A stretch of DNA of 64,000 nucleotides from Vicinamibacterales bacterium (GTDB lineage Bacteria > Acidobacteriota > Vicinamibacteria > Vicinamibacterales > UBA8438), in the NCBI GenBank assembly GCA_965208535.1, contig CBDBOU010000002.1, positions 131,701 through 195,700 on the forward strand, written 5' to 3'. A program made the translations under genes and the position numbers. A model generated the notes under the pieces. It was given only the letters and a program-made list of their open reading frames with translations. It was not told where the DNA came from and did no database searches. This document shows positions 1 to 64,000 of this stretch, piece by piece (positions within the stretch are counted from its first letter, which is position 1; the number at the start of each line of letters is the position of its first letter).

Positions 1-572
1 CCGCTGCGGGTTTGCAGCCAGCGGTGCGTCGCGCGCTCCGAGGCCGGCTGGGCCAGGCGCCCGACGACGGCGCCGACCGCCGCGGTGCGCAGCGCGCCGT
101 TGACACCCAACTCAGTCAGCAGGGCCGGTAGGCCCAACTGCTCCAGGGCCCACAGGCCGACCTGCTCGACGCCGACGCAGCGGGGGCGGACCAGGCGCAG
201 CGAGTCGACGTCGACCGGCTGGATGTCTGTCGGTCCGGCGGCCGGTCCCTGCACGGGTGTGCCGCGGGCGATCAACTGTGCGGCTATCCGTTGCGCTTCG
301 TGTTCGACGGCGGTCGGGCAGTCGGGGACCAGGGGCGTCTGGCCGGCCAGGATGTCGTCGATGCGGGAGCAGAGCAGCGGCCATTGCGCTTGGGGAATGT
401 CGAAGTGGCGTCCGAGATTGAGCAAGGTGCGCTGGCGGACGGCGTTGCCGATGCGCTCGGAGTGGACGAGGCGATGCGAGAAGTAGGGCTGTCCGTCTTC
501 GGTCCGCCGGGTTTGGGTACGCCGAACGAACATGCGCCCACGATAACGGGTGCACGTCCACCGAAGCAACAC
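1..572 (-). CDS. IS1634-family DDE transposase, N-terminal part (rest lies outside window)
   Basis: Corresponds by the 23356-nt offset to the 5' part of the 615-aa transposase ORF 22081-23928 (MFVRRTQTRRTEDGQPYFSHRLVH...). Confidence 0.8.
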   Translation of the reverse strand, partial: MLLRWTCTRYRGRMFVRRTQTRRTEDGQPYFSHRLVHSERIGNAVRQRTLLNLGRHFDIPQAQWPLLCSRIDDILAGQTPLVPDCPTAVEHEAQRIAAQLIARGTPVQGPAAGPTDIQPVDVDSLRLVRPRCVGVEQVGLWALEQLGLPALLTELGVNGALRTAAVGAVVGRLAQPASERATHRWLQTRS

Positions 573-708
573 ATCCCTGAAAATTATGGCACTACATTCA
601 GCTCTGCCAACCTCCGCTTCTTTAGAATCAACAAGTTACGAGCCTGCGACCTCTGAAATATCGCCCAGATCTACAGAATTGTCGGCAATCCTGTTAAACA
701 TGGGCTAG
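1..708 (-). mobile_element. IS1634-family (IS4-like) insertion sequence, partial copy cut by window start
   Basis: nt 1-708 repeat nt 23357-24064. ORFs 85-486/23441-23842 and 291-656/23647-24012 translate identically. Same terminal sequence ...cctgttaaacatgggctag. Confidence 0.85.
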
Positions 709-1076
709 TTCCGCACTGGATGGCTCCGGGCAGACACCGAGTAGAGCGCCATGTGCCGCAACTGCCGTACACGGCGGAGGTCGAGGCGTTCGACCGGCTG
801 AAGCGGCAACTCGCCGCCTATCGGGTCGTCTTCGGGCAGCCGAGGCAGGAGGAGCTGGTCACGTTGCTTGATCGCGCTGGTGTCGATGTTGCGAGGCTCA
901 GAGGCTGGGCAGTCGATCTCTCGCCGCCGGCGACTCCGAAGCTTCGCTCTTGACGCAGCGAGCACGACTCGCATTCGTACGCCGGGTTCGCTTGGCTGGC
1001 CTCCTGCGCTGTTGCGAGTCTTTCAACGGCCTGTTGCGGTCTGCATCGCGGCTTTGCGTTCCAATGGTATCATTTT

Positions 1077-1251
1077 GTGGTACCAATCGTGTCATTGAAG
1101 CGCCGCCACCGACGCACTCTCGCGTTGCTCTTTGAGCATCCGACCCCGGGCAACATCCCGTGGAGGGACCGTCCACACCCGGGCCCCGACACGGACAAAG
1201 GCGCTGTAGCGTGCATCCGCGACTGGCTGAGGCACACCGGAGTGGAACCAT
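1077..1251 (+). pseudogene. HicA-like toxin, short and apparently internally deleted
   Basis: Unlisted ORF under 60 aa (GTG 1077 or 1089, TGA 1249-1251) reading ..KRRHRRTLALLFEHPTPGNIPWRD|RPHPGPDTDKGAVACIRDWLRHTGVEP. N- and C-terminal motifs resemble the YcfA/HicA-like family, but the middle ~30 aa seem absent. The stop overlaps the hicB ATG (ATGA). Confidence 0.4.
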
Positions 1252-1591
1252 GAGAAACACGATGGAGATCGAGGGCTACCGCGCAGTCATTCAATTCGAG
1301 CCCGACATCGACCTGTTTCGGGGCGAGTTCGTGGGCTTGAACGGTAGTGCGGATTTCTGCGCACCGGACGTCGTCGGGCTGCGGCGCGAGGGAGCCGCGT
1401 CGCTCAAGGTTTTTCTGGACATGTGCCGGGAGGACGGCGTCAAGCCCCGGCGGCAGTTCTCCGGCAAGTTCCACTTGCGCGTCCCGCCGGAGTTGCACGC
1501 GGCCATTGTGGAAGCGGCGGCCGCCGACGGAAAGAGCCTCAACCAGTGGGTCACGGACGAATTGCGTGCCAGCGTCACCGGCGCAGCGTGA
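1250..1591 (+). CDS. hicB: HicB-family antitoxin
   Basis: MRNTMEIEGYRAVIQFEPDIDLFRGEFVGLNGSADF...FSGKFHLRVPPELHAAIVEAAAADGKSLNQWV is typical HicB_lk_antitox plus a C-terminal RHH-like tail. The internal ATG at 1250 in ORF 1160-1591 is the likely start. Confidence 0.8.
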   Translation: MRNTMEIEGYRAVIQFEPDIDLFRGEFVGLNGSADFCAPDVVGLRREGAASLKVFLDMCREDGVKPRRQFSGKFHLRVPPELHAAIVEAAAADGKSLNQWVTDELRASVTGAA

Positions 1592-1608
1592 AGCGGAACG
1601 AGTCCCCT

Positions 1609-1818
1609 ATGAAGAAGCTGATTCGGGCAGCACGCTCCGCGTTCGGCGTCCGAACTCGTCCTGCGCCGCCAGTTTCCAACGAGTCCAAGCGGCGTGAGGC
1701 GGACAGGAGGATCGTGTCTAACCTGAGCAGCGGGAACGCTCGATTGCAGCAAGGTCGATTTACGACCCGCGAGGACATCGATCGCGAGCGTGAGCGAGTG
1801 CTGGCGCGCAAGCTCTGA
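1609..1818 (+). CDS. hypothetical small protein
   Basis: ATG at 1609 within ORF 1423-1818 (MKKLIRAARSAF...NARLQQGRFTTREDIDRERERVLARKL). No family recognised. Confidence 0.25.
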   Translation: MKKLIRAARSAFGVRTRPAPPVSNESKRREADRRIVSNLSSGNARLQQGRFTTREDIDRERERVLARKL

Positions 1819-1959
1819 CCGATGCTGCCCGAGTTCCCGTCTATCTCGGACAGCGCTCACGCGGTGGCGGCCAGCTTCCCGTCCCGCAGCCGATCCAGGA
1901 GTTACTCCCACGGTCTCGAATCGCGAGGGTCGACGTCGTTGCGTCTCACCAGGCCGGCT

Positions 1960-2349
1960 TCAGGGTCGACCGCGTCCGAGATACGCAAGCACGGCCGTCG
2001 TCAACAGTCCTGACCGTCCGCCCTTGGTTCGCTTCGCGACGCGGTCGATCAACGCCAGCAACCGAGACGGCAGCGTGACGTTCACTCGTACCGCTCGTTC
2101 CGACATCAGTCCATCATCGACGGTGACGGCGGCAACGATCCCACCATCCGGCTCGATGGTGTCGCTTGGCGGCGGCACCGGCTCGCCATCCGTCAGCATT
2201 CCTTCGACGTGCAGCGCGATCGCCTCTGCCGCGTTCTGCAAGGCATCGGCGAGCGTGTCGCCGGCCGAGAAGCAACCCGGCAGATCCGGCACCGTGACGC
2301 CACACGATCCGTCCGATCGGTCCTGGTGCACGACGACCAGGTATTGCAT
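1960..2349 (-). CDS. hicB: HicB-family antitoxin with C-terminal ribbon-helix-helix
   Basis: MQYLVVVHQDRSDGSCGVTVPDLPGCFSAGDTLADALQNAAEAIALHVEG...VRVNVTLPSRLLALIDRVAKRTKGGRSGLLTTAVLAYL. Internal ATG at 2349 of ORF 1960-2496. Confidence 0.85.
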   Translation of the reverse strand: MQYLVVVHQDRSDGSCGVTVPDLPGCFSAGDTLADALQNAAEAIALHVEGMLTDGEPVPPPSDTIEPDGGIVAAVTVDDGLMSERAVRVNVTLPSRLLALIDRVAKRTKGGRSGLLTTAVLAYLGRGRP

Positions 2350-2537
2350 CACTTCCCCCACGGCCAACCGGCCTGTCGATAGATGTTGTGCAGCGTGCAG
2401 TCGGGATGTCCTTACCGGTGCTGAACCGTGACCCGACCGGGCCGGTTCGGGTGCGTGAACTACTGATGGCTGCCGCGCGCCTGCGTTCGCTTCCACCCGT
2501 CCCGCTGGAGCCGCTTGATGACCGCCGCGCTGTCCAT
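2349..2537 (-). pseudogene. hicA: hicA toxin pseudogene (in-frame TAG plus frameshifts)
   Basis: Minus-strand reading from ATG 2537: MDSAAVIKRLQRDGWKRTQARGSHQ*FTHPNRPGRVTVQHR*. The remaining HicA motifs (GKDIPT, TLHNIYRQAGW) lie in two other frames. The reading ends TGATG-overlapped with hicB. Confidence 0.7.
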
Positions 2538-2885
2538 GTATGCACTATACACACGGCGCGAATGATCAAGCGTTGACCGGCGTTCTTGGGCGTCCGACAG
2601 CACGTCTCGCAGGCTCCCCGGTCCCATGGCGCGTACCGAGCGGGTGGCGGCCAGTGACGAGCGGGATGTAATGGTGGCCGAGGACCGGCGCACCCACGCC
2701 CGTCACCGCGAGCGATGTACGCCAGTACGTCGCCCCGGACGCGCGGTTCTGCGCCGTCGGCAGCCAGGCTCCGATGCCGTTCGGGAAGTCGGTGATCAAC
2801 GACAATTACTTTGACCGGTCGGCGAGCACGCGATCGGTCGTTTCGAGGTTGCACGCAGAGTCGTGTGAGACTGCCCGTTTTCCTG

Positions 2886-4388
2886 GTGGAGGACGGGTTG
2901 GTCACGGATGCGCAGGTTCGGCGATTTCGCGAGAAACGGATGTCTGGGAAAACGTTGGCGGCGGCCGCGGCAGCGGCGGGCATGAGCGAGCGGACGGCGC
3001 GTCGTTGGCAACAGCGCGGCGCGTTGCCGTCGACGACGAACGCGCCACGGACGTGGCGGACGCGGGAGGACCCGTTCGCCGAGGTGTGGGAGTCGGAGGT
3101 GGTTCCGCAGTTGGTGGCCGACACCGACGGCCGGCTGCAAGTGCTGACGTTGTTCAAAGCGCTGTGCGTGCGGCATCCGGGCCGTTTCCAAAGGGGGCAG
3201 CTACGGACGCTGCAGCGGCGGGTTCGGGACTGGCGGGTGCAGTACGGTCCGGACCGCGAGGTGTACTTCGAGCAGGTGGCGGTTCCGGGTCGGGAAGCGG
3301 CGTTCGACTTCACGGACGCGAGCGACCTGGGGGTGACGATCCGGGGCGTGCCCTTGCCGCACCTGCTGTTCGAGTGGGTGCTCAGCTACAGCAAGTGGAC
3401 GTATGTGGGACTGGCGCTGAGCGAGACGTTCGAGGCGCTGGTGGCCGGCCTGCAGGGGGCGCTTTGGATGCTGGGCGCGGTGCCAGCGTTGCTTCGTCAC
3501 GACAACCTGTCGGCGGCGACGCACGAGCTGAAGCGCAGCGGTGGCCGCCAGCTGACGGCTCGGTTCAAGCAGGTGCTGGACCACTACGGGCTGGACTCGT
3601 CGAGGATCCGGCCGGGGAAGGCGCACGAGAACGGGGTGGTCGAGCAATCGCACTTCCGCACGAAGACAGCCATCGAGCAGGCGCTGCTGCTGCGGGGCGA
3701 CCGAGACTTCGATGACGAGTCCTCCTACCTGCGCTTCGCACGAGCGGTCGTCGACGAGGAGCGGAACCGGCCGGCGGCGGCACGGCTGGCCGAGGAGCGG
3801 GCGTTTCTGCGGCCGTTGCCGGCGTCGCGGATCCCGGAGTACACGACGTTCCGGTGCAGGGTGCGCAAGTGGAGCACGATTCGCCTCGGCAACCGGATCT
3901 ATTCGGTACCGTCGCGTCTGATCGGTCACACGGTCGAGGCGCGTCAGCACCCGTCGACGGTTGAAATCCTGTACGGCGGCCGGGTGCTGTGCACGATGCC
4001 GCGTCTTCGAGGCGCGGCGGACCACCGGATCGACTATCGCCACATCATCGCGAGCCTGGTCCGCAAGCCGGGCGCCTTTGCGCGGTACCGCTTCCGCGAA
4101 GAGCTGTTCCCGTCGCTGACGTTCCGCGCGGCGTATGACGCGCTGGGGCGGACGCACGGCGAGCGGGCCGACGTCGAGTATGTGCGGCTACTGCACCTGG
4201 CGGCCTCGACCAGCGAGCGTCAGGTCGAGACGACGCTTCGGGCTCGTCTCGACGCCGGCGACACGTGCGAGTACGCCAGCGTGCAGGCCGAAGTGCGTCC
4301 GCCGGTCCCGACCGTGCCGGTCGTAGACATCCCTCGCCCCGACCTGACGCGGTACGACGCGTTGTTGACCGGAGGCCTGCACGGATGA
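2886..4388 (+). CDS. istA: IS21-family transposase IstA
   Basis: HTH (GMSERTARRWQQRG) plus DDE core (..FDFTDASDL..., HDNLSAAT, GKAHENGVVEQSHF). ORF 2811-4388. GTG 2886 is chosen because the TTG at 2811 lies inside the terminal repeat; the start remains uncertain. Confidence 0.85.
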   Translation: MEDGLVTDAQVRRFREKRMSGKTLAAAAAAAGMSERTARRWQQRGALPSTTNAPRTWRTREDPFAEVWESEVVPQLVADTDGRLQVLTLFKALCVRHPGRFQRGQLRTLQRRVRDWRVQYGPDREVYFEQVAVPGREAAFDFTDASDLGVTIRGVPLPHLLFEWVLSYSKWTYVGLALSETFEALVAGLQGALWMLGAVPALLRHDNLSAATHELKRSGGRQLTARFKQVLDHYGLDSSRIRPGKAHENGVVEQSHFRTKTAIEQALLLRGDRDFDDESSYLRFARAVVDEERNRPAAARLAEERAFLRPLPASRIPEYTTFRCRVRKWSTIRLGNRIYSVPSRLIGHTVEARQHPSTVEILYGGRVLCTMPRLRGAADHRIDYRHIIASLVRKPGAFARYRFREELFPSLTFRAAYDALGRTHGERADVEYVRLLHLAASTSERQVETTLRARLDAGDTCEYASVQAEVRPPVPTVPVVDIPRPDLTRYDALLTGGLHG

Positions 4389-5206
4389 CGGCGCCGAGCA
4401 CGCAGGTGACGACTCTGCTGACGCAGTTCAACCTGACGACGGCGTCCGAGGAGCTGGTGCCGCGGTTGACGCAGGCAGGCCACCACGACGCGCTGCCGGT
4501 GTTGCTGGAAGTGTTCGAGGCTGAAGCCGAGGCGCGACGCCAGCGGCGGATTGCCCGGTTGCGCCGGACCTCGCGTCTGCCGCCCGGCAAGACATTCGAG
4601 ACCCTCGACACGGGTCGGTTGCCGGGCCCGGTCGTTCAGCAATTGAAGACACTGGCCAGCGGGGCGTTCCTCGAGACGGCGACCAATGTGCTGGCTTTCG
4701 GCCTGCCTGGCGTCGGCAAGAGCCACGCGCTGTGCGCCGTCGGGCACGCGCTGGTTGAGGCTGGCCACAGCGTGTTGTGCGTCCCGGCCTACGCCCTGGT
4801 CCAGGAACTGCTCGGCGCGAAACGCGACCTCGACCTGCCCCGGGCGCTGCGCAAGCTCGACCTCTTCGAGGCGATCCTGCTCGACGATCTCGGCTACGTG
4901 CAGCAGAGTCCCGACGAGGCCGAGGTGCTGTTCACGTTGCTGGCCGAGCGCTACGAGCGGCGTTCGGTAATGGTGACCAGCAACCTGGTGTTCAGCCAGT
5001 GGGACCGGATCTTCCGTGACCAGATGGCCACTGCCGCGGCGATCGACCGCTTGGTACACCACTCGGTCGTGCTCGAGTTCGACGTGCCGAGCTTTCGGAC
5101 CGACCCGTCACGGCCCACGTCATCGGCGCCATCACCGCCGCCTGTGCCTCGCGGACGTCCGCCAGGCCCCCTGTTGCCACGGCGCCGCCGACCTGCGAGT
5201 TCGTGA
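4385..5206 (+). CDS. istB: IS21-family helper ATPase IstB
   Basis: Walker A GLPGVGKSH, Walker B ILLDDLGY, SNLVFSQW, IDRLVHHS. The ATG overlaps the istA stop (ATGA at 4385-4388). Confidence 0.9.
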   Translation: MTAPSTQVTTLLTQFNLTTASEELVPRLTQAGHHDALPVLLEVFEAEAEARRQRRIARLRRTSRLPPGKTFETLDTGRLPGPVVQQLKTLASGAFLETATNVLAFGLPGVGKSHALCAVGHALVEAGHSVLCVPAYALVQELLGAKRDLDLPRALRKLDLFEAILLDDLGYVQQSPDEAEVLFTLLAERYERRSVMVTSNLVFSQWDRIFRDQMATAAAIDRLVHHSVVLEFDVPSFRTDPSRPTSSAPSPPPVPRGRPPGPLLPRRRRPASS

Positions 5207-5236
5207 AGCCTTCCGCCAGTTGCCCGGTATTGCGGG

Positions 5237-5524
5237 CCGAGCGGAGGATTCGCGCGCGGCCGAGCGTCAACGCCCATCCAGACTGTGGTCGGCGCGCGCG
5301 ATAGCGCCGCCTCCAGGCTCGCCTGGCGCAACTACGGACGCCGCTCGTCCCCACGGTTGCCGCGTGCGCCAGACGAGCCTTCCGCGGCACTCGATGGGTC
5401 GCTCGACGGAACGCCCTCTTCGGTTCGTCGTCGTCGACCACACCGTCCGGCCCAGCCGGCCGTTCCGTCTCGCGAGGGTACCCCGACCGGGCATGACCAG
5501 CACCGACGTCCGGCTCGGAACCAC
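5237..5524 (+). repeat. 288-nt non-coding module shared with the second IS21 element (copy 1)
   Basis: Aligns end to end with the reverse complement of 11437-11724 (roughly 85-90% identity by eye). Lies between the istB stop and the IS terminal repeats. No frame shows protein-like conservation. Confidence 0.8.
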
Positions 5525-5792
5525 TCGCGTTCAGTTTCCTTCAGATCTCAGTGACCGTTGACACATGAGGGCCTCTGATCCTCTCAACCGGCCAAAATGG
5601 TTGACGCTGACCGGCCAAAGTAGTTGACGCCGAACAGTCGGGGCATCGTCTGCTATTGCTGCTGCTGCCGTGGCGTGACAGCCCTGTTTGATGCTTCGAC
5701 CGCGGAGCATGACCGCCAAGTCGCACGTTCGAGGGGATGGATTGCGTTGTCGGGGACAGACAAGGCCCGGCCGGGCGTGGTAGCTTGACTAA

Positions 5793-5993
5793 ATGGAAAA
5801 GGTCCGAATCGAGGCCGAGTTGCCGGCAGCGTTGGCAGCGCAGGCGCGCGCGTTCGTTGCCGAGGGATGTGCGAACGATTTCGACGACCTGCTGGCGGAA
5901 GCCCTGCGGCGCTTCCTCGAGTCCCACACCTCCGAGTTGACCGAGGCCTTCATGAAGGAGGACGTCCAATGGGGACTTCATGGAGACGACTGA
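5793..5993 (+). CDS. putative antitoxin partner of the downstream PIN protein
   Basis: 66-aa ORF (MEKVRIEAELPAALAAQARAFVAEG..LLAEALRRFLES) overlapping the PIN gene by 14 nt, a TA-like arrangement. Confidence 0.55.
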   Translation: MEKVRIEAELPAALAAQARAFVAEGCANDFDDLLAEALRRFLESHTSELTEAFMKEDVQWGLHGDD

Positions 5994-6501
5994 AACGGGA
6001 CCGCATGTCGTGTGCGATGCCGGTCCGGTCATTCATCTGGACGAACTCGGGTGTCTCGATCTCCTGCACGACTTCCCACGCGTGATCGTGCCAGCGACGG
6101 TGCGCGGAGAGATTGAGCGGCACCGCCCGGCTGCTCTCCGTCGTCCAGGCTTCTCGTGGCGCCACGCTGCACCTCACGGACCGTCGTCGGCCGCGCTCCG
6201 CGTGCTCGCTCGAGTCCTGCCGCTCCATAGCGGCGAGGTCGAAGCGCTATGGGTCGCCGCCGACTATCCAGGAGCTTGGTTCCTGACGGACGACGCCGCG
6301 GCGCGGCTGGCCGCGCGCAGTCTCGACATCCGGGTTCACGGCACCATCGGCATTCTGCTACGAGCGATACGTCGGGGGAAGCGCTCCAGGAACGCGGTCG
6401 CCGCGCTTCTTCGAGAGCTGCCCAGCCGGACGACTCTGCATGTTCGACCCGGCCTGCTGAAGGACTTCATCCGGTCCGTCGAGCAGTCGGGAGGCGGGTG
6501 A
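5980..6501 (+). CDS. PIN-domain protein (DUF3368-like) putative toxin
   Basis: VVCDAGPVIHLDELGCLDLL..., SGEVEALWVA, FLTDDAAARLAARSLDIRVHGTIGILLRA match the DUF3368/PIN pattern. Confidence 0.75.
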   Translation: METTETGPHVVCDAGPVIHLDELGCLDLLHDFPRVIVPATVRGEIERHRPAALRRPGFSWRHAAPHGPSSAALRVLARVLPLHSGEVEALWVAADYPGAWFLTDDAAARLAARSLDIRVHGTIGILLRAIRRGKRSRNAVAALLRELPSRTTLHVRPGLLKDFIRSVEQSGGG

Positions 6502-6548
6502 CGAACTGCCGGAACACGGCAGCGACATCCGGTTCGAGGACGACGGCC

Positions 6549-7319
6549 ATGGTCGTCCCGCTTATGCCCGACTCTCCCCTCCGGGCGAGTCTGTTATCGC
6601 GTTTCGGGGCGGCGCTGCGGCGCGCGGCGCCGGCGAGCCGGATCCGGTGGAGCGCGTCGAGCGGGCAAAGCGACACGATCGTCGATGCGCTCCAGAGACA
6701 CGATGCGGCTTTTCTGGAGGCGGCGACGCTGCGGTCGTGGGGACGCATCGACCCCGGAAACGCCAAGCTGCGGGAGCTGGTGGGCGAGCTGATCGACGAC
6801 GGGCTGTGGCGCCTGCTGTGGATGCCGCCCACGCTGCCGTACTGGCCGCTGGAAGGACCGTTCGAAGGCAAGGAGCACGCGACGAAACGGCTGCTGTTCT
6901 CGGCCTGGAACGTGGTGCCGGACGTTGTCAGCGCCGTCCTCAGCTACGAAGCGGAACGGCTCATGATGGGAGGCCGGCTCGACTCCTACGACAACCCCGA
7001 CGCGCAGCAGCGGCCGTTGCTGCGGCTGACGCAGACAGCGGCCGGCGTCCGATCGGGCGGTGGATCTCTCGCCCCCGGTGACGCCGGGGTTACGCTCATG
7101 ACGCAGCGGCTACTCGATACCAGGCGACGGGGCGGACGTCGTCGCGTCTCACGAAGCAGGCACTCGCTGCGCCGCTCACTCGACGACCATTCGTGCCGCG
7201 TCGATCGCCTGCCGACAGTCTCGCTTCGTCGCGGGTTGTCGTCGTTCATCGTGCCCCGCGCGACTGACCCGAACGGGATGATCCGCTCCGGATCCACTCC
7301 CCGGCCAATCGACCGGTGA
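6549..7319 (+). CDS. hypothetical protein (source of the repeated 140-bp fragment)
   Basis: ATG 6549 inside ORF 6249-7319. Protein-like central part (..LIDDGLWRLLWMPPTLPYWPLEGPFEGKEHATKRLLFSAWNVVPDVVSAVLSYEAE..). The C-terminus is Arg-rich and doubtful. Confidence 0.3.
   Translation: MVVPLMPDSPLRASLLSRFGAALRRAAPASRIRWSASSGQSDTIVDALQRHDAAFLEAATLRSWGRIDPGNAKLRELVGELIDDGLWRLLWMPPTLPYWPLEGPFEGKEHATKRLLFSAWNVVPDVVSAVLSYEAERLMMGGRLDSYDNPDAQQRPLLRLTQTAAGVRSGGGSLAPGDAGVTLMTQRLLDTRRRGGRRRVSRSRHSLRRSLDDHSCRVDRLPTVSLRRGLSSFIVPRATDPNGMIRSGSTPRPIDR
6816..6955 (+). repeat. 140-bp gene-fragment repeat, copy A (in-frame, inside ORF 6549-7319)
   Basis: Direct DNA similarity to 8232-8371 and, more weakly, to 9028-9105. 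Confidence 0.75.
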
Positions 7320-7352
7320 CCGGAGACGCGGGCGAATTGTGAGTGTTGCGCC

Positions 7353-7490
7353 CCGGCTTCAGGGTCGACCCCGTGCCGAGGTACGCAAGCACGGCCGTCG
7401 TCAACAGTCCTGACCGTCCGCCCTTGGTTCGCTTCGCGACGCGGTCGATCAACGCCAGCAACCGAGACGGCAGCGTGACGATCACGCGTA
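7353..7490 (-). pseudogene. orphan fragment of the hicB 3' end (RHH tail)
   Basis: nt 7353-7490 are near-identical to nt 1954-2090 and encode VTLPSRLLALIDRVAKRTKGGRSGLLTTAVLAYLG. No HicB N-terminal domain lies upstream. Confidence 0.55.
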
Positions 7491-7682
7491 CAAATCGAGC
7501 CCCTCCTGCCCTATCGACGTGCTGGTGAGCGCGAAAGGCCGGAAACGGGCTGTCCTCGCGGCACGCAGTCTGCGTGGCGGGAGCGGCGTCGCCGCCACCC
7601 GCTCGGTGGCCCGGGCGCCGGGACGGGCCGCTGTTGAGCCCATCCGCTCCACGTCCGCGCATTTCCAAGTGGAGGTGGACAG

Positions 7683-8198
7683 ATGACTTACCGACTCGCG
7701 TTGATCGTCGTGCAGCTGGTGGCCGCTCCGGTTGCGGCCCAAGACCAGGAGGCCCAGGACCGGGAGTTCGAGGCCGGGGGCGGGGCGTGGCTTGTCAACC
7801 CGCTAGGTGTCCTCGACTTCGACCGGATTGCGGCCCCAAGCGCCAACATCGCCTGGACGAACTGGTACAGCGAGCGATCAGGCTGGACGGCTGGCGTCCT
7901 GGCGCTCCCAGTCTTCGCCGACGAGACCACGGCTATCTTCGGGCACGTCACGTGGAGAAGGCGGTGGATCCACGGCGAGGGCAACTTCACGCATCTGGGA
8001 GTCGGCGGCGGGCCGACGCTCTGGCTCCACGGGCACCCCAAGCCGGAGCGGGGAGTCTCGGTTCTGTACCACGTGGAGGTGTTGACCACGCGGAGAATCC
8101 GAGACGGGCTGTCGCTGCGGGCAGGCGTCACCTTCACGCCATTGCTGCACGTTCCGATCATCGTGCAGCCCGCCGTGATGCTCGTTTGGTCGCGGTGA
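7683..8198 (+). CDS. hypothetical secreted protein (signal peptide)
   Basis: MTYRLALIVVQLVAAPVAAQDQ.. signal-like N-terminus, with an aromatic/Gly-rich beta-type composition afterwards. Confidence 0.45.
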   Translation: MTYRLALIVVQLVAAPVAAQDQEAQDREFEAGGGAWLVNPLGVLDFDRIAAPSANIAWTNWYSERSGWTAGVLALPVFADETTAIFGHVTWRRRWIHGEGNFTHLGVGGGPTLWLHGHPKPERGVSVLYHVEVLTTRRIRDGLSLRAGVTFTPLLHVPIIVQPAVMLVWSR

Positions 8199-8231
8199 CA
8201 GGGTTCTCGGGCTTTGTCCCATCTTCCCGGC

Positions 8232-8371
8232 CTTTGGATGCCGCCCGCGCTGCCGTACTGGTCGCTGTAAGGGCCGTTCGAGGTCAAGGAGCACGCGACG
8301 AAACGGCTGTTGTTCTCGGCGTGCAACGTGGTGCCGGACATCGTCAGCGCCGTCCTCAGCTACGAAGCGGA
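8232..8371 (+). repeat. 140-bp gene-fragment repeat, copy B (decayed, in-frame TAA)
   Basis: ctttggatgccgcccgcgctgccgtactggtcgctgtaagggccg... differs from copy A by scattered substitutions of all types and carries a stop (ctg taa ggg). Confidence 0.75.
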
Positions 8372-8399
8372 GGCCGTCGAGGAAGGGCCTCGTCACGGT

Positions 8400-8642
8400 G
8401 ATGTCGACGCGCTGTCCCTCGCCCAACACGATGGTCACGTGGCGCGGGTTGGACCTCGGCGTCAGCTCCCCGCAGAGGGAGCCGGCCAGACCCTGTTGCG
8501 TCCGCACCGTCTCTTGCAGGATGCCCTTCGGCTCGGCAACGATCAGCAGCCGCTGTCCCATTGAATGTCCGACGATGATCTCACGAGACTCATCTGCCGA
8601 GTGGTCCGGGTCGTCAAAGATGCGCGCCAGCGGATCCCACAC
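8400..8642 (-). pseudogene. BrnT/DUF497-like toxin fragment
   Basis: WDPLARIFDDPDHSADESREIIVGHSMGQRLLIVAEPKG resembles the DUF497 core (VFxDP...HS..E.R....G.....RLL.VV). The N-terminal helix and the C-terminal RIISAR part are missing. Confidence 0.3.
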
Positions 8643-8714
8643 TCGTCGGCGTGACCCAGGTCCTGGGCAACCCCGTCGGCTTTTCGAGTGCAGATGTTGT
8701 GCCCTTGGCGGCGT

Positions 8715-8939
8715 ATGATGGGGTCAATGACACCTGAGTTCTGGGCGATTGGCGCCGTCGGCGTCGGCATCGCTGGCCTCTTCCTCCGGATGGACATTCG
8801 GATCGGGCGACTCGACGACTACCTGCGAGACCTTGGGGAGCGGATGGCGGCACTCGGGGAACGGATGGCGAAGCTCGAAGGCGCGATGGACGGGTTCACG
8901 AGGAGCTTCTCGGAGGGAAACCGCCGTCGAGCAGACTGA
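8715..8939 (+). CDS. small N-terminal TM plus coiled-coil miniprotein (family member 1)
   Basis: MMGSMTPEFWAIGAVGVGIAGLFLRMDIRIGRLDDYLRDLGERMAALGERMAKLEGAMDGF. Same architecture as 18370-18603 and 33760-33933. Confidence 0.45.
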   Translation: MMGSMTPEFWAIGAVGVGIAGLFLRMDIRIGRLDDYLRDLGERMAALGERMAKLEGAMDGFTRSFSEGNRRRAD

Positions 8940-9027
8940 GGCAGGAGCGACGCTCAGGACCACCACGAAGCCGAAGCCACCGAAGGACGACCTCCGCGGC
9001 GCCCTATCTCGCGCACTTCATGCACGG

Positions 9028-9105
9028 CGTACTGGCCGCTGGAGGGACCGTTCGACGGCAGGAGACGCGCCGAATCGGCCGCTGTTCTCGACCTGGAACC
9101 TGGTG
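9028..9105 (+). repeat. gene-fragment repeat, copy C (short, with indels)
   Basis: cgtactggccgctggagggaccgttcgacggca..ctgttctcgacctggaacctggtgc aligns with the middle of copies A and B. Confidence 0.5.
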
Positions 9106-9263
9106 CTGTGGCGGCCTTGACGCAGGCAGTATGACCTGGAAGAATCTAGAGATTCGCCCCTTGGCAGTACGCCGCACTCCCGGACTGATGTCAGTTCGGT
9201 CATCAAGAGTGAGGCCGAGCCCCTGGGGCTTTCTTTCTGGGACTTCCATTGCGTGCGCGGTGA

Positions 9264-9768
9264 ATGACTCGTATGGCCAAGGCGGCGATCCTCATTGACG
9301 GTGGCTATTTCCTGACGCGCTTGCCCGTTGTCCGGCCTGACGTCGATACAGCGAACGCGAAGGCGGTTGCCGATTCGGTTGGACAACTTGTCCACCGTCA
9401 CCTCCGGCAGTTGAACGAAGCCCTGCAGGTGCCGAATCCCGCTTCGCTGTTGTACCGCAGCTTCTACTACGATGCCCGGCCATACGACCAGAAGGGGCAC
9501 ACGGCCGTTGACAAACGTGCGATCGACTACAGCAAGACGGAGCAGGCGATCTTCCGTAACGAGCTCTTCGAGGCGTTGCGCCGACGTCCGAACCTCGCCC
9601 TGCGTCTCGGTGAAGTGCGCCGGGGCAGTGACCGAGCCTGGATTCTGAAGCCGGAGCCACAGCGGCGCCTTCTGCGCGGTGAAATGACGTTCAATGATGT
9701 CTCTGATGGAGACTTTGCCGCTGCTCTGCGCCAGAAGGGCGTGGACATGCGGATCGGCTTGGATAGGC
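9264..9768 (+). pseudogene. NYN-domain (LabA/DUF88-like) ribonuclease gene, 3'-truncated
   Basis: AAILIDGGYF..., SFYYDARPY, LRQKGVDMRIGLD match NYN motifs. Similarity stops right after MRIGLD, so the expected ..VLVSGDSDF.. region is absent in all frames. Confidence 0.55.
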
Positions 9769-9996
9769 GGACGAGACCGCCGCCAAGTGCGCCCGGAAGC
9801 TCGTCCAGGTGGTGCACCCGGCGCGCACCCGCGTCCACGCCGAGTTTCTTCCGGGCCGAGGGAGGAGCATCCGGCACCACCGTCGAACGCGACGAGATCC
9901 GCGTCCGCACCGTGCGCGACGCCGACGAGCGCGACTTGGTTCCGCACTGGATCGCCCCGGCGAACACCGGGTGGTGTTGTGCCGCACTGGCGTCGC

Positions 9997-11234
9997 CTAC
10001 TGTAGGTTCGAGACCTCAGCGTAAAGCGATTTCAACGAGTCATCTGACATGTCCAGGATCGGCTCATACATGAATGCATTCAAGTGAATATTCTCCGGAG
10101 TCATTAAAGATACTTTTCTCAGCACTCTAATGGTGTCCTGTTCCCCCTTGAAGCGCGAAGCAAACTCTTGTACGAGTACCGGCGTTTGGTTCTTGGTGAC
10201 ATTAGCTAAGAAAGCCGGGTCCGCTATCTTGTTGGTCATGAACCGCTCAGCCGCAAGTCTTATGGCTATGGAGAGCACGATCTTGTGTTCAAAGTTCACG
10301 CCTTCAGCCGCATTCAGGCAGTCCTTGGCTTCGTCTTCAACCATGTCGACCACGAGCGCGCCCTGATCATGAAAGGTGTCGGCCGAGGGCCCAAAAAGCT
10401 CGGTGTAGACCGTATCGAGTTCCTGTTGGGTAATTGAATCTGAAGACCCTGGTTTCCAATGAAGTAGCGCAGTTAGCCGCCCGTAATCGGCATGATCTGT
10501 CCCGTGAATGTGTTCGATGAGATTGCGCATGAACGAAATAGATGCGACTCTTTTCTTCGCATCGGTAAAGAAAGACCTCTTCCAGTCCCGCAAAAATGGA
10601 TTCCGGATTCCGAAGGCCTGAGAAAGTTCAATCTTTGCAGGACTTTTTGTTACCATCAGACACCCGGCATATCCCACAAAACGACTGTGTACCGTCCTGA
10701 AGAAATCAAAATTGTGCGTCAGGATAATCTGTCTGAATAGCGGATCCTCGGAAACGTCCTGAAGGTACTGGATAATGGCGTACTTGTTCTTATAGTCAAA
10801 CGAGTCCGCAATGTCATCAACAACAAATAGCGTCTCGCTCCTCGCGTGCCGGCGGACTTCGATTTCAAAAATAATGTTGAGAATGTACAGAGCCTTTTTC
10901 TCCCCTTGGCTCAGCGATTTCATCAGCTCGTTCCTCTCGACAGAAGTCGAATCTCCACCGTCCGTAAAGGTATACCCGAGGTCGAGCATGGAACCATGGC
11001 CGAGGACCACCGCGGCCTTGTTGTTGGCAACTAGCTTGAACGGGACGATGAAGCGGTCATTGAATAGGTCGATAGCAGCTTCCCAATGGGTGCTCTCGCG
11101 CCGCGCCTTTTCTTCTATTTCCTTTCTCTTGGCTTTGACGTGCCTGTACTGTGCAAGCAGGTCGTTGTAGGCGGATTCGTTAGCCTTGAAGTAAGATTTC
11201 CAAATGTTCTCCTTGAACAGATTGGGTATTTCGC
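9997..11234 (-). pseudogene. AAA_13-like SMC/ABC-type ATPase, C-terminal half (gene split by IS21)
   Basis: AT-richer DNA. Carries ..LSQGEKKALYILNIIFE (ABC signature), LFVVDDIADSFD (Walker B) and ILTHNFDF, followed by ~270 aa of unknown domain. The upstream ~180 aa of listed ORF 9997-11781 are read-through into the IS. Confidence 0.8.
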
Positions 11235-11436
11235 TGAAGTTGAACACCGATCTCGGTGAACGTGAACGCTGATTTCGGCGAACGTGAACGCTCGTCGGAG
11301 CGTAGCGACGATGCTCTGTCAGTTCCCTCCCTTCTGTGTCGTAACGGATCCTTGAGATCCTACTCTCGACCTCCTGGTCGAGAGGTCGAAGAAACGTTCC
11401 GAGCGTAGCGAGGGCCTTTCTGTTCCGGTCACCCCG

Positions 11437-11724
11437 GTGGGTTCCGAGCCGGACGTCGGTGTTGGTCATGCCCGGCCGGGGTACCCTCGCGAGACGCAAC
11501 GGCCGGGCTGGGCCGGACGGTGTGGTCGTCGACGACGAATCGGCAAGGGCGTTGCGTCGAGCGACCACCCGAGTGCCGCGGAAGGCTCGTCTGGCGCACG
11601 CGGCGACGGTGGGGCTGGTCGATGTCGGTTGTTGCGCCAGACGAGCCTGGAGGCGGTGCTCTCGCGCGCGGGGACCACGTCCGGATGGGCGTTGACGCTC
11701 GCCGCGCGCGAATCCTCCGCTCGG
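11437..11724 (-). repeat. 288-nt non-coding module shared with the first IS21 element (copy 2)
   Basis: Reverse complement aligns with 5237-5524. Same position (downstream of istB, inside the IS termini) and same orientation relative to istAB. Confidence 0.8.
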
Positions 11725-11777
11725 CTCCGCAACGCCGGGGCCAAGCGTCGCGGGGTTGGATGTCGCCGACGGGAGGC

Positions 11778-12536
11778 TCATGTCGTCTCCTTCTGGCCGT
11801 TGGTTGGCGCGTCGTGCGTCCGCCGCATCGAGCGGCCCTTGAGCTCGATGCGGTGCGCGTCGTGGAGCAGGCGGTCGCAGATGGCGTCGGCCTGGTTGGG
11901 GTCTCCGATGACGGCGTGCCAGTCGGTCACCGGCAACTGGCTGGCGATCAGCGTCGAGGCGCGCTCGGCGCGGTCCTCGATGACCTCGGTCAGGTCCCGG
12001 CGCTCGGTGTCACGCAACGGCGCGAGCATCCAGTCGTCGATCGCCAGCAGGTCGAGCCTGGCCAGCCGGGCGAGCAGTCGCGTATAGGAGCCGTCGCCGC
12101 GGCCGACGGCCAGCTCGTGCAGCAGGCGCGGCATGCGGAGATAGCGCGCGGTGAAGCCGCGGCGGCACGCCCGCTCGACGAACGCGCACGCCAGGAAACT
12201 CTTTCCGATCCCGCACGGCCCGGTGAGGACCAAGTTGTGGCGCTCGGCGATCCACGCGCAGGTTCCCAGCGTCAGGACCTGCTGGCGGTTGAGCCGACGG
12301 GGATGGGTGAAGTCGACGGCTTCGAGCGACGCCGGGTAGCGCAGCTTCGCGGTGTGGAGGCGGCGCTGCAGCTTGCGCTGCTCGCGGGCGGTCCACTCGG
12401 CGTCGACGAGCAGCCCGAGGCGCTCCTCGAAGCCGAGCGCGGCGGCCTCGTCGGTCTGCAGTTGTTGCTGGAAGGCGTCGGCCATCCCGCCCAGCTTCAT
12501 GGCGTTGAGCTTGTCGAGCGTCTGTTCGATCAGCAT
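11778..12536 (-). CDS. istB: IS21-family helper ATPase IstB
   Basis: MLIEQTLDKLNAMKLGGMADAF.., Walker A GPCGIGKSF, Walker B LLAIDDW, DRLLHDAHRIELKG. The ATG at 12536 overlaps the istA stop. Confidence 0.9.
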   Translation of the reverse strand: MLIEQTLDKLNAMKLGGMADAFQQQLQTDEAAALGFEERLGLLVDAEWTAREQRKLQRRLHTAKLRYPASLEAVDFTHPRRLNRQQVLTLGTCAWIAERHNLVLTGPCGIGKSFLACAFVERACRRGFTARYLRMPRLLHELAVGRGDGSYTRLLARLARLDLLAIDDWMLAPLRDTERRDLTEVIEDRAERASTLIASQLPVTDWHAVIGDPNQADAICDRLLHDAHRIELKGRSMRRTHDAPTNGQKETT

Positions 12537-14092
12537 CGGTCCTCCTCGGTGGTCGTGGCCGCGGCGTAGTAGTCGGCCCCGCGGATATTGGCGTGCGTCG
12601 GCGTCGGGGCCGTCTCGGCCGGCGGCTCGATGGGCAAACGGTCCTGGCCGGCGGTGAGGATGTTCCTGACGGTGTGATAGCGGCAGGAGCCGAGCGCGAG
12701 GGCGCGGGCGCAGGCCGCCTCGAGCCGGATGTTTCCGTGACGCCGCCCCAGCTGCATGATCCCCAGACAGGGGCGATAGCCCTGCTCGGGGTGCGGGCGG
12801 CTCTCGAGGATCCGGGTGACGAGCTGCCCGGTCTCCGGTCCGACCTTGTTGGCCCAGCGGATCAGGCGTGACGGCGACCACTCGGCGTGCGCGCGGTGGG
12901 CGCTGGGCATGTGCTCGGCGATGGTCGACGGCTGGCGGTCGTAGCGGCGCCGGTGCGACGCGATGCGCTTGTCGCGATGGAAGATCTCGACCGTGTTCGT
13001 CGTGTAGCGGACCTCGACCTGCTCGCGCAGCAGTTGGTACGGGACGCTGTAGAAGTGGCGCTCGACCTCGACGTGGTAGTCGATGTTGACGCGGCACTGC
13101 TTCCACTGCGCGAGGACGTAGCGCGCGGCGGGCAGGGGCCGCAGCGCCGGGCGGTCGAGCTGCTCGTACAGCGCGCGGCGGCTGACGCCCAGCTTCTTCA
13201 TCGGCCGGTCGTTTAGCTCGTCGAGCAGGTCGCGGATCGCGGCATTGAGCGCACCGAGCTCGAAGAAGGTCTGGTCGCGCAGCCGGGCGAGTATCCACCG
13301 TTGCGCGATGAGCACACAATTTTCTACGGCAGCCTTGTCCCTCGGCTTCCTCGGCCGCGCCGGCAAGACGACCGCGCCGTAGTGCGCGGCCAGGTCCTCG
13401 TAGGTGCGGTTGACGCCGGCCTCGTAGCGGCAGGGGCGGGTGATGGCGCTCTTCAGCTGGTCGGGCACCCACATCGTCGTGGAGCCGCCGAAGTACTCCG
13501 CCATGTGAATGTGGGCATCGACCCAGTCGGGCAACTGCTGGGTCCGGGTCGCCTCGGCGTAGGTGAGGCTGCTGGCGCCGAGCACCGAGACGAACAGCTC
13601 GACCGGCCGCAGCTCACCCGTGCGCCGGTCGACCAGGCTGGGCCGCTTGCCCGAGAAGTCGATGAAGGTCTTCTCGCCGGCGCGGTGGATCTGTCGCATC
13701 GACGGCCGCAGCCGCCGCACCCATTGCCGGTAGATCTCGCAGAACTGCGTGTAGCGGTAGCCGCTGGGATGGACCTGAAGGTGCTCCTCCCAGAGCAGTT
13801 GCAGCGTGACGCCGTCGCGCTTGAGTTCCCGGTGGATGTAGGCGCAGTCAGGCCGGACCCGGTTGCGCACCGGCGCCGGTCGGGGAAACAACTGCGCCTC
13901 AAGCGCCGCGTCGTCCAGTTCGGCCGGCAACGGCCAGCCCAACCCTTGTTGCGCCGTCCGCTTCAGATACAGCGTGACCGTGCCCACGCCCATGGCGCAG
14001 GCCTGGGCTATCGCCCGGTGGGGCAACCCCCGCTCATACTTGAGCCGAAGAACCTCACGAATCTTCCTCATCAGCAGCCTCCGTGCCGGCAT
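12530..14092 (-). CDS. istA: IS21-family transposase IstA
   Basis: 520-aa ORF with HTH (LPHRAIAQACAMGVGTV) and DDE region (FIDFSG.., VPDQLKSA, PRKPRDKAAVEN). Confidence 0.9.
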   Translation of the reverse strand: MPARRLLMRKIREVLRLKYERGLPHRAIAQACAMGVGTVTLYLKRTAQQGLGWPLPAELDDAALEAQLFPRPAPVRNRVRPDCAYIHRELKRDGVTLQLLWEEHLQVHPSGYRYTQFCEIYRQWVRRLRPSMRQIHRAGEKTFIDFSGKRPSLVDRRTGELRPVELFVSVLGASSLTYAEATRTQQLPDWVDAHIHMAEYFGGSTTMWVPDQLKSAITRPCRYEAGVNRTYEDLAAHYGAVVLPARPRKPRDKAAVENCVLIAQRWILARLRDQTFFELGALNAAIRDLLDELNDRPMKKLGVSRRALYEQLDRPALRPLPAARYVLAQWKQCRVNIDYHVEVERHFYSVPYQLLREQVEVRYTTNTVEIFHRDKRIASHRRRYDRQPSTIAEHMPSAHRAHAEWSPSRLIRWANKVGPETGQLVTRILESRPHPEQGYRPCLGIMQLGRRHGNIRLEAACARALALGSCRYHTVRNILTAGQDRLPIEPPAETAPTPTHANIRGADYYAAATTTEEDRC

Positions 14093-14249
14093 CGCCTCGC
14101 CCCTCCCGTCGAAAGGGCGAAAGCATGCTGGGTCAGGCTACCGACGAGCGTTCACGATGACCGAAATCGGTGTTCAACATCCCGAAATCGGCGTTCAACT
14201 TCCTCCGAAACCGGCGTTCAACTTCCCCCGAAACCGGCGTTCAACTTCC

Positions 14250-15224
14250 TCCGATAAACCCAAACAGATCGAGCTTTGCTAAGTGCGGCAAGAGAAGTTC
14301 ATCGTCGCAAAGATAACGCTGAAATTCCCTGAGCTTGGCGTTCTTCTCTAGCTGCTTCTTGATGGCGGCAAACCGAGTCTTCAACTGCGAGTCGCTCGCG
14401 ATGTGGTCCATTTCTTGAGATATTAGGCCCTCGAGCTGCTTTTGCGTTGTTATTTCAGTCTTGGTGTCAGCATGTAGCGTTAGGCTGTGTTTGGCGTCGA
14501 AGAAGCCGTTGTTTGCCAGCGTTCTTGCTATTTGTCCGGCGTTGTAATATTCGAACACGCCCCTTTTGAAGTACGTTGAAGCCTCAAGCAATTCGTTGTA
14601 ACGAATGATGTAGTCATGGATCGCGGCCGTGAGCGAAGGTGTCTTCAGTGCTTCCAGTATCTTGTCGTCGAAAATGGAGTCATACTGAACGTGTGCAAAC
14701 GGAGAGTCAGACTGATCCTCGATTTCGGCGCTGACACGTTCTAGGGCCTGATAGAAGGACTCTTCGTCGTCGTTCTTTGTAAAGGCAAGCGCGATCTCAT
14801 GGTCGAGCCGCTTTTTCTTTGAGCCGGATTGTCTCTTCATTGCCTGCAGGAAACTCGTCTTCGACCGATTTATGTCCAGGTGCAGTTGTTCGTATTCCTT
14901 ACGCAAGGTGTTATTCAACAAGAGCGTAGAAGTCTTTTCGCTATGGCTGAAGAATTCGTCGTATGGAGGAAGAACCAGAACGCTTTCCGGTGGAAGGTCG
15001 ACGTCGCTTTCATCCGTGATTTGTCGGGTAGTGGCACGAGAGGGAAATATTCTGTCAGTTGATGCCTTGCCATTGGCAATATCTTGGAATGTCTGAGCGA
15101 AGGACGATTTCATCGAGCCGTTGGGTGCGTAGAGTGCGTACACCTTGCGCTGAGAAAAGTCGAAAGTGTGAGACAGTTCCCTAATTCCGTAGCAATTGAG
15201 CAACTGGACCTTGACCTGATGCAC
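14250..15224 (-). pseudogene. AAA_13-like SMC/ABC-type ATPase, N-terminal half (gene split by IS21)
   Basis: GTG 15224 is preceded by GGAGG. VKVQLLNCYGIRELSHTFDF..VYALYAPNGSMKSSF is a Walker-A-like P-loop, followed by a long helical region. The listed stop at 14241 lies inside the IS. Confidence 0.8.
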
Positions 15225-15383
15225 CTCTGAACCTCCGTCCTCGGAACTTAGTTCTGGCTCGTCCCCTGAAGCAGGAGCTTACCAGACGTGCGCGCTCCGG
15301 CGGTGGCGGTCGGTAGCGTGGGGCACCGTGCGGCGTGGGGTGACCGGCTGGCGGCCTTCGGGTCTGGCCGGCGGTCGACGCGC

Positions 15384-16760
15384 TTATCGCACCGGCAACA
15401 ACCCATCCCGGTCAACCCACACGCCGCCCTTCATCACCCGCTCAATCGCCAGCGTATTCCGAATATCCTCCAGCGGATCCGCCTCCAGCACCACGAGGTC
15501 CGCAATCTTCCCCGCCTCCAACGTCCCGAACTCCGCCTCCCCGACCGGCGGCGTCACGCTGGCGCTGGTCGCGGTGGCGGCGACGATTGCCTGCATCGGC
15601 GTCAGCCCGGCCTCCACGTAGAGCTCCAGCTCGTGGTGGGTGCCCCAGCCCATCGGGACGTTGGCGGTGCCGCTGTCGGTGCCGAGGGCGACGCGCACGC
15701 CGGCGTCGTGCATGGTCTTGACGAAGTCCTGCAGTTGCCGGAACGCCGCCTTGCGGGTCTCGAAGTCGTCGGCCTCGACCACCTCGGCCCGCGCCTCGGG
15801 ATCGCTCCAGCGCTCCAGCGCCTGCGGGTTCATGGCCGCGCGTAGGTCGGGGTCATCCAGCAGCTCGGGGTTCTCGGCGAAGTGCCAGTTGTTCTGGACG
15901 ATCGACAGCGTCGGCGTGAACGAGACGTTGTTGTCCAGGCACATCCGGATGAACGCGGCCGAGGGCGCGGGGTCGTCCATCGGCGTGCCGCTGCCGGGGC
16001 CGAAGGTGCGCACCGTGGTGTGCAGGAAGTCGCTGAGGCCGGCCTCGACCAACTGTCGGCCGTCGGCCTCCTCGTCGATGTGGGCGACGGGGACGAGGCC
16101 GTTGGCGATGGCCTCCTCGACGATGGCGGTGCGCATCGCGGGCGTGATCTTCAGGCCCGGCTCCGGCATCTCGTTGACCCACATCTTGACGAAGTGGACC
16201 CCCTGGCCGGCCAGGGCGCGGACCATCTCGCGCGCCTCGTCCGTCGAGGCGGGCTGCCGGGCGCCGGCGTTGAAGCCGCCCGGGTGCGAGAAGCCGCGGC
16301 CGGCGGTGAACATGCGCGGCGTGTCGGGGCGGCCGGCGTGGGCCTCGAGCATCAGCGCCGTCTGCTCGGGGTTGTCGGTGCCGATGCTGCGCGCGGTGGT
16401 GACGCCGAAGTAGAGCTGCGTCCGCAGCATCTCCAGGGCCGCGTCCGCGTCGCCCCCGTAATGGTTGTGCATGTCCACCAGCCCGGGGATGACGGTCTGG
16501 CCGGCGGCGTCGACGATCTCCGCGCCGGCGGGAATCCCGGTGGTCGCGCGCGGCCCGGCATCGACGATGCGGTCGTCGCGGATGACGATGACCGAATCGG
16601 CGATCGGGTCCCCGCCCGTGCCGTCGATGAGCTGGGCGCCGACGATGGCCAGGCCCCCCGGCTCGAGGGGCGGCGGCGGGCTGCCCGCGCAGGCGGCCAG
16701 GGCTGCGACGGCGACCAACACCGCGAGGCGTTTCAGGATTGCAGCCATGTTGGCGGGCAT
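15384..16760 (-). CDS. amidohydrolase-family metallohydrolase, lipoprotein/secreted
   Basis: MPANMAAILKRLAVLVAVAALAACAG signal. VDMHNHYGG, HFVKMW, VAHIDEE, ALGTDSG are amidohydrolase motifs. Confidence 0.85.
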   Translation of the reverse strand: MPANMAAILKRLAVLVAVAALAACAGSPPPPLEPGGLAIVGAQLIDGTGGDPIADSVIVIRDDRIVDAGPRATTGIPAGAEIVDAAGQTVIPGLVDMHNHYGGDADAALEMLRTQLYFGVTTARSIGTDNPEQTALMLEAHAGRPDTPRMFTAGRGFSHPGGFNAGARQPASTDEAREMVRALAGQGVHFVKMWVNEMPEPGLKITPAMRTAIVEEAIANGLVPVAHIDEEADGRQLVEAGLSDFLHTTVRTFGPGSGTPMDDPAPSAAFIRMCLDNNVSFTPTLSIVQNNWHFAENPELLDDPDLRAAMNPQALERWSDPEARAEVVEADDFETRKAAFRQLQDFVKTMHDAGVRVALGTDSGTANVPMGWGTHHELELYVEAGLTPMQAIVAATATSASVTPPVGEAEFGTLEAGKIADLVVLEADPLEDIRNTLAIERVMKGGVWVDRDGLLPVR

Positions 16761-16928
16761 CGTAGCACCATCGAACTCTCCGATGCCGCCCTTCGGCAGG
16801 GGCGCGACGCCTACGGTAGCGTTCTTGCGTTCGACGATCCCCTGGCAGAGCTGGAGCTCGTGCAGCAAATCGCTCTCGGAGCGTCGCGGGGCGAGAAAAA
16901 CGGCTGCGGCGCAAGCGCCCGCACGCCG

Positions 16929-18229
16929 TCAGTGCTCGTCGCTGGCCGCGGCGCCGAGCGGCGCGCCGCTCAGGAAGTCGGTCAGCGACTGATGTCGCAC
17001 GCCCTGCAGGTCGGCGGGCTGGTGCGGATCGAGGGAGAGCAGCACCCGCGGGTAGGCGTCGCGCACGGCGTCGAAGGCCGCGAGCTCGCGCTCGATGGTG
17101 GCCGGCGATTCGAGCAGGTAGGCGACCTGCACGTAGCGGCGTTCGGACCGTCGTTCCGCCACGAAGTCGATCTTGCGCGACCCCGCTACGCCGACCGTCA
17201 CCGTGTAGCCGCGGCGCAGAGCTCCAGGAAGACCAGGTTCTCCAGGATGCCGCCGATGTCGCTCTCGCGGTAGCCGACGATCCCGTTGCGCAGGCCGATG
17301 TCGCCCAGGTAGTGCTTCTGGTTCACCTGCAACAGCTTGCGGCCCTGCATATCGAAGCGTGACACGGGCGTCAGCAGAAACGCGTCGGCCAGGTGCGCGA
17401 GGTAGTTGAGCACCGTGTCCACCGCCGTCTTTCGGCGTTGGCTCTTCTGGAAGTCGGCGATGCGCTTGGCGGACACCAGGCTGCCGATGCTGTCGACCGC
17501 GAACCGCAGGATGGCCTCGAACAGCGCCACGTCGCGGATGCGGTGCCGCCGGACCACGTCCCGAATGGCGATGGTGCTGACCATGTCCGCCAGCATCTGG
17601 TCGACAACCAGGTCGCTCAGGTCGGTGTGGAGCAGTCCCGGCAGGCCGCCGATGCGCAGGTAGAGCCGGAACAGCTCGGCGTCGTCCACCGCCGCCTCGG
17701 GACGCTGCCGGTACAGCTCCCCGAACTCGGCCAGCGTCAGCGGAAAGACCTGGAGGGTGATGTAGCGGCCGGCGATCAGCGTCGCGAGCTCGGCCGACAG
17801 CAGCGTGGCGTTGGAGCCGGAGATGACGACCTCGGTGCGGTCTTCGCCGTTCAGCGAGGCGACCGCGCGCTCCCAGTCGGCGATCTGCTGCACCTCGTCG
17901 ACCATCACCACCCGCGGCTCGCCCCGCCGCGTGGTCGACTCCACGTGGTCGATCAGATCGCGCGCCGTCCGCAGCGAGTCGAACGCGAACGATTCCTTGT
18001 CGACGTAGACCACCTGCCGCTCGTCACGCAGCGAGGCCGCGAACTGCCGAAGCAGGACGCTCTTTCCGGCCCGCCGGATGCCGGTCACCGCGGTAATCGC
18101 GGGGGCGTCCAGCTGCCGCCGGAGGCGGTCGAGGTACTCTTGGCGTAGAAGCTCTATTTCTTTCGAATACAAGCGAATAAAATCACAGATGGGAAGTATC
18201 TTTCGATCATAAACGAAACATGTGGGCAC
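16929..18229 (-). pseudogene. COG1373-type AAA ATPase (AAA_14 + DUF4143), frameshifted
   Basis: ORF 17198-18229 (GIRRAGKSVLL, VMVDEVQ) stops at ..ENLVFLELCAAATR*. The expected continuation RRGYTVTVGVAGSRKIDFVAE.. is in ORF 16929-17201, one frame away, so a 1-nt shift sits near 17216-17222. Confidence 0.75.
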
Positions 18230-18369
18230 GCGCCGGAGCTGTCACCCAGTGTGCTATCGGGGACTCGGATGGGCATGCGCTGGCCGCCGGCCCGATGGAT
18301 CCGTCCACCGCCGTGTGATGGGGATTCGGATGAGCGTCGCGTCGCCGGCGAACTTCCGGCCGCGGGGGC

Positions 18370-18603
18370 TCAGGCCTGGTTGGGGTCTTTGGCCTGGAAC
18401 CCGGCCATGAACCCGCGGATTTCGCCCCCGAGGCTCGCCATGCGCTCTCGCAAGTTCGTGACGTCCGTTCCGAGTGCGTCGATCCGTCGTCCGAGATCGG
18501 CGTGCGCCTTGTCTTGCCGGTTCTCGTAGTGCGCGAGAATCCGCCATACACCGAGCAGCACACCGATGCCGGTCAGGATGACGGACGCGATCTCCAGGTT
18601 CAT
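18370..18603 (-). CDS. small N-terminal TM plus coiled-coil miniprotein (family member 2)
   Basis: MNLEIASVILTGIGVLLGVWRILAHYENRQDKAHADLGRRIDALGTDVTNLRERMASLGGEIRGF. ATG 18603 inside ORF 18370-19014. Confidence 0.45.
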   Translation of the reverse strand: MNLEIASVILTGIGVLLGVWRILAHYENRQDKAHADLGRRIDALGTDVTNLRERMASLGGEIRGFMAGFQAKDPNQA

Positions 18604-18846
18604 CGTTCCTTCCAGCGTAATGGCTCGCGACCTGTTCGTCCACGCCCTGGGCGAGGACTGCACGACTTCGACCGCCGCGGTGGGCGAGAGCGGTCGGACG
18701 AGCACGGCGGGATTCCGCAGGAGCGTGTAGAGCTCCACGAGCACGAGCTCCGACACGGCGACATCGTCGCGCGGGTGTAGATCCTCCAGGAAGCCGCGGC
18801 CAACATCGTGAAGTAGGCGATTCCATATCAAGCCGGTCGGAATTAC
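18604..18846 (-). pseudogene. VapC/PIN-like toxin remnant
   Basis: ..GLIWNRLLHDVGRGFLEDLHPRDDVAVSELVLVELYTLLRNPAVLVRPLSPTAAVEVV resembles the N-terminal two thirds of PIN toxins. The C-terminal part is missing and there is no clear start. Confidence 0.3.
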
Positions 18847-18936
18847 ACAACTATTACACGGCGCCTGGCCGTGGCTTGGTAGGCTTGTCGCCCGTTGCCC
18901 GGGCGCCGGTGCCCGGTGGCTTTTCAAGGAGTTGCC

Positions 18937-19854
18937 ATGCCCGCAAGGGAGATCGATTTCGCCAGCGCCGACGGGATCAGTTGGAGCACCGCCATCGCGT
19001 TCACCATATTCCACGTTCTGGCGGTCGTCGCCCTATTCTTCGCCACCTGGGACGCGGTGCTGGTCGCCCTCGCGCTGCACTGGATGTGCATCGGGTGGGG
19101 CATCGGCCTCGGCTATCACCGGCTGCACACGCACCGCTCGTACAAGACGCCGAAGATCGTCGAGTACTTCTTCGCCCTCTGCGCGACGATGACGCTGCAG
19201 GGCGGGCCCATCTTCTGGACCGCGCTGCACCGCATCCACCACCAGAAGTCCGACCGCGAAGGCGACCCGCACACGCCGCGCGACGGCAAGTGGTGGTCGC
19301 ACATGCTGTGGACCATCTTCGGCGAGGCCCTGCACGGCGACACCGAGAACCTGGGGAAGTACTCGCCCGACCTGATGAAGGACCCCTTCTACCGGGTGCT
19401 GACCCGGTGGCACTGGGTGCCGCTGGTGGTTCTGGGTCTGTCGCTGCTGGCCATCGGCGGCCTGCCGTGGCTGCTGTGGGGCGTCTTCCTGCGCGTGGTC
19501 GTCGGCCTGCACTGCACCTGGATGATCAACTCGGTGACGCATATCTGGGGCCGCCGCCGCTTCCAGACCCGCGACGACTCGAAGAACTCGTTCTGGGTGG
19601 CGCTGTTCACCTTCGGCGAGGGCTGGCACAACAACCACCACGCGTATCCGACCTCCGCCCGGCACGGGATGACCTGGCGCGAGGTGGACCTGAGCTGGAT
19701 GCAGATCAAGCTGATGTCGTGGGTGGGGCTCGCCTGGGACATCAAGGTGCCCACGCCGGCGCAGATCGCCAACAAGGCGATCACGGCCGAGCAGGACATC
19801 GTCGGGGCCGTGATCGATCCGGAGGGCCCGGTGCTGCGAGCCCCCGCGCAGTGA
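18937..19854 (+). CDS. acyl-CoA (delta-9-type) fatty acid desaturase
   Basis: His boxes HRLHTHRSY, HRIHHQKSD, EGWHNNHHAYP. AAGGAG lies 6 nt upstream of ATG 18937. Confidence 0.9.
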   Translation: MPAREIDFASADGISWSTAIAFTIFHVLAVVALFFATWDAVLVALALHWMCIGWGIGLGYHRLHTHRSYKTPKIVEYFFALCATMTLQGGPIFWTALHRIHHQKSDREGDPHTPRDGKWWSHMLWTIFGEALHGDTENLGKYSPDLMKDPFYRVLTRWHWVPLVVLGLSLLAIGGLPWLLWGVFLRVVVGLHCTWMINSVTHIWGRRRFQTRDDSKNSFWVALFTFGEGWHNNHHAYPTSARHGMTWREVDLSWMQIKLMSWVGLAWDIKVPTPAQIANKAITAEQDIVGAVIDPEGPVLRAPAQ

Positions 19855-20068
19855 GCGCGGCCGGCCGTCGGCACAGCCGGTTGTTAGGGGGCGTGCCCGC
19901 GCCCGTGCGCGGTGCGCCCGGGAAGCTGCGGGCCGCGCCGGGGCCGCGCCGTTGACGTCACGGGCCGTTTCGCCGGCGGGCCGCTCCACGCGCGCCAGTC
20001 AGGCCCGAGACTGAGGCCCGCGCTCCGCGCGTGCAACGGATACGGGCCGGCGTTATCCTAGTGCGGCC

Positions 20069-20980
20069 ATGCAACGCTTCGGCGGCGGCCACCGCAAGCG
20101 GTCCATCGTCCTGGCGGCGCTGTTCGGCAGCGGCCTGATCGCCGTCGCCGTCTTCCTCAACGTCAGCTTCATCGTCGTCAACTGGCGGGCCGGGCTGCTG
20201 GTGCTGCTGGGCGTGATCACCTCCGTCGTCCTGGTGGGCGGGCTGGTGCTGAACACGCTGTTCCTCATCCGCGAGATCCGCCGCAGCGAGCAGCACGACG
20301 CCTTTATCCACGCGGTGACGCACGAGCTGAAGACGCCGCTGGCGAGCATCAAGCTGTACCTGCAGACGCTGCGCCAGCGCGAGCTGCCGGCCGGCACGCA
20401 GCGCGAGGTCATCGACACGATGCTCGACGACTCCAACCGGCTGCAGCGCACCATCGACCAGATTCTGCTGGCCGGCAAGACCGGCGACGCCCGCCGGGTC
20501 GACCATCCGGCCGACGTCGACGTGTCGGAAATCGTCGGCGAGTGCGTGTCGCTGGCCGGGAAGCGGCATCACCTGGTGAACGGCGAGGTGGCCTACGTCC
20601 ACCGTCCGCCCGACGGGGCGTTCGTGGTGCAGGGCGACCGCGACGAGCTGCTGGCCGCGGTCACCAACCTGGTCGACAACGCCATCAAGTACTCCGGGTC
20701 GCAGGTGCGGGTGGCGGTGGAGGTGGCCCGGGTCGGCGCGCGGCGGGTGGCCATCAGCGTCCGCGACCAGGGCATGGGCATCACCGGCGACGAGCTGAAG
20801 CGCGTGTTCCGGCGCTTCTACCGGCTGCCGGCCGCGCTGCGGGCGCGGGTGCGGGGGACCGGGCTCGGGCTGTCGATCGTGCGGGCGGTGGCGCGGCGGC
20901 ACGGCGGGCGCGCGTTCGCCGAGAGCCGGGGCGCCGGCCGCGGGAGCACCTTCACCCTGGAGCTGCCGCTGAAGGCGTGA
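20069..20980 (+). CDS. sensor histidine kinase (2 TM, HisKA + HATPase_c)
   Basis: H-box FIHAVTHELKTPLASI, N-box NLVDNAIKYS, G-boxes DQGMGI and GTGLGLSIV. Confidence 0.85.
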   Translation: MQRFGGGHRKRSIVLAALFGSGLIAVAVFLNVSFIVVNWRAGLLVLLGVITSVVLVGGLVLNTLFLIREIRRSEQHDAFIHAVTHELKTPLASIKLYLQTLRQRELPAGTQREVIDTMLDDSNRLQRTIDQILLAGKTGDARRVDHPADVDVSEIVGECVSLAGKRHHLVNGEVAYVHRPPDGAFVVQGDRDELLAAVTNLVDNAIKYSGSQVRVAVEVARVGARRVAISVRDQGMGITGDELKRVFRRFYRLPAALRARVRGTGLGLSIVRAVARRHGGRAFAESRGAGRGSTFTLELPLKA

Positions 20981-21738
20981 TGACTGCCGCCGACGGTGTC
21001 ACGAGCCGCGTCCTCATCGTCGAAGACGAGGAGCACCTCGCGCGCGGCCTGAAGCTGAACCTCGAGGCGGAGGGCTTCACTGCCGAGGTGGAGGAGAACG
21101 GCGCGGCCGCGCTGCAGCGGCTGGTCGGTGCCGGGGCCGGCGCCGGCGACTTCGACGTCGTCCTGCTCGACGTCATGCTGCCCGGCCTCGACGGCTTCGA
21201 GGTGGTGCGTCGCCTGCGCGCGGCGCGGCAGTTCGTGCCGGTGATGCTGCTGACCGCCCGCTCGGACACCGACGACGTGCTCCGCGGCTTCGAGGCGGGC
21301 GCCGACGACTACCTCCCCAAGCCGTTCGACCTCTCCATCCTGCTGGCCCGGATCGCCGGCCTGCTCCGCCGCCGCACTTGGCTGCGGGGCGCCGCCGGGC
21401 CGGAGGAGGAACGCGAGCTGGACCAGTACCGCTTCGCCGGCACCTCCATCGACTTCCGCAACCAGGTGCTGCGCCGCGGCAAGCTGGAGCAGCCGCTGAC
21501 GGTGATGGAGGCGACGCTGCTGCGCTACCTGGTGCGGCACGCGGGCGAGACCGTCTCGCGCAAGGCGCTGCTGGAGGAGGTCTGGGGCGTGCGGCACGAC
21601 ACCGACACCCGCACCGTCGACAACTTCATGGCCCGGCTGCGGCGTTACATCGAGGAGAAGCCGGCCCGTCCGCAGCACCTGTTGACGGTGCGCGGCGTCG
21701 GCTACCGCTTCGTCGAGCAGCCGGACGGCGACGGGTAG
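20980..21738 (+). CDS. OmpR-family response regulator
   Basis: RVLIVEDEEHL.., LLDVMLPGLDG, DDYLPKPF, and a winged-helix C-terminus LLTVRGVGYRF. The ATG overlaps the kinase stop. Confidence 0.9.
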   Translation: MTAADGVTSRVLIVEDEEHLARGLKLNLEAEGFTAEVEENGAAALQRLVGAGAGAGDFDVVLLDVMLPGLDGFEVVRRLRAARQFVPVMLLTARSDTDDVLRGFEAGADDYLPKPFDLSILLARIAGLLRRRTWLRGAAGPEEERELDQYRFAGTSIDFRNQVLRRGKLEQPLTVMEATLLRYLVRHAGETVSRKALLEEVWGVRHDTDTRTVDNFMARLRRYIEEKPARPQHLLTVRGVGYRFVEQPDGDG

Positions 21739-21971
21739 CCAGCCGAGCGGCGACCTTCACCCATCGCTTACCTGAAGTGGTAGAGTTCCATCCGGTGAGC
21801 TTGCCGGATATCGGATCGGACGCCCTTCAGGGGAGCACGGTGCAGGTGACGATTCGTTACAGGGACGGCCGTGTCGAAGCAGTCGAGGACGTTGACGCGA
21901 TCCAGGATGGCCGCGCGGGCTTGACGTTCATCCACGGATCCGGGGTCTTTCACGTGCGTAGCCAGGATGTC

Positions 21972-24064
21972 CTAGCCCAAGTTTAACAAGGGTATTTCTA
22001 AGCTATTTGGAATCAGCGGTTTACGCCGGCAAGAATGCTCAAGTGGCACTACAAACGCGCACAAACCGGGAATGGGTCGGTCAGATGGTCGTCTTGCGGA
22101 CTCCTCCCGGCTGCGGGTCGATGCCGAGCGCGTCGTAGATGGCCCGCTGTTCGGGTTCGGCTTGCGTGGCGGTGCGCACGTGCAGCGTGCGTCGGTCGGG
22201 GCGCCGGAAGGTGGCGGTGACGCGCTGCTGGCCTTCGAGGATGCGGCGTAGGGTGGTCCAACTGGCGTGTTCGCCGTGGGCGCGCAGCCGGGTGCGGATG
22301 ACCTGCACGAGCTGGTAGGCGATGACGGTGATGAACAGGTGGCCGTCGGCGCGCCGCGGCTTGTGGTGGTAGATGGGACGCAGTCCGAGCTCGGACTTCA
22401 GCGCGCGGAAGACGGCCTCTACGTCGGTGAGCGTGGTATAGGTGCGCCACAGGGCGTCTTCGTCCCAGTCGGTCTCGCTGCTGCGCAGACAGTAGACGCC
22501 CGGATGCGTGGCCATCGAGCCGTCCTGGGGCCGTCGGGTCCAGGTGACGGTGGCGGCCTTCTCACCGGTCTGGTCGGGGGTGACCTCGATCTGGTAGTGC
22601 GGGGCGACGCGGGAATGCTTTGCCTTCAGTCGCCCGATGCGCTGCCAGACCTGGCCGAGGCGCTTGTGCGCGCGGGGGCGCGCCAGCCCGTCGTTGAGAT
22701 TGGTCAGGGCCGTCTCGAAGCGGGCGGCGAAACGTTCGACGATGCCGCGTTCCTTCTCGGCCCGCTCCTCGGAGTAGCAGTACAGGCGCACCTCGTCGGG
22801 GTCGGTCGAGACCACCTTGTGCAGATGCACGGTCTGTTTGGATTGGGTCTGGATCGCGACGGCGGCCTCGGCGTCGAATTGCCGGTGGCGTTCACGACTG
22901 ACGACCAGATAGCGGTAGCCGTTGTCGCGCAGCCACCCGATGGCGGCCTCGGTGGCGACGCCGCGGTCCATGACGACCAGAGCGCCGGCCGGCGCACGAA
23001 GCGCCTCGAGCATGCCGGCCAGCGTGCGGTGCTCGCGGACGTTGCCGGCAAAGACCTGCGAGCGGCGCACGAAGCCGCTGGCGTCGAGCATCAGTCCCAG
23101 GGTCAGCAACGGACAATCGCTGCGCTTCTCCTTCGAGTGCCCGCGCTTGGCCTGCGGCTGTGCGCTCGCCTCGCCTTCGAAGTAGGTGTTGGTCAGGTCG
23201 TAGAGGGTGACCGTCGGCTGCAGGTCGAACAGGCCCATGGCCCGTTCGAACAGGTGTGCCTCGATCGCGTCGCGATGCTTCACCAGCGCGTCCGAGGCGC
23301 GGTAGAGCTGCATCGCGCTGACGGTCTCGAAGTCGACGCCGAGCAACTCGCCGAGACCGCTGCGGGTTTGCAGCCAGCGGTGCGTCGCGCGCTCCGAGGC
23401 CGGCTGGGCCAGGCGCCCGACGACGGCGCCGACCGCCGCGGTGCGCAGCGCGCCGTTGACACCCAACTCAGTCAGCAGGGCCGGTAGGCCCAACTGCTCC
23501 AGGGCCCACAGGCCGACCTGCTCGACGCCGACGCAGCGGGGGCGGACCAGGCGCAGCGAGTCGACGTCGACCGGCTGGATGTCTGTCGGTCCGGCGGCCG
23601 GTCCCTGCACGGGTGTGCCGCGGGCGATCAACTGTGCGGCTATCCGTTGCGCTTCGTGTTCGACGGCGGTCGGGCAGTCGGGGACCAGGGGCGTCTGGCC
23701 GGCCAGGATGTCGTCGATGCGGGAGCAGAGCAGCGGCCATTGCGCTTGGGGAATGTCGAAGTGGCGTCCGAGATTGAGCAAGGTGCGCTGGCGGACGGCG
23801 TTGCCGATGCGCTCGGAGTGGACGAGGCGATGCGAGAAGTAGGGCTGTCCGTCTTCGGTCCGCCGGGTTTGGGTACGCCGAACGAACATGCGCCCACGAT
23901 AACGGGTGCACGTCCACCGAAGCAACACATCCCTGAAAATTATGGCACTACATTCAGCTCTGCCAACCTCCGCTTCTTTAGAATCAACAAGTTACGAGCC
24001 TGCGACCTCTGAAATATCGCCCAGATCTACAGAATTGTCGGCAATCCTGTTAAACATGGGCTAG
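21972..24064 (-). mobile_element. IS1634-family insertion sequence, complete copy
   Basis: Imperfect terminal inverted repeats ctagcccaagtttaacaagg (21972-21991) and the reverse complement of 24045-24064, ctagcccatgtttaacagga. Single 615-aa transposase. Confidence 0.85.
22081..23928 (-). CDS. IS1634-family DDE transposase
   Basis: 615-aa ORF with MFVRRTQTRRTEDGQPYFSHRLVHSERIG... N-terminus and a DDE region (VTLYDLTNTYFEG, VVMDRGVATE) typical of IS1634/IS4 transposases. Confidence 0.9.
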   Translation of the reverse strand: MLLRWTCTRYRGRMFVRRTQTRRTEDGQPYFSHRLVHSERIGNAVRQRTLLNLGRHFDIPQAQWPLLCSRIDDILAGQTPLVPDCPTAVEHEAQRIAAQLIARGTPVQGPAAGPTDIQPVDVDSLRLVRPRCVGVEQVGLWALEQLGLPALLTELGVNGALRTAAVGAVVGRLAQPASERATHRWLQTRSGLGELLGVDFETVSAMQLYRASDALVKHRDAIEAHLFERAMGLFDLQPTVTLYDLTNTYFEGEASAQPQAKRGHSKEKRSDCPLLTLGLMLDASGFVRRSQVFAGNVREHRTLAGMLEALRAPAGALVVMDRGVATEAAIGWLRDNGYRYLVVSRERHRQFDAEAAVAIQTQSKQTVHLHKVVSTDPDEVRLYCYSEERAEKERGIVERFAARFETALTNLNDGLARPRAHKRLGQVWQRIGRLKAKHSRVAPHYQIEVTPDQTGEKAATVTWTRRPQDGSMATHPGVYCLRSSETDWDEDALWRTYTTLTDVEAVFRALKSELGLRPIYHHKPRRADGHLFITVIAYQLVQVIRTRLRAHGEHASWTTLRRILEGQQRVTATFRRPDRRTLHVRTATQAEPEQRAIYDALGIDPQPGGVRKTTI

Positions 24065-25273
24065 TGGTCCGTCACATCAAAACCTGTGGGTAGACGGACT
24101 TGAGTTTGCACCGCGCATCGTCGACCTTCATGTGCCAGTCGACACCGCGTTGGGTGTTGTTGACGTCGGCGGACCACGCAGACACTTCGCCGTGCAGCGT
24201 CGCCAAGTCCCCGATGCGACGCCCCTGCAGGCATTGGCGCGTCATGGCGCTGAGCTCGTTCTCCGCGATGTTCAGCCAGCTGCCGTGTTTCGGCGTGTAG
24301 CAGAACTCGATGCGACGAACCAGTTGCCGGGCCCGGGCCGGCTCGAACACTTCGTAGAAGGCGCCTTTCGTGTGCGTGTTGAGGTTGTCACACACCAGGG
24401 TGACCTTCTCGCACTCGGCGTAGCGGCCTTCCAACAGGCCGGCGACCTCCACCGCCCAGTCCGCCTTCGTACGCCGGGCCCGGGCCGTCGCCTGCCGCCA
24501 GCCCGCCAGCGGCTCGGCGAACAGGAACACCGAGGCCGTGCCCGCCCGTTCGTATTCGTAGTCGACGCGGCGCGGCCGCTGCTTCGTGGCGGCCAACGGC
24601 GGGCGCGTTTCCTTGACCAGTTGCACCGGCTGCTCATCCATGCACACGACAGGCCAAGCAGGGTCGTACGGTTGCGCATACACGTCGAGGACCTGTTCCA
24701 TGTGCGCCGCGAACTCCGCGTCGGCCGCCGGCGGGATCACCCAGTACTCGACTTTCCGCTGCGTCATCCCGTTTTTTTCAGCGTCCGCCGAACCGTTTCG
24801 TGGCTGATCGACTCGACGACCGCCAACTCGACGACCCGGCGCGCCAGCAGCCGCAACGACCAGTTCGCGTAGCCCTCCGGGGGCGGCCCCGTACGCAGAG
24901 CAATGACCTGCGCCTCCTGTTCGCCGTCCAGCAGTTTGGGAACCGGGGGCGACGCCCGCTGTTTGCGCTCCAGCGCCCGCTCGAACCCTTCCAACACGCA
25001 TCGTTGGCGAACGTTCTCGACCGTGTTGGTGCGGCAGCAAAAGGCGTCGGCGATCTGCTGGTCGGTCCACCCGGGTCCGTCCGCATCGGCCTTCAACAGA
25101 ATCTGTGCTCGGCGGACCCTCTCGCTGCTGCCGTTGAGCTTCCGGAGCGTCTCTCGACAGACCTCGCGTTCCTCGGGGGTGAGTCGAACGATGTACTTCT
25201 TCTGGGGCATGAAAGCTGTCTCGGCTCGAGACCGGCTTCCGGATAGTCCCAATGTTAAATCGTGGCACGGCAC
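24064..25273 (-). mobile_element. IS630-family insertion sequence flanked by TA duplication
   Basis: IRs gtggtccgtcacatc.. (24064-) and the reverse complement of ..25273, gtgccgtgccacgat... TA at 24062-24063 and at 25274-25275. Confidence 0.85.
24072..25210 (-). CDS. IS630-family transposase (orfA HTH + orfB DDE joined by -1 frameshift at A7)
   Basis: orfA is MPQKKYIVRLTPEERE..RTLKKTG* (24764-25210). orfB continues as KKNGMTQRKVEYWVIPP..DNLNTHTKG..GSWLNIAENE. The slippery run A7 is T7 on the plus strand at 24772-24778. Confidence 0.85.
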
Positions 25274-25411
25274 TAGGTCTCGAGGTTGGGATGCAGCGGA
25301 TCAGGAGCAAGCCGCCGGAGCTGGTGGAGGTGCAACCGTACCTCCGTCCGGTGTCGAGATACTGAGACCAGTCCGCGCCGTACGAGAGAGCCGATATCCC
25401 GCGGCGGGTCT

Positions 25412-27175
25412 TCACTGCCGCGTGAGCCGAAACGCCGCCATCTCCTCGGTGTTGCGCACGAGCAGGATGTCGTCGACCAGCACCGGGTGGTTCCACGTCT
25501 TGCCCTCGATCGCCGGTACCCGCGCCCGTTCGTTGAACCCCGCCGGCGTCGCGTCGACCAGCGCCAGGTCTCCCCGCTCGCCCAGGACGAGCAGCAGGTC
25601 CTGGTCGGCCAGCAGCAGGAGCTGCCCGTGGCCGTAGCGGCCGCCCTTCCAGGCACGCTCGCCCGTCTCCAGGTCGACGCTGGCCAGGATGCTGCCGTCG
25701 AAGCCGTAGGCGTGGCCCGCATGCGCCACGAAGTCGTTGAAGTACGGTTTCAGACTTCTCGTCGCCCAGCGCACCTCGGTCGCCCAGCCGGCGTGCTTGC
25801 CGGCCGTCCGCGTCGCTGACACGCGCTGCAGCCCCGCGAAGCCGTCCGCGCCGACGAGGATGTCGCCGGCGGCGGTCAGCGCCGGCTGCACGATGCGGCT
25901 GCCGGTGGGCCAGTCGTGGGTCCACAGCACCGTGCCGTCGGCCGGCGCGACGCTGGTGACGCCGTCGGAGGTGAGCAGCAGTACCTGCGGTACCCCGTCG
26001 AGGGTCACCGGATGCGGAGAGCTGTAGCTGTCGCCCGTGCCCGGCGCGGACCACCGCGGGGCGCCGGTCTCGGCATCGTAGGCGGCCAGGGTGCCGATGG
26101 CGGCGACGATCACGACATCGTCGACTACCAGCGGCGAGCCTGCGAAGCCCCACCCCGACGAGAACACGTCGTGTTCGGCGGCCATGTCGCGCCCCCACAA
26201 CCGCCGGCCGGTCCGTGCGTCCAGCGCCGTCAGCAGCCCGGTGCCGCCCAACGCATACAGTCGATCGCCCGCCACCGTCGGGGTGCCGCGGGGGCCGGCG
26301 CCGGCGTGCGAGTCCCAGAACCGCACCGGGTCGGCGTGCCGCCAGACCGGCTCGCCGGTCGCCAGCAGATAGCTCGATACCACTTCCTGATCGCCCCGCT
26401 GCTCCTGGGTGAAGACCTGCCGCCCCCGGACCGAGAACGAGCCCACCCCCGGGCCGACGGGCCGGCGCCACACCACTTCCGGCGGCGAGGTGTCCCAATC
26501 GGTCGCGATGCGGATGCCCCGTACGACGCCGTCGCGGTTGCGGCCGCGGAACCCCGGCCAGTCCGCGTCGCTTGCGTCGTTCGCGGCACTCGGCGCCCTC
26601 GGCGGTGGCGCAAGACGGTCACCGGCGGTCGTCGCCAGCAACCGTGCTTCGGCGGTCTCCGTCCAGCGCCAGGTCAGGTCCTGACGGCCGTCGCCGGTCA
26701 TCCCGTCGGTGCGTAGCAAGGTCCAGAAGCCGGAGGCCAGCACGATCGCTACCACCAGCGTGACCCGCCGCGGACCGTCCGCCATCCGGCGGGTGGCCAC
26801 CGCCCACGCCACGAAGACCAGGCTCAGCACGGGGGCGGTGTAGACCGGGAACATCAGCCCCATCATCGAGCTGGCGATCGAGACGTCGAGCAGCGGCACG
26901 GTGGCGAGCGAAACGGCCAGCATCAGCAGCGGCGCGCCCCAGCGCTCAATCGGCGCCGCCCCGCTGAAGAACGCCCACCACACCAGGACCCCCAGCCCGC
27001 CCAGCAGCGCGCCGACCATGGCGATCGGCGCCGCCTCCGGGGCCAGCCGCGGCAGTCCGATCCAGGTTGACCACAACAGCGTCACGATGACGATGCCGGG
27101 CCGGAGTCTGAGCGCGCGCCGGGGCTGCCGCGGACGCGGCGTTTCACCACGAGCTTCCGGGGCTGTTCTGATCAC
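25412..27175 (-). CDS. membrane-anchored PQQ-like beta-propeller repeat protein
   Basis: N-terminal multi-TM region, then repeated ..G..LWR/..TG..RW.. propeller blades (WPGFRGRNRDGVV, ALDARTGRRLWG, AYDAETGAPRWS). Confidence 0.8.
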   Translation of the reverse strand: MIRTAPEARGETPRPRQPRRALRLRPGIVIVTLLWSTWIGLPRLAPEAAPIAMVGALLGGLGVLVWWAFFSGAAPIERWGAPLLMLAVSLATVPLLDVSIASSMMGLMFPVYTAPVLSLVFVAWAVATRRMADGPRRVTLVVAIVLASGFWTLLRTDGMTGDGRQDLTWRWTETAEARLLATTAGDRLAPPPRAPSAANDASDADWPGFRGRNRDGVVRGIRIATDWDTSPPEVVWRRPVGPGVGSFSVRGRQVFTQEQRGDQEVVSSYLLATGEPVWRHADPVRFWDSHAGAGPRGTPTVAGDRLYALGGTGLLTALDARTGRRLWGRDMAAEHDVFSSGWGFAGSPLVVDDVVIVAAIGTLAAYDAETGAPRWSAPGTGDSYSSPHPVTLDGVPQVLLLTSDGVTSVAPADGTVLWTHDWPTGSRIVQPALTAAGDILVGADGFAGLQRVSATRTAGKHAGWATEVRWATRSLKPYFNDFVAHAGHAYGFDGSILASVDLETGERAWKGGRYGHGQLLLLADQDLLLVLGERGDLALVDATPAGFNERARVPAIEGKTWNHPVLVDDILLVRNTEEMAAFRLTRQ

Positions 27176-27227
27176 ACCGGTCTATGACGCCATCGGGCTG
27201 CGTATGGTTCCGGGCCGCGCGATCTCG

Positions 27228-28715
27228 CTACGGCAGCGGCATCTCCGGGCTGTCCTCGGCGCGCGCCCGCTCGAACGCCGGGCGCGGCGTCTCCGAGCGC
27301 ACCTGTTCCAGCCAGAACACGCCGTCGTAGGGCGCGCTGTTGCCCCGCGTGCCCAGGAAGTCGACGTCCCCGTCGCCATCGACGTCGCGGGCGATGAACT
27401 TGTCGTACATGCCCCGCTTGCGGCGGGAGACGTCGTGGCGCACCCACTCCCCGGTCGCGTCGCCGGGGTGCTCGAACCAGCCGATGCGCCCGAGGGCGTC
27501 GTCCTTGTCGACGTCCCCGTCCCCTTCCCGCGGCCCGCGGCTGTAGCTGCCGGCCATGACGTCCAGGCGACCGTCGCCGTTGATGTCCGCCACCTCGATG
27601 CCGGTCATGCTGTCGGGGGCGAAGCTGCCGATGCGGTGCGCGTTCCACGCGTCGTCGATGCGCTCGGGCTGCTCCAGCCAGGCGAGGCCCCCGCCGGCCG
27701 CGCCGATGATATCGAGGCGCCCGTCCCCGTTCAGATCCGCGTACTCCAGGTTGAAGCCGGCCGCCCGCGCGCCGTAGATGCCGATGGCGTGCTCGCGGAA
27801 ATCGAGCGTGCCGTCCCCCGGATTCTCGAAGAACAGGATCCGGTTCTCGCCGCGCGTGCCCACCACGATGTCGAGATCGCCGTCACCGTCCAGGTCCACC
27901 GGCTCGGCGTTCTGCGGGACGCTGTAGCGTCCGAGCACGGTCTCCTTCCAGTTGTCGCCCTTGAGCGGATCCCCCTGCACCGAAAAGACCGAGACCGGCG
28001 TCGAGCGCGCGAAGTCCTTCGGCGCGGGCCGCTGCGCCCCCTTGTTCGGGGCCGTCATCTCCGGGACGCCGTCGCCGTCGAGGTCGGCCAGGAAGACGCG
28101 GATGTAGGATCCGCGGCCCTTGGTCATCGGCAGGATCAGCCGCGGCCACTTGGCGTCGCGCACGTCGTTGCCCGGGTTCTGCAGGTAGATGAGGTGCGAG
28201 AGCTCGGCCGCCACCACGACGTCGAGATGTCCGTCGCCGTTGACGTCGGCGATGTCGGCGTCCTCCGGTGCGGGCGCGTCCGCTCCCTCCGCGATGGTGA
28301 CGTTCGTCCAGACGTCCGGGTCGGCCGAGCCGAACGCCACGCGCACGTGGCCCTCGGCGTCCGGCACGTAGTCGGGGTCCGGCACGCTCGAGTCGTACTC
28401 GCTGTCCGACTCGTGCACCGACACGATGTCCTCGTGGCCGTCGTTGTCGAGGTCGGCCATCACCAGGCCGTCGCTGCCGCTCAGGCCGAACCCGGCGGTG
28501 GCGGGCTCGTCGATGATGTGCTCGCGCCAACTGACGTAGCTGCCGTCCGCCGCCCGCGCCGCCGTGGGCGTGTCCCCGACGGTGGGCTGTGCGTCGGCCG
28601 CCTGTGGCGAGAGCCATACGAGGCAAGCGAGGAGGAGGAAAAGGAGTGCGGCCAAGTCGCGACCCTTCCGAAACCGCACCGACGCGCCGGACGAGTATGT
28701 TCGATCGAGAGTCAT
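27228..28715 (-). CDS. FG-GAP/VCBS repeat protein, secreted
   Basis: Signal peptide followed by seven D-x-D/N-x-DG-x-x-D repeats (ADLDNDGHEDIV, DVNGDGHLDVVV, ADLNGDGRLDII ...). Confidence 0.85.
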   Translation of the reverse strand: MTLDRTYSSGASVRFRKGRDLAALLFLLLACLVWLSPQAADAQPTVGDTPTAARAADGSYVSWREHIIDEPATAGFGLSGSDGLVMADLDNDGHEDIVSVHESDSEYDSSVPDPDYVPDAEGHVRVAFGSADPDVWTNVTIAEGADAPAPEDADIADVNGDGHLDVVVAAELSHLIYLQNPGNDVRDAKWPRLILPMTKGRGSYIRVFLADLDGDGVPEMTAPNKGAQRPAPKDFARSTPVSVFSVQGDPLKGDNWKETVLGRYSVPQNAEPVDLDGDGDLDIVVGTRGENRILFFENPGDGTLDFREHAIGIYGARAAGFNLEYADLNGDGRLDIIGAAGGGLAWLEQPERIDDAWNAHRIGSFAPDSMTGIEVADINGDGRLDVMAGSYSRGPREGDGDVDKDDALGRIGWFEHPGDATGEWVRHDVSRRKRGMYDKFIARDVDGDGDVDFLGTRGNSAPYDGVFWLEQVRSETPRPAFERARAEDSPEMPLP

Positions 28716-29025
28716 CGTGATCCTCCTCGTGGTCAGCCGCTCGCCGTCAGCCGGCCTCGGCCTGCCCGTCGCGGTCTGCCTCTCGGGTCCATTTTCTCGC
28801 GGCCCCCACCGGTCGCAATCCTACACGCATTGTTCCCGCCGGCGAGCCGGTAGAATTGCGTTCGTCGAGTTGCTCGACGAACGACGTGGCGATGCATGGA
28901 CAACGGATCCTCCGACTGCAGGACTACAGTGACGCGGTCCTCGCGGGGAGGAGGGAAACCGTTCGACCGTATACTCGGGGACTCCTGATACAGCGAGTGG
29001 GATGCACGCGAGTGGGATGCACGCG

Positions 29026-30537
29026 ATGAAGAAGACACGATTTCTGCTTGGTATCGTCCTGACCGGTCTGGCCGTGCTGCTGCTGGCGCTGGCGCCGCTC
29101 GGCGCCGAGGACCGCCCGAACTTCATCCTGCTGATGGGCGACGACCACGGCTGGGAAGAGACCGGCTACAACGGCCACGCCTACCTGCGGACGCCGGTGC
29201 TCGACAGGATGGCCGCTTCCGGCCTGCGCATGGACCGCTTCTACGCCGCGCACCCGTCCTGCTCGCCCACCCGCGGGAGCGTGCTGACCGGGCGGCACCC
29301 GGTGCGCTACGGCACGTTCGCGCCCAACTGGTCGATGCGTCCGGAGGAGATCACCATCGCCCACGTGCTGCGCGACGGCGGCTACGCCACCGGCCACTTC
29401 GGCAAGTGGCACGTCGGCACCGTGAAGGCCGGCTCGCCCCTCAATCCGGGCGCGATGGGTTTCGACGAGTGGCTCTCGCACGACAACTTCTTCGAGCTGC
29501 ACCCGACCCTGTCGCGCAACGGCGGGCCGCCCGAGCGGTTCGAGGGGGAGAGCTCGGCGATCGTCGTCGACGAGACCATCCGCTTCATCGAGAAGTCGCG
29601 GGATTCCGGCAAGCCGTTCCTGGCCGTCGTCTGGTTCGGATCGCCCCACGAGCCCTACAGCGGGCTCCCGGAGGACCTGGCCCTCTACGACGAGCTGCCG
29701 GCGCAGTACGCCGACCGCATGGTGCCGCTGACCTCGAACGAGACCGGCCAGCAGATCGAGCGCCCGCTGGGGGACGTGCTGCGCGAGCGCTACGCCGAGA
29801 TCACCGCCATGGACCGCGCCATCGGCACGCTGCGCGACTACCTGGACGGGGCAGGGCTGCGGGAGAACACCCTGCTCTGGTACAACGGCGACAACGGGAC
29901 GCCCCGCAGCGGATTGGCGGAAACACCCCTGCGCGGCCTGAAGGGGACGATGTACGAGGGCGGGATCCGCGTGCCCGGCATCATCGAGTGGCCGGCGCGC
30001 GTTCCCGAGGCGCGGGCGACCGACGTGGCCGCGGTGACCAGCGACATCCTGCCCACCCTGGCCGCCCTGGCGGGGCAGCCGGCGCCCGACCGGCCCCTGG
30101 ACGGCATAGATCTCGAGCCGCTCATCGACGGACGGATGACCGCGCGCCCGGCGCCCATCTTCTTCTGGAGCTTCGACACCGGCGTCCTGGCGGGCCGCGA
30201 CCACGACCCCTGGATCGATCCCGCGCTGCAGGTCGGCACCACGCCGCTCGTCAAGCTGATGAACGGCATCGCCACCCGCAACTTCGAGAACTTCCGCTAC
30301 CCGGCGGTCGACGCGCACGACTTCGGCGGCGCGCGGGTGATGCTGGACGACGATCACAAGCTGGTCGTCGACGGGTCGCGCGGCTCCGGAGCCGAGCTGT
30401 TCGACCTGCGCAAGGACCGGGCCGAGAGCCGCAACCTGGCCGCGGACGAGACGGGCGTTCTGGACGAGCTGCAGGCGAGCCTGCGCGCGTGGCAGGAGTC
30501 GGTGCTGAACAGCCTGACCGGCGCGGACTATCGGTAG
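29026..30537 (+). CDS. arylsulfatase-family sulfatase, secreted
   Basis: MKKTRFLLGIVLTGLAVLLLA signal. MGDDHGW and the CSPTRGSVLTGR formylglycine motif. Confidence 0.9.
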   Translation: MKKTRFLLGIVLTGLAVLLLALAPLGAEDRPNFILLMGDDHGWEETGYNGHAYLRTPVLDRMAASGLRMDRFYAAHPSCSPTRGSVLTGRHPVRYGTFAPNWSMRPEEITIAHVLRDGGYATGHFGKWHVGTVKAGSPLNPGAMGFDEWLSHDNFFELHPTLSRNGGPPERFEGESSAIVVDETIRFIEKSRDSGKPFLAVVWFGSPHEPYSGLPEDLALYDELPAQYADRMVPLTSNETGQQIERPLGDVLRERYAEITAMDRAIGTLRDYLDGAGLRENTLLWYNGDNGTPRSGLAETPLRGLKGTMYEGGIRVPGIIEWPARVPEARATDVAAVTSDILPTLAALAGQPAPDRPLDGIDLEPLIDGRMTARPAPIFFWSFDTGVLAGRDHDPWIDPALQVGTTPLVKLMNGIATRNFENFRYPAVDAHDFGGARVMLDDDHKLVVDGSRGSGAELFDLRKDRAESRNLAADETGVLDELQASLRAWQESVLNSLTGADYR

Positions 30538-30615
30538 CTATCCGGCGTCAGCGGAGCGGTTCGCAATGATACGGTAGGGAGGTCGCCGCCCATCCTCGCC
30601 CTCCCGGAGGAGACC

Positions 30616-31536
30616 GTGCTGAGAGCCGTTGCCCTGTCGCTGCTGCTGGCCGTCGGTGTCCTGTCCATCGTCATCGCGGCCCAGCCGACCGGCCTGCCGC
30701 CGGCGCCGCCGCTGCGGCTGGAGCAGCTCGACGACAAGCTCTACGTCCTCCACGGCGGGTGCATGTGCGGCAACACGCTCTTCTACGTCGCCGACGGCGG
30801 CGTGGTCCTGGTCGACACCAAGGTCGCGGGCCAGGGCGGCGCGATCCTCGACCAGCTCCGTACCGTCACCGACAAGCCGGTGGCGATGATCATCAACACG
30901 CATACGCACTTCGACCACACCGGCAGCAATGCCGAGCTCGGCCGCGTCGAGCGGATCGTGGCGCACGAGAACGCCCGGGCCAGCCTGATGAAGACGACCT
31001 GCGGCCCGGTCACCAACTGCGGCGCGTTCAAGGGCGAGAACGAGCGCTTTCTGCCGAACGTCACCTTCAGCGACTCCCGCACGCTGGATGTGGGGGCCGA
31101 CCGCATCGTTCTCCACTACTTCGGCCCGGGACACACCGACGGCGATGCGTGGATCGTCTTTCCCGACATCCGTGCCGCGATGGGCGGCGACCTGTTCGGG
31201 GCCAAGGGCGTGCCGTACATCGATACGGAGAACGGCGGCACCGCGCTCGACTACGACGAGACGATCGCCCGCGCCGTGGCGGGGCTGGAAGGCCGGGTCG
31301 ACACCGTGATTTCCGGCCACGTCGAGGCCTACCCGTGGGACGACCTCGTCCGCTACGCCGAGTTTCACCGGCACCTGGAGGACCACGTGCTCGCCGGTGT
31401 CGAGACGGGGCGCACGCCGGCCGACGTGGCCGCCGACTACACGACGCCGGATCACCTGGCGGACTTCTCGTTCATCGAGCCGTTCGCCTCCAACTTCGTG
31501 CAGATGATGTACAGCGAAGCGCGGGCGGCCCGGTAG
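30616..31536 (+). CDS. MBL-fold metallo-hydrolase, secreted
   Basis: NTHTHFDHTGSN (HxHxDH) and GPGHTDGDAW. Signal-like N-terminus. Confidence 0.85.
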   Translation: MLRAVALSLLLAVGVLSIVIAAQPTGLPPAPPLRLEQLDDKLYVLHGGCMCGNTLFYVADGGVVLVDTKVAGQGGAILDQLRTVTDKPVAMIINTHTHFDHTGSNAELGRVERIVAHENARASLMKTTCGPVTNCGAFKGENERFLPNVTFSDSRTLDVGADRIVLHYFGPGHTDGDAWIVFPDIRAAMGGDLFGAKGVPYIDTENGGTALDYDETIARAVAGLEGRVDTVISGHVEAYPWDDLVRYAEFHRHLEDHVLAGVETGRTPADVAADYTTPDHLADFSFIEPFASNFVQMMYSEARAAR

Positions 31537-31709
31537 GAGTCTGCGGCGCGGGCTCCCGTCAGCGCGGCCGCTCGGGGAACTGCGCTACCCCGCTCGGAAA
31601 GCTGAGCCTCGGCGGCAGCGGCGCCGTGGCTGGCGGCGGTCTGCTGTTCGCCGCCATGCGCACGCTCGGTTAGAGCGTCTCGGGCGGCTCTTCGCACGAC
31701 CGGACGGCG

Positions 31710-33734
31710 CTACTCTTCGCTGGCCCGGTACCAGATCGGCGAAGTCCACGCCCGCTCCTGGATCTTCCACGGCAGGTCGGGAGCCATGCACGCCGCCGGG
31801 CGCTCTTCGTCGGGCAGGGCCGCGCACTGCAGCGCGTTCCAGCGGCAGCTCGGGTTCTCCACGACGCGCGCGTAGTAGACGGCCGAACGGGACGGGTCGA
31901 AGTCCGGATCGGTCCAGACGGCGCACAGGGATGCCGCGCCGCCGCCGCTGCGCTCGCAGGTCGACCGCGACACGTCCGCGCCGTTGTCGGCATCGCCCGC
32001 CACGTCGTGGATCGCCTCGTGGAACAGGCCGTCGTCGCCCACCCAGCCCTTGATGATCTGGATGCGCTGCAGCGGGGTCCCGGCGTACGTGTCGGTTCCG
32101 GGGTCGGCCAGCGCCGTCACGAAGAAGCTGGGCGCCTCCGCTTCTTCACTGTCCGGCAGGACGCTGCCCATCGGCACGCCCGCCTCGTACGCGTCGGCGA
32201 TCATGTCGTTGCTCGCGCACAGGTCGGGCAGATCCCAACCGCCGAACAGCCGCGCCTGGATCCGCACGCCGCTGGTGCCGAAGGTCTCCTTGCGCTGCAT
32301 CGCGTCGAACAGCGAGTCGCGCGAGTTCTCCTCGGCCCAGACGCCGACCAGCCCGCCCGGATTCCGCAGCGGATGCGGGGCGTAGGCATCGGTCGTCAGG
32401 CGCTTCTCCAGGTCCGAGTCGACGTTCGAGTTCTGCCCCTGGTAGTCGTACTCGTCGGTGTCGCCGGGCAGGCCGTTGTGCCCGTCCGTGCTGGCGATCA
32501 GGCCGAGCTGGATGGGGTTGATCCCGATGCGCTCCTCCCTGGCAATGCCTTCGATGAGCGCGTAGCGCACGAAGTCGAGACGCGACTGGCAGCCCTCGCC
32601 GCGCAGCCCGCCCTCGCCCGTACCGTCCTCGCAGTCGGGGGGACGCTCGCCGTCGATGTAGCGCACCTTCTCGAAGTCGCACAGCTCGTCCTCACCGCCG
32701 ATCACGTTCCACATGCCGCGGCGGCACTCGGACTCGCCCTTGGCCTGCATCATCTCCACCAGCGGCTCCATCTCGCTACGCAGCGCGGCGCGCGCCCGCT
32801 GCTCGTCGATCGGCAGCCCGCCCCAGTCGAGGGTGAACATCTGGCCGTTGGAGATGTTGGGGTTGTGGGGGATGGTGAGCGCCTCGCAGCCGGTGCCGGT
32901 GTCGTTGCAACGCGCCTTCAGCCGGGTCCACAGGTCGAGCGGCTGATCGGCGTCGATCCAGGAGATCGGCAGCTCCGGCCCGATCTCGTTGCGCAGGATG
33001 ACATTGCGGTGCACCTTGGAGCGGCTTGGCGCCCGGGTGTACTCCCACGCGTGGAACGCCGTGAACGAGCAGTCGCTGGAGCGGTCGTAATGGCGCTCGG
33101 CCGCCTCGCGGGTCGCCTCCCAGGCGGTGAGCAGGCCGTCGCGGCACTGGATGCCGTCCTCGCCGCAGACCAGCGGACCCCGGCCGGCGGTTCGGTCAGC
33201 CTGCCAGGCGGCGCGCTCCTCGGCGGTGCCGCCCGGCCGCAGGCCGCGGCAGACGGCGGTGTCGTACACGGGGGAGGACGGATCGGTGCACACCGCCACC
33301 TCGCCCAGCCACTCGGAGTGATCCGTGACCGCCGCGAAATCGAGCGGGCGGTCCAACTGCGCCGTGCGCATCGGCCGGCCCTCGGCGTCGACCGGGCTCA
33401 GGCCGATCGCCTCGCCGCGCGCGAAGCGGTAGGCGTCGTCGGGCGTCTGGAAGCCGCCGCGCCCGAGGGCGTCGAGCGAGAAGGCGGTGTGGGTGTGGAG
33501 GTCGCCGAAGAAGACCTGCCGCAGCGGGTCGTTGTGTGCGCACGGCTCCCGCGGGACCAGGTCGGCCGCCTGCGCCGGCGCGCTCGGCGGGTTCCACTCG
33601 ACGACGGGGCGGTCCGCCCCAACTGCCCGAACCTGTGCCTCGTCGGGCGGGGAATCGGGTTGGCCGCAGGCGAGGGCGACCAGGGTCAACAGGCAGGCCG
33701 CGAGTCGTAATGCCGTCATGCGAGACTCTCCCAC
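31710..33734 (-). CDS. DUF3604-domain protein, lipoprotein
   Basis: LVALACGQ lipobox. FFGDLHTHTAFSLDA and the overall ~670-aa layout are typical of DUF3604. Confidence 0.75.
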   Translation of the reverse strand: MGESRMTALRLAACLLTLVALACGQPDSPPDEAQVRAVGADRPVVEWNPPSAPAQAADLVPREPCAHNDPLRQVFFGDLHTHTAFSLDALGRGGFQTPDDAYRFARGEAIGLSPVDAEGRPMRTAQLDRPLDFAAVTDHSEWLGEVAVCTDPSSPVYDTAVCRGLRPGGTAEERAAWQADRTAGRGPLVCGEDGIQCRDGLLTAWEATREAAERHYDRSSDCSFTAFHAWEYTRAPSRSKVHRNVILRNEIGPELPISWIDADQPLDLWTRLKARCNDTGTGCEALTIPHNPNISNGQMFTLDWGGLPIDEQRARAALRSEMEPLVEMMQAKGESECRRGMWNVIGGEDELCDFEKVRYIDGERPPDCEDGTGEGGLRGEGCQSRLDFVRYALIEGIAREERIGINPIQLGLIASTDGHNGLPGDTDEYDYQGQNSNVDSDLEKRLTTDAYAPHPLRNPGGLVGVWAEENSRDSLFDAMQRKETFGTSGVRIQARLFGGWDLPDLCASNDMIADAYEAGVPMGSVLPDSEEAEAPSFFVTALADPGTDTYAGTPLQRIQIIKGWVGDDGLFHEAIHDVAGDADNGADVSRSTCERSGGGAASLCAVWTDPDFDPSRSAVYYARVVENPSCRWNALQCAALPDEERPAACMAPDLPWKIQERAWTSPIWYRASEE

Positions 33735-33759
33735 GCGTCGGGGGGCGGCTGGTCGCTGT

Positions 33760-33933
33760 CTAGCGGACGTGAACGGCGCGGCTCAACTCATCGACGCGGC
33801 CGGTCAGGTGGTCGACGCGGCCGGTCAGGTGGTCGACGCGGCCGGTAAGCCGGAAGATCTGCCATGAATTGAACAGTGTCCCGGCCGCGGCGATCAGGGC
33901 GCCGACACCGGCGATCACGTTGAACGTCTCCAT
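33760..33933 (-). CDS. small N-terminal TM plus heptad-repeat miniprotein (family member 3)
   Basis: METFNVIAGVGALIAAAGTLFNSWQIFRLTGRVDHLTGRVDHLTGRVDELSRAVHVR. The rest of listed ORF 33760-34968 is a shadow of the parvulin gene region. Confidence 0.45.
   Translation of the reverse strand: METFNVIAGVGALIAAAGTLFNSWQIFRLTGRVDHLTGRVDHLTGRVDELSRAVHVR
33790..33852. repeat. 21-bp tandem repeat (~3 units) inside the miniprotein gene
   Basis: gtcgacgcggccggtcaggtg occurs twice perfectly (one copy with a first-base difference), plus a degenerate third unit. On the minus strand it encodes the LTGRVDH heptads. Confidence 0.85.
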
Positions 33934-34019
33934 AAGCCGATGGTAGCACGCCGGGATTGACACGTTTGCGGTTCCGGACCACTCCGGATGCGGCCCGCCA
34001 CGCTTGTGGGGCGATGCAT

Positions 34020-34940
34020 CTATTCCCGCCTGGATTCGGTATCGCTTGCCGTCGCCGGAAGCCTCACTTCGTAGACATCGCGCAGCTCCTGGTACGCGGT
34101 CAGGCTGCGGTCGCGGCGGCGGTCCTCGCGCAGATCCGCGGTCACTCGGTCCCGAACCTCGGCGAGCGTCGGCGCGCTGGATGGTGTCCGGCCGTTCACC
34201 CGCACCAGGTGCACGCCGTAGGTCGAGTCCACCGGCCCGTTCCACCCGCCCACCGCGAGCCCGGCGACGGCCTCCGCGAAGCCTCTGCCGAAGAGCCCCG
34301 CGATCTCCTGGTCGCTTCTGTCGGCGTAGGCGCGGGCGAGCATGAAGGGATCGCCCATCCGCTGCCAGCCGCTGCCGCCGCCGGCGCGCACCTCGGCGAG
34401 CAGGGCCGTCGCGTCGCCGGCCGGGTCGGTTCTGCTGTCCCCCGACAGAAACACGTGGTCGAACGTCGTCCGTCCCGCTCTTCGGTAGCGTTCGGCGTGC
34501 CGCGCGTAGTACTCCTCGACCTCCGCTTCCGACGGAGCCCCGGTGGCGCCGGCATCCTCCAGGATGAATGTCAGCTTCTGGGCGAGCCGCCGCCGCACGA
34601 TGGCGTCGTCGCGGTCGAGGCCCAAGCGCTGCGCCTCGCGGTACAGGACCTCTTCGTCGACCGCTTCGTCGATCAACGTCTGCAATTCGTCTCCTGTCGG
34701 TTCGCGGCCCCATTGCGCGATCCACCGCGCGCGAAGGCGCTCGACCTCGTCCGGCGTGATCTCGATCACGGGTCGCGCCGTCTCGCCGCCGGCCAGCCAG
34801 CCGTCGAGCGCGAACACGCCGATGCCGAGGAGCACGAAGACGACGAGGGGGTCGCGCAGCCACCGAGGCATCCGGTCCGGCGGAACGCCGCCCGACGCCG
34901 TGTTGGATGCGGGACCGTCGGGAGAGATGTCTGCACGCAT
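34020..34940 (-). CDS. parvulin-type peptidyl-prolyl isomerase (PpiC/SurA-like), membrane anchored
   Basis: N-terminal TM LVVFVLLGIGVFAL, and a C-terminal rotamase-like part ..FDHVFL..GWNGPVDSTYGVHLVRV. Start uncertain (ATG 34940 or 34871). Confidence 0.7.
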   Translation of the reverse strand: MRADISPDGPASNTASGGVPPDRMPRWLRDPLVVFVLLGIGVFALDGWLAGGETARPVIEITPDEVERLRARWIAQWGREPTGDELQTLIDEAVDEEVLYREAQRLGLDRDDAIVRRRLAQKLTFILEDAGATGAPSEAEVEEYYARHAERYRRAGRTTFDHVFLSGDSRTDPAGDATALLAEVRAGGGSGWQRMGDPFMLARAYADRSDQEIAGLFGRGFAEAVAGLAVGGWNGPVDSTYGVHLVRVNGRTPSSAPTLAEVRDRVTADLREDRRRDRSLTAYQELRDVYEVRLPATASDTESRRE

Positions 34941-35198
34941 CGGTCGAGTGACCGCGGGTCGACCGCATTCTAGCCCGTCAATCGTCGCCTGCGGCTCCGG
35001 CTGCCGCCCAACCATGGAGTCTGCACCTCCTTCGAGGCCCGGACTCCTGGCGCGGGAGAGTTCGCTCCGGTGTGTCGTGAATGCCACGCGTTGCAGTGAT
35101 GGTGCGAGCCGCGTGGCGGCCCCGGTGACGTCGCAGTTGGACCTCAGTGGTAGCAGCTATAGAGTTCATAATAGCAGACACTAGAAAGATTTCAGATT

Positions 35199-35555
35199 AT
35201 GATTGTGAACGCTATGGGCGTGCCGAGAAGTAAGGCTCTGCCGTTGCCGGTCGGACGTGCGCTCACCAGGCTCGGCGCGGACATCCGCGACGCCCGGCGG
35301 CGGCGCCGCATTCCCACGGCGACGATGGCGGAACGCGCGGGGATCAGCCGCACGACGCTGCACAAGGTCGAGCGGGGTGATCCGGGCGTCTCTCTCGGCA
35401 TCTATGCCACGGTGCTGTTCGTGCTGGGGCTGGAGGAGCGCCTCGCGGAACTGGCTGATCCGCGAAACGACGCGGTCGGCCTGGATCTCGAAGCCGAAGC
35501 GCTGCCCAAGCGCATCCGCGGTCGACGCCGGCGCACGCCGACGCCTGGTGCGTGA
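35199..35555 (+). CDS. hipB: XRE-family HTH antitoxin HipB
   Basis: LGADIRDARRRRRIPTATMAERAGISRTTLHKVERGD. Immediately upstream of hipA and overlapping it. Confidence 0.8.
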   Translation: MIVNAMGVPRSKALPLPVGRALTRLGADIRDARRRRRIPTATMAERAGISRTTLHKVERGDPGVSLGIYATVLFVLGLEERLAELADPRNDAVGLDLEAEALPKRIRGRRRRTPTPGA

Positions 35556-36808
35556 TGGACAGAGAGATTTCGTTTCCGTCGATCTCCATGGCGCGCCCGT
35601 CTTCGTCGGACGTTTGTGGTGGCGAAGCCGCAAGGGCCGGGAGAGCGCCTCGTTCGAGTACGACCCCGGGTGGCTCGAGCACCCGGAGCGCTTCGCCCTC
35701 GAGCCGGCCCTGGCGCTGACTCTCGGTCCATTTCACACTGCGCCCGGACGGTCGTTGTTCGGCGCCGTCGGCGATTCGACGCCCGACCGCTGGGGCTGGC
35801 TCCTGATGCGTCGCGCGGAACGCCGCCGCGCCCGGCAAGTAAGGCCGCGCTCCACGGGCCCTCTCCGAAGCGGACGTCCTCCTGCGCGTCGACGACGAGG
35901 CGAGGCAGGGAGCGCTGCGTTTCTCTACCGAGACGACCGGTCCGTTTCTGGCGGAGCCCGGTCTCAGCCGTATTCCCCCGCTTGTGGAACTCCCGCGCCT
36001 GCTCGTTGGCGCGGAGCGCGTCGCTGACGACGAGGAGAACGACGATGACATCCGGCTGCTCCTCGGGCCCGGTTCCTCACTCGGCGGCGCGCGCCCCAAG
36101 GCCTCCGTTCGCGATGCCGACGGCCGGCTCTGCATCGCGAAGTTCCCGCATTCGCAGGACGAGTTGGACGTCGTCCTCTGGGAAGGAATTGCGCTCGCGC
36201 TTGCCGAGGAGAGCGGCATCGACGTGCCGGAGCGGCGGATCGAGACGGTCGCCGGCAAGCGCGTGCTGATCGTCCGGCGCTTCGACCGCCGGGCGGAACA
36301 CCGCGTCCCGTTTCTCTCGGCCATGAGCATGCTCGGCGCGACGGATCGTGAGCCCCGCTCGTATCCGGAAATCGCCGCTGCCCTGCAGCGACACGGCGCG
36401 GCGGCGCCCCACGACTTGCACCAGTTGTGGCGGCGCGTCGTCTTCAACGTGCTGATCTCGAACGCCGACGACCACCTTCGGAACCACGGGTTCCTGTACG
36501 AAGACCACCGGGGCTGGCGCTTGTCTCCCGCCTACGATCTCAATCCGGTGCCCACCGACATCCGGCCGCGGGTGCTCTCGACGTCGATTGCCGCCCACGA
36601 TCCCACGGCATCGCTCGACCTGGCGCTGGGGACCGCCGGGCACTACCGCTTGGGCTTGAACGAGGCGAGGACGATCGCGAGGGAGGTGGCGAACGCAGTC
36701 GCCCAGTGGCGCGCGGTGGCTCGCCGTCTGGGTGCGGCCCGGCATGACATCGACCGGATGGCGTCCGCGTTCGAGCACGCCGACCTGGACGCGGCACAGC
36801 GTCTCTGA
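35548..36808 (+). pseudogene. hipA: HipA-family kinase toxin interrupted by a frameshift near 35839-35842
   Basis: N-part in frame 1 from GTG 35548: ..VSVDLHGAPVFVGRLWW..FEYDPGWL..GDSTPDRWGWLLMRRAERRRARQ. The continuation GRAPRALSEADVLLRVDDEARQGALRF..GSSLGGARPKASV..NADDHLRNHGF..SPAYDLNP is in frame 2, right behind an in-frame TAA at 35840-35842. Confidence 0.8.
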
Positions 36809-36878
36809 TCCTACAGTTTCGGTGCACCTACGACGTGCTCTTCCGGCGCTCGACCTCGGCCCGCAGGTCTCGGACCGC

Positions 36879-36903
36879 GAAACGCGAAGGCAACCCGAGC
36901 GTC
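36879..36903 (+). promoter_or_regulatory. candidate ECF-type promoter (GAAAC-N16-CGTC)
   Basis: gaaac (36879-36883), a 16-nt spacer, then cgtc (36900-36903), about 20 nt upstream of the ECF sigma ORF start. Motif match only. Confidence 0.25.
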
Positions 36904-36922
36904 GCCGGCGCCGTCCAACCCA

Positions 36923-37495
36923 TTGATGATCGAGACGCGGGTGGTGGACGGCTTGCCGCCGGCCACCGAGACGGGGGCGGAAGAGACCGCCACCGACACG
37001 AACGCGGAAGAGCCGGCCTTCGAGGCGCTCTATCGCACCCATGCGAAGCGGATCTACTCGCTCGCCTACCGGTTCACGGGCAACGCGGCCGACGCGGAAG
37101 AGCTGCTGCAGGACATCTTCCTGCAGGCGTATCGGAAGCTCGACAGCTTCCGGCAGGAGGCGGCGTTGTCGACCTGGCTGCACCGGCTCGCGGTCAACCG
37201 CTGTCTGGATCACTTGCGGAGCCGCGCGGCCCGACAGGATGCGAGGACGGGATCGCTGGCTGACGAGGCGCGGCCGCAGCCGCGGGCCCGGGCCTCCAGC
37301 CCGATCACCCGTCTGGACCTCGAACGGGCGATTGCGCAGCTCCCGGACGGCTGCCGCGCTGCGTTCGTGCTGCATGACGTCGAAGGCTACGAGCACCAGG
37401 AGATCGCCGCGTTGCTCGGCATCGCGGCCGGCACGTCCAAGTCGCAGGTGCACAAGGCTCGCCTGCGGCTCCGCGCGCTTCTGAGGCGAAAATGA
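36923..37495 (+). CDS. ECF-family RNA polymerase sigma-70 factor
   Basis: Region 2 (LLQDIFLQAYRKLDSF..STWLHRLAVNRCLDHLR) and region 4 (AFVLHDVEGYEHQEIAALLGIAAGTSKSQVHKAR). Confidence 0.9.
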   Translation: MMIETRVVDGLPPATETGAEETATDTNAEEPAFEALYRTHAKRIYSLAYRFTGNAADAEELLQDIFLQAYRKLDSFRQEAALSTWLHRLAVNRCLDHLRSRAARQDARTGSLADEARPQPRARASSPITRLDLERAIAQLPDGCRAAFVLHDVEGYEHQEIAALLGIAAGTSKSQVHKARLRLRALLRRK

Positions 37496-38253
37496 CCACC
37501 AGCAACCGTGAGCCGACGTCCGGATCCGAGTGCGAACGGTTCGCCGACGCGCTCGCCGCGCTGGTCGACGAGGCTCTCGAGCCGCGCGACCGGCGCCGGG
37601 TCGACGCCCATCTGGCCGGCTGCGATGCCTGCCGGGAGCACCTGGCCGACCTGCGGGCGATCCGGTCGCTCGCCGCCACGCTGGAGCCCATCGAGCCGCC
37701 GGCGCAGGTCTGGCACGACGTCAGGCGGCGGGTCGCGGCGGAGGGACGGGCGGCGCGGGTGGCGGCCGGGTGGTGGTCGCGGTGGCCCTTCGGCGGCGCG
37801 GGGCCTATCCGGGCAGCGGGTCTGTGGCCGCGGTGGTCCGTCGGTGGGGCGTCCCTTGCCGCGGCGGCCGGCATCGTGCTGGCGATCGTCCTGGCCGGGA
37901 GCCCGGATCCAGGGCGGTCACCGACGTCGGATACGCCGGGCGGCACGGCGCGTCCGGCGCCGATCGGTGGCCTGGGGCCATTCGAACCCGCTTACGTTTC
38001 GGCGATCCGGGATCTGGAGCAGCTCGCCGGCGCGAGGGCACCGGTCCTTCCGGCGGTGCAGGCCGTTCTTGCCGGGAACCTGGCGGTGGTGGAGCGCGCG
38101 ATCGCCGAGAGTCGTTCCGCGGTCGAGTCCGCACCGGGAAGCGCAGTGGCTCGCGACCGGCTTCGGGCCGGGTTGGCGCGCAAGCTCGCGCTGCTGCGGA
38201 CGAGCGCGGCCCTGGGGCTCGAACCTCGCGGCCGTGGCGATCCTCGACCCTGA
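37492..38253 (+). CDS. anti-sigma factor (zf-HC2 type)
   Basis: HLAGCDACREHLADL zinc-finger motif. Its start overlaps the sigma-factor stop. Confidence 0.8.
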   Translation: MTTSNREPTSGSECERFADALAALVDEALEPRDRRRVDAHLAGCDACREHLADLRAIRSLAATLEPIEPPAQVWHDVRRRVAAEGRAARVAAGWWSRWPFGGAGPIRAAGLWPRWSVGGASLAAAAGIVLAIVLAGSPDPGRSPTSDTPGGTARPAPIGGLGPFEPAYVSAIRDLEQLAGARAPVLPAVQAVLAGNLAVVERAIAESRSAVESAPGSAVARDRLRAGLARKLALLRTSAALGLEPRGRGDPRP

Positions 38254-38275
38254 CAACCTCACGAATCCAACAGAA

Positions 38276-39301
38276 ATGAACAGGCGGAACTGGAGGCAAC
38301 ACACCATGACAAGGCAGGCAATACGGAGCACGCTCGTCGCTGTCGTCCTGATCGGCGCGGCCGGCGCGGCAGCGGGGCAGACGGAAGAACTGGTGCGGAC
38401 CATCCGGATGGAGCCCGGCGGCCTGCTCACGCTCAGCAACATCAGCGGTGAGACGACCGTGACGGGCGTGGACGGCGACGACCTGACGATTCGGGCGACG
38501 AAGCGGCTCGTCGGCCGCGGCAGCGCCGAGTCGTTGGATCGCGTCGACATCGAGGTCGAGGAGCGCGGCAACCGGGTTGAAGTCGAGCCCAGGTACCGGC
38601 GGCGGTCCCTCCTGCAGTCGTTGGGCAACCTGCTCGGCGGCGGCCCGGGATCCGTGGCCGTGGACTACGTGGTGACCGTGCCCCGCGGCACGGGCGTCAC
38701 CATCGAGTCAGTGTCCGGCAACGTCACCGTCGAAGACGTGGCGGGCGAGACGCGCATCGAGGTGGTGAGCGGCGACGTGCGGCTCGCTTCGCTGACGGCG
38801 CTGGTCGAGGTGGAGGCGGTGTCCGGCCGTGTGCGGATCGCCGACGTGAGCAGCGACGACGCCATGACGGCCGAGACGGTCAGTGGCCGCCTCGACATCG
38901 ACAGGGTCCGGGCGCCGCGGCTGGAGGCGTCTTCCGTGAGCGGCGAGGTGGTGCTGCGCGGGGTGGAGTCGCGGCGTGTCGAGGTGGAGACGGTGTCGGG
39001 ATCGGTGACCTTCTCCGGTGCGTTGGCGACGAACGGACGCTACGAGTTCGAATCGCACTCGGGCGGCATCCACCTGACGGTGCCGGAGGGCACGGGATTC
39101 GAGCTGGAGTCCGAGTCGTTCAGCGGCGGCCTGCGCTCGGCCATCCCCATCGTCGTCGGCCGGGGCGATCGGGCCGGCGAGGTGACCGTCTTCGAGTCGG
39201 GGAGCCGCTCGATAGAAGGAGTCGCCGGCGACGGCGGCGGCCGCCTGGAGCTGTCCACCTTCAGCGGGGACATGAGGATCGAAGTGGGGCCGGTCCCCTG
39301 A
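38276..39301 (+). CDS. DUF4097-family beta-repeat protein, secreted
   Basis: Signal peptide, then repeated ..SG.V.V..V....E..SVSG.V.. units (VSGNVTVEDV, VSGDVRLASL, VSGRVRIADV, VSGEVVLRGV, VSGSVTFSG). Confidence 0.7.
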   Translation: MNRRNWRQHTMTRQAIRSTLVAVVLIGAAGAAAGQTEELVRTIRMEPGGLLTLSNISGETTVTGVDGDDLTIRATKRLVGRGSAESLDRVDIEVEERGNRVEVEPRYRRRSLLQSLGNLLGGGPGSVAVDYVVTVPRGTGVTIESVSGNVTVEDVAGETRIEVVSGDVRLASLTALVEVEAVSGRVRIADVSSDDAMTAETVSGRLDIDRVRAPRLEASSVSGEVVLRGVESRRVEVETVSGSVTFSGALATNGRYEFESHSGGIHLTVPEGTGFELESESFSGGLRSAIPIVVGRGDRAGEVTVFESGSRSIEGVAGDGGGRLELSTFSGDMRIEVGPVP

Positions 39302-39397
39302 CGCTCTTGTCCCGCCCGGTCGTTGGCTTCGGCTCCGGTTGCCGCCCAACCATGCCTGTCCAGGAGTCTGCGCTGCCGCTTGTCGCGGCGCAGACTC

Positions 39398-40030
39398 TCA
39401 GGGGACCTGTTCGCCGGTGTAGAAGGCGGTTGTCCGAGTCGCCGCGGCGTGTGCGGCCTCCGGATCCGTTCCGGCCGCGATCGCCGCCTGCTCCCATCCC
39501 TCGCTGCTGCCGGTGATGAACGCCTTGCCGTCCGGCGAAGCGGCGAAGGCAGCTTCGTCGGGTTTCGGGGCGTCCGGTTGCGCGATGTGGAGCGCGAGTC
39601 CCAGCAGGCCCATCTCCCAGCCGACGCCGGCCGCGCCCGGTCCGTACTGGTCCCAGTGGTCGGACAGGTGCGCGATGTGCGAGAGCGTGAGCCGGGCGCT
39701 GCCGTCTCCACCGTCCGCGACGCGCACTTCCACCCAACTGACGCCGTAGAACTCCCACGTGAGCTCGAAGTGCGAGGGCGGTTCGCACCCGGTTATCACG
39801 CCGCCGGCGTTGCCCTCCAACTGATAGCGGCCGCCCAGCTCGAGGTCGCCGCTGATCGGCAGGAACCAGCGGGGAATGCGCTCGCCGTTCGTCACCGCGT
39901 CCCACAGATCGTCGACCGTCGTCGCGAAGCTGCGAGACAGCGTGACCGCGCGGGCGGGTTGTCCCTCGCGCTCGAGCGCCGAGACGGAGCGCTCTGCCGC
40001 ACCGAGGTGGGTTTCGACATCGAAGTTCAT
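39398..40030 (-). CDS. SRPBCC/AHSA1-like domain protein
   Basis: MNFDVETHLGAAERSVSALE..TVDDLWDAVTNGERIPRWF..LELGGRYQLEGNAGG... ATG 40030 overlaps the higA stop (ATGA). Confidence 0.65.
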   Translation of the reverse strand: MNFDVETHLGAAERSVSALEREGQPARAVTLSRSFATTVDDLWDAVTNGERIPRWFLPISGDLELGGRYQLEGNAGGVITGCEPPSHFELTWEFYGVSWVEVRVADGGDGSARLTLSHIAHLSDHWDQYGPGAAGVGWEMGLLGLALHIAQPDAPKPDEAAFAASPDGKAFITGSSEGWEQAAIAAGTDPEAAHAAATRTTAFYTGEQVP

Positions 40031-40344
40031 GGGTTTCTCCCTGCTTTCAACCTGCGGGCGGTCGCTGCACGAACTGGCTTCACACCGCACGCGGCTGCAA
40101 TCCGTGCAACCGTTCCCAACCGAGGATCCCGGTCTCCCGACAGGCCTCGAGAGAGGGCCTCGCGATTGATGTCCGCTCGCCTTGCGAGCGCGGAAACGCC
40201 GCCCTGCGACGCCGCGACATTCCGAAACGCCTTCATCAGGAGCCGTGGGTCGCCATCCGATTCTTCCATCGCGGCGTTCAGATACGCGGCCACGTCCGCT
40301 GGTGTCTGTAGGTATTCGCTGGCATCATGTGCTCTGACGGGCAT
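40027..40344 (-). CDS. higA: HigA-type addiction-module antidote protein (HTH)
   Basis: MPVRAHDASEYLQTPADVAAYLNAAMEESDGDPRLLMKAFRNVAASQGGVSALARRADINREALSRGLSG is the TIGR02684-like pattern. Confidence 0.8.
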   Translation of the reverse strand: MPVRAHDASEYLQTPADVAAYLNAAMEESDGDPRLLMKAFRNVAASQGGVSALARRADINREALSRGLSGDRDPRLGTVARIAAACGVKPVRAATARRLKAGRNP

Positions 40345-40671
40345 GCCGCTTCTCCTGCCTGTACGACTTCCAGTCGGCCCGAGCCCTGAGGACATCCCTG
40401 GACTGCCGTTTCTTCGTACCACCCGACAGCAAGACGATGTCCTTGCCGTCGCGGCCATAGTACAGCGGTAGCCGGCGCCAACGTCTATCCGTAGCTCTGA
40501 CACTCCCCTGCCGATTCTCCTGTGATCACCGAAGTTGCCCAGTTCGATGCGGTCGAGGCGGGTCTGGACGCGGGCGCGGACCTCGGGGTTCTGGGACCGG
40601 AACCATGCATCGAAGGCGTTGCTGCCGTCCGCGGCGACGTAGTGGACGATTCTGCAAGGCATACCCGGCAT
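40325..40671 (-). pseudogene. higB: HigB/RelE-type addiction-module killer gene with 1-nt frameshift
   Basis: CRIVHYVAADGSNAFDAWF..RIELGNFGDHRRIGRGVSELRIDVGAGYR, then the frame is lost near 40466-40470. The expected LYYGRDGKDIVLLSGGTKKRQSRDVLRARADWKSYRQ..* is in the adjacent frame. Confidence 0.8.
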
Positions 40672-40763
40672 ATGACGGGCTTCGAATGCAACATCGCGGC
40701 CAGGATCGAAATCCCGAGCCGCTGATGAATCGACTACGATCTCCCGGCGAAGGTCACGATCTC

Positions 40764-41354
40764 ATGACTCGACATCCGAATCCCCGCGTGGCTGCGGCCC
40801 GCGTCGACGCGCTGTTCATCGACCGCTGGTCGCCGCGATCGTTCTCGCCGGAGCCGCTGACCGAGGCCGACATCGCCTCGATGTTCGAGGCGGCGCGCTG
40901 GGCGCCTTCGTCGTCCAACGTCCAGCCGTGGCTCTTCCTGTACGAGACGGACGGCCCCGACCGGGAGGTCTTCGATTCCATCCTCAAGCCGCGCAACCGG
41001 GAGTGGGCGGCGAAGGCCCCGTTTCTGGGCTTCCTCTTCGCCAACACGCGCACGGCGGACGGCCGCGAGCCGCGCACGGCGCAGTTCGACGCCGGCGCGG
41101 CGTGGATGTCGCTGGCGCTGCAGGCCCTGGCGCTGGGCATCTACACGCACGGGATGGCCGGCATAGACGTCGACGCCGCGCACGAGAGGCTGGGCGTCGA
41201 CACCGAGCTCTGGACGGTGATGTGCGCGTTCGCGGCCGGACGGATCGGCCCGCCGGAGGCGCTGCCGCCGGCGTTGCGGGAACGCGAGCGGCCGAAGGAC
41301 GACCGCAAGCCGCTCGGCGAGATAGCGCACCGGGGCAAATGGAGATCGTCATGA
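40764..41354 (+). CDS. nitroreductase-family protein
   Basis: DRWSPRSF.., AARWAPSSSNVQPWLF, FDAGAAWMSLALQA. Confidence 0.85.
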   Translation: MTRHPNPRVAAARVDALFIDRWSPRSFSPEPLTEADIASMFEAARWAPSSSNVQPWLFLYETDGPDREVFDSILKPRNREWAAKAPFLGFLFANTRTADGREPRTAQFDAGAAWMSLALQALALGIYTHGMAGIDVDAAHERLGVDTELWTVMCAFAAGRIGPPEALPPALRERERPKDDRKPLGEIAHRGKWRSS

Positions 41355-42901
41355 GGCTGCTCAAGCTGCTTGCCGTTCCGATGTTCGTGGTGGGTGCGAC
41401 GTTCGTGGCTGGTGCGTTTCCGGGACCGTCGGGGGCGCAGACGGGCGGCGCTGCCACCCCCAACGTGGTGCTCATCCTCGCCGACGACCTGGGCTGGGGC
41501 GACGTCGGCGCGATGCATCCCGCGTCCGCAATCCGGACGCCGCACATCGACCGCCTCGCCGACGAGGGGATGCGCTTCGTGGATGCGCACTCGCCGTCGG
41601 GCGTCTGCACCCCGACGCGCTACGCGCTGCTCACCGGGCGCTACACCTGGCGGACGCGGCTGACCAGGGGCGTGCTCGGCGGCTACAGCCCGCCGCTGCT
41701 GGAGCCGGACCGCCCGACCCTGGGGACGCTGCTCAAGGCGCGGGGTTACCGGACCGCTGCCATCGGCAAGTGGCATCTCGGCATGGACATGCCGTACCTC
41801 GACCCGGCGGCGGAGCGGATCGAGCCGTGGGAGGGCGATCCCGGCATCGACTTCGGCGGCGTAATCGCCGACAGCCCGATTCATCACGGCTTCGACGAGT
41901 ACTTCGGGGTCAGCGCGTCGCTGGACATGGCGCCGTACGTGTACATCCGCAACGATCGCTTCACCGCGCTCCCGGCGCACGAGCAGCCGGCAGTACCGTT
42001 CCCGTACTTCATCCGCCACGGGCCGCGGGCCGACGACTTCATCATCGACGAGGTGCTCGACCGGTTGGTGGAGGAGGCGGTCGGCTTCATCGACCGGTCG
42101 GCGCGGACCGGCGATCCGTTCTTCCTCTACTTTCCGCTGACCGCGCCGCACAAGCCGACGCAACCCCACGAGCGGTTCCGGGGCCGCACGGGCCTGGGCG
42201 AGTACGGCGACTTCGTCGCGCAGGTGGACGATGCGGTCGGGCAGGTGCTCGCGGCCCTGGATCGGACCGGCGCCGGCGACGAGACGCTGGTGGTCTTCAC
42301 CTCCGACAACGGCTCGTACATGTATCGCCACGATGATGCGGCACCGGATCATGTCGACGACCCGTCGATTCAGGCCTATCGCGTGCGCCGCCACCGCTCG
42401 AATGCCGACTGGCGCGGCACCAAGGCCGACATCTGGGAGGGCGGCCACCGCGTGCCGTTCGTGGCGCGCTGGCCGGGGGTGGTCGAGCCGGGGACCGAGA
42501 CCGCCGCCACCATCGTCCATGCCGATCTCTACGCGACGCTGGCCGACATCGTCGGCGTAACGCCCGGCCCCGATGCCGCGGAGGACAGCGTGTCGCTGCT
42601 GCCGATGCTGCGCGGCGAGCCGGCGACGCGCGGCGTCCCCGTGGTCCACCACTCGTCCGGCGGGATGTTCGCGATTCGCGACGGCGCGTGGAAGCTGGTG
42701 CTGGGCAACGGGTCGGGCGGCCGCCAGGAGCCGCGGGGCGAGCCCTTCGGACGGCCCTATCAGCTATTCGATCTGTCGCAGGATCCCGCCGAGGCCCGCG
42801 ACGTAGCGGCGGAGCACCCGGAGGTCGTCGAGCGGCTCGAGGCGACGCTGGAGCGTTTCCGGCGCACCGGCCGGAGCGCGCCGCCGAAAACCAGCCCTTG
42901 A
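41351..42901 (+). CDS. arylsulfatase-family sulfatase, secreted
   Basis: Signal peptide. LADDLGWGD and the GVCTPTRYALLTGR formylglycine motif. ATGA overlap with the nitroreductase gene. Confidence 0.9.
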   Translation: MRLLKLLAVPMFVVGATFVAGAFPGPSGAQTGGAATPNVVLILADDLGWGDVGAMHPASAIRTPHIDRLADEGMRFVDAHSPSGVCTPTRYALLTGRYTWRTRLTRGVLGGYSPPLLEPDRPTLGTLLKARGYRTAAIGKWHLGMDMPYLDPAAERIEPWEGDPGIDFGGVIADSPIHHGFDEYFGVSASLDMAPYVYIRNDRFTALPAHEQPAVPFPYFIRHGPRADDFIIDEVLDRLVEEAVGFIDRSARTGDPFFLYFPLTAPHKPTQPHERFRGRTGLGEYGDFVAQVDDAVGQVLAALDRTGAGDETLVVFTSDNGSYMYRHDDAAPDHVDDPSIQAYRVRRHRSNADWRGTKADIWEGGHRVPFVARWPGVVEPGTETAATIVHADLYATLADIVGVTPGPDAAEDSVSLLPMLRGEPATRGVPVVHHSSGGMFAIRDGAWKLVLGNGSGGRQEPRGEPFGRPYQLFDLSQDPAEARDVAAEHPEVVERLEATLERFRRTGRSAPPKTSP

Positions 42902-42941
42902 GTTGCTGTATTTCATGTAAATCAGCGATAGTATTGCTGGA

Positions 42942-44105
42942 ATGTATGGCCGGGAGCTGGATCTCCGCGCCCTCGTCGAGCACCGCTCCGTCTTCCTGTT
43001 CGGCCCCCGCCAGACCGGCAAGAGCACCCTCGTCCGGCACACGTTCCCCGACGCGGCGGTCTACGACCTGCTCGAAGCGGACACGTTCCACCAGTTGAGC
43101 ACGCATCCCGAGCACCTGCGCCAGACCCTGGAGCCGGGACGGCGGATCGTGGTGATCGACGAGATCCAGAAGTGTCCCCCGTTGCTGGACGAGGTCCACC
43201 TGCTCATCGAAAGGAACCGCGAGTTGCGGTTCGTGCTGACCGGCAGCAGCGCGCGCAAGCTGAAGCGGGGCGGCGCCAACCTGCTGGCGGGTCGCGCGCG
43301 CGTGGCCCGGTTGCACCCGCTCGTATCGGTGGAGCTGGAAGGCGATCGCCTCCTGGATCGCATCAACCACGGGGGGCTGCCCGCTTTCCTCGATGGACCG
43401 GAGCCGCGGGAAGACCTGCGGGCCTATGTCGGCACGTACCTGCAGGAGGAGATTCAGGCGGAAGGGCTGACCCGCTCCATCGGCAACTTCGGCCGCTTTC
43501 TGGAGGTGGCCGGTCTGACCAACGGAGAGCCGATCAACTTCGCGGCCGTCGCCTCGGACGCGGGACTCGCGCCCAGCACCGTGCGCGAGCACTACCGGAT
43601 TCTCGAGGATACGCTGGTGGGCGAGCAGTTGCCGGCGTTCCGGAAGACCCGTACCCGAAAGCCGGTGGCGACCGCCAAGTTCTTCTTCTTCGACGTCGGC
43701 GTGGCGAACACACTGCGCCGTACCGGCGCCATCGAGCCCGGGTCCGACGCCTACGGGCGCGCCCTCGAGCACCTGGTATTCCTGGAGCTCAGGGCTTGGC
43801 TGGATTATCGCCGCCGGGACGATCCCCTTGCCTACTGGCGCAGCCGGTCGCAACTCGAGGTCGATTTTGTGGTCGGCGACGCGGTGGCAATCGAGGTCAA
43901 GGCCAAGCCCCGCTTATCGGCCCGCGACTACAAGGGCCTGCTCGCGCTGGGGGAGGAGATCCCGCTGCGGCGGAAGCTGGTGGTCTGCCACGAGCCGCGC
44001 CGGCGGCGCGAGGAAAACGGCGTCGAGATCATCCCGGTTCGGGAGTTCCTGAGCAAGCTGTGGGCGGACGTGATTATCGGTGACGGCGAGCCGGTCACTG
44101 GCTGA
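42942..44105 (+). CDS. COG1373-type AAA ATPase (AAA_14 + DUF4143 with PD-(D/E)xK-like EVDFV..EVK)
   Basis: GPRQTGKSTL, VVIDEIQK, and C-terminal LEHLVFLEL..SQLEVDFVVGDAVAIEVKA. Confidence 0.85.
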   Translation: MYGRELDLRALVEHRSVFLFGPRQTGKSTLVRHTFPDAAVYDLLEADTFHQLSTHPEHLRQTLEPGRRIVVIDEIQKCPPLLDEVHLLIERNRELRFVLTGSSARKLKRGGANLLAGRARVARLHPLVSVELEGDRLLDRINHGGLPAFLDGPEPREDLRAYVGTYLQEEIQAEGLTRSIGNFGRFLEVAGLTNGEPINFAAVASDAGLAPSTVREHYRILEDTLVGEQLPAFRKTRTRKPVATAKFFFFDVGVANTLRRTGAIEPGSDAYGRALEHLVFLELRAWLDYRRRDDPLAYWRSRSQLEVDFVVGDAVAIEVKAKPRLSARDYKGLLALGEEIPLRRKLVVCHEPRRRREENGVEIIPVREFLSKLWADVIIGDGEPVTG

Positions 44106-44143
44106 CTACAGCAAGTAACCTGCGCCAGCGGACAGGAGGACTC

Positions 44144-44432
44144 ATGGCAATCTCTGACCGGACGAAGCGCTTACTGTGGTCGCGTTCTGGCGGCTATTGC
44201 CAGAACCTCGCGTGCAACCGTGAAGTCTTCGCCTTCTTCGAGAGCGGCGATGTTTCGACCTTGGGGGAGTTGGCTCACTTATCATTAGCCAGAGTGAACA
44301 CGGACCTCGCGGAAAAAGATAGCGATGGGCGTCAATCCGTTCCGGATTCCAGGTCGTGGGTGCCGACCATGGTCGGTGCATGGTCACCGCGGACCCTGTT
44401 GGCATTGAAATATGTGCGTAACCTGCTCATAA
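44144..44432 (+). pseudogene. HNH-type endonuclease remnant (frameshift, stop, truncation)
   Basis: AGGAGG RBS. MAISDRTKRLLWSRSGGYCQNLACNREVF..GELAH, then the HNH continuation IISQSEHGPRGKR* is in the next frame (TAG 44330-44332). GC is visibly lower than in the neighbours. Confidence 0.6.
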
Positions 44433-44441
44433 TTCAATGCG

Positions 44442-45602
44442 ATGGAGGTTCGTCGGCAGCACCATCTGCGTCGGTTGGCGCTGCTCCTGAGGGAGTCTCC
44501 CGTCGTCGCGCTGCTCGGCGCTCGGCAGATCGGGAAGTCCACGCTCGCCCGTCAGCTTGTGGCCGCGCGCCGCGGGCCGACCACGTGGTTCGACCTCGAG
44601 AATCCGGAGGACCTCGGCCGGTTAGCGGATCCCGGTCTCGAGCTGCGGCCGCTTAGAGGCTTGGTCGTCCTCGACGAGATCCAGAGGCTGCCCAACGTCT
44701 TTCCGCTGCTGCGCGTGCTGGCCGACCGGCCGCGGACGCCGGCCCGATTTCTCGTTCTCGGCAGCGCGTCGCCCGAATTGCTCCGCCAGACTTCCGAGAC
44801 GCTCGCCGGGCGCGTGGCGTTCCACGAGCTCGACGGCTTCGACCTGCGCGAGGTCTCCGACGTCGATCGGCTCTGGCTGCGGGGCGCCTTCCCGCGCGCA
44901 TATCTCGCTCGTTCCGCGACCGCCAGCCGCCGCTGGCGCGACGACTTCATCCGCACCTTCCTCGAGCGCGATCTGCCGGGCCTCGGAAGCACCGTTCCTG
45001 CGACCACGTTGCGACGGTTCTGGACGATGCTGGCCCACTGGCACGGTCAGCTCTGGAACGGGGCCGAGTTCGGCCGCGCGTTCGGCGTCGCGCACACCAC
45101 GGTGCGGCGTTATCTCGATCTCCTGACCTCGGTGTTCGTGGTGCGGCAACTGCAGCCGTGGCACGAGAACCTCGCCAAGCGGCAGGTGCGCTCGCCGAAG
45201 GTCTACATCGGCGATTCCGGAATTCTCCACGCCCTGCTGGGACTGGGCACGCGCGAGGCGCTGGTTTCCCATCCCAAGGTGGGCGCGTCCTGGGAGGGGT
45301 TCGTCATCCGCCAGATCACGCATCTGCTCGATGCGCGTTCCGAGCAGTGCTTCCACTGGTCGACTTATTCCGGCGCCGAGCTCGACCTGCTGGTCGTGGC
45401 CGGGAACCGGCGCTACGGTTTCGAGGTGAAGCGGACCGAGGCTCCCCGGCTGACCGCGTCTATGCGTTCGGCCATGGAAACGCTCGACCTGCAGCGTCTC
45501 GACGTCGTGCATGCGGGGGAACGCCTGTACCGACTTGCGCCCCGTGTCAGGGCCCTGCCTGCCGGGCGGCTGGCGACCGAGCTGCGGTCGCAGCGCGTGT
45601 GA
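44442..45602 (+). CDS. COG1373-type AAA ATPase (AAA_14 + DUF4143)
   Basis: GARQIGKSTL, VVLDEIQR, and C-terminal WEGFVI..GAELDLLVVAGNRRYGFEVKR. Confidence 0.85.
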   Translation: MEVRRQHHLRRLALLLRESPVVALLGARQIGKSTLARQLVAARRGPTTWFDLENPEDLGRLADPGLELRPLRGLVVLDEIQRLPNVFPLLRVLADRPRTPARFLVLGSASPELLRQTSETLAGRVAFHELDGFDLREVSDVDRLWLRGAFPRAYLARSATASRRWRDDFIRTFLERDLPGLGSTVPATTLRRFWTMLAHWHGQLWNGAEFGRAFGVAHTTVRRYLDLLTSVFVVRQLQPWHENLAKRQVRSPKVYIGDSGILHALLGLGTREALVSHPKVGASWEGFVIRQITHLLDARSEQCFHWSTYSGAELDLLVVAGNRRYGFEVKRTEAPRLTASMRSAMETLDLQRLDVVHAGERLYRLAPRVRALPAGRLATELRSQRV

Positions 45603-45832
45603 AGGCGTTGAAGTTGACGGTGTCCACCACGCGGGTGTCGCCCTCCCGGCGCCCGCGGGAGTCGCCCGGCCACTGGCGGATGCGCGGCGACAGCCGGGGG
45701 CGGCCGTCGAGGGGGCAGTCGGTCGGATACGATAGCGGAGCGCATGGAGACGTCAGCCGGAGGCCTGGAGGCGCGGATCTGCGCCCGTTCGCGAAGCGTT
45801 CACGCGAGTGCGAATTGCATTAGAGGTGTGAC

Positions 45833-47302
45833 ATGGCAAGAGCCCTCGATCGGCGCGAGTTCCTTGGGACGGGTGCGGTTGCGGCCGCCGCGTACGCGTT
45901 GAGCGGTCCCGCGTTCGCGCAGGCCACCGATCCGACCACGCTGAGCATTGCCGAGGCGCAGCGGCTGATTCGTGCCGGGGCGCTCTCGCCGCTGGAGCTG
46001 GTGGAGGCCTACCTGGAGCGCATCGGGCGCTTCGACGATCGCCTGAACGCCTTCGTCACCGTGACCGGCGAACGCGCCGTGGCGCGCGCGCGGTCACTGG
46101 AGGCCGAGCTCGCCCGCGGGGGATGGCGCGGCCCGCTGCACGGCATTCCGATCGCGCTGAAGGACAACATCGACACGGCCGGCGTGCTGACCACCGCCGC
46201 GAGCGCGGTGTACGCGGACCGCGTGCCGGACGAGGACGCCGAGGTGGTGACGCGGCTCGAAGCGGCCGGCGCCGTCATCGTGGGCAAGCTCAACATGCAC
46301 GAGTTCGCCTACGGGGGGACGTCGGCGTTCACGCACACCGGCCCCGTGCGCAATCCGTGGGACGTGGACCGCATCGCCGGCGGGTCGTCCGGCGGCTCCG
46401 GCGCGGCGGTCGCCGCGCGGCTGTGCGCCGGCGCCCTGGGGACCGATACCGGCGGATCGGTGCGCATTCCGGCCGCCCACTGCGGCATCGCCGGTCTGAA
46501 GCCGACCTACGGGTTGGCCAGCATTCGCGGCATCATCCCGCTCAGCGTGTCGCTCGATCACGTCGGCCCGATGTGCCGGACGGTGGCCGATTCCGCGCTG
46601 CTGCTGCAGGCGCTGGCCGGATACGATCCGCTCGGCATCGCGAGCATCCGCGCGGAGGTGCCCGACTACGCCAGCGCCCTGCTGCGCCGCACGTCGTCGC
46701 TACGCCTCGGCGTGCCCCGTACACCGTTCTACGACGACCTCGACCCGCAGGTCGCCCAGGCGGTCGATCGGGCGCTCCCCGTGCTGAGCGACCTCACGGC
46801 GAGCACGCGGGACGTGGAGTTGCCGGCGCTGCCGCAGGCCCGTCCCGTGGCGGTCGAGTCGTACGCGTATCACGCCGATCTGCTCGACGAGAGCCGGGAG
46901 CTGTACGAGGAGAGCACGCTGGCGCGCATCGAGCCCGGCGCCGAGGTGCCCGCGGCGGAGTATGCCGAAGCCCTGTATGGGTTGAAGTTGGTGAGAAAAG
47001 CAATCGCCGGCGTGTTCGACGACGTCGACCTGCTGGTCACGCCGACGTTGCCGATACTGCCGGTCGCGATCGAAGCGGCCCGCGAATCGCCGCTGGAGGC
47101 GACCCGGATCCTGATCCGCAACACCGCGCCATTCAATTCCTACGGGACTCCGGCGATCACCGTCCCCTGCGGATTCAGCCGCGAAGGTCTGCCCATCGGG
47201 TTGCAGATCTGCGGCCGCGCCCTGGGCGAACTCGACGTGCTTGCCCTCGCGCACGCCTACGAGCAGGCGACCGACTGGCACGAAAGGACACCACCGCTGT
47301 GA
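45833..47302 (+). CDS. amidase (amidase-signature family) with Tat-like signal
   Basis: DRREFLGTGAVAAAAYALSGPAFA. GGSSGGSGAAVA signature and KDNIDTAG. Confidence 0.9.
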   Translation: MARALDRREFLGTGAVAAAAYALSGPAFAQATDPTTLSIAEAQRLIRAGALSPLELVEAYLERIGRFDDRLNAFVTVTGERAVARARSLEAELARGGWRGPLHGIPIALKDNIDTAGVLTTAASAVYADRVPDEDAEVVTRLEAAGAVIVGKLNMHEFAYGGTSAFTHTGPVRNPWDVDRIAGGSSGGSGAAVAARLCAGALGTDTGGSVRIPAAHCGIAGLKPTYGLASIRGIIPLSVSLDHVGPMCRTVADSALLLQALAGYDPLGIASIRAEVPDYASALLRRTSSLRLGVPRTPFYDDLDPQVAQAVDRALPVLSDLTASTRDVELPALPQARPVAVESYAYHADLLDESRELYEESTLARIEPGAEVPAAEYAEALYGLKLVRKAIAGVFDDVDLLVTPTLPILPVAIEAARESPLEATRILIRNTAPFNSYGTPAITVPCGFSREGLPIGLQICGRALGELDVLALAHAYEQATDWHERTPPL

Positions 47303-47308
47303 GCTTCT

Positions 47309-49111
47309 TCAGGTCCGCATGACCCCGAGCACCTGGACCGCTTCGTCGACCTCTTCCTCGTAGGTGAGGGGCTTCGACGATCCCGGCGCGCGCCGGCGAC
47401 AGGCAATGGCGAGAGCCAGGCAGGTACCCAGGGTCGCACAGCCGATGCTCCAGCGGACCGGGTCGGCCAGCAGCCACAGCTCCAGCCGCGCCGTCCACCA
47501 GGCGTACGCCGTCAGGGCGAGCGCATAGACCGGCCACAGGTACTTCACGTTCGCCTTGCCCGGCACGTAGCTGCAGGCGAACGGCATCTTGTGAAATCGG
47601 CACAACAGCAGCTCGGTCAGGCAGCCGGACATCAGCAGCCAGAAGGCGGTGTGCTGCAACGCCGGTACGGGTCCCCACCACGCGGCATAGACGGGGAACG
47701 TTACGCCGACGATCGGCAGCGCGCCGAGCAGCCACAGCGCCTTGCGCGACCCGTTCAGGTACGCCGCCTTTTCGTCGATCTCGGTCATCCGGAAGATCCG
47801 GTTGGCACGGAGCTCCGTCGGGACCGCGAACAGCACCCGCAGCGCCGCGAGCACGAAGAACGAGAGCACGAGCGGTATGGACAACAGCCGCGCCGACGGT
47901 GCGGAGAGCGACTCGCGCAGGGCGTTCTCGGCGATGCCGGTGACCGGGCTCAGGAACGATCCGACGACGAACGCCAGTCCGAGGCCGACGTAGGCGGCGA
48001 CGAGCAGCCGGTGGCGGCGGCTGCGCGCCAGGCTCCGGGCGGCGAACGCCACGATGGCGTGTTCGACGGGATGGCGCAGGATGGTCGCGCCGGCCAGGCG
48101 AGTCGCCGTGCGCGAGACGGGGCCGGCCCGTCGCGCAGCGTCCGGCGGCGTTTCCAGCGCATGCTTCACTACCCGTCGAAAGGCGGCGCCATAGGCGAGT
48201 GCCGCGATCGAGAGCGTGACCCCGAGCGCCAGCAGCCCTGCGGCGGCCAGACGTCGAAACGCTTCCGGGTCGAAGCCCCAGATGACCTCGTAGATGCCGA
48301 GGAACCATACCGGCGGCAACCAGATGCCGGCGCGGCTGCTCGTCAGCCCGACGAACCGGTACGGGTTGTCCGCCGCCGCCAGCGCCTCGCTCGTCGCGGC
48401 CGGATCGATGGCGGCCAGCCTGACCAGCAGCCCGGGCGAGAAGACGAGCCATTCGATCAGGACGATGACGAACAGCAGTTGCGCGAGCATCGATACCCGC
48501 CGCAGGAGACGCTCGGGAAGGGCGAGCGCGATGCACGCCTGCAACGCGGCCAGGGCGAGGAACACCAGGATGCCGGCGGACACGGTCGCGACGAAGTGCG
48601 CCACGGGGTAGCGCAGGAACGCTTCGAGCGGAAGATAGCCTCCGGCAACGAGCGAAAACAGCACCGTGCCCGGCAGGTTGACCACGATGGCGAAGCCGGC
48701 CACCACCGCGACCAGCGCCGCGAGCCTGGCGAATACGATGGTGCGCGGGCGGATCGGCAGGCCGCCGAGGACGATCGCGTCGCGCCGGTCGGGAAAGAGC
48801 TTGTCCCACACCAGCACCGTGACGAACCCGACGGCGGCCATCGAGTAGCCGATGAAGTAGAGCTTCTGCGGCACCGCTCTGAGCGCCAGCTCCTCGTAGG
48901 TCATCCACGAGCCGTAGGACAACGAGAGAAGGAAGGTGAAGACCGCCGGGGGAATCATGAACACGGCGGCCAGCCAGAGCGCCGACTGGCGCAGGTCGAC
49001 CGTTTCCGGGACGAGGTCGTTCTCGAAGAGTCCCCGGAGGAACGTGCGGAACAGGACGCGAAACTGATCGCGCTCGCTGTCGATCCCGACGCCGCGGCCG
49101 CTGTCCGTCAC
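47309..49111 (-). CDS. multi-pass membrane protein, putative ABC transporter permease
   Basis: ~600 aa with many hydrophobic segments, directly downstream of the ABC ATPase. GTG 49111 sits in a GTGA stop/start overlap motif. Confidence 0.6.
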   Translation of the reverse strand: MTDSGRGVGIDSERDQFRVLFRTFLRGLFENDLVPETVDLRQSALWLAAVFMIPPAVFTFLLSLSYGSWMTYEELALRAVPQKLYFIGYSMAAVGFVTVLVWDKLFPDRRDAIVLGGLPIRPRTIVFARLAALVAVVAGFAIVVNLPGTVLFSLVAGGYLPLEAFLRYPVAHFVATVSAGILVFLALAALQACIALALPERLLRRVSMLAQLLFVIVLIEWLVFSPGLLVRLAAIDPAATSEALAAADNPYRFVGLTSSRAGIWLPPVWFLGIYEVIWGFDPEAFRRLAAAGLLALGVTLSIAALAYGAAFRRVVKHALETPPDAARRAGPVSRTATRLAGATILRHPVEHAIVAFAARSLARSRRHRLLVAAYVGLGLAFVVGSFLSPVTGIAENALRESLSAPSARLLSIPLVLSFFVLAALRVLFAVPTELRANRIFRMTEIDEKAAYLNGSRKALWLLGALPIVGVTFPVYAAWWGPVPALQHTAFWLLMSGCLTELLLCRFHKMPFACSYVPGKANVKYLWPVYALALTAYAWWTARLELWLLADPVRWSIGCATLGTCLALAIACRRRAPGSSKPLTYEEEVDEAVQVLGVMRT

Positions 49112-49217
49112 AGCTTCATCGCCTCCACCAGCTCGCCCGCGACGCACGATGCAGCTCTGGTACACGACCGGCGCCGGTTCGTCACAGCTTCATCGCCTCG
49201 ACCAGCTCGCCCGCGAC
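49107..49217. repeat. duplicated 37-nt 3' end of the ABC ATPase gene (two copies 74 nt apart)
   Basis: gtcacagcttcatcgcctc(c/g)accagctcgcccgcgac at 49107-49143 and 49181-49217. Both encode VAGELVEAMKL* on the minus strand. Confidence 0.85.
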
Positions 49218-49946
49218 CTGCTCGGCGTCGCGCTGCCCCGCGAGCTGCATGAACACCCCCTCCAGCGAGGGCTGCCGCATCAGTGCCCGCAGCCGTTCGA
49301 CGCGATCCGACGCCACCACCCGGCCCTCCCGCAGGATGACGACCGTCGAGCAGACCTGCTCCACCATCTCGAGTACGTGCGAGCTGTAGAGGACGATCTT
49401 GCCGCCGGCGGCGAGCGCCCGAATGAGCTGCTTCAGCACGAGCGTCGCACCGACATCGAGGCCGGAGGACGGTTCGTCGAGGATGACGATCGCCGGATCG
49501 TGCAGCAGCGCGGCCGCGATCAGGATCTTCTGCCGCATGCCCTTCGAGTACGCCGACAACCGGGCGTGCCGGTCGTCGTAGATGTCGAAGAGCCGGAGGA
49601 ACCGCTCGATCTTCTCGTCGAGCACCTCGCGTTTCATCTGGCGCAGCCGCCCGACGAGCGTCAGGTATTCGGGACCGGTCAGGTACGAGTAGATGTCCGG
49701 CGTCTCCGGCACGTACCCGATCCGGCGCCGGTGCCCCAGGAGATCGTGCCGGATGTCTTCGCCATGGACGCGGATCTCGCCGTCGGTCGGCTCGAGGAGC
49801 CCTGCGACCATGTTGACCGTGGTCGACTTGCCGGAACCGTTCGGGCCGAGGTAGCCGAGCACCTCGCCGGGCCGTACCGTGAAGCTGACGTCGCGCACCG
49901 CGGCCAGCGCGCCGTAGTACTTGGAGACGTTCACCACTTCGAGCAT
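49182..49946 (-). CDS. ABC transporter ATP-binding protein
   Basis: GPNGSGKST, LSAYSKGMRQK, ILDEPSSGLD, SSHVLE. Internal ATG 49946 of listed ORF 49182-51443. Confidence 0.9.
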   Translation of the reverse strand: MLEVVNVSKYYGALAAVRDVSFTVRPGEVLGYLGPNGSGKSTTVNMVAGLLEPTDGEIRVHGEDIRHDLLGHRRRIGYVPETPDIYSYLTGPEYLTLVGRLRQMKREVLDEKIERFLRLFDIYDDRHARLSAYSKGMRQKILIAAALLHDPAIVILDEPSSGLDVGATLVLKQLIRALAAGGKIVLYSSHVLEMVEQVCSTVVILREGRVVASDRVERLRALMRQPSLEGVFMQLAGQRDAEQVAGELVEAMKL

Positions 49947-50017
49947 GCGACTACCTCCCGGGCCGGTCGCTGATTGTGGCGCCGCCAGTTGGCGGCGGGA
50001 GATCGGATATCGTCCAG

Positions 50018-52792
50018 TCAGTCTCGCAGCATCGCGCCTGGATCCAGCCGTGCCACGCGCGCCGCAGGGCCGATGCAGGCGAGGAGCGACGCCCCGAGGA
50101 CGAGGAAACAGACGGCGGCGACGATCCACGGGTTCGCGAGGGTGGTCCCGGATAGGGCCAGGTGCAGCGTGCGGCCCGCCGCGATGGCCAGGAGCATGCC
50201 GATGCACAGGCCGGTCAGCACGCACGCCAGGGTCGAGCGCAGCAGCTCGGCGAGAACCCGGCTCCGGTTCGCCCCGAGCGCCTGGCGCAGCGCGAGCTCG
50301 CGCAGGCGGCGGTTCGCGGTATCGCTCACCATGCCGAAGACGCCAAGCGCCGCGAGGAGTGCGGATCCGAACCCGAACGGGACCAGCAACGCGCTCTGGA
50401 ACCGCTCCGGCGACAGCGCTCTTTCCACGAGCTCCGTCGTGGTGAGGTCGGCGCTCATCGGCTGTTCCGGATCCACCTCCGCGAGCGCGCGGCGCACAAT
50501 CGCCCGCGCGGCGGCGGGGGTCGCGGACGTGCGGACCACGACGTACCGGAGCGGGATGGCCGTCTGGGTGTACGGCAGGAACACGTCGCCGCTGACTTCC
50601 TGCACCCGGCGGTACCGGCCGTCGGCGACCACGCCCACGATGCGATACGAGCGCGGGGCGTTGCGGCCGCCGATGAACCGCCGGCCGACCGCTTCCCGCG
50701 CGGACCCGTACATCTCGCGGGCGACGCTTTCGCTGACGATCGCGACCAACGGTTGGTACTCGGCCGAGGGCTCCACCGTTTGCGGCGGCTGGCGCTCGGT
50801 CGCGGACTGCGTAGCCGCCGACGGCTGGCGTGGCGTCGCGGACTCGTCGGCGCGGGGCGACACGCGGGCCGCCCTGGCAGCGGCGACGGTCCAGGTATCC
50901 GTTTCCGCGAAGCCGCGGCCGGCGAGCAGCGATGTGCCGATGGCCTCGAAGTAGGTCGGCGTCACCACCTCGAGGTTCAAGATGGTATTGCCCGCCGCGT
51001 CCTCGGGGCTCTGGCCGGGAAGCCGGTAGGGCAGATCCCAGCCGATCACGCCCTCCAGCGGTCTGAGCAGCGCCGCGCCGGCCGCCCCGACCTCCGCGTT
51101 CGCTTCCAGACGCGCAATCACGGCCCGAAAGAACCGGCGCCGGGCCGCCGCGTCGGGGTAGCGCACGCGGCTGGGGTTCACGAAGGCGGTCAGGACGTCC
51201 TCGCGGTCGAAACCCAGGTCGGCGCCGCGCAGGTTGAGGAAGCTCACGGTGAGGGCGCCCGCGATGGCGAGCAACACCACCGTCCCGGCCACCTCGACGG
51301 TGAGGAGCGCGCCGCCGACGCGCCTGGTGCGGCCCGTCCCGCCGATGCCGGCCTTGCTCCCGCGCAGGAGTGCGTCGATGGACGAGTGCCTGACCATCAT
51401 CAACGGGATGCACCCGATCCCGAGGGTGACCGCCACGAGGCACGTTGCGGCAAACAGGAGTGATCGGCCGTCGATCGAGGCGGATGCGATCCGGGCGATG
51501 CCATCCGGCGCCAGTGCAATCACGGCGGCGAGGATCGCGATCGCCAGACCGATTCCGGCGAGGGTCCCCACCGTTGCGAGAACGAGACCCTCGGCGGCGA
51601 ACTGCCGGAGCAGATTGCGGGTCGAGGCGCCCAGGCTCAGACGCAGCGCCACCTCGCCGCCGCGCCGGGCCGCGCGCGTCGCCAGCAGTCCGCCCAGGTT
51701 GACCACCGCGACGAGCAGCAGCACGAACGCGCCGCCGAACAGCAGCGCCGCGATGCCCCGGCCGTTTCCCAGGATGTGCTCGCGCAGCGGCGTGAGCGCC
51801 GCGATCCGATCGCCACCAGTCGAGCCTGGGCGTTGCGCCTCCAGTCGCGACACGATTCCGTCGAGCTCGGCGGTTGCCTGCTCCCGGGACACGCCCCGGC
51901 GCAGACGCCCGACCGCCTGCAGGAACACGGTCCGGTTGTTCGCCAGTCCGGGCCGTGTGCCGAGCGCCGTGAAGACGTCAACGCCGCGCGGAAAGACGAA
52001 CCTGGCCGGCAGAATGCCAATCACCGTGAAGTCGACGCCCGTGAGCGTCAGGCCGGTGCCAATCACTTCGGGGTCCGCGCCGAGAACGTTCGTCCAGAAC
52101 GCGTGGGTGAGCACCACGGTCGGCTGGGCTCCTTCCCGGTCGTCCTTCGCCGCGAAGGCGCGGCCGAGCATCGGCCGCACGCCCAGCACGTCGAAGAACT
52201 CATGCGTGACGCGTGCGCTCTCGATGGCGACCGGATCGCCGCGGCCGGTCAGGACGTAGCTGTACCCGTAGACGGTGGTCGGCAGGGCCGCGAGACGCTC
52301 GAAGCTCGTCGATTGCGCCCGCCACTCCAGGAACTCCGGATACGAAAGCTCGATGAAGCGTGTCGGGTCGGTCCGGCTCGTCTTCCAACCGGCGACGAGG
52401 CGTTTCTCCTGCGGAAACGGGAGGGGTTGGAGCACTACGGCGTCCAGCACGCCGAACATGGCGGTGCTCGCGCCGACCCCCATGGCCAGCGCGACGGTGG
52501 CGAGCACCGGAACACCCGAGCTGCGGTTCTTGAACTGGCGGCGCAGGGCGTGCCGCAGGTCCCGCCCGAACTCCTCCAGCCAGCGCGTGCGGCGGAGGTC
52601 GCGGCACATCTCCTTCACATGGTCGAGGCCGCCGAACTCGAGGCGAGCTCGACGCCGCGCCTCTCGCGTGGACATTCCGGCCTGGATGTGGTCGGCCACC
52701 TGCCGCTCGACGTGGTCGCGCAGCTCGGCGTCGAGCTCGGCTTCCGCCCGCTCGCGACGCCGCAGCCGCTGCAGCGCTTGTCGCCAGCTCAC
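50018..52792 (-). CDS. duplicated MacB/FtsX-type permease (ADOP family)
   Basis: Two MacB_PCD/FtsX modules. N-terminus ..LRHALRQFKNRSSGVPVLATVALAMGVGASTAMFGV... GTG 52792 overlaps the padR TGA (GTGA). Confidence 0.85.
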   Translation of the reverse strand: MSWRQALQRLRRRERAEAELDAELRDHVERQVADHIQAGMSTREARRRARLEFGGLDHVKEMCRDLRRTRWLEEFGRDLRHALRRQFKNRSSGVPVLATVALAMGVGASTAMFGVLDAVVLQPLPFPQEKRLVAGWKTSRTDPTRFIELSYPEFLEWRAQSTSFERLAALPTTVYGYSYVLTGRGDPVAIESARVTHEFFDVLGVRPMLGRAFAAKDDREGAQPTVVLTHAFWTNVLGADPEVIGTGLTLTGVDFTVIGILPARFVFPRGVDVFTALGTRPGLANNRTVFLQAVGRLRRGVSREQATAELDGIVSRLEAQRPGSTGGDRIAALTPLREHILGNGRGIAALLFGGAFVLLLVAVVNLGGLLATRAARRGGEVALRLSLGASTRNLLRQFAAEGLVLATVGTLAGIGLAIAILAAVIALAPDGIARIASASIDGRSLLFAATCLVAVTLGIGCIPLMMVRHSSIDALLRGSKAGIGGTGRTRRVGGALLTVEVAGTVVLLAIAGALTVSFLNLRGADLGFDREDVLTAFVNPSRVRYPDAAARRRFFRAVIARLEANAEVGAAGAALLRPLEGVIGWDLPYRLPGQSPEDAAGNTILNLEVVTPTYFEAIGTSLLAGRGFAETDTWTVAAARAARVSPRADESATPRQPSAATQSATERQPPQTVEPSAEYQPLVAIVSESVAREMYGSAREAVGRRFIGGRNAPRSYRIVGVVADGRYRRVQEVSGDVFLPYTQTAIPLRYVVVRTSATPAAARAIVRRALAEVDPEQPMSADLTTTELVERALSPERFQSALLVPFGFGSALLAALGVFGMVSDTANRRLRELALRQALGANRSRVLAELLRSTLACVLTGLCIGMLLAIAAGRTLHLALSGTTLANPWIVAAVCFLVLGASLLACIGPAARVARLDPGAMLRD

Positions 52793-53136
52793 CGCGCGCT
52801 TCCGCCGGCGGTTCCCAGAATCAGCCCGACGGCCTCGGCCAAGCGGGCCCAGCTCGCGGTCTGCTCCTGCAACCGCGCGTGCCCCTTGGGCGTCAGGCGA
52901 TAGAACTTCGCGTCGCGGCCGGTGTCCGACGGCTTCCACGCCGCGGCCAGCAGTCCGCGCCGCTCCAGTCGGTGCAGCGCGGGATACAGCGACCCCTGCG
53001 GCACCTGGAGCACGTCGCGCGACACCTGCTTGATGCGCTGGGCGATGCCGTAGCCGTGAATCGGGCCGGTAGCCGCGACCTGCAGCACCAGCAGATCGAG
53101 CGTGCCCTGCGGCAGGTCCGTCCTGGGCGTGGTCAT
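52789..53136 (-). CDS. PadR-family transcriptional regulator
   Basis: GTLDLLVLQVAATGPIHGYGIAQRI..GSLYPALHRLERRGLL..KFYRLTPKG. Confidence 0.9.
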   Translation of the reverse strand: MTTPRTDLPQGTLDLLVLQVAATGPIHGYGIAQRIKQVSRDVLQVPQGSLYPALHRLERRGLLAAAWKPSDTGRDAKFYRLTPKGHARLQEQTASWARLAEAVGLILGTAGGSAR

Positions 53137-53153
53137 TCTCGCAATACCTCTAA

Positions 53154-53183
53154 CTTCTACATGTACAGGATCACATGTAGAAG
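53154..53183. promoter_or_regulatory. perfect palindrome containing ATGT-N8-ACAT, candidate PadR operator
   Basis: cttctacatgt-acaggatc-acatgtagaag, 18 nt upstream of the padR start codon. Confidence 0.6.
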
Positions 53184-53242
53184 ATCAAGGTGTCGAGAGA
53201 TCTTCGTCAACACCCGGTACTCGTTCGAAATGCCGAGACGCA

Positions 53243-55276
53243 TTACAGGTTGCGCCACGCTTTCTCATCGTCATCCGAGGCCCATTCGCTCATCGCCGCG
53301 GAGACGTCCGGACTTGCTGCTCGAGCGGAGGTGGGCGGGATCTCGAAGCCGACCGAGCGCATCAGCTCGATGGCGTTGCTCTTGCCGACCACCCCCGGGC
53401 GCAGCCTGTAGTCGAAGCAGAGCCTGCCGTTCGTCAGGTGGTCGGTGAAGTGGACGTTCTCCGCGCGCGGGCCGAGCGCGTCCGTGATCGCCGTGAGCGC
53501 CAGATCGTGCGTTGTCACGAGGCCGATGGCGCCCCGCTTCACCAGGCCCTGCACCACGGCGTCGGCGCCAATCCGCCGGTCGTGCGAGTTCGTGCCGTGC
53601 AGGCATTCGTCGATCAGGAACAGCACGGGTTTCGCGAGGGCGGGCGATTCGTCGGTGAACGACGCATTTTTCGGGCTCGTTGCGCTTGTCCCGGTCCTGT
53701 CCAGGATGGCCCGCAGCCGCAGGATCTCGGCGTGAAAGCGCGAGCTGCCATCCTGCAGCGAATCGACGATGCGTATCGACGCTCCCACCGCCAGGGGCGA
53801 CATCCGCAGCCGCCGCGCCCGCACCGGCGCGCCGGCCTGGGCGAGGACGGCATTGACCCCGATTGCGCGGAGCAGCGTGCTCTTGCCGGACATGTTCGAG
53901 CCGCTCAGTACGAGCACCTGTGGATGGGCGTCCAGGCGGACGTCGTTGGCGACGGCCTCGGCGTTCAGAAGCGGATGCGCGAGTGCTTGTGCCTCGAAGC
54001 ACGGCGTCCCGTCCGCCAGCTCCGGCCAGCCGTCGTCGGGCCGCTCGAACCGATAGGCGGCCAGCGACGCCAGCGCCTCCATCTCGCCGACGGTGTCGAG
54101 CCACGTGCCCAGCTTCGGGCCGGAGGCGAGACGCCAGCGCTCGACCGCGTGCGCGAGGTGCACGTCCGAGACGAGGAAGAACCCGAGCAGCCACGCGAAG
54201 GCGTTGTGGCGCGAATCGACGTGCTCCATCAGGCGGGTCAGCCGGGCCACCTGCCGGGACGGCGGCTCCCCGTCGACGTCGAGCCGGGCGCGCAGCTCGG
54301 CGAGTCGCGCGGCGTGGAAGCGTTCGGCCTCCATCCGCCCGAGCAGGCCGCCGAGCAACGCGACATGCCGGGCGGCCGAGTCGATCCCTTCGTAGACCCG
54401 TGCCGCGGCCGGCTGGATGCGCAACTGCACCACCGCCACCCCGACCACGGCGGCGACGAAGTACCAGCCGAGCAGCGACCGGACGCCATCGCTCAGATCC
54501 AGCGACCGGACCCCCGCGAGCGCGTAGGCGACGCCGGCCGCGAGGGCCAGGGCGCCGGCCACCGAAGCAATGCGTCCCGCCGTCAGGAGCGCGGGCGAAT
54601 CGAAAGCGGCCGGCGCGGTGCCCCAGGCCGACAGCGCTTGCGCATCGACGGCGGCGCGGGTGTCGTCGCCCAGCACCGCCAGGTCCTCGCGCAGGTCGAG
54701 GTTGGGGGTGAGCTCGTCGATCGCCGCCTGCCGGGCGCGGACGACATCGGACGCGGCGGGGGAGAGCAGCCAGCCGGCGAGCGTTGCCATGCCACGGCGC
54801 GTCCGCGCGGCGCAGAGGCGCTGGAACACGGACCCGTCGCCGAACAGATCGAGGTCGGCCGCGTACAGGTGCTGCGGGTCGGCGAACTCGTCCCCCCGTT
54901 CGCCGGTGCCGGCCCACGCGTCGTCCAGCCGCGCGAGGCCGCGGTCGTAGAAGGCGATGGCCCGTTCCAGCCGGCTGCGCTCGGTCTCGATCCGGTCGAG
55001 ACGAAAGCCGAGCCAGACGACGCCGGCGAGCGGCGCCATGATCCACCAGGCCGAGTACCCCGCCCCGCCGACGATGCCGATTCCCAGCAGTGCAGCGATA
55101 CCCACCAGGACCAACCGGACCGTCCCGATGGCGTGGTGCCGCCGCTCGGCGTCCGCGCGCGCCGTCCGGCGGGCCGCCCGCCGTTCCTGGTAGACGGTCC
55201 GGGGATCCTGTTCGGTTGGTTGTGATGCAGACATCCGTTCTTTCATGGAGTATTCCGTCGTCCTGCCCCGGTTCAT
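53243..55276 (-). CDS. MutS-related ATPase (MutS domain V) with N-terminal TM segments
   Basis: LSGSNMSGKSTLLRAIG, SRFHAEILRL, FLIDECLHGTNSHDR, TTHDLAL. Start uncertain (55276 or 55246). Confidence 0.75.
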   Translation of the reverse strand: MNRGRTTEYSMKERMSASQPTEQDPRTVYQERRAARRTARADAERRHHAIGTVRLVLVGIAALLGIGIVGGAGYSAWWIMAPLAGVVWLGFRLDRIETERSRLERAIAFYDRGLARLDDAWAGTGERGDEFADPQHLYAADLDLFGDGSVFQRLCAARTRRGMATLAGWLLSPAASDVVRARQAAIDELTPNLDLREDLAVLGDDTRAAVDAQALSAWGTAPAAFDSPALLTAGRIASVAGALALAAGVAYALAGVRSLDLSDGVRSLLGWYFVAAVVGVAVVQLRIQPAAARVYEGIDSAARHVALLGGLLGRMEAERFHAARLAELRARLDVDGEPPSRQVARLTRLMEHVDSRHNAFAWLLGFFLVSDVHLAHAVERWRLASGPKLGTWLDTVGEMEALASLAAYRFERPDDGWPELADGTPCFEAQALAHPLLNAEAVANDVRLDAHPQVLVLSGSNMSGKSTLLRAIGVNAVLAQAGAPVRARRLRMSPLAVGASIRIVDSLQDGSSRFHAEILRLRAILDRTGTSATSPKNASFTDESPALAKPVLFLIDECLHGTNSHDRRIGADAVVQGLVKRGAIGLVTTHDLALTAITDALGPRAENVHFTDHLTNGRLCFDYRLRPGVVGKSNAIELMRSVGFEIPPTSARAASPDVSAAMSEWASDDDEKAWRNL

Positions 55277-55379
55277 CGACGGCTGCTGTCTTCACTACGT
55301 GGATCGCCTTCCCCAGGTTCTGTGGGGCCGCAGCGGAGGGCGGCCGTCTGAAGAGGAGGGCGGCGATGAGCGACCGCCG

Positions 55380-56723
55380 CTACCGGCTGACGTCCCCGAA
55401 GTAGCCGGGCAGGTCCGGCTTCGTGTCGCGCAGGATCTCGACGATGGCCTGCCTGTCGACGCGCGTCAGGTACTCGTAGCGCGAGTCCCCGTCTGCACCC
55501 GACAGCACCCGCCACAGCCGCCGGTACACGGCGTCCTTCGCGTCCGCGGGCAGGGCGTCGAACGCCGCCGTATGGATCATGTAGCTGCACGGGTAGCGGA
55601 ACAGGCGCGTGTTGAGGTCGACCTCCCGCAGCGTCCGCCCGCGCCGGTCGAACGGCCCGCGGGCCTCGAACGCTGCCTCGAACCCGGCCGTGCCCGTCAT
55701 CCGGTCGGTCAGCGGTGACTCGTCGGCGAAGAGCATGTAATCGACGAGCGCACCTACCGCCTCGCGTAGCGTACCGTCTTGACCCACCGCCGCCCGCAAG
55801 GTCACGTCCCCGTCCACTGCCCGCGGCGCGCGGAACAGCCCCCGCGTGGCGCGGCCCTCGTGAGCCGCGACCCGGAACTCCCACCCGGTGCGGGTGAGCA
55901 GGTTCGTCATGTGCGCCTGGTGCTCCAGCACCATCAGCGCCGCGATGTCGCTGTACGGCGTCAGATAGCCGGAGGTGTCGAACCGGTCCTCGACAGTGGG
56001 CAGGTTGAAGTTGGCTTCGTCCTCCAGCAGCATCGGCTCGTCGGGGTCGGTCGCCACGGTGTTTCCGACGTGTGGGCCGAGGCCGGTCTCGCCGGTGACG
56101 TACCAGCCGCCCCAACGTGACGAGATGGGGGTGCGCTGGTCGATGGGCACCGAGACGTACGGCACGCCCTCGGGGTCGATCACCGCGCTGCCGACGGCCA
56201 GTCCGGGCAGGCCGAGCGTCGCCTCCGAGACGTGGCATTCCAGGCACGAGCGCGGCCGCTGGAAACCGCGCGCCCGGCGGCTCTGCGAGAGCGCGTAGAA
56301 CATCACTCCCTGCCGCGGATCGAGAGCGGCCAGCTCCAGCGCGGGCGCGCCGCGAATCCAGGCCACGGCGATGTCGTCGGTGAAGTAGATGGCGCGCGGG
56401 TTGTCGGGGCCGATGAAGTCCGACTGCAGGCTCGTCTTCGAGAAGACGAGCGTCTGCGACTCGACCGGCACGTCGAGGGCGTCGAGGACGGCCGGCAGGA
56501 ATCCCCGGCGCGCGTCGAACGGGAGCGTCGCCTCGCCGGTCCGTAGCCGGGCGTTCAACTGCGCCACCCGATCTGTCCGCGGGCGCGTGCCGTACTCGAT
56601 GGCGGGATGCCGGAAAGAAGCCGAGAAGCGTTCCGCCAGCGTCGCCGCGCCGGCGCTCGTGGTGGCGATGAGGCCGCAGGCGATCACCGCGGCGCGGGCT
56701 CCCGAGGCCGCGCGGTTCGGCAT
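55380..56723 (-). CDS. secreted protein with a single CXXCH heme-c motif
   Basis: Signal peptide and SCLECH. No family name recognised. Confidence 0.65.
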   Translation of the reverse strand: MPNRAASGARAAVIACGLIATTSAGAATLAERFSASFRHPAIEYGTRPRTDRVAQLNARLRTGEATLPFDARRGFLPAVLDALDVPVESQTLVFSKTSLQSDFIGPDNPRAIYFTDDIAVAWIRGAPALELAALDPRQGVMFYALSQSRRARGFQRPRSCLECHVSEATLGLPGLAVGSAVIDPEGVPYVSVPIDQRTPISSRWGGWYVTGETGLGPHVGNTVATDPDEPMLLEDEANFNLPTVEDRFDTSGYLTPYSDIAALMVLEHQAHMTNLLTRTGWEFRVAAHEGRATRGLFRAPRAVDGDVTLRAAVGQDGTLREAVGALVDYMLFADESPLTDRMTGTAGFEAAFEARGPFDRRGRTLREVDLNTRLFRYPCSYMIHTAAFDALPADAKDAVYRRLWRVLSGADGDSRYEYLTRVDRQAIVEILRDTKPDLPGYFGDVSR

Positions 56724-56727
56724 CGCC

Positions 56728-56982
56728 CTACGGGAAGAAGACGAGCTTGAACACCATACCCGTGATGCTCAGGAGCAGGCCGATCACGATTGGGCCATAG
56801 ACGGCCTTGATGACCCGAACGTCTGCCTCCAGCAGTGCTATGTCCGTCGCCAACGGCAAGAGATCCCCTTTGGTCGCGAGTTGCTGCCCGACCGGGATGG
56901 CTCCGGCAGCCGCCTTGGCCTTCTCCTCCGAGGCGCCAGCCTCGATGAGTGCGTCGTAGACCTCGCTGACGATGACGCTCAT
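56728..56982 (-). CDS. DUF1640-like small protein (coiled coil + C-terminal TM), paralog 1
   Basis: MSVIVSEVYDALIEAGASEEKAKAAAGAIPVGQQLATKGDL...GPIVIGLLLSITGMVFKLVFFP. Confidence 0.6.
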   Translation of the reverse strand: MSVIVSEVYDALIEAGASEEKAKAAAGAIPVGQQLATKGDLLPLATDIALLEADVRVIKAVYGPIVIGLLLSITGMVFKLVFFP

Positions 56983-56986
56983 CGGT

Positions 56987-57208
56987 TTACGGGAAGAAGA
57001 CGAGCTTGACCAACAGAGCCAGGATGAGCGGGCCGAAGGTGAAGATCGCGAACTTCAGGACGGCGACCTCCGCCTTCAGGTCGGCGATGTCCTGCTTGGT
57101 GGCGAGTTGCTGCCCGATGGGGATGGCTCCGGCTGCCGCCTTGGCTTTCTCCTCCGAGGCGCCGGCCTCGATGAGTGCGTCGTAGACCTCGCTGACGATG
57201 ACGCTCAT
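56987..57208 (-). CDS. DUF1640-like small protein, paralog 2
   Basis: MSVIVSEVYDALIEAGASEEKAKAAAGAIPIGQQLATKQDIADLKAEVAVLKF..LVKLVFFP. The N-terminal half is nearly identical to paralog 1. Confidence 0.6.
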   Translation of the reverse strand: MSVIVSEVYDALIEAGASEEKAKAAAGAIPIGQQLATKQDIADLKAEVAVLKFAIFTFGPLILALLVKLVFFP

Positions 57209-57322
57209 GATTCCACTGTAACCGCCGCTGGCGGCGCTGACAACCGTCACGGATGGACGCCGCGCCGCCCGGCGAAATCCTGGCCGGCCCTGTAAACTGT
57301 ACAGGCTTCAAGGCGTTAATCC

Positions 57323-59638
57323 ATGCCACGATTCCGCACGATTCTCGCGCTCGCTCTGTGTCTCCCGACCGCCGCCGCGGCGGACCTCCGTGCGCAATCC
57401 GGCGCCGGGTTCCCGATGGGCATCCACGGGCCGGACCGGCCGCGCGTGGACGAGACCGTCGTTGCGACGTCGGGAGCCGGCTACGGAATTCTCGGCGGCC
57501 GGCCGCGCGTCCGGGTGCGGCGGACCGATACGCCGCCGGAGATCGACGGCCGCCTCGACGACGAGGTGTGGCGTACGGCGGCCATGCTCTCGGAGTTCGT
57601 GCAGCAGTCGCCGCTCGACGGCGCCCCGGCGACGGAAGAGACCGAGATCTACATCTCCTACGACAGCGAGCACATCTACTTCGCCTTCTATCTGCACTAC
57701 GCCGACCCGAGCATCATGCGGGCCAGCCGGGTGGATCGCGACACCGCGTGGCAGGACGATCTGATGACGGTCTACCTCGACACGTTCATGGATCAGCAGG
57801 TCTGCTACGACTTCGACCTCAACGGCTACAACGTGCAGGGCGACGGCATCATCAACGCCGGCCAGTCGAGCAGCGGTCCGATTCCCATCGCCGACCGGTC
57901 CTGGGAGGCGCTGTTCTACAGCGGGACGCAGATCGTCGAGGACGGTTATACGGCGGAGATGGCGATCCCGTTCAAGAGCTTCCGCTACCCGGAGCAGCCC
58001 CCCGGCGTGGAGCACCGCTGGGGCTTCCAGATCGTGCGCGAGATCAAGGGCAAGAACCAGGAGAACGTGGTCTGGGCGCCGATGTCGCGCGACGTGCAGA
58101 GCTTCATGGCGCAGATGGGCGTGCTCGAGGGGATGACCGACCTGTCGACGAGCCGCAACCTGGAGATCCTGCCGTCGTTCACCGCCATCCAGTACAGCTC
58201 GATCGATAGCGAGACCGGCGACTTCGTCAACCGGGGCACCGATCCGGAAGGCGGCGTGAACGTCAAGTACGGCATCACGTCGAACCTGACCGCCGACTTC
58301 ACCGGCAACCCCGACTTCTCGCAGATCGAGTCGGACCTGCCGCAGATCGAGGTCAACCAGCGCTTTCCGCTGTTCTTCCCCGAACTGCGGCCCTTCTTTC
58401 TGGAGGGAGCGGAGATCTTCGAGTTCGTCTCGCCGGTCGATCTGGTGCACACGCGGACGCTCGTGGATCCGAACATCGGAGCCAAGCTGACCGGGAAGGT
58501 GGGCAACACGACGCTCGGCGTGATGGTGACCGACGACGAGGCGCCGGGGAAGCGCGACGACCCGAACGACCCGGGGTTTGGCAGGAACGCCCAGGTGGCG
58601 ATTGGCCGGGCGCGCTACGACCTCTACTCGGAGTCGCACATCGGGGTGCTGGCGACGGACCGCGAGTTCCTCGACGGCTACAACCGCGTGGGGGGCGTCG
58701 ACGGCCAGTTCCGGCTGAGTCAGGCCACCCGGCTCAACTTCGTCGCGTTCCAGTCGCAGGACCGGGACGAGCAGGGCGTAGAGCGCAGCGGGCCGATGCT
58801 CGGCGCGATGGTCGGGCACGAGGGCCGTAACCTGCAGGCCAGGTTCTTCGGAGCGCGCATCGACCCCGACTTCCGTACCGACGTCGGGTTCCTGCAGCGC
58901 GTGGACCAGCGGCTCGGGGGCGCCAACGTGGGATACCGCTGGTGGCCCGAGCACTGGCTCATCAGTTGGGGGCCGTCCATCGACTACCAGCTCAGCTATA
59001 CCCACGCGGGCATCCGGGAGGACGAGATCATCGATGCCGAGGTGAACTTCGACTTCTCCCGGAACATCAACGTCGGCGCGAACGCCATCCAGGCGCACGA
59101 GCGGTTCGGGGGCGTCGACTTCGACCGCCGCAACTACGACGTCTCCACCTTCATCAGCACGAGCCGCCTGTTCTCGCTCGGCGGCAGCTACCGGTGGGGG
59201 GACGAGATCTACTACATCGACCGGCGGAATCCGTATCTGGGACGCGGCAACAGCGCGTCGCTGTCCGCCACCATCCGGCCGGACCCGCGGCTCACCTCGC
59301 AGCTCAACCTCGTCACCAGCCGCTTCTTCGACGTCCGCAACGGCAGTCACGAGGTGTTCAACGTGCAGGTGCTGCGGGCGCTGTCGACGTTCACGTTCAC
59401 CGACCGGCTGCTGCTGCGCAACATCACCGAGTACAACTCGTTCCGGGGCACGCTGGGGACGAACCTGCTCTTCACCTACCGCATCAACGCGCTGACGGTG
59501 TTCTACGTCGGCTACGATGACCACTACCGGCAGGAGGACCTGATCGACGTGCACGATTCGCGGTTCTTCCAGTCGACGGCCTACCGGCGGACGAACCGTG
59601 CGCTCTTCACCAAGCTGCGGATTCTGTTCCGCTACTGA
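57323..59638 (+). CDS. CBM9-like + DUF5916 domain protein, secreted/outer-membrane
   Basis: Signal peptide. PPEIDGRLDDEVWRTAA..FVQQSPLDG..IYISYDSEHIYFAF, and a C-terminal beta-barrel-like end ..LFTKLRILFRY. Confidence 0.7.
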   Translation: MPRFRTILALALCLPTAAAADLRAQSGAGFPMGIHGPDRPRVDETVVATSGAGYGILGGRPRVRVRRTDTPPEIDGRLDDEVWRTAAMLSEFVQQSPLDGAPATEETEIYISYDSEHIYFAFYLHYADPSIMRASRVDRDTAWQDDLMTVYLDTFMDQQVCYDFDLNGYNVQGDGIINAGQSSSGPIPIADRSWEALFYSGTQIVEDGYTAEMAIPFKSFRYPEQPPGVEHRWGFQIVREIKGKNQENVVWAPMSRDVQSFMAQMGVLEGMTDLSTSRNLEILPSFTAIQYSSIDSETGDFVNRGTDPEGGVNVKYGITSNLTADFTGNPDFSQIESDLPQIEVNQRFPLFFPELRPFFLEGAEIFEFVSPVDLVHTRTLVDPNIGAKLTGKVGNTTLGVMVTDDEAPGKRDDPNDPGFGRNAQVAIGRARYDLYSESHIGVLATDREFLDGYNRVGGVDGQFRLSQATRLNFVAFQSQDRDEQGVERSGPMLGAMVGHEGRNLQARFFGARIDPDFRTDVGFLQRVDQRLGGANVGYRWWPEHWLISWGPSIDYQLSYTHAGIREDEIIDAEVNFDFSRNINVGANAIQAHERFGGVDFDRRNYDVSTFISTSRLFSLGGSYRWGDEIYYIDRRNPYLGRGNSASLSATIRPDPRLTSQLNLVTSRFFDVRNGSHEVFNVQVLRALSTFTFTDRLLLRNITEYNSFRGTLGTNLLFTYRINALTVFYVGYDDHYRQEDLIDVHDSRFFQSTAYRRTNRALFTKLRILFRY

Positions 59639-59767
59639 GGTCGAGGAGTCCGGATGTGGAGATCCCCGGCAGTCGCCGAGGGCATTGAGCGGTTCGACTC
59701 GCGGAATGTAGAGGTATCACAGCGAGGGCTCTCCGACGTCGGGAGCTGCGAAAGGTCCGGGTGACGC

Positions 59768-60193
59768 ATGAGTGACGATGCCGAGAAGGTGGAGAGGCCG
59801 GACGCGGAGTGGCGCGAGTTGCTCTCGCAGGAGTCCTACGCAGTCCTGTTCAGGGAGGCGACCGAGCCGCCCGGCTCGAGCGCGCTCAACCACGAGAAGC
59901 GCGAGGGGACGTTCATCTGCGCGGCCTGCAACCTGCCGCTCTTCAAGTCGTCCGCGAAGTACGAAAGCGGCACCGGCTGGCCGAGCTTCTGCGACGCCAT
60001 TCCCGGCAGCGTCGGCACCAAGACCGACTTCAAGCTGATCCTCCCCCGCAAGGAGTACCACTGCGTGCGCTGTGGCGGACACCAGGGGCACGTCTTCAAG
60101 GACGGCCCGCAGCCGACGGGGCAGCGCTACTGCAACAACGGCGTGGCGCTGCGGTTCGTGCCCGCCGGCGAGGAGCTGCCTCCGCTGCGGTAG
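59768..60193 (+). CDS. msrB: peptide-methionine (R)-S-oxide reductase
   Basis: CAACNLPLF..SGTGWPSF..HCVRCGGHQGHVFKDGP..RYCNNGVAL. Confidence 0.9.
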   Translation: MSDDAEKVERPDAEWRELLSQESYAVLFREATEPPGSSALNHEKREGTFICAACNLPLFKSSAKYESGTGWPSFCDAIPGSVGTKTDFKLILPRKEYHCVRCGGHQGHVFKDGPQPTGQRYCNNGVALRFVPAGEELPPLR

Positions 60194-60207
60194 TGATCGA
60201 GACCGGG

Positions 60208-60390
60208 ATGCCGAAGACGACCGAGGGTGTCGAACCGGATGAAGACGCGCGCGAGGACCTGGCACGGTGGCAGCGCTACGTGGAGACGGGGGAAGCCATC
60301 CCGCATGAGCGCGTCATGGCGTGGCTCGATGAGCTGGCGACCGAGGCGGACACTCGGGCTCCGATAGGCTGTGGGCGGCATCGTCGGTAG
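60208..60390 (+). CDS. small antitoxin-like protein (orphan)
   Basis: MPKTTEGVEPDEDAREDLARWQRYVETGEAIPHERVMAWLDELATEAD resembles the C-terminal motifs of small RHH/ParD-like antidotes. No toxin gene is adjacent. Confidence 0.3.
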   Translation: MPKTTEGVEPDEDAREDLARWQRYVETGEAIPHERVMAWLDELATEADTRAPIGCGRHRR

Positions 60391-60397
60391 CTGACGG

Positions 60398-61651
60398 ATG
60401 AATCGCGTTGTGACGGCGACACGCTGGGCTATTGCGGCGGCGCTCGTGGTAGCGGCCGGTGCGGTGGGGTCCGCGCAGGAGTGGACGGGTTGGCGCGGAC
60501 CAGGCCGCGACGGGGTAGTGCTTGCGGGGCAGGCGCCGCAGACGTGGCCGGAAGCGTTCGCCCGCGCGTGGCGGGTCGATATCGGAGAGGGCTACTCGTC
60601 GCCGGTGGTTTCCGGCGGGCGGGTCTTCGTCCACAGCCGGGAGGGCGACCTCGAGGTCGTGACCGGGTTCGACCTGTCGACCGGCGCGCGCCTCTGGCGG
60701 CAGGACTACCCGGCGCTCTACGTCCAGAACGATATCGTGCCGGGTGGCATGCCGGGTCCGTTCGCGACGCCGGTGGTCGATGATGGGCGCGTATTCACCC
60801 TGGGGGCGGCCGGCATTCTGTCGAGCTGGGACGCGGCGTCGGGCGCGCTGCTCTGGCGGAACGACTACTCCGAGTCGGTGCAGGTGACGGGCCTGTTCTG
60901 CGGCACGTCGGCCTCGCCGCTCGTCGCCGATGGGATGCTGATCGTGCAGGTCGGCAGCGACGCCGGGGGCGGCCGCGTACTGGCGCTCGATCCGGCGACC
61001 GGCGACGAGGTGTGGGTCTGGCGCGGAGCGGGACCCGGATACGCATCGCCGATCGTGGCCGCGATCGAGGGGCAGCGCCAGGTGGTGACGCTGACCGAAT
61101 CGTCGGTCGTCGGGCTCGACGCGGGGAACGGCGCACTGCTGTGGAGCGTGCCGTTCACCGACGAATGGCACGAGAACATCATGACACCCGTCTGGACCGG
61201 CGAGCACCTGGTGGTTTCCGGTCCACGCCAGGGGACGCACGCGTTCGCGATCCGTCGCGAGAACGACGGCTGGCAGGCCGCTCCTGCCTGGAGCAACGGG
61301 AGGGTCACGATGTACATGAGCTCGCCCGTGCTGGTCGCCGGCACCCTCTACGGACACTCGTCGACCCGCAGCGGCCAGTTCGTGGCTCTCGACGCCGCCA
61401 GCGGCGCCGTGCAATGGGCGAGCGAGGGAAGGGAGGGCGACCTGGCGTCCGTGCTGCTCGCGGGAGACGATCTCCTGCTGCTGAACAGCGACGCCGAGCT
61501 GGTTGTGGCCGAGCCGAACGCGGAGGCGTTTGCCGTCGCGCGCCAGTACGAGGTCGCGGACGGAGCCACATGGTCCATGCCGGTTCCCTTGCCCGACGGC
61601 CTGCTCGTCCGGGACGCGACCAGCCTCGTGCGCCTCGTTCCGGCCGAATAG
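60398..61651 (+). CDS. PQQ-like beta-propeller repeat protein, secreted
   Basis: Signal peptide. WTGWRGPGRDGVV, DLSTGARLWRQ, DAASGALLWR, DAGNGALLWS, DAASGAVQWA. Confidence 0.8.
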   Translation: MNRVVTATRWAIAAALVVAAGAVGSAQEWTGWRGPGRDGVVLAGQAPQTWPEAFARAWRVDIGEGYSSPVVSGGRVFVHSREGDLEVVTGFDLSTGARLWRQDYPALYVQNDIVPGGMPGPFATPVVDDGRVFTLGAAGILSSWDAASGALLWRNDYSESVQVTGLFCGTSASPLVADGMLIVQVGSDAGGGRVLALDPATGDEVWVWRGAGPGYASPIVAAIEGQRQVVTLTESSVVGLDAGNGALLWSVPFTDEWHENIMTPVWTGEHLVVSGPRQGTHAFAIRRENDGWQAAPAWSNGRVTMYMSSPVLVAGTLYGHSSTRSGQFVALDAASGAVQWASEGREGDLASVLLAGDDLLLLNSDAELVVAEPNAEAFAVARQYEVADGATWSMPVPLPDGLLVRDATSLVRLVPAE

Positions 61652-61701
61652 CCGACGGAACGAATCACCGCGGTCGGCATTTCCCCCACCGCATACCAGT
61701 G

Positions 61702-62262
61702 ATGACCACCAGCCGGCGCATCGCCCTCGGCTTCTGGCTGACCGTGACGGTCGTGCTCGGCGCGCTGTACGTCGCCCGGCCGGATCTCATCGAGCCGGCG
61801 CGGCTCGTCGGCGTGCTCCGGCAGTCGGGTCCGTTCGTGCTGCTCGGTTACGTCGTCGTCAGCGTCGTGCGTCCCGTGACGCTGATTCCGAGCACGGTGC
61901 TGATCGTCGTCGGGACGCTCCTCTTTCCGGATCGCTACTGGACGGTGTTCGCGGTCTCGCTTGGCGGCGTCGTCGCCTCGGCCGCGCTCATCTACTACTT
62001 CTTCGACTTCCTGGGTCTGACCGAGCTGTTCGAACGCCGGCACGCGGCGCGCGTCCGGTGGCTGGAGGAGCAGATACGCCTGCGCGGCTTCTGGATCGTC
62101 GTCGGCTGGTCGGTCTTCCCGGCCGTGCCGACCGACGCCATCTGCTATGTCGCCGGCTCTCTGCGGATGCCGATCGGCAAGTTCCTGCTCGGCGTGACCC
62201 TCGGCGAGATCCCGGTGGTTGCGTTCTATGTCACGGGCGGGACGTGGCTGTTTGGATCGTGA
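61702..62262 (+). CDS. TVP38/TMEM64 (DedA-related) family membrane protein
   Basis: Multi-TM 186-aa protein. ..RPVTLIPSTVLIVVGTLLF.., VPTDAICYVAGSLRMPIGKFLLG. Confidence 0.7.
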   Translation: MTTSRRIALGFWLTVTVVLGALYVARPDLIEPARLVGVLRQSGPFVLLGYVVVSVVRPVTLIPSTVLIVVGTLLFPDRYWTVFAVSLGGVVASAALIYYFFDFLGLTELFERRHAARVRWLEEQIRLRGFWIVVGWSVFPAVPTDAICYVAGSLRMPIGKFLLGVTLGEIPVVAFYVTGGTWLFGS

Positions 62263-62298
62263 GGGTTTGGCCGCGAAAGGGGGCCGCGGGCTCTACTG

Positions 62299-63135
62299 TC
62301 AGCGTTGTCTGTCCGGCACCCACGCGGTGGTCCGCCCGCCGATCGTCACGTGTTCGATCCGCTCGCCGCGCGTCGTGCGTGCGTCTCCCTGCTTGCCCCA
62401 GCGCCGGTGGAACAGCCACGTGCGGGGATAGAGGGAGTTGTCTGCGTTGGCCTCCACTGCGCGCTTGACGATGGCGCCGAGCCGGGTTCGCAACCGCCGC
62501 GCCTCGGCGTCGGTCAGCGAGGACGCCCGTCGCCGCGGGTCGATCCCTGCCTGGAAGAGCACCTCGTCGGCGATCCAGTTGCCTACGCCCGCCGCGAACG
62601 ACTGGTCGAGAAGCAGCGACTTGAGGATGCTCCCGCGGCCCCGCAGCAGTTCGCAGAAGCGCTTCGGCGACGGCATCGCCAGCAGCGGGTCGAAGCCGAG
62701 CTTTGCGACCGGTGGCTCGTGCTCCGGATCCTTGCGCAACAGGATGCGCCCGAGCCGCCGCCCGTCCGTCATCGCCAGCTCGCCGCCGTCGTCCAGGTGC
62801 AGCCGGATCTTCACGAAGCGCGGCGGCCAGACGGACGTGTCCTCGCGCGGTCCCGACTTGAGCTGCAGCGGCGTCGAGGCCGGCGTCTTGAACCCACCCG
62901 ACATCCCGAAGTGGAAGAGAGGATGCGGCGGCGTGTCCAGCTCCAGCCAGAGCTGCTTGCCCCAGCGCCGTGCCGCGACGATCCGCCTTCCCTTCAGCGT
63001 GCGTCGCCAGCGGGCCGGCTCGACCCCGGCGAACACGAGCGGGTCGTCGTCGCACCACACCCGCTCGATCCGGCGCCCGGCCGTCACCGCATCCGCCAGC
63101 TTGCGTCCCCGTTCGACCTCCGGCAACTCCGGCAC
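62299..63135 (-). CDS. Fpg/Nei-family DNA glycosylase (no Cys4 zinc finger)
   Basis: MPELPEVE catalytic N-terminus, H2TH region LLLDQSFAAGVGNWIADEVLFQAGI. The C-terminus ..GERIEHVTIGGRTTAWVPDRQR has no cysteines. Confidence 0.85.
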   Translation of the reverse strand: MPELPEVERGRKLADAVTAGRRIERVWCDDDPLVFAGVEPARWRRTLKGRRIVAARRWGKQLWLELDTPPHPLFHFGMSGGFKTPASTPLQLKSGPREDTSVWPPRFVKIRLHLDDGGELAMTDGRRLGRILLRKDPEHEPPVAKLGFDPLLAMPSPKRFCELLRGRGSILKSLLLDQSFAAGVGNWIADEVLFQAGIDPRRRASSLTDAEARRLRTRLGAIVKRAVEANADNSLYPRTWLFHRRWGKQGDARTTRGERIEHVTIGGRTTAWVPDRQR

Positions 63136-63216
63136 GTCACCTCCCGGACCCGTGCATCGTAACCGGGGCGGCCAGGTGTCCGTGGCAGAGCATTTTCCGG
63201 GCTACTATCGAGAATC

Positions 63217-64000
63217 GTGTCCGATCTCCGTTTCGCGGTTCGCGGCCTCGTTCGGCGACCGGTCGCCGCGGCCGTCGCGGTCGCCACGCTGAGTCTCGGT
63301 CTCGCGTCCGTGACGGCGCTGTTCGCGGTCACCGATGCCGTGCTGCTGCGGCCCATCGGCGACGGAGATTACCGACTCGTTCGCATATGGAAGGACGATG
63401 TCGCACGAGGCGGCGGCCTCCTGTTTCCGATCTCGTATCCCGAGTATCGGGTGTGGGAGGACGAGGCGACCAGCTTCGATGCAATCGCGGCCATCAACTA
63501 CGCCGACGGCGCGGCGGGCGCCGTCATGATCGATGGCGTGCCGGTCACGGCCAACATCGTGCGGGCCTCGGCCGAGCTGCTGCACGTGGTCGGCGCGAGG
63601 CCGGCCTACGGGCGCCTCCTCGAGGCCGAAGACGACGTCGACGGGGCCGAGCTCGTCGCCGTCGTCAGCCACCGGTTCTGGCGTCTTGTGAGCGGCGATC
63701 CGGCATTTGTCGGCCAGCGTCTCAGCCCGCCCGGGGCCGCCCCGATCACGATCGTCGGGGTCCTGCAGCCCGACGTGGCCTACCCGGTCGACGCCGATAT
63801 CTGGCTGCCGCTGGTTCCGGCGTACGCACGCGACCCCGCCGCGACCCTGGACAACCCGAGGGCCCCCCAGTTCCACGTGGTGGGACGACTCGCACCGGGC
63901 GTCTCCAACGGTCGGGCGCGGTCCGAGCTGGCTGTCATCCACGGACGGCTGAGCGCGGCGCGTCCGGAGGACTACCCGCGGATGCCGATCGTGGTGACGC
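63217..64000 (+). CDS. MacB/FtsX-type (ADOP-like) permease, 5' part (runs off window)
   Basis: My own translation from GTG 63217: VSDLRFAVRGLVRRPVAAAVAVATLSLGLASVTALFAVTDAVLLRP..VVSHRFW... Open to nt 64000 and not in the ORF track because there is no stop. Confidence 0.8.
   Translation, partial: MSDLRFAVRGLVRRPVAAAVAVATLSLGLASVTALFAVTDAVLLRPIGDGDYRLVRIWKDDVARGGGLLFPISYPEYRVWEDEATSFDAIAAINYADGAAGAVMIDGVPVTANIVRASAELLHVVGARPAYGRLLEAEDDVDGAELVAVVSHRFWRLVSGDPAFVGQRLSPPGAAPITIVGVLQPDVAYPVDADIWLPLVPAYARDPAATLDNPRAPQFHVVGRLAPGVSNGRARSELAVIHGRLSAARPEDYPRMPIVVT

Follow-up and report, generated by a model that had tools for sequence, protein, structure and literature searches.

Insertion sequences (ISs) are usually regarded as minimal entities, made up of transposase genes and ends. 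Among those that carry more than this are the transporter ISs (tIS, in the usage of ISfinder), in which passenger DNA separates the transposition genes from one of the terminal repeats. Several ISs bear structured RNAs: the omega/re-RNA of IS200/IS605-family TnpB and of IscB (HEARO), the bridge RNA of IS110, the seekRNA of IS1111 and RNA-OUT of IS10. ERIC, Correia and RUP are small dispersed non-coding repeats, and hairpins of the REP/BIME type, located 3' of genes, stabilise the upstream mRNA. In our literature searches, no description was found of a non-coding RNA of IS21 or of a non-coding passenger shared between ISs.

Here we analyse a non-coding segment, named module 1, which occurs twice in a 64,000-nt stretch of a Vicinamibacterales genome (the window), each time within an IS21-family element. 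As in tIS, it is extra DNA placed between genes and end and mobilised passively, and relatives of one of its carriers (element C, see below) hold 0.2-2 kb of other cargo in that place. Unlike tIS passengers, module 1 is non-coding; it is moreover 88-95% identical across elements whose proteins are 26-44% identical, and it reaches into a second IS family. With the IS-borne RNAs it shares a non-coding, fold-prone sequence in fixed orientation beside a transposition gene and near the element end. It differs from them in the company it keeps: there is no RNA-guided nuclease or recombinase, since its neighbours are IstA, a DDE transposase (rve), and IstB, an AAA+-type ATPase (PF01695), or OrfA/OrfB of an IS3-family element. 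It also differs in lacking covariation, an Rfam match and guide-like, element-specific complementarity to ends or targets, and in not overlapping the element end. Similarly to REP/BIME, ERIC, Correia and RUP sequences, module 1 is multi-copy, GC-rich, hairpin-forming, non-coding and located downstream of genes, but no free intergenic copy turned up among the loci collected, and it is far longer and lacks defined termini. What is new in comparison with the known passenger-DNA ISs is a non-coding cargo which is common to several lineages and families and which displaces a covarying module.

Results

Two copies of module 1 in the window

Element A occupies positions 2793-5636 of the window on the plus strand (2844 bp, TG...CA ends) and is flanked by the 5-bp target duplication GTCGG (2788-2792 and 5637-5641). 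These limits were obtained by reading of the sequence, and the inverted ends match those of a relative, L049. The istA gene (ORF bounds 2811-4388, the true start being probably an ATG near 2940) encodes the Pfam domains rve and Mu-transpos_C_2. It is joined by an ATGA overlap to istB (4385-5206; 273 aa from MTAPSTQ...; PF01695, E 2.7e-46), the product of which shares 91-95% identity with the IstB proteins P0001-P0006 of the database. The right terminal repeats (5586-5636) align with the right end of L049 and include two copies of GGCCAAANTRGTTGACGC, at 5590-5607 and 5613-5630 (2 exact matches compared with 0.22 expected).

Element B lies on the minus strand (11223-14262, 3040 bp) and has, again by sequence reading, TG...CA ends (TGGGTTTATCGG... 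/ ...GAAATACCCA), three to four repeats at each end and the 7-bp target duplication ATCTGTT (14263-14269 and 11216-11222). Its istA (12530-14092) matches rve and Mu-transpos_C_2, and its istB (11778-12536; 252 aa from MLIEQTL...; PF01695, E 4.6e-67) encodes a protein 88-97% identical to P0121-P0131. The native right-end region with the terminal repeats (11223-11384, minus strand) is 81% identical by BLASTN over 162 nt to the relatives L055-L059, which are devoid of module 1, and homology with the right end of the relatives L055-L065 reaches elB 3068, that is, window position 11223. Element B splits a single gene for an AAA_13/SMC-like ATPase (9997-11222 and 14263-15224, minus strand), with ATCTGTT at both junctions and the Pfam AAA_13 match on the downstream half.

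Both elements thus present istA (DDE, rve and Mu-transpos_C_2) followed by istB (PF01695), together with inverted terminal repeats containing repeated sub-motifs, TG...CA ends and a short target duplication, which is the organisation of the IS21 family. Close IstB homologues number in the hundreds, some of them being labelled 'IS21-like element helper ATPase IstB'. The proteins of A and B are as strongly divergent as the initial annotation of this DNA had judged by eye, identity being 27% for IstA (E 4e-11) and 26% for IstB (E 1e-13).

The same annotation had noticed that 5237-5524 on the plus strand and 11437-11724 on the minus strand, 288 nt each, resemble each other at about 85-90%. The resemblance is real. 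Identity of the two cores is 89.7%, MAFFT alignment of 5200-5600 (plus) with 11360-11780 (minus) gives an unbroken identity block across these coordinates, and repeat detection recovers the pair as inverted-repeat arms of 173 nt (86%), 67 nt (96%), 25 nt (100%) and 23 nt (96%). The copies are separated by three 1-nt indels. BLASTN comparison with other copies of module 1 returns E values from 1e-116 to 1e-143, which excludes chance. The 288 nt hold as a core, not as the full size of what is shared. In element A the segment covers 5207-5524 (plus strand; BLASTN 89.7% over 319 nt to L028/L016, supported by the alignments and by lack of codon periodicity), homology to the longest known version (L028:1480-2000) beginning at 5207, the very base after the istB stop. 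In element B it covers 11387-11740 (minus strand; BLASTN 91.6% over 356 nt to L028), where it begins 37 nt past the istB stop and replaces the native spacer of B relatives. The part common to A and B is 11437-11724, and the 3' extension to 11387 is common to the B copy, element C, C variants and an IS3 copy. The 288 nt are therefore the core of a non-coding cargo segment of 0.3-0.45 kb, module 1. As previously proposed, its place in both elements is downstream of the istB stop and ahead of the terminal repeats, and it is oriented like istAB.

Element A retains a short lineage-specific remnant spacer (5525-5585, plus strand) that separates module 1 from the right terminal repeats; 5518-5563 is also present in an A-like copy, L046 (BLASTN 91% over 47 nt). 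In the right end of element B, CCGTTACG was considered as a remnant of the palindrome CCGTTACGTAACGG and this was rejected: the sequence is native to the B lineage, L056 having GATCCGTTGCG there. Two more direct repeats near the elements, 6816-6955/8232-8371 (140 nt, 91%) and 1976-2091/7376-7491 (116 nt, 97%), are unrelated to module 1.

Distribution of module 1

Copies of module 1 in genomes and metagenomes were located by scans with exact patterns. The genome collection yielded 35 loci, all in Vicinamibacterales or in Acidobacteria MAGs. No fewer than 27 of them reside in one 7.8-Mb MAG contig and represent a 3420-bp IS21 element, element C (L008:2265-5684), the copies of which are mostly 100% identical, the rest at least 99.9%, and have 5-7-bp target duplications. 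Variants of element C (L016, L021, L026 and L028, about 94% identity) have 95 extra bases on the 5' side of module 1 and contain its longest version, of about 440-520 nt. In a further IS21 lineage, D (L015, L038, L041, L043, L045), module 1 is found some 250 nt past istB; IstB of this lineage is about 44% identical to that of A over the comparable region. Finally, in L039 and L040 module 1 lies between orfB and the right inverted repeat of an IS3-family element (left end TGAGGTGGTCTCGG..., right end ...CACCACCTCA).

The metagenome scan added 13 loci, and the sequencing runs containing module 1 are mostly sponge or coral metagenomes. When a translation of module 1 was compared by phmmer with 1.8 billion representatives, 39 cluster-representative ORFs were obtained, the frames of which are mutually scrambled. 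Such frame switching among spurious ORFs implies many further copies of module 1 with frame-breaking indels. No BLASTN match was found among 72,556 plasmids, the module 1 pattern had no match in viral contigs, and an nhmmer profile detected no remote homologue among all other fetched IS21 3' spacers. Among the loci found, module 1 always lies within an IS, apart from short or truncated pieces (L003, L047, L046).

These data show transfer of module 1 between elements of sponge-associated Vicinamibacterales, namely at least four IS21 lineages, whose IstB proteins are 26-44% identical, and one element of the IS3 family. The initial description of a non-coding module common to otherwise unrelated IS21 elements is thereby confirmed, its restriction to two such elements is not.

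In L040 (460-5167), the IS3 copy bearing module 1 stands directly upstream of a type I-C cas3-cas5c-cas8c cluster, and the gene caller joins a frame of module 1 to cas3 (an 806-aa ORF). In L039, a group II intron (2066-3963; Rfam D1-D4-6, 175 bits, with a reverse transcriptase ORF) is situated 12 nt past the right end of the IS3 element.

Relatives without module 1 define a cargo slot

Close relatives of the carriers allow us to see what the position of module 1 holds when module 1 is missing. L049 is 87% identical to element A at the nucleotide level through istA-istB down to the last base of the istB stop, where an unrelated spacer of about 240 nt begins, ahead of a right end of the same type as in A. 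With element B, L055-L059 share 88-90% identity as far as the istB stop, and the match resumes 3 nt past the end of module 1; the interval holds a different 227-nt segment. L069, 87% identical to element C, consists of C 1-2435 joined to C 3309-3420 and has no cargo at all. Homology with the module-less relatives thus breaks at the istB stop codon in A and B and 24 nt before it in C; the cargo of element C (873 nt, L008:4700-5572, with the direct repeat CACCTTG on both flanks) encodes the last eight codons of istB. Other C relatives have different cargo there, of about 0.2 kb, 1.7 kb or, with a 472-aa ORF, 2 kb.

Since A, B and C all have relatives lacking module 1, and since the content varies among close relatives from an unrelated spacer through a different structured module or other cargo to nothing, the junction between genes and right end is a cargo slot. 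Module 1 is cargo and not ancestral backbone of any of its carriers. The stretch from the last transposition gene to the right terminal repeats is the only dispensable place in these ISs, and module 1 is one of its occupants. That the module might be a cassette acquired by recombination, one of the options raised initially, is supported by these breaks of homology at or near the istB stop. The copies are intact cores in many contexts rather than random fragments.

Several insertions were encountered in these regions. A second copy of the IS3-family element (L026:1741-4214), itself without module 1, is inserted into a copy of module 1. Insertion of this element into module 1 has occurred at least twice (L026:1741-4214 and L039:1-56), once at about position 296, with a 3-bp duplication, and once near 340, and in L001 another repeat truncates module 1, which thus seems to be a frequent landing site for other elements. 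In L050 (3826-5012) and L049 (5152-6234), a gene for an IS110-family (DEDD) transposase starts inside or just past the right terminal repeats of A relatives, and this suggests that IS110-type elements target IS21 ends for insertion. A 96-aa ORF (NAERQARYRERRKAG...) of the C cargo appears divided between two reading frames in the 27-copy element.

Boundaries and mode of exchange

The 5' boundary of module 1 is different for each host, falling at positions 135, 124, 108, 101, 75, <=60 and <=39 of the longest version, and 3' boundaries concentrate around 425-429 or 473-479. No terminal inverted repeats were found on module 1 across the copies. The distance from module 1 to the right end ranges from about 40 to about 560 nt across elements. 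Its neighbours are mosaic: the palindrome CGTTACGTAACG follows module 1 in lineage C and in the IS3 element and precedes it in lineage D (L041), and, accompanied by the initial bases of the 96-aa ORF region, it is found at L041:517-565 and also at L001:1678-1725, while the 85-nt piece bearing it is missing from L015. L040 holds a piece resembling the right-end repeat of A, and L046 retains, behind module 1, a spacer hairpin of the L049 type. Small sub-modules are shuffled within the cargo slot.

A miniature mobile element of its own (MITE- or PATE-like), targeting the region behind transposase genes, is hardly credible in the light of these boundaries. It could account for the many copies, for the recurrent 3' boundary near ...GGCTCGGAACC(C), seen in A, D, L046 and several metagenome contigs, and for the direct repeat CACCTTG around the C cargo, but the variable 5' boundary and the missing terminal inverted repeats speak against it. 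So does the fact that no stand-alone copies with target duplications are present among the loci found, and in A and B module 1 substitutes for sequence instead of interrupting it.

Ragged boundaries around a constant core, lack of terminal inverted repeats and mosaic neighbours favour recombination over transposition in its own right. Module 1 would pass between co-resident elements by illegitimate or homologous recombination of their 3' non-coding regions, and after the transfer it is copied passively at each transposition of its host element; elements A, B and C all bear target-site duplications, consistent with such passive mobility. The tree of module 1 is star-like, with the version of the C variants nearest to the root, and this shape, together with pairwise identities of 88-95%, points to a recent horizontal origin.

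A second module in the same position

The 227-nt segment which element B has lost to module 1 is the native 3' spacer of B relatives, and we call it module 2. It follows directly behind the istB stop and precedes the right-end repeats, in the same orientation as module 1, and measures about 175-230 nt. Module 2 is present in the B relatives L055-L065, among which it is 73-82% conserved, and an nhmmer profile retrieves it also from the C relatives L068 and L073-L075; copies lie, for example, at L056:3320-3505, L060:3311-3498, L061:3324-3512, L064:3253-3435, L074:3160-3347 and L068:3915-4100. Like module 1, it is common to unrelated IS21 lineages.

Module 2 folds as nested hairpins with TGGAAAACGCG...CGCGTTTCCCACA and GCCTNTGGATCC...GGCTCCACAGGC. 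Compensatory changes affect 8 of its 39 pairs, compared with 2.4 ± 1.2 in shuffled alignments (500 of them, none reaching 8); in slid controls the number is 0-1. It has no match in Rfam and no BLASTN match in the 72,556 plasmids. Sixteen matches of an 18-mer of module 2 in viral contigs were dismissed as chance, and the one weak, partial nhmmer match has no IstB nearby. Module 2 is a candidate for a new IS21-associated structured element.

The two modules do not cross-match in nhmmer. Module 1 is longer, unrelated in sequence and, in contrast to module 2, free of compensatory changes. Presence of a covarying module in the same slot is nevertheless the main reason to suspect functional structured elements there, module 1 being a possible analogue. 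Taken to its full extent, this would mean that IS21 elements and at least one IS3 element reserve a place directly behind the last transposition gene for structured non-coding modules that can be swapped, of which at least two unrelated ones circulate horizontally among lineages. So general a reading is doubtful at present. If true, it would mean that RNA or single-strand DNA takes a hitherto unrecognised part in controlling these transposons, for example by limiting read-through over the right end and the junction promoter, or by setting the stability of transposase mRNA.

Coding potential, structure and transcription of module 1

Module 1 was rejected as a protein-coding passenger gene. In a GC frame plot, codon (GC3) periodicity is strong in istB and in the neighbouring 96-aa ORF and absent from module 1, the indels among its copies are of 1-2 nt, its frames are scrambled in the 39 ORFs mentioned above, and six-frame translations have no match in Pfam. 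Nor was any protein-like frame conservation seen in the 288 nt when they were first annotated, and no coding signal has come to light since.

RNA structure had also been proposed for the module. The two window copies fold with z-scores of -3.3 and -3.7; over 12 variants, MFE z-scores range from -0.6 to -3.4 for the sense and from 0 to -3.8 for the antisense strand, so that the effect is modest and without strand preference. RNAalifold predicts 83 pairs, none of them with a compensatory change, and both the covariation score and the proportion of paired cells (96.9%) equal those of shuffled alignments; at a mean column identity of 92%, this test has little power. The proposed structure is thus not backed by covariation. 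Of its helices, the outer ggagg/cctcc is not retained (CCTCC changes to CCTAC, uncompensated, in 5 of 12 variants), the enclosed cgcgcgcgg/ccgcgcgcg is largely retained (three pairs are broken in one or two variants), and ctggcgca/tgcgccag is kept in all variants, with no compensatory change in either of the last two. The Rfam scan (E <= 1; the window region and eight loci, including L008, L028 and L039) found no family over module 1, the sole match being mir-5316 with 23.7 bits compared with a gathering score of 70 (E 0.19).

Variation along module 1 is uneven, which gives some hints of constraint. In single-sequence MFE structures, variable columns make up 30-36% of paired and 36-46% of unpaired positions, a slight excess in the latter (shift-null p 0.007-0.43). 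In helix 6, with arms GGCTCGYCTGGCGCA and TGCGCCAGACGAGCC, the 14 predicted pairs are never broken, and the 34-nt loop between them is the most variable part of the module. Variable columns are clustered (36 adjacent pairs compared with 23.3 ± 3.3 expected, p = 1.5e-4), and the variance-to-mean ratio of site rates is 2.3 compared with 0.93, a heterogeneity weakened by shared ancestry and by ascertainment through the search patterns. Part of the block invariance is imposed by the exact-match patterns with which the copies were collected. Within the C lineage, divergence of module 1 is 0.064-0.105 as against dS of 0.10-0.47 for istAB, but divergence declines in the 5'-to-3' direction from istA through istB to module 1, so that its low value in module 1 is explained by recombination as well as by selection.

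Long invariant inverted repeats, among them the 15-bp GGCTCGYCTGGCGCA / TGCGCCAGACGAGCC, and folding without strand preference would also suit a site acting at the level of DNA: a platform for nucleoid proteins, bent or cruciform DNA, an accessory of the right-end transpososome, or a hot spot for 3'-end exchange. Module 1 adjoins the terminal repeats, and one study reportedly found superhelical crossings trapped by IS21 transpososomes. Such a site would, however, have to serve transposases of two unrelated families (IS21 and IS3) as well as IS21 ends that differ in sequence, and to do so at the widely varying distances from the right end given above; compact relatives such as L069 transpose with no spacer at all. 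We regard a DNA-level role as improbable.

Neither a sigma-70 promoter nor an intrinsic terminator was recognised in module 1 by consensus motif scans. Contigs of sponge metatranscriptomes contain module 1 at a depth about 5-6 times that of istB. In contigs of DNA metagenomes its depth is already 1.5-5 times that of istB, and copy number therefore explains most of the excess in RNA; enrichment of module 1 RNA, not clearly exceeding DNA copy number, was dropped as an argument. These findings bear on another possibility, a trans-acting or antisense small RNA whose variable loops, set between invariant stems, would find their pairing targets in the host or within the same element. Presence in metatranscriptomes and the arrangement of loops and stems agree with it, but a promoter motif and RNA enrichment beyond copy number are both missing, and complementarity of the variable loops to their own element (9-11 nt) is not above that to other elements (8-11 nt). 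Guide or antisense pairing with the own element was accordingly rejected, and a small RNA of this kind is very improbable.

Discussion

The best explanation of module 1 as a whole is, in our opinion, a non-coding cargo exchanged by recombination in the 3' slot of ISs and probably having a cis-acting role as a 3'-UTR element. We put its probability slightly above even, at about 55%. The cis-acting role taken separately is less certain, and we would give it about one chance in three. According to this explanation, module 1 would be a structured element of the 3'-UTR, acting in cis on the transcript of the transposase genes, its likely role being that of a transcript end, an insulator or a stabiliser. 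It might limit read-through over the right end and the junction promoter, or shield the 3' end of the mRNA. In element B, it would functionally replace the covarying module 2 of the relatives. Its length counts against a cis-acting RNA, 300-450 nt being long for a simple terminator.

The most serious competitor, less probable in our view but far from negligible, is a functionless hitch-hiker: neutral filler in the only dispensable site of an IS, spread by recombination or gene conversion among nested elements and conserved simply because that spread is recent. Much of what we found agrees with it. There is no covariation, the folding z-scores are modest on both strands, and RNA is not enriched beyond copy number. 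Boundaries are ragged, with the palindrome and the 96-aa ORF as neighbours in varying order, and the divergence gradient along the element points to recombination. Other elements frequently insert into module 1 (L026, L039, L001), and the slot of relatives accepts arbitrary cargo. Three observations are less easily reconciled with an inert passenger. Firstly, at least five independent element contexts, although their flanks differ, all preserve a core of about 280 nt intact and in one orientation. Secondly, its variation is confined to patches between invariant blocks. Thirdly, in element B it displaced a module selected for base pairing, an exchange that would be costly if the position mattered and the newcomer were inert.

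Whichever of the two applies, module 1 behaves like an accessory that several unrelated elements can exchange, and it takes the place of a module selected for base pairing. If the modules do nothing, they offer a clean marker of how frequently the 3' ends of co-resident ISs recombine in the IS-swollen genomes of sponge symbionts. If they act on transposase expression, they would constitute a new regulatory layer in a very widespread family of transposons.
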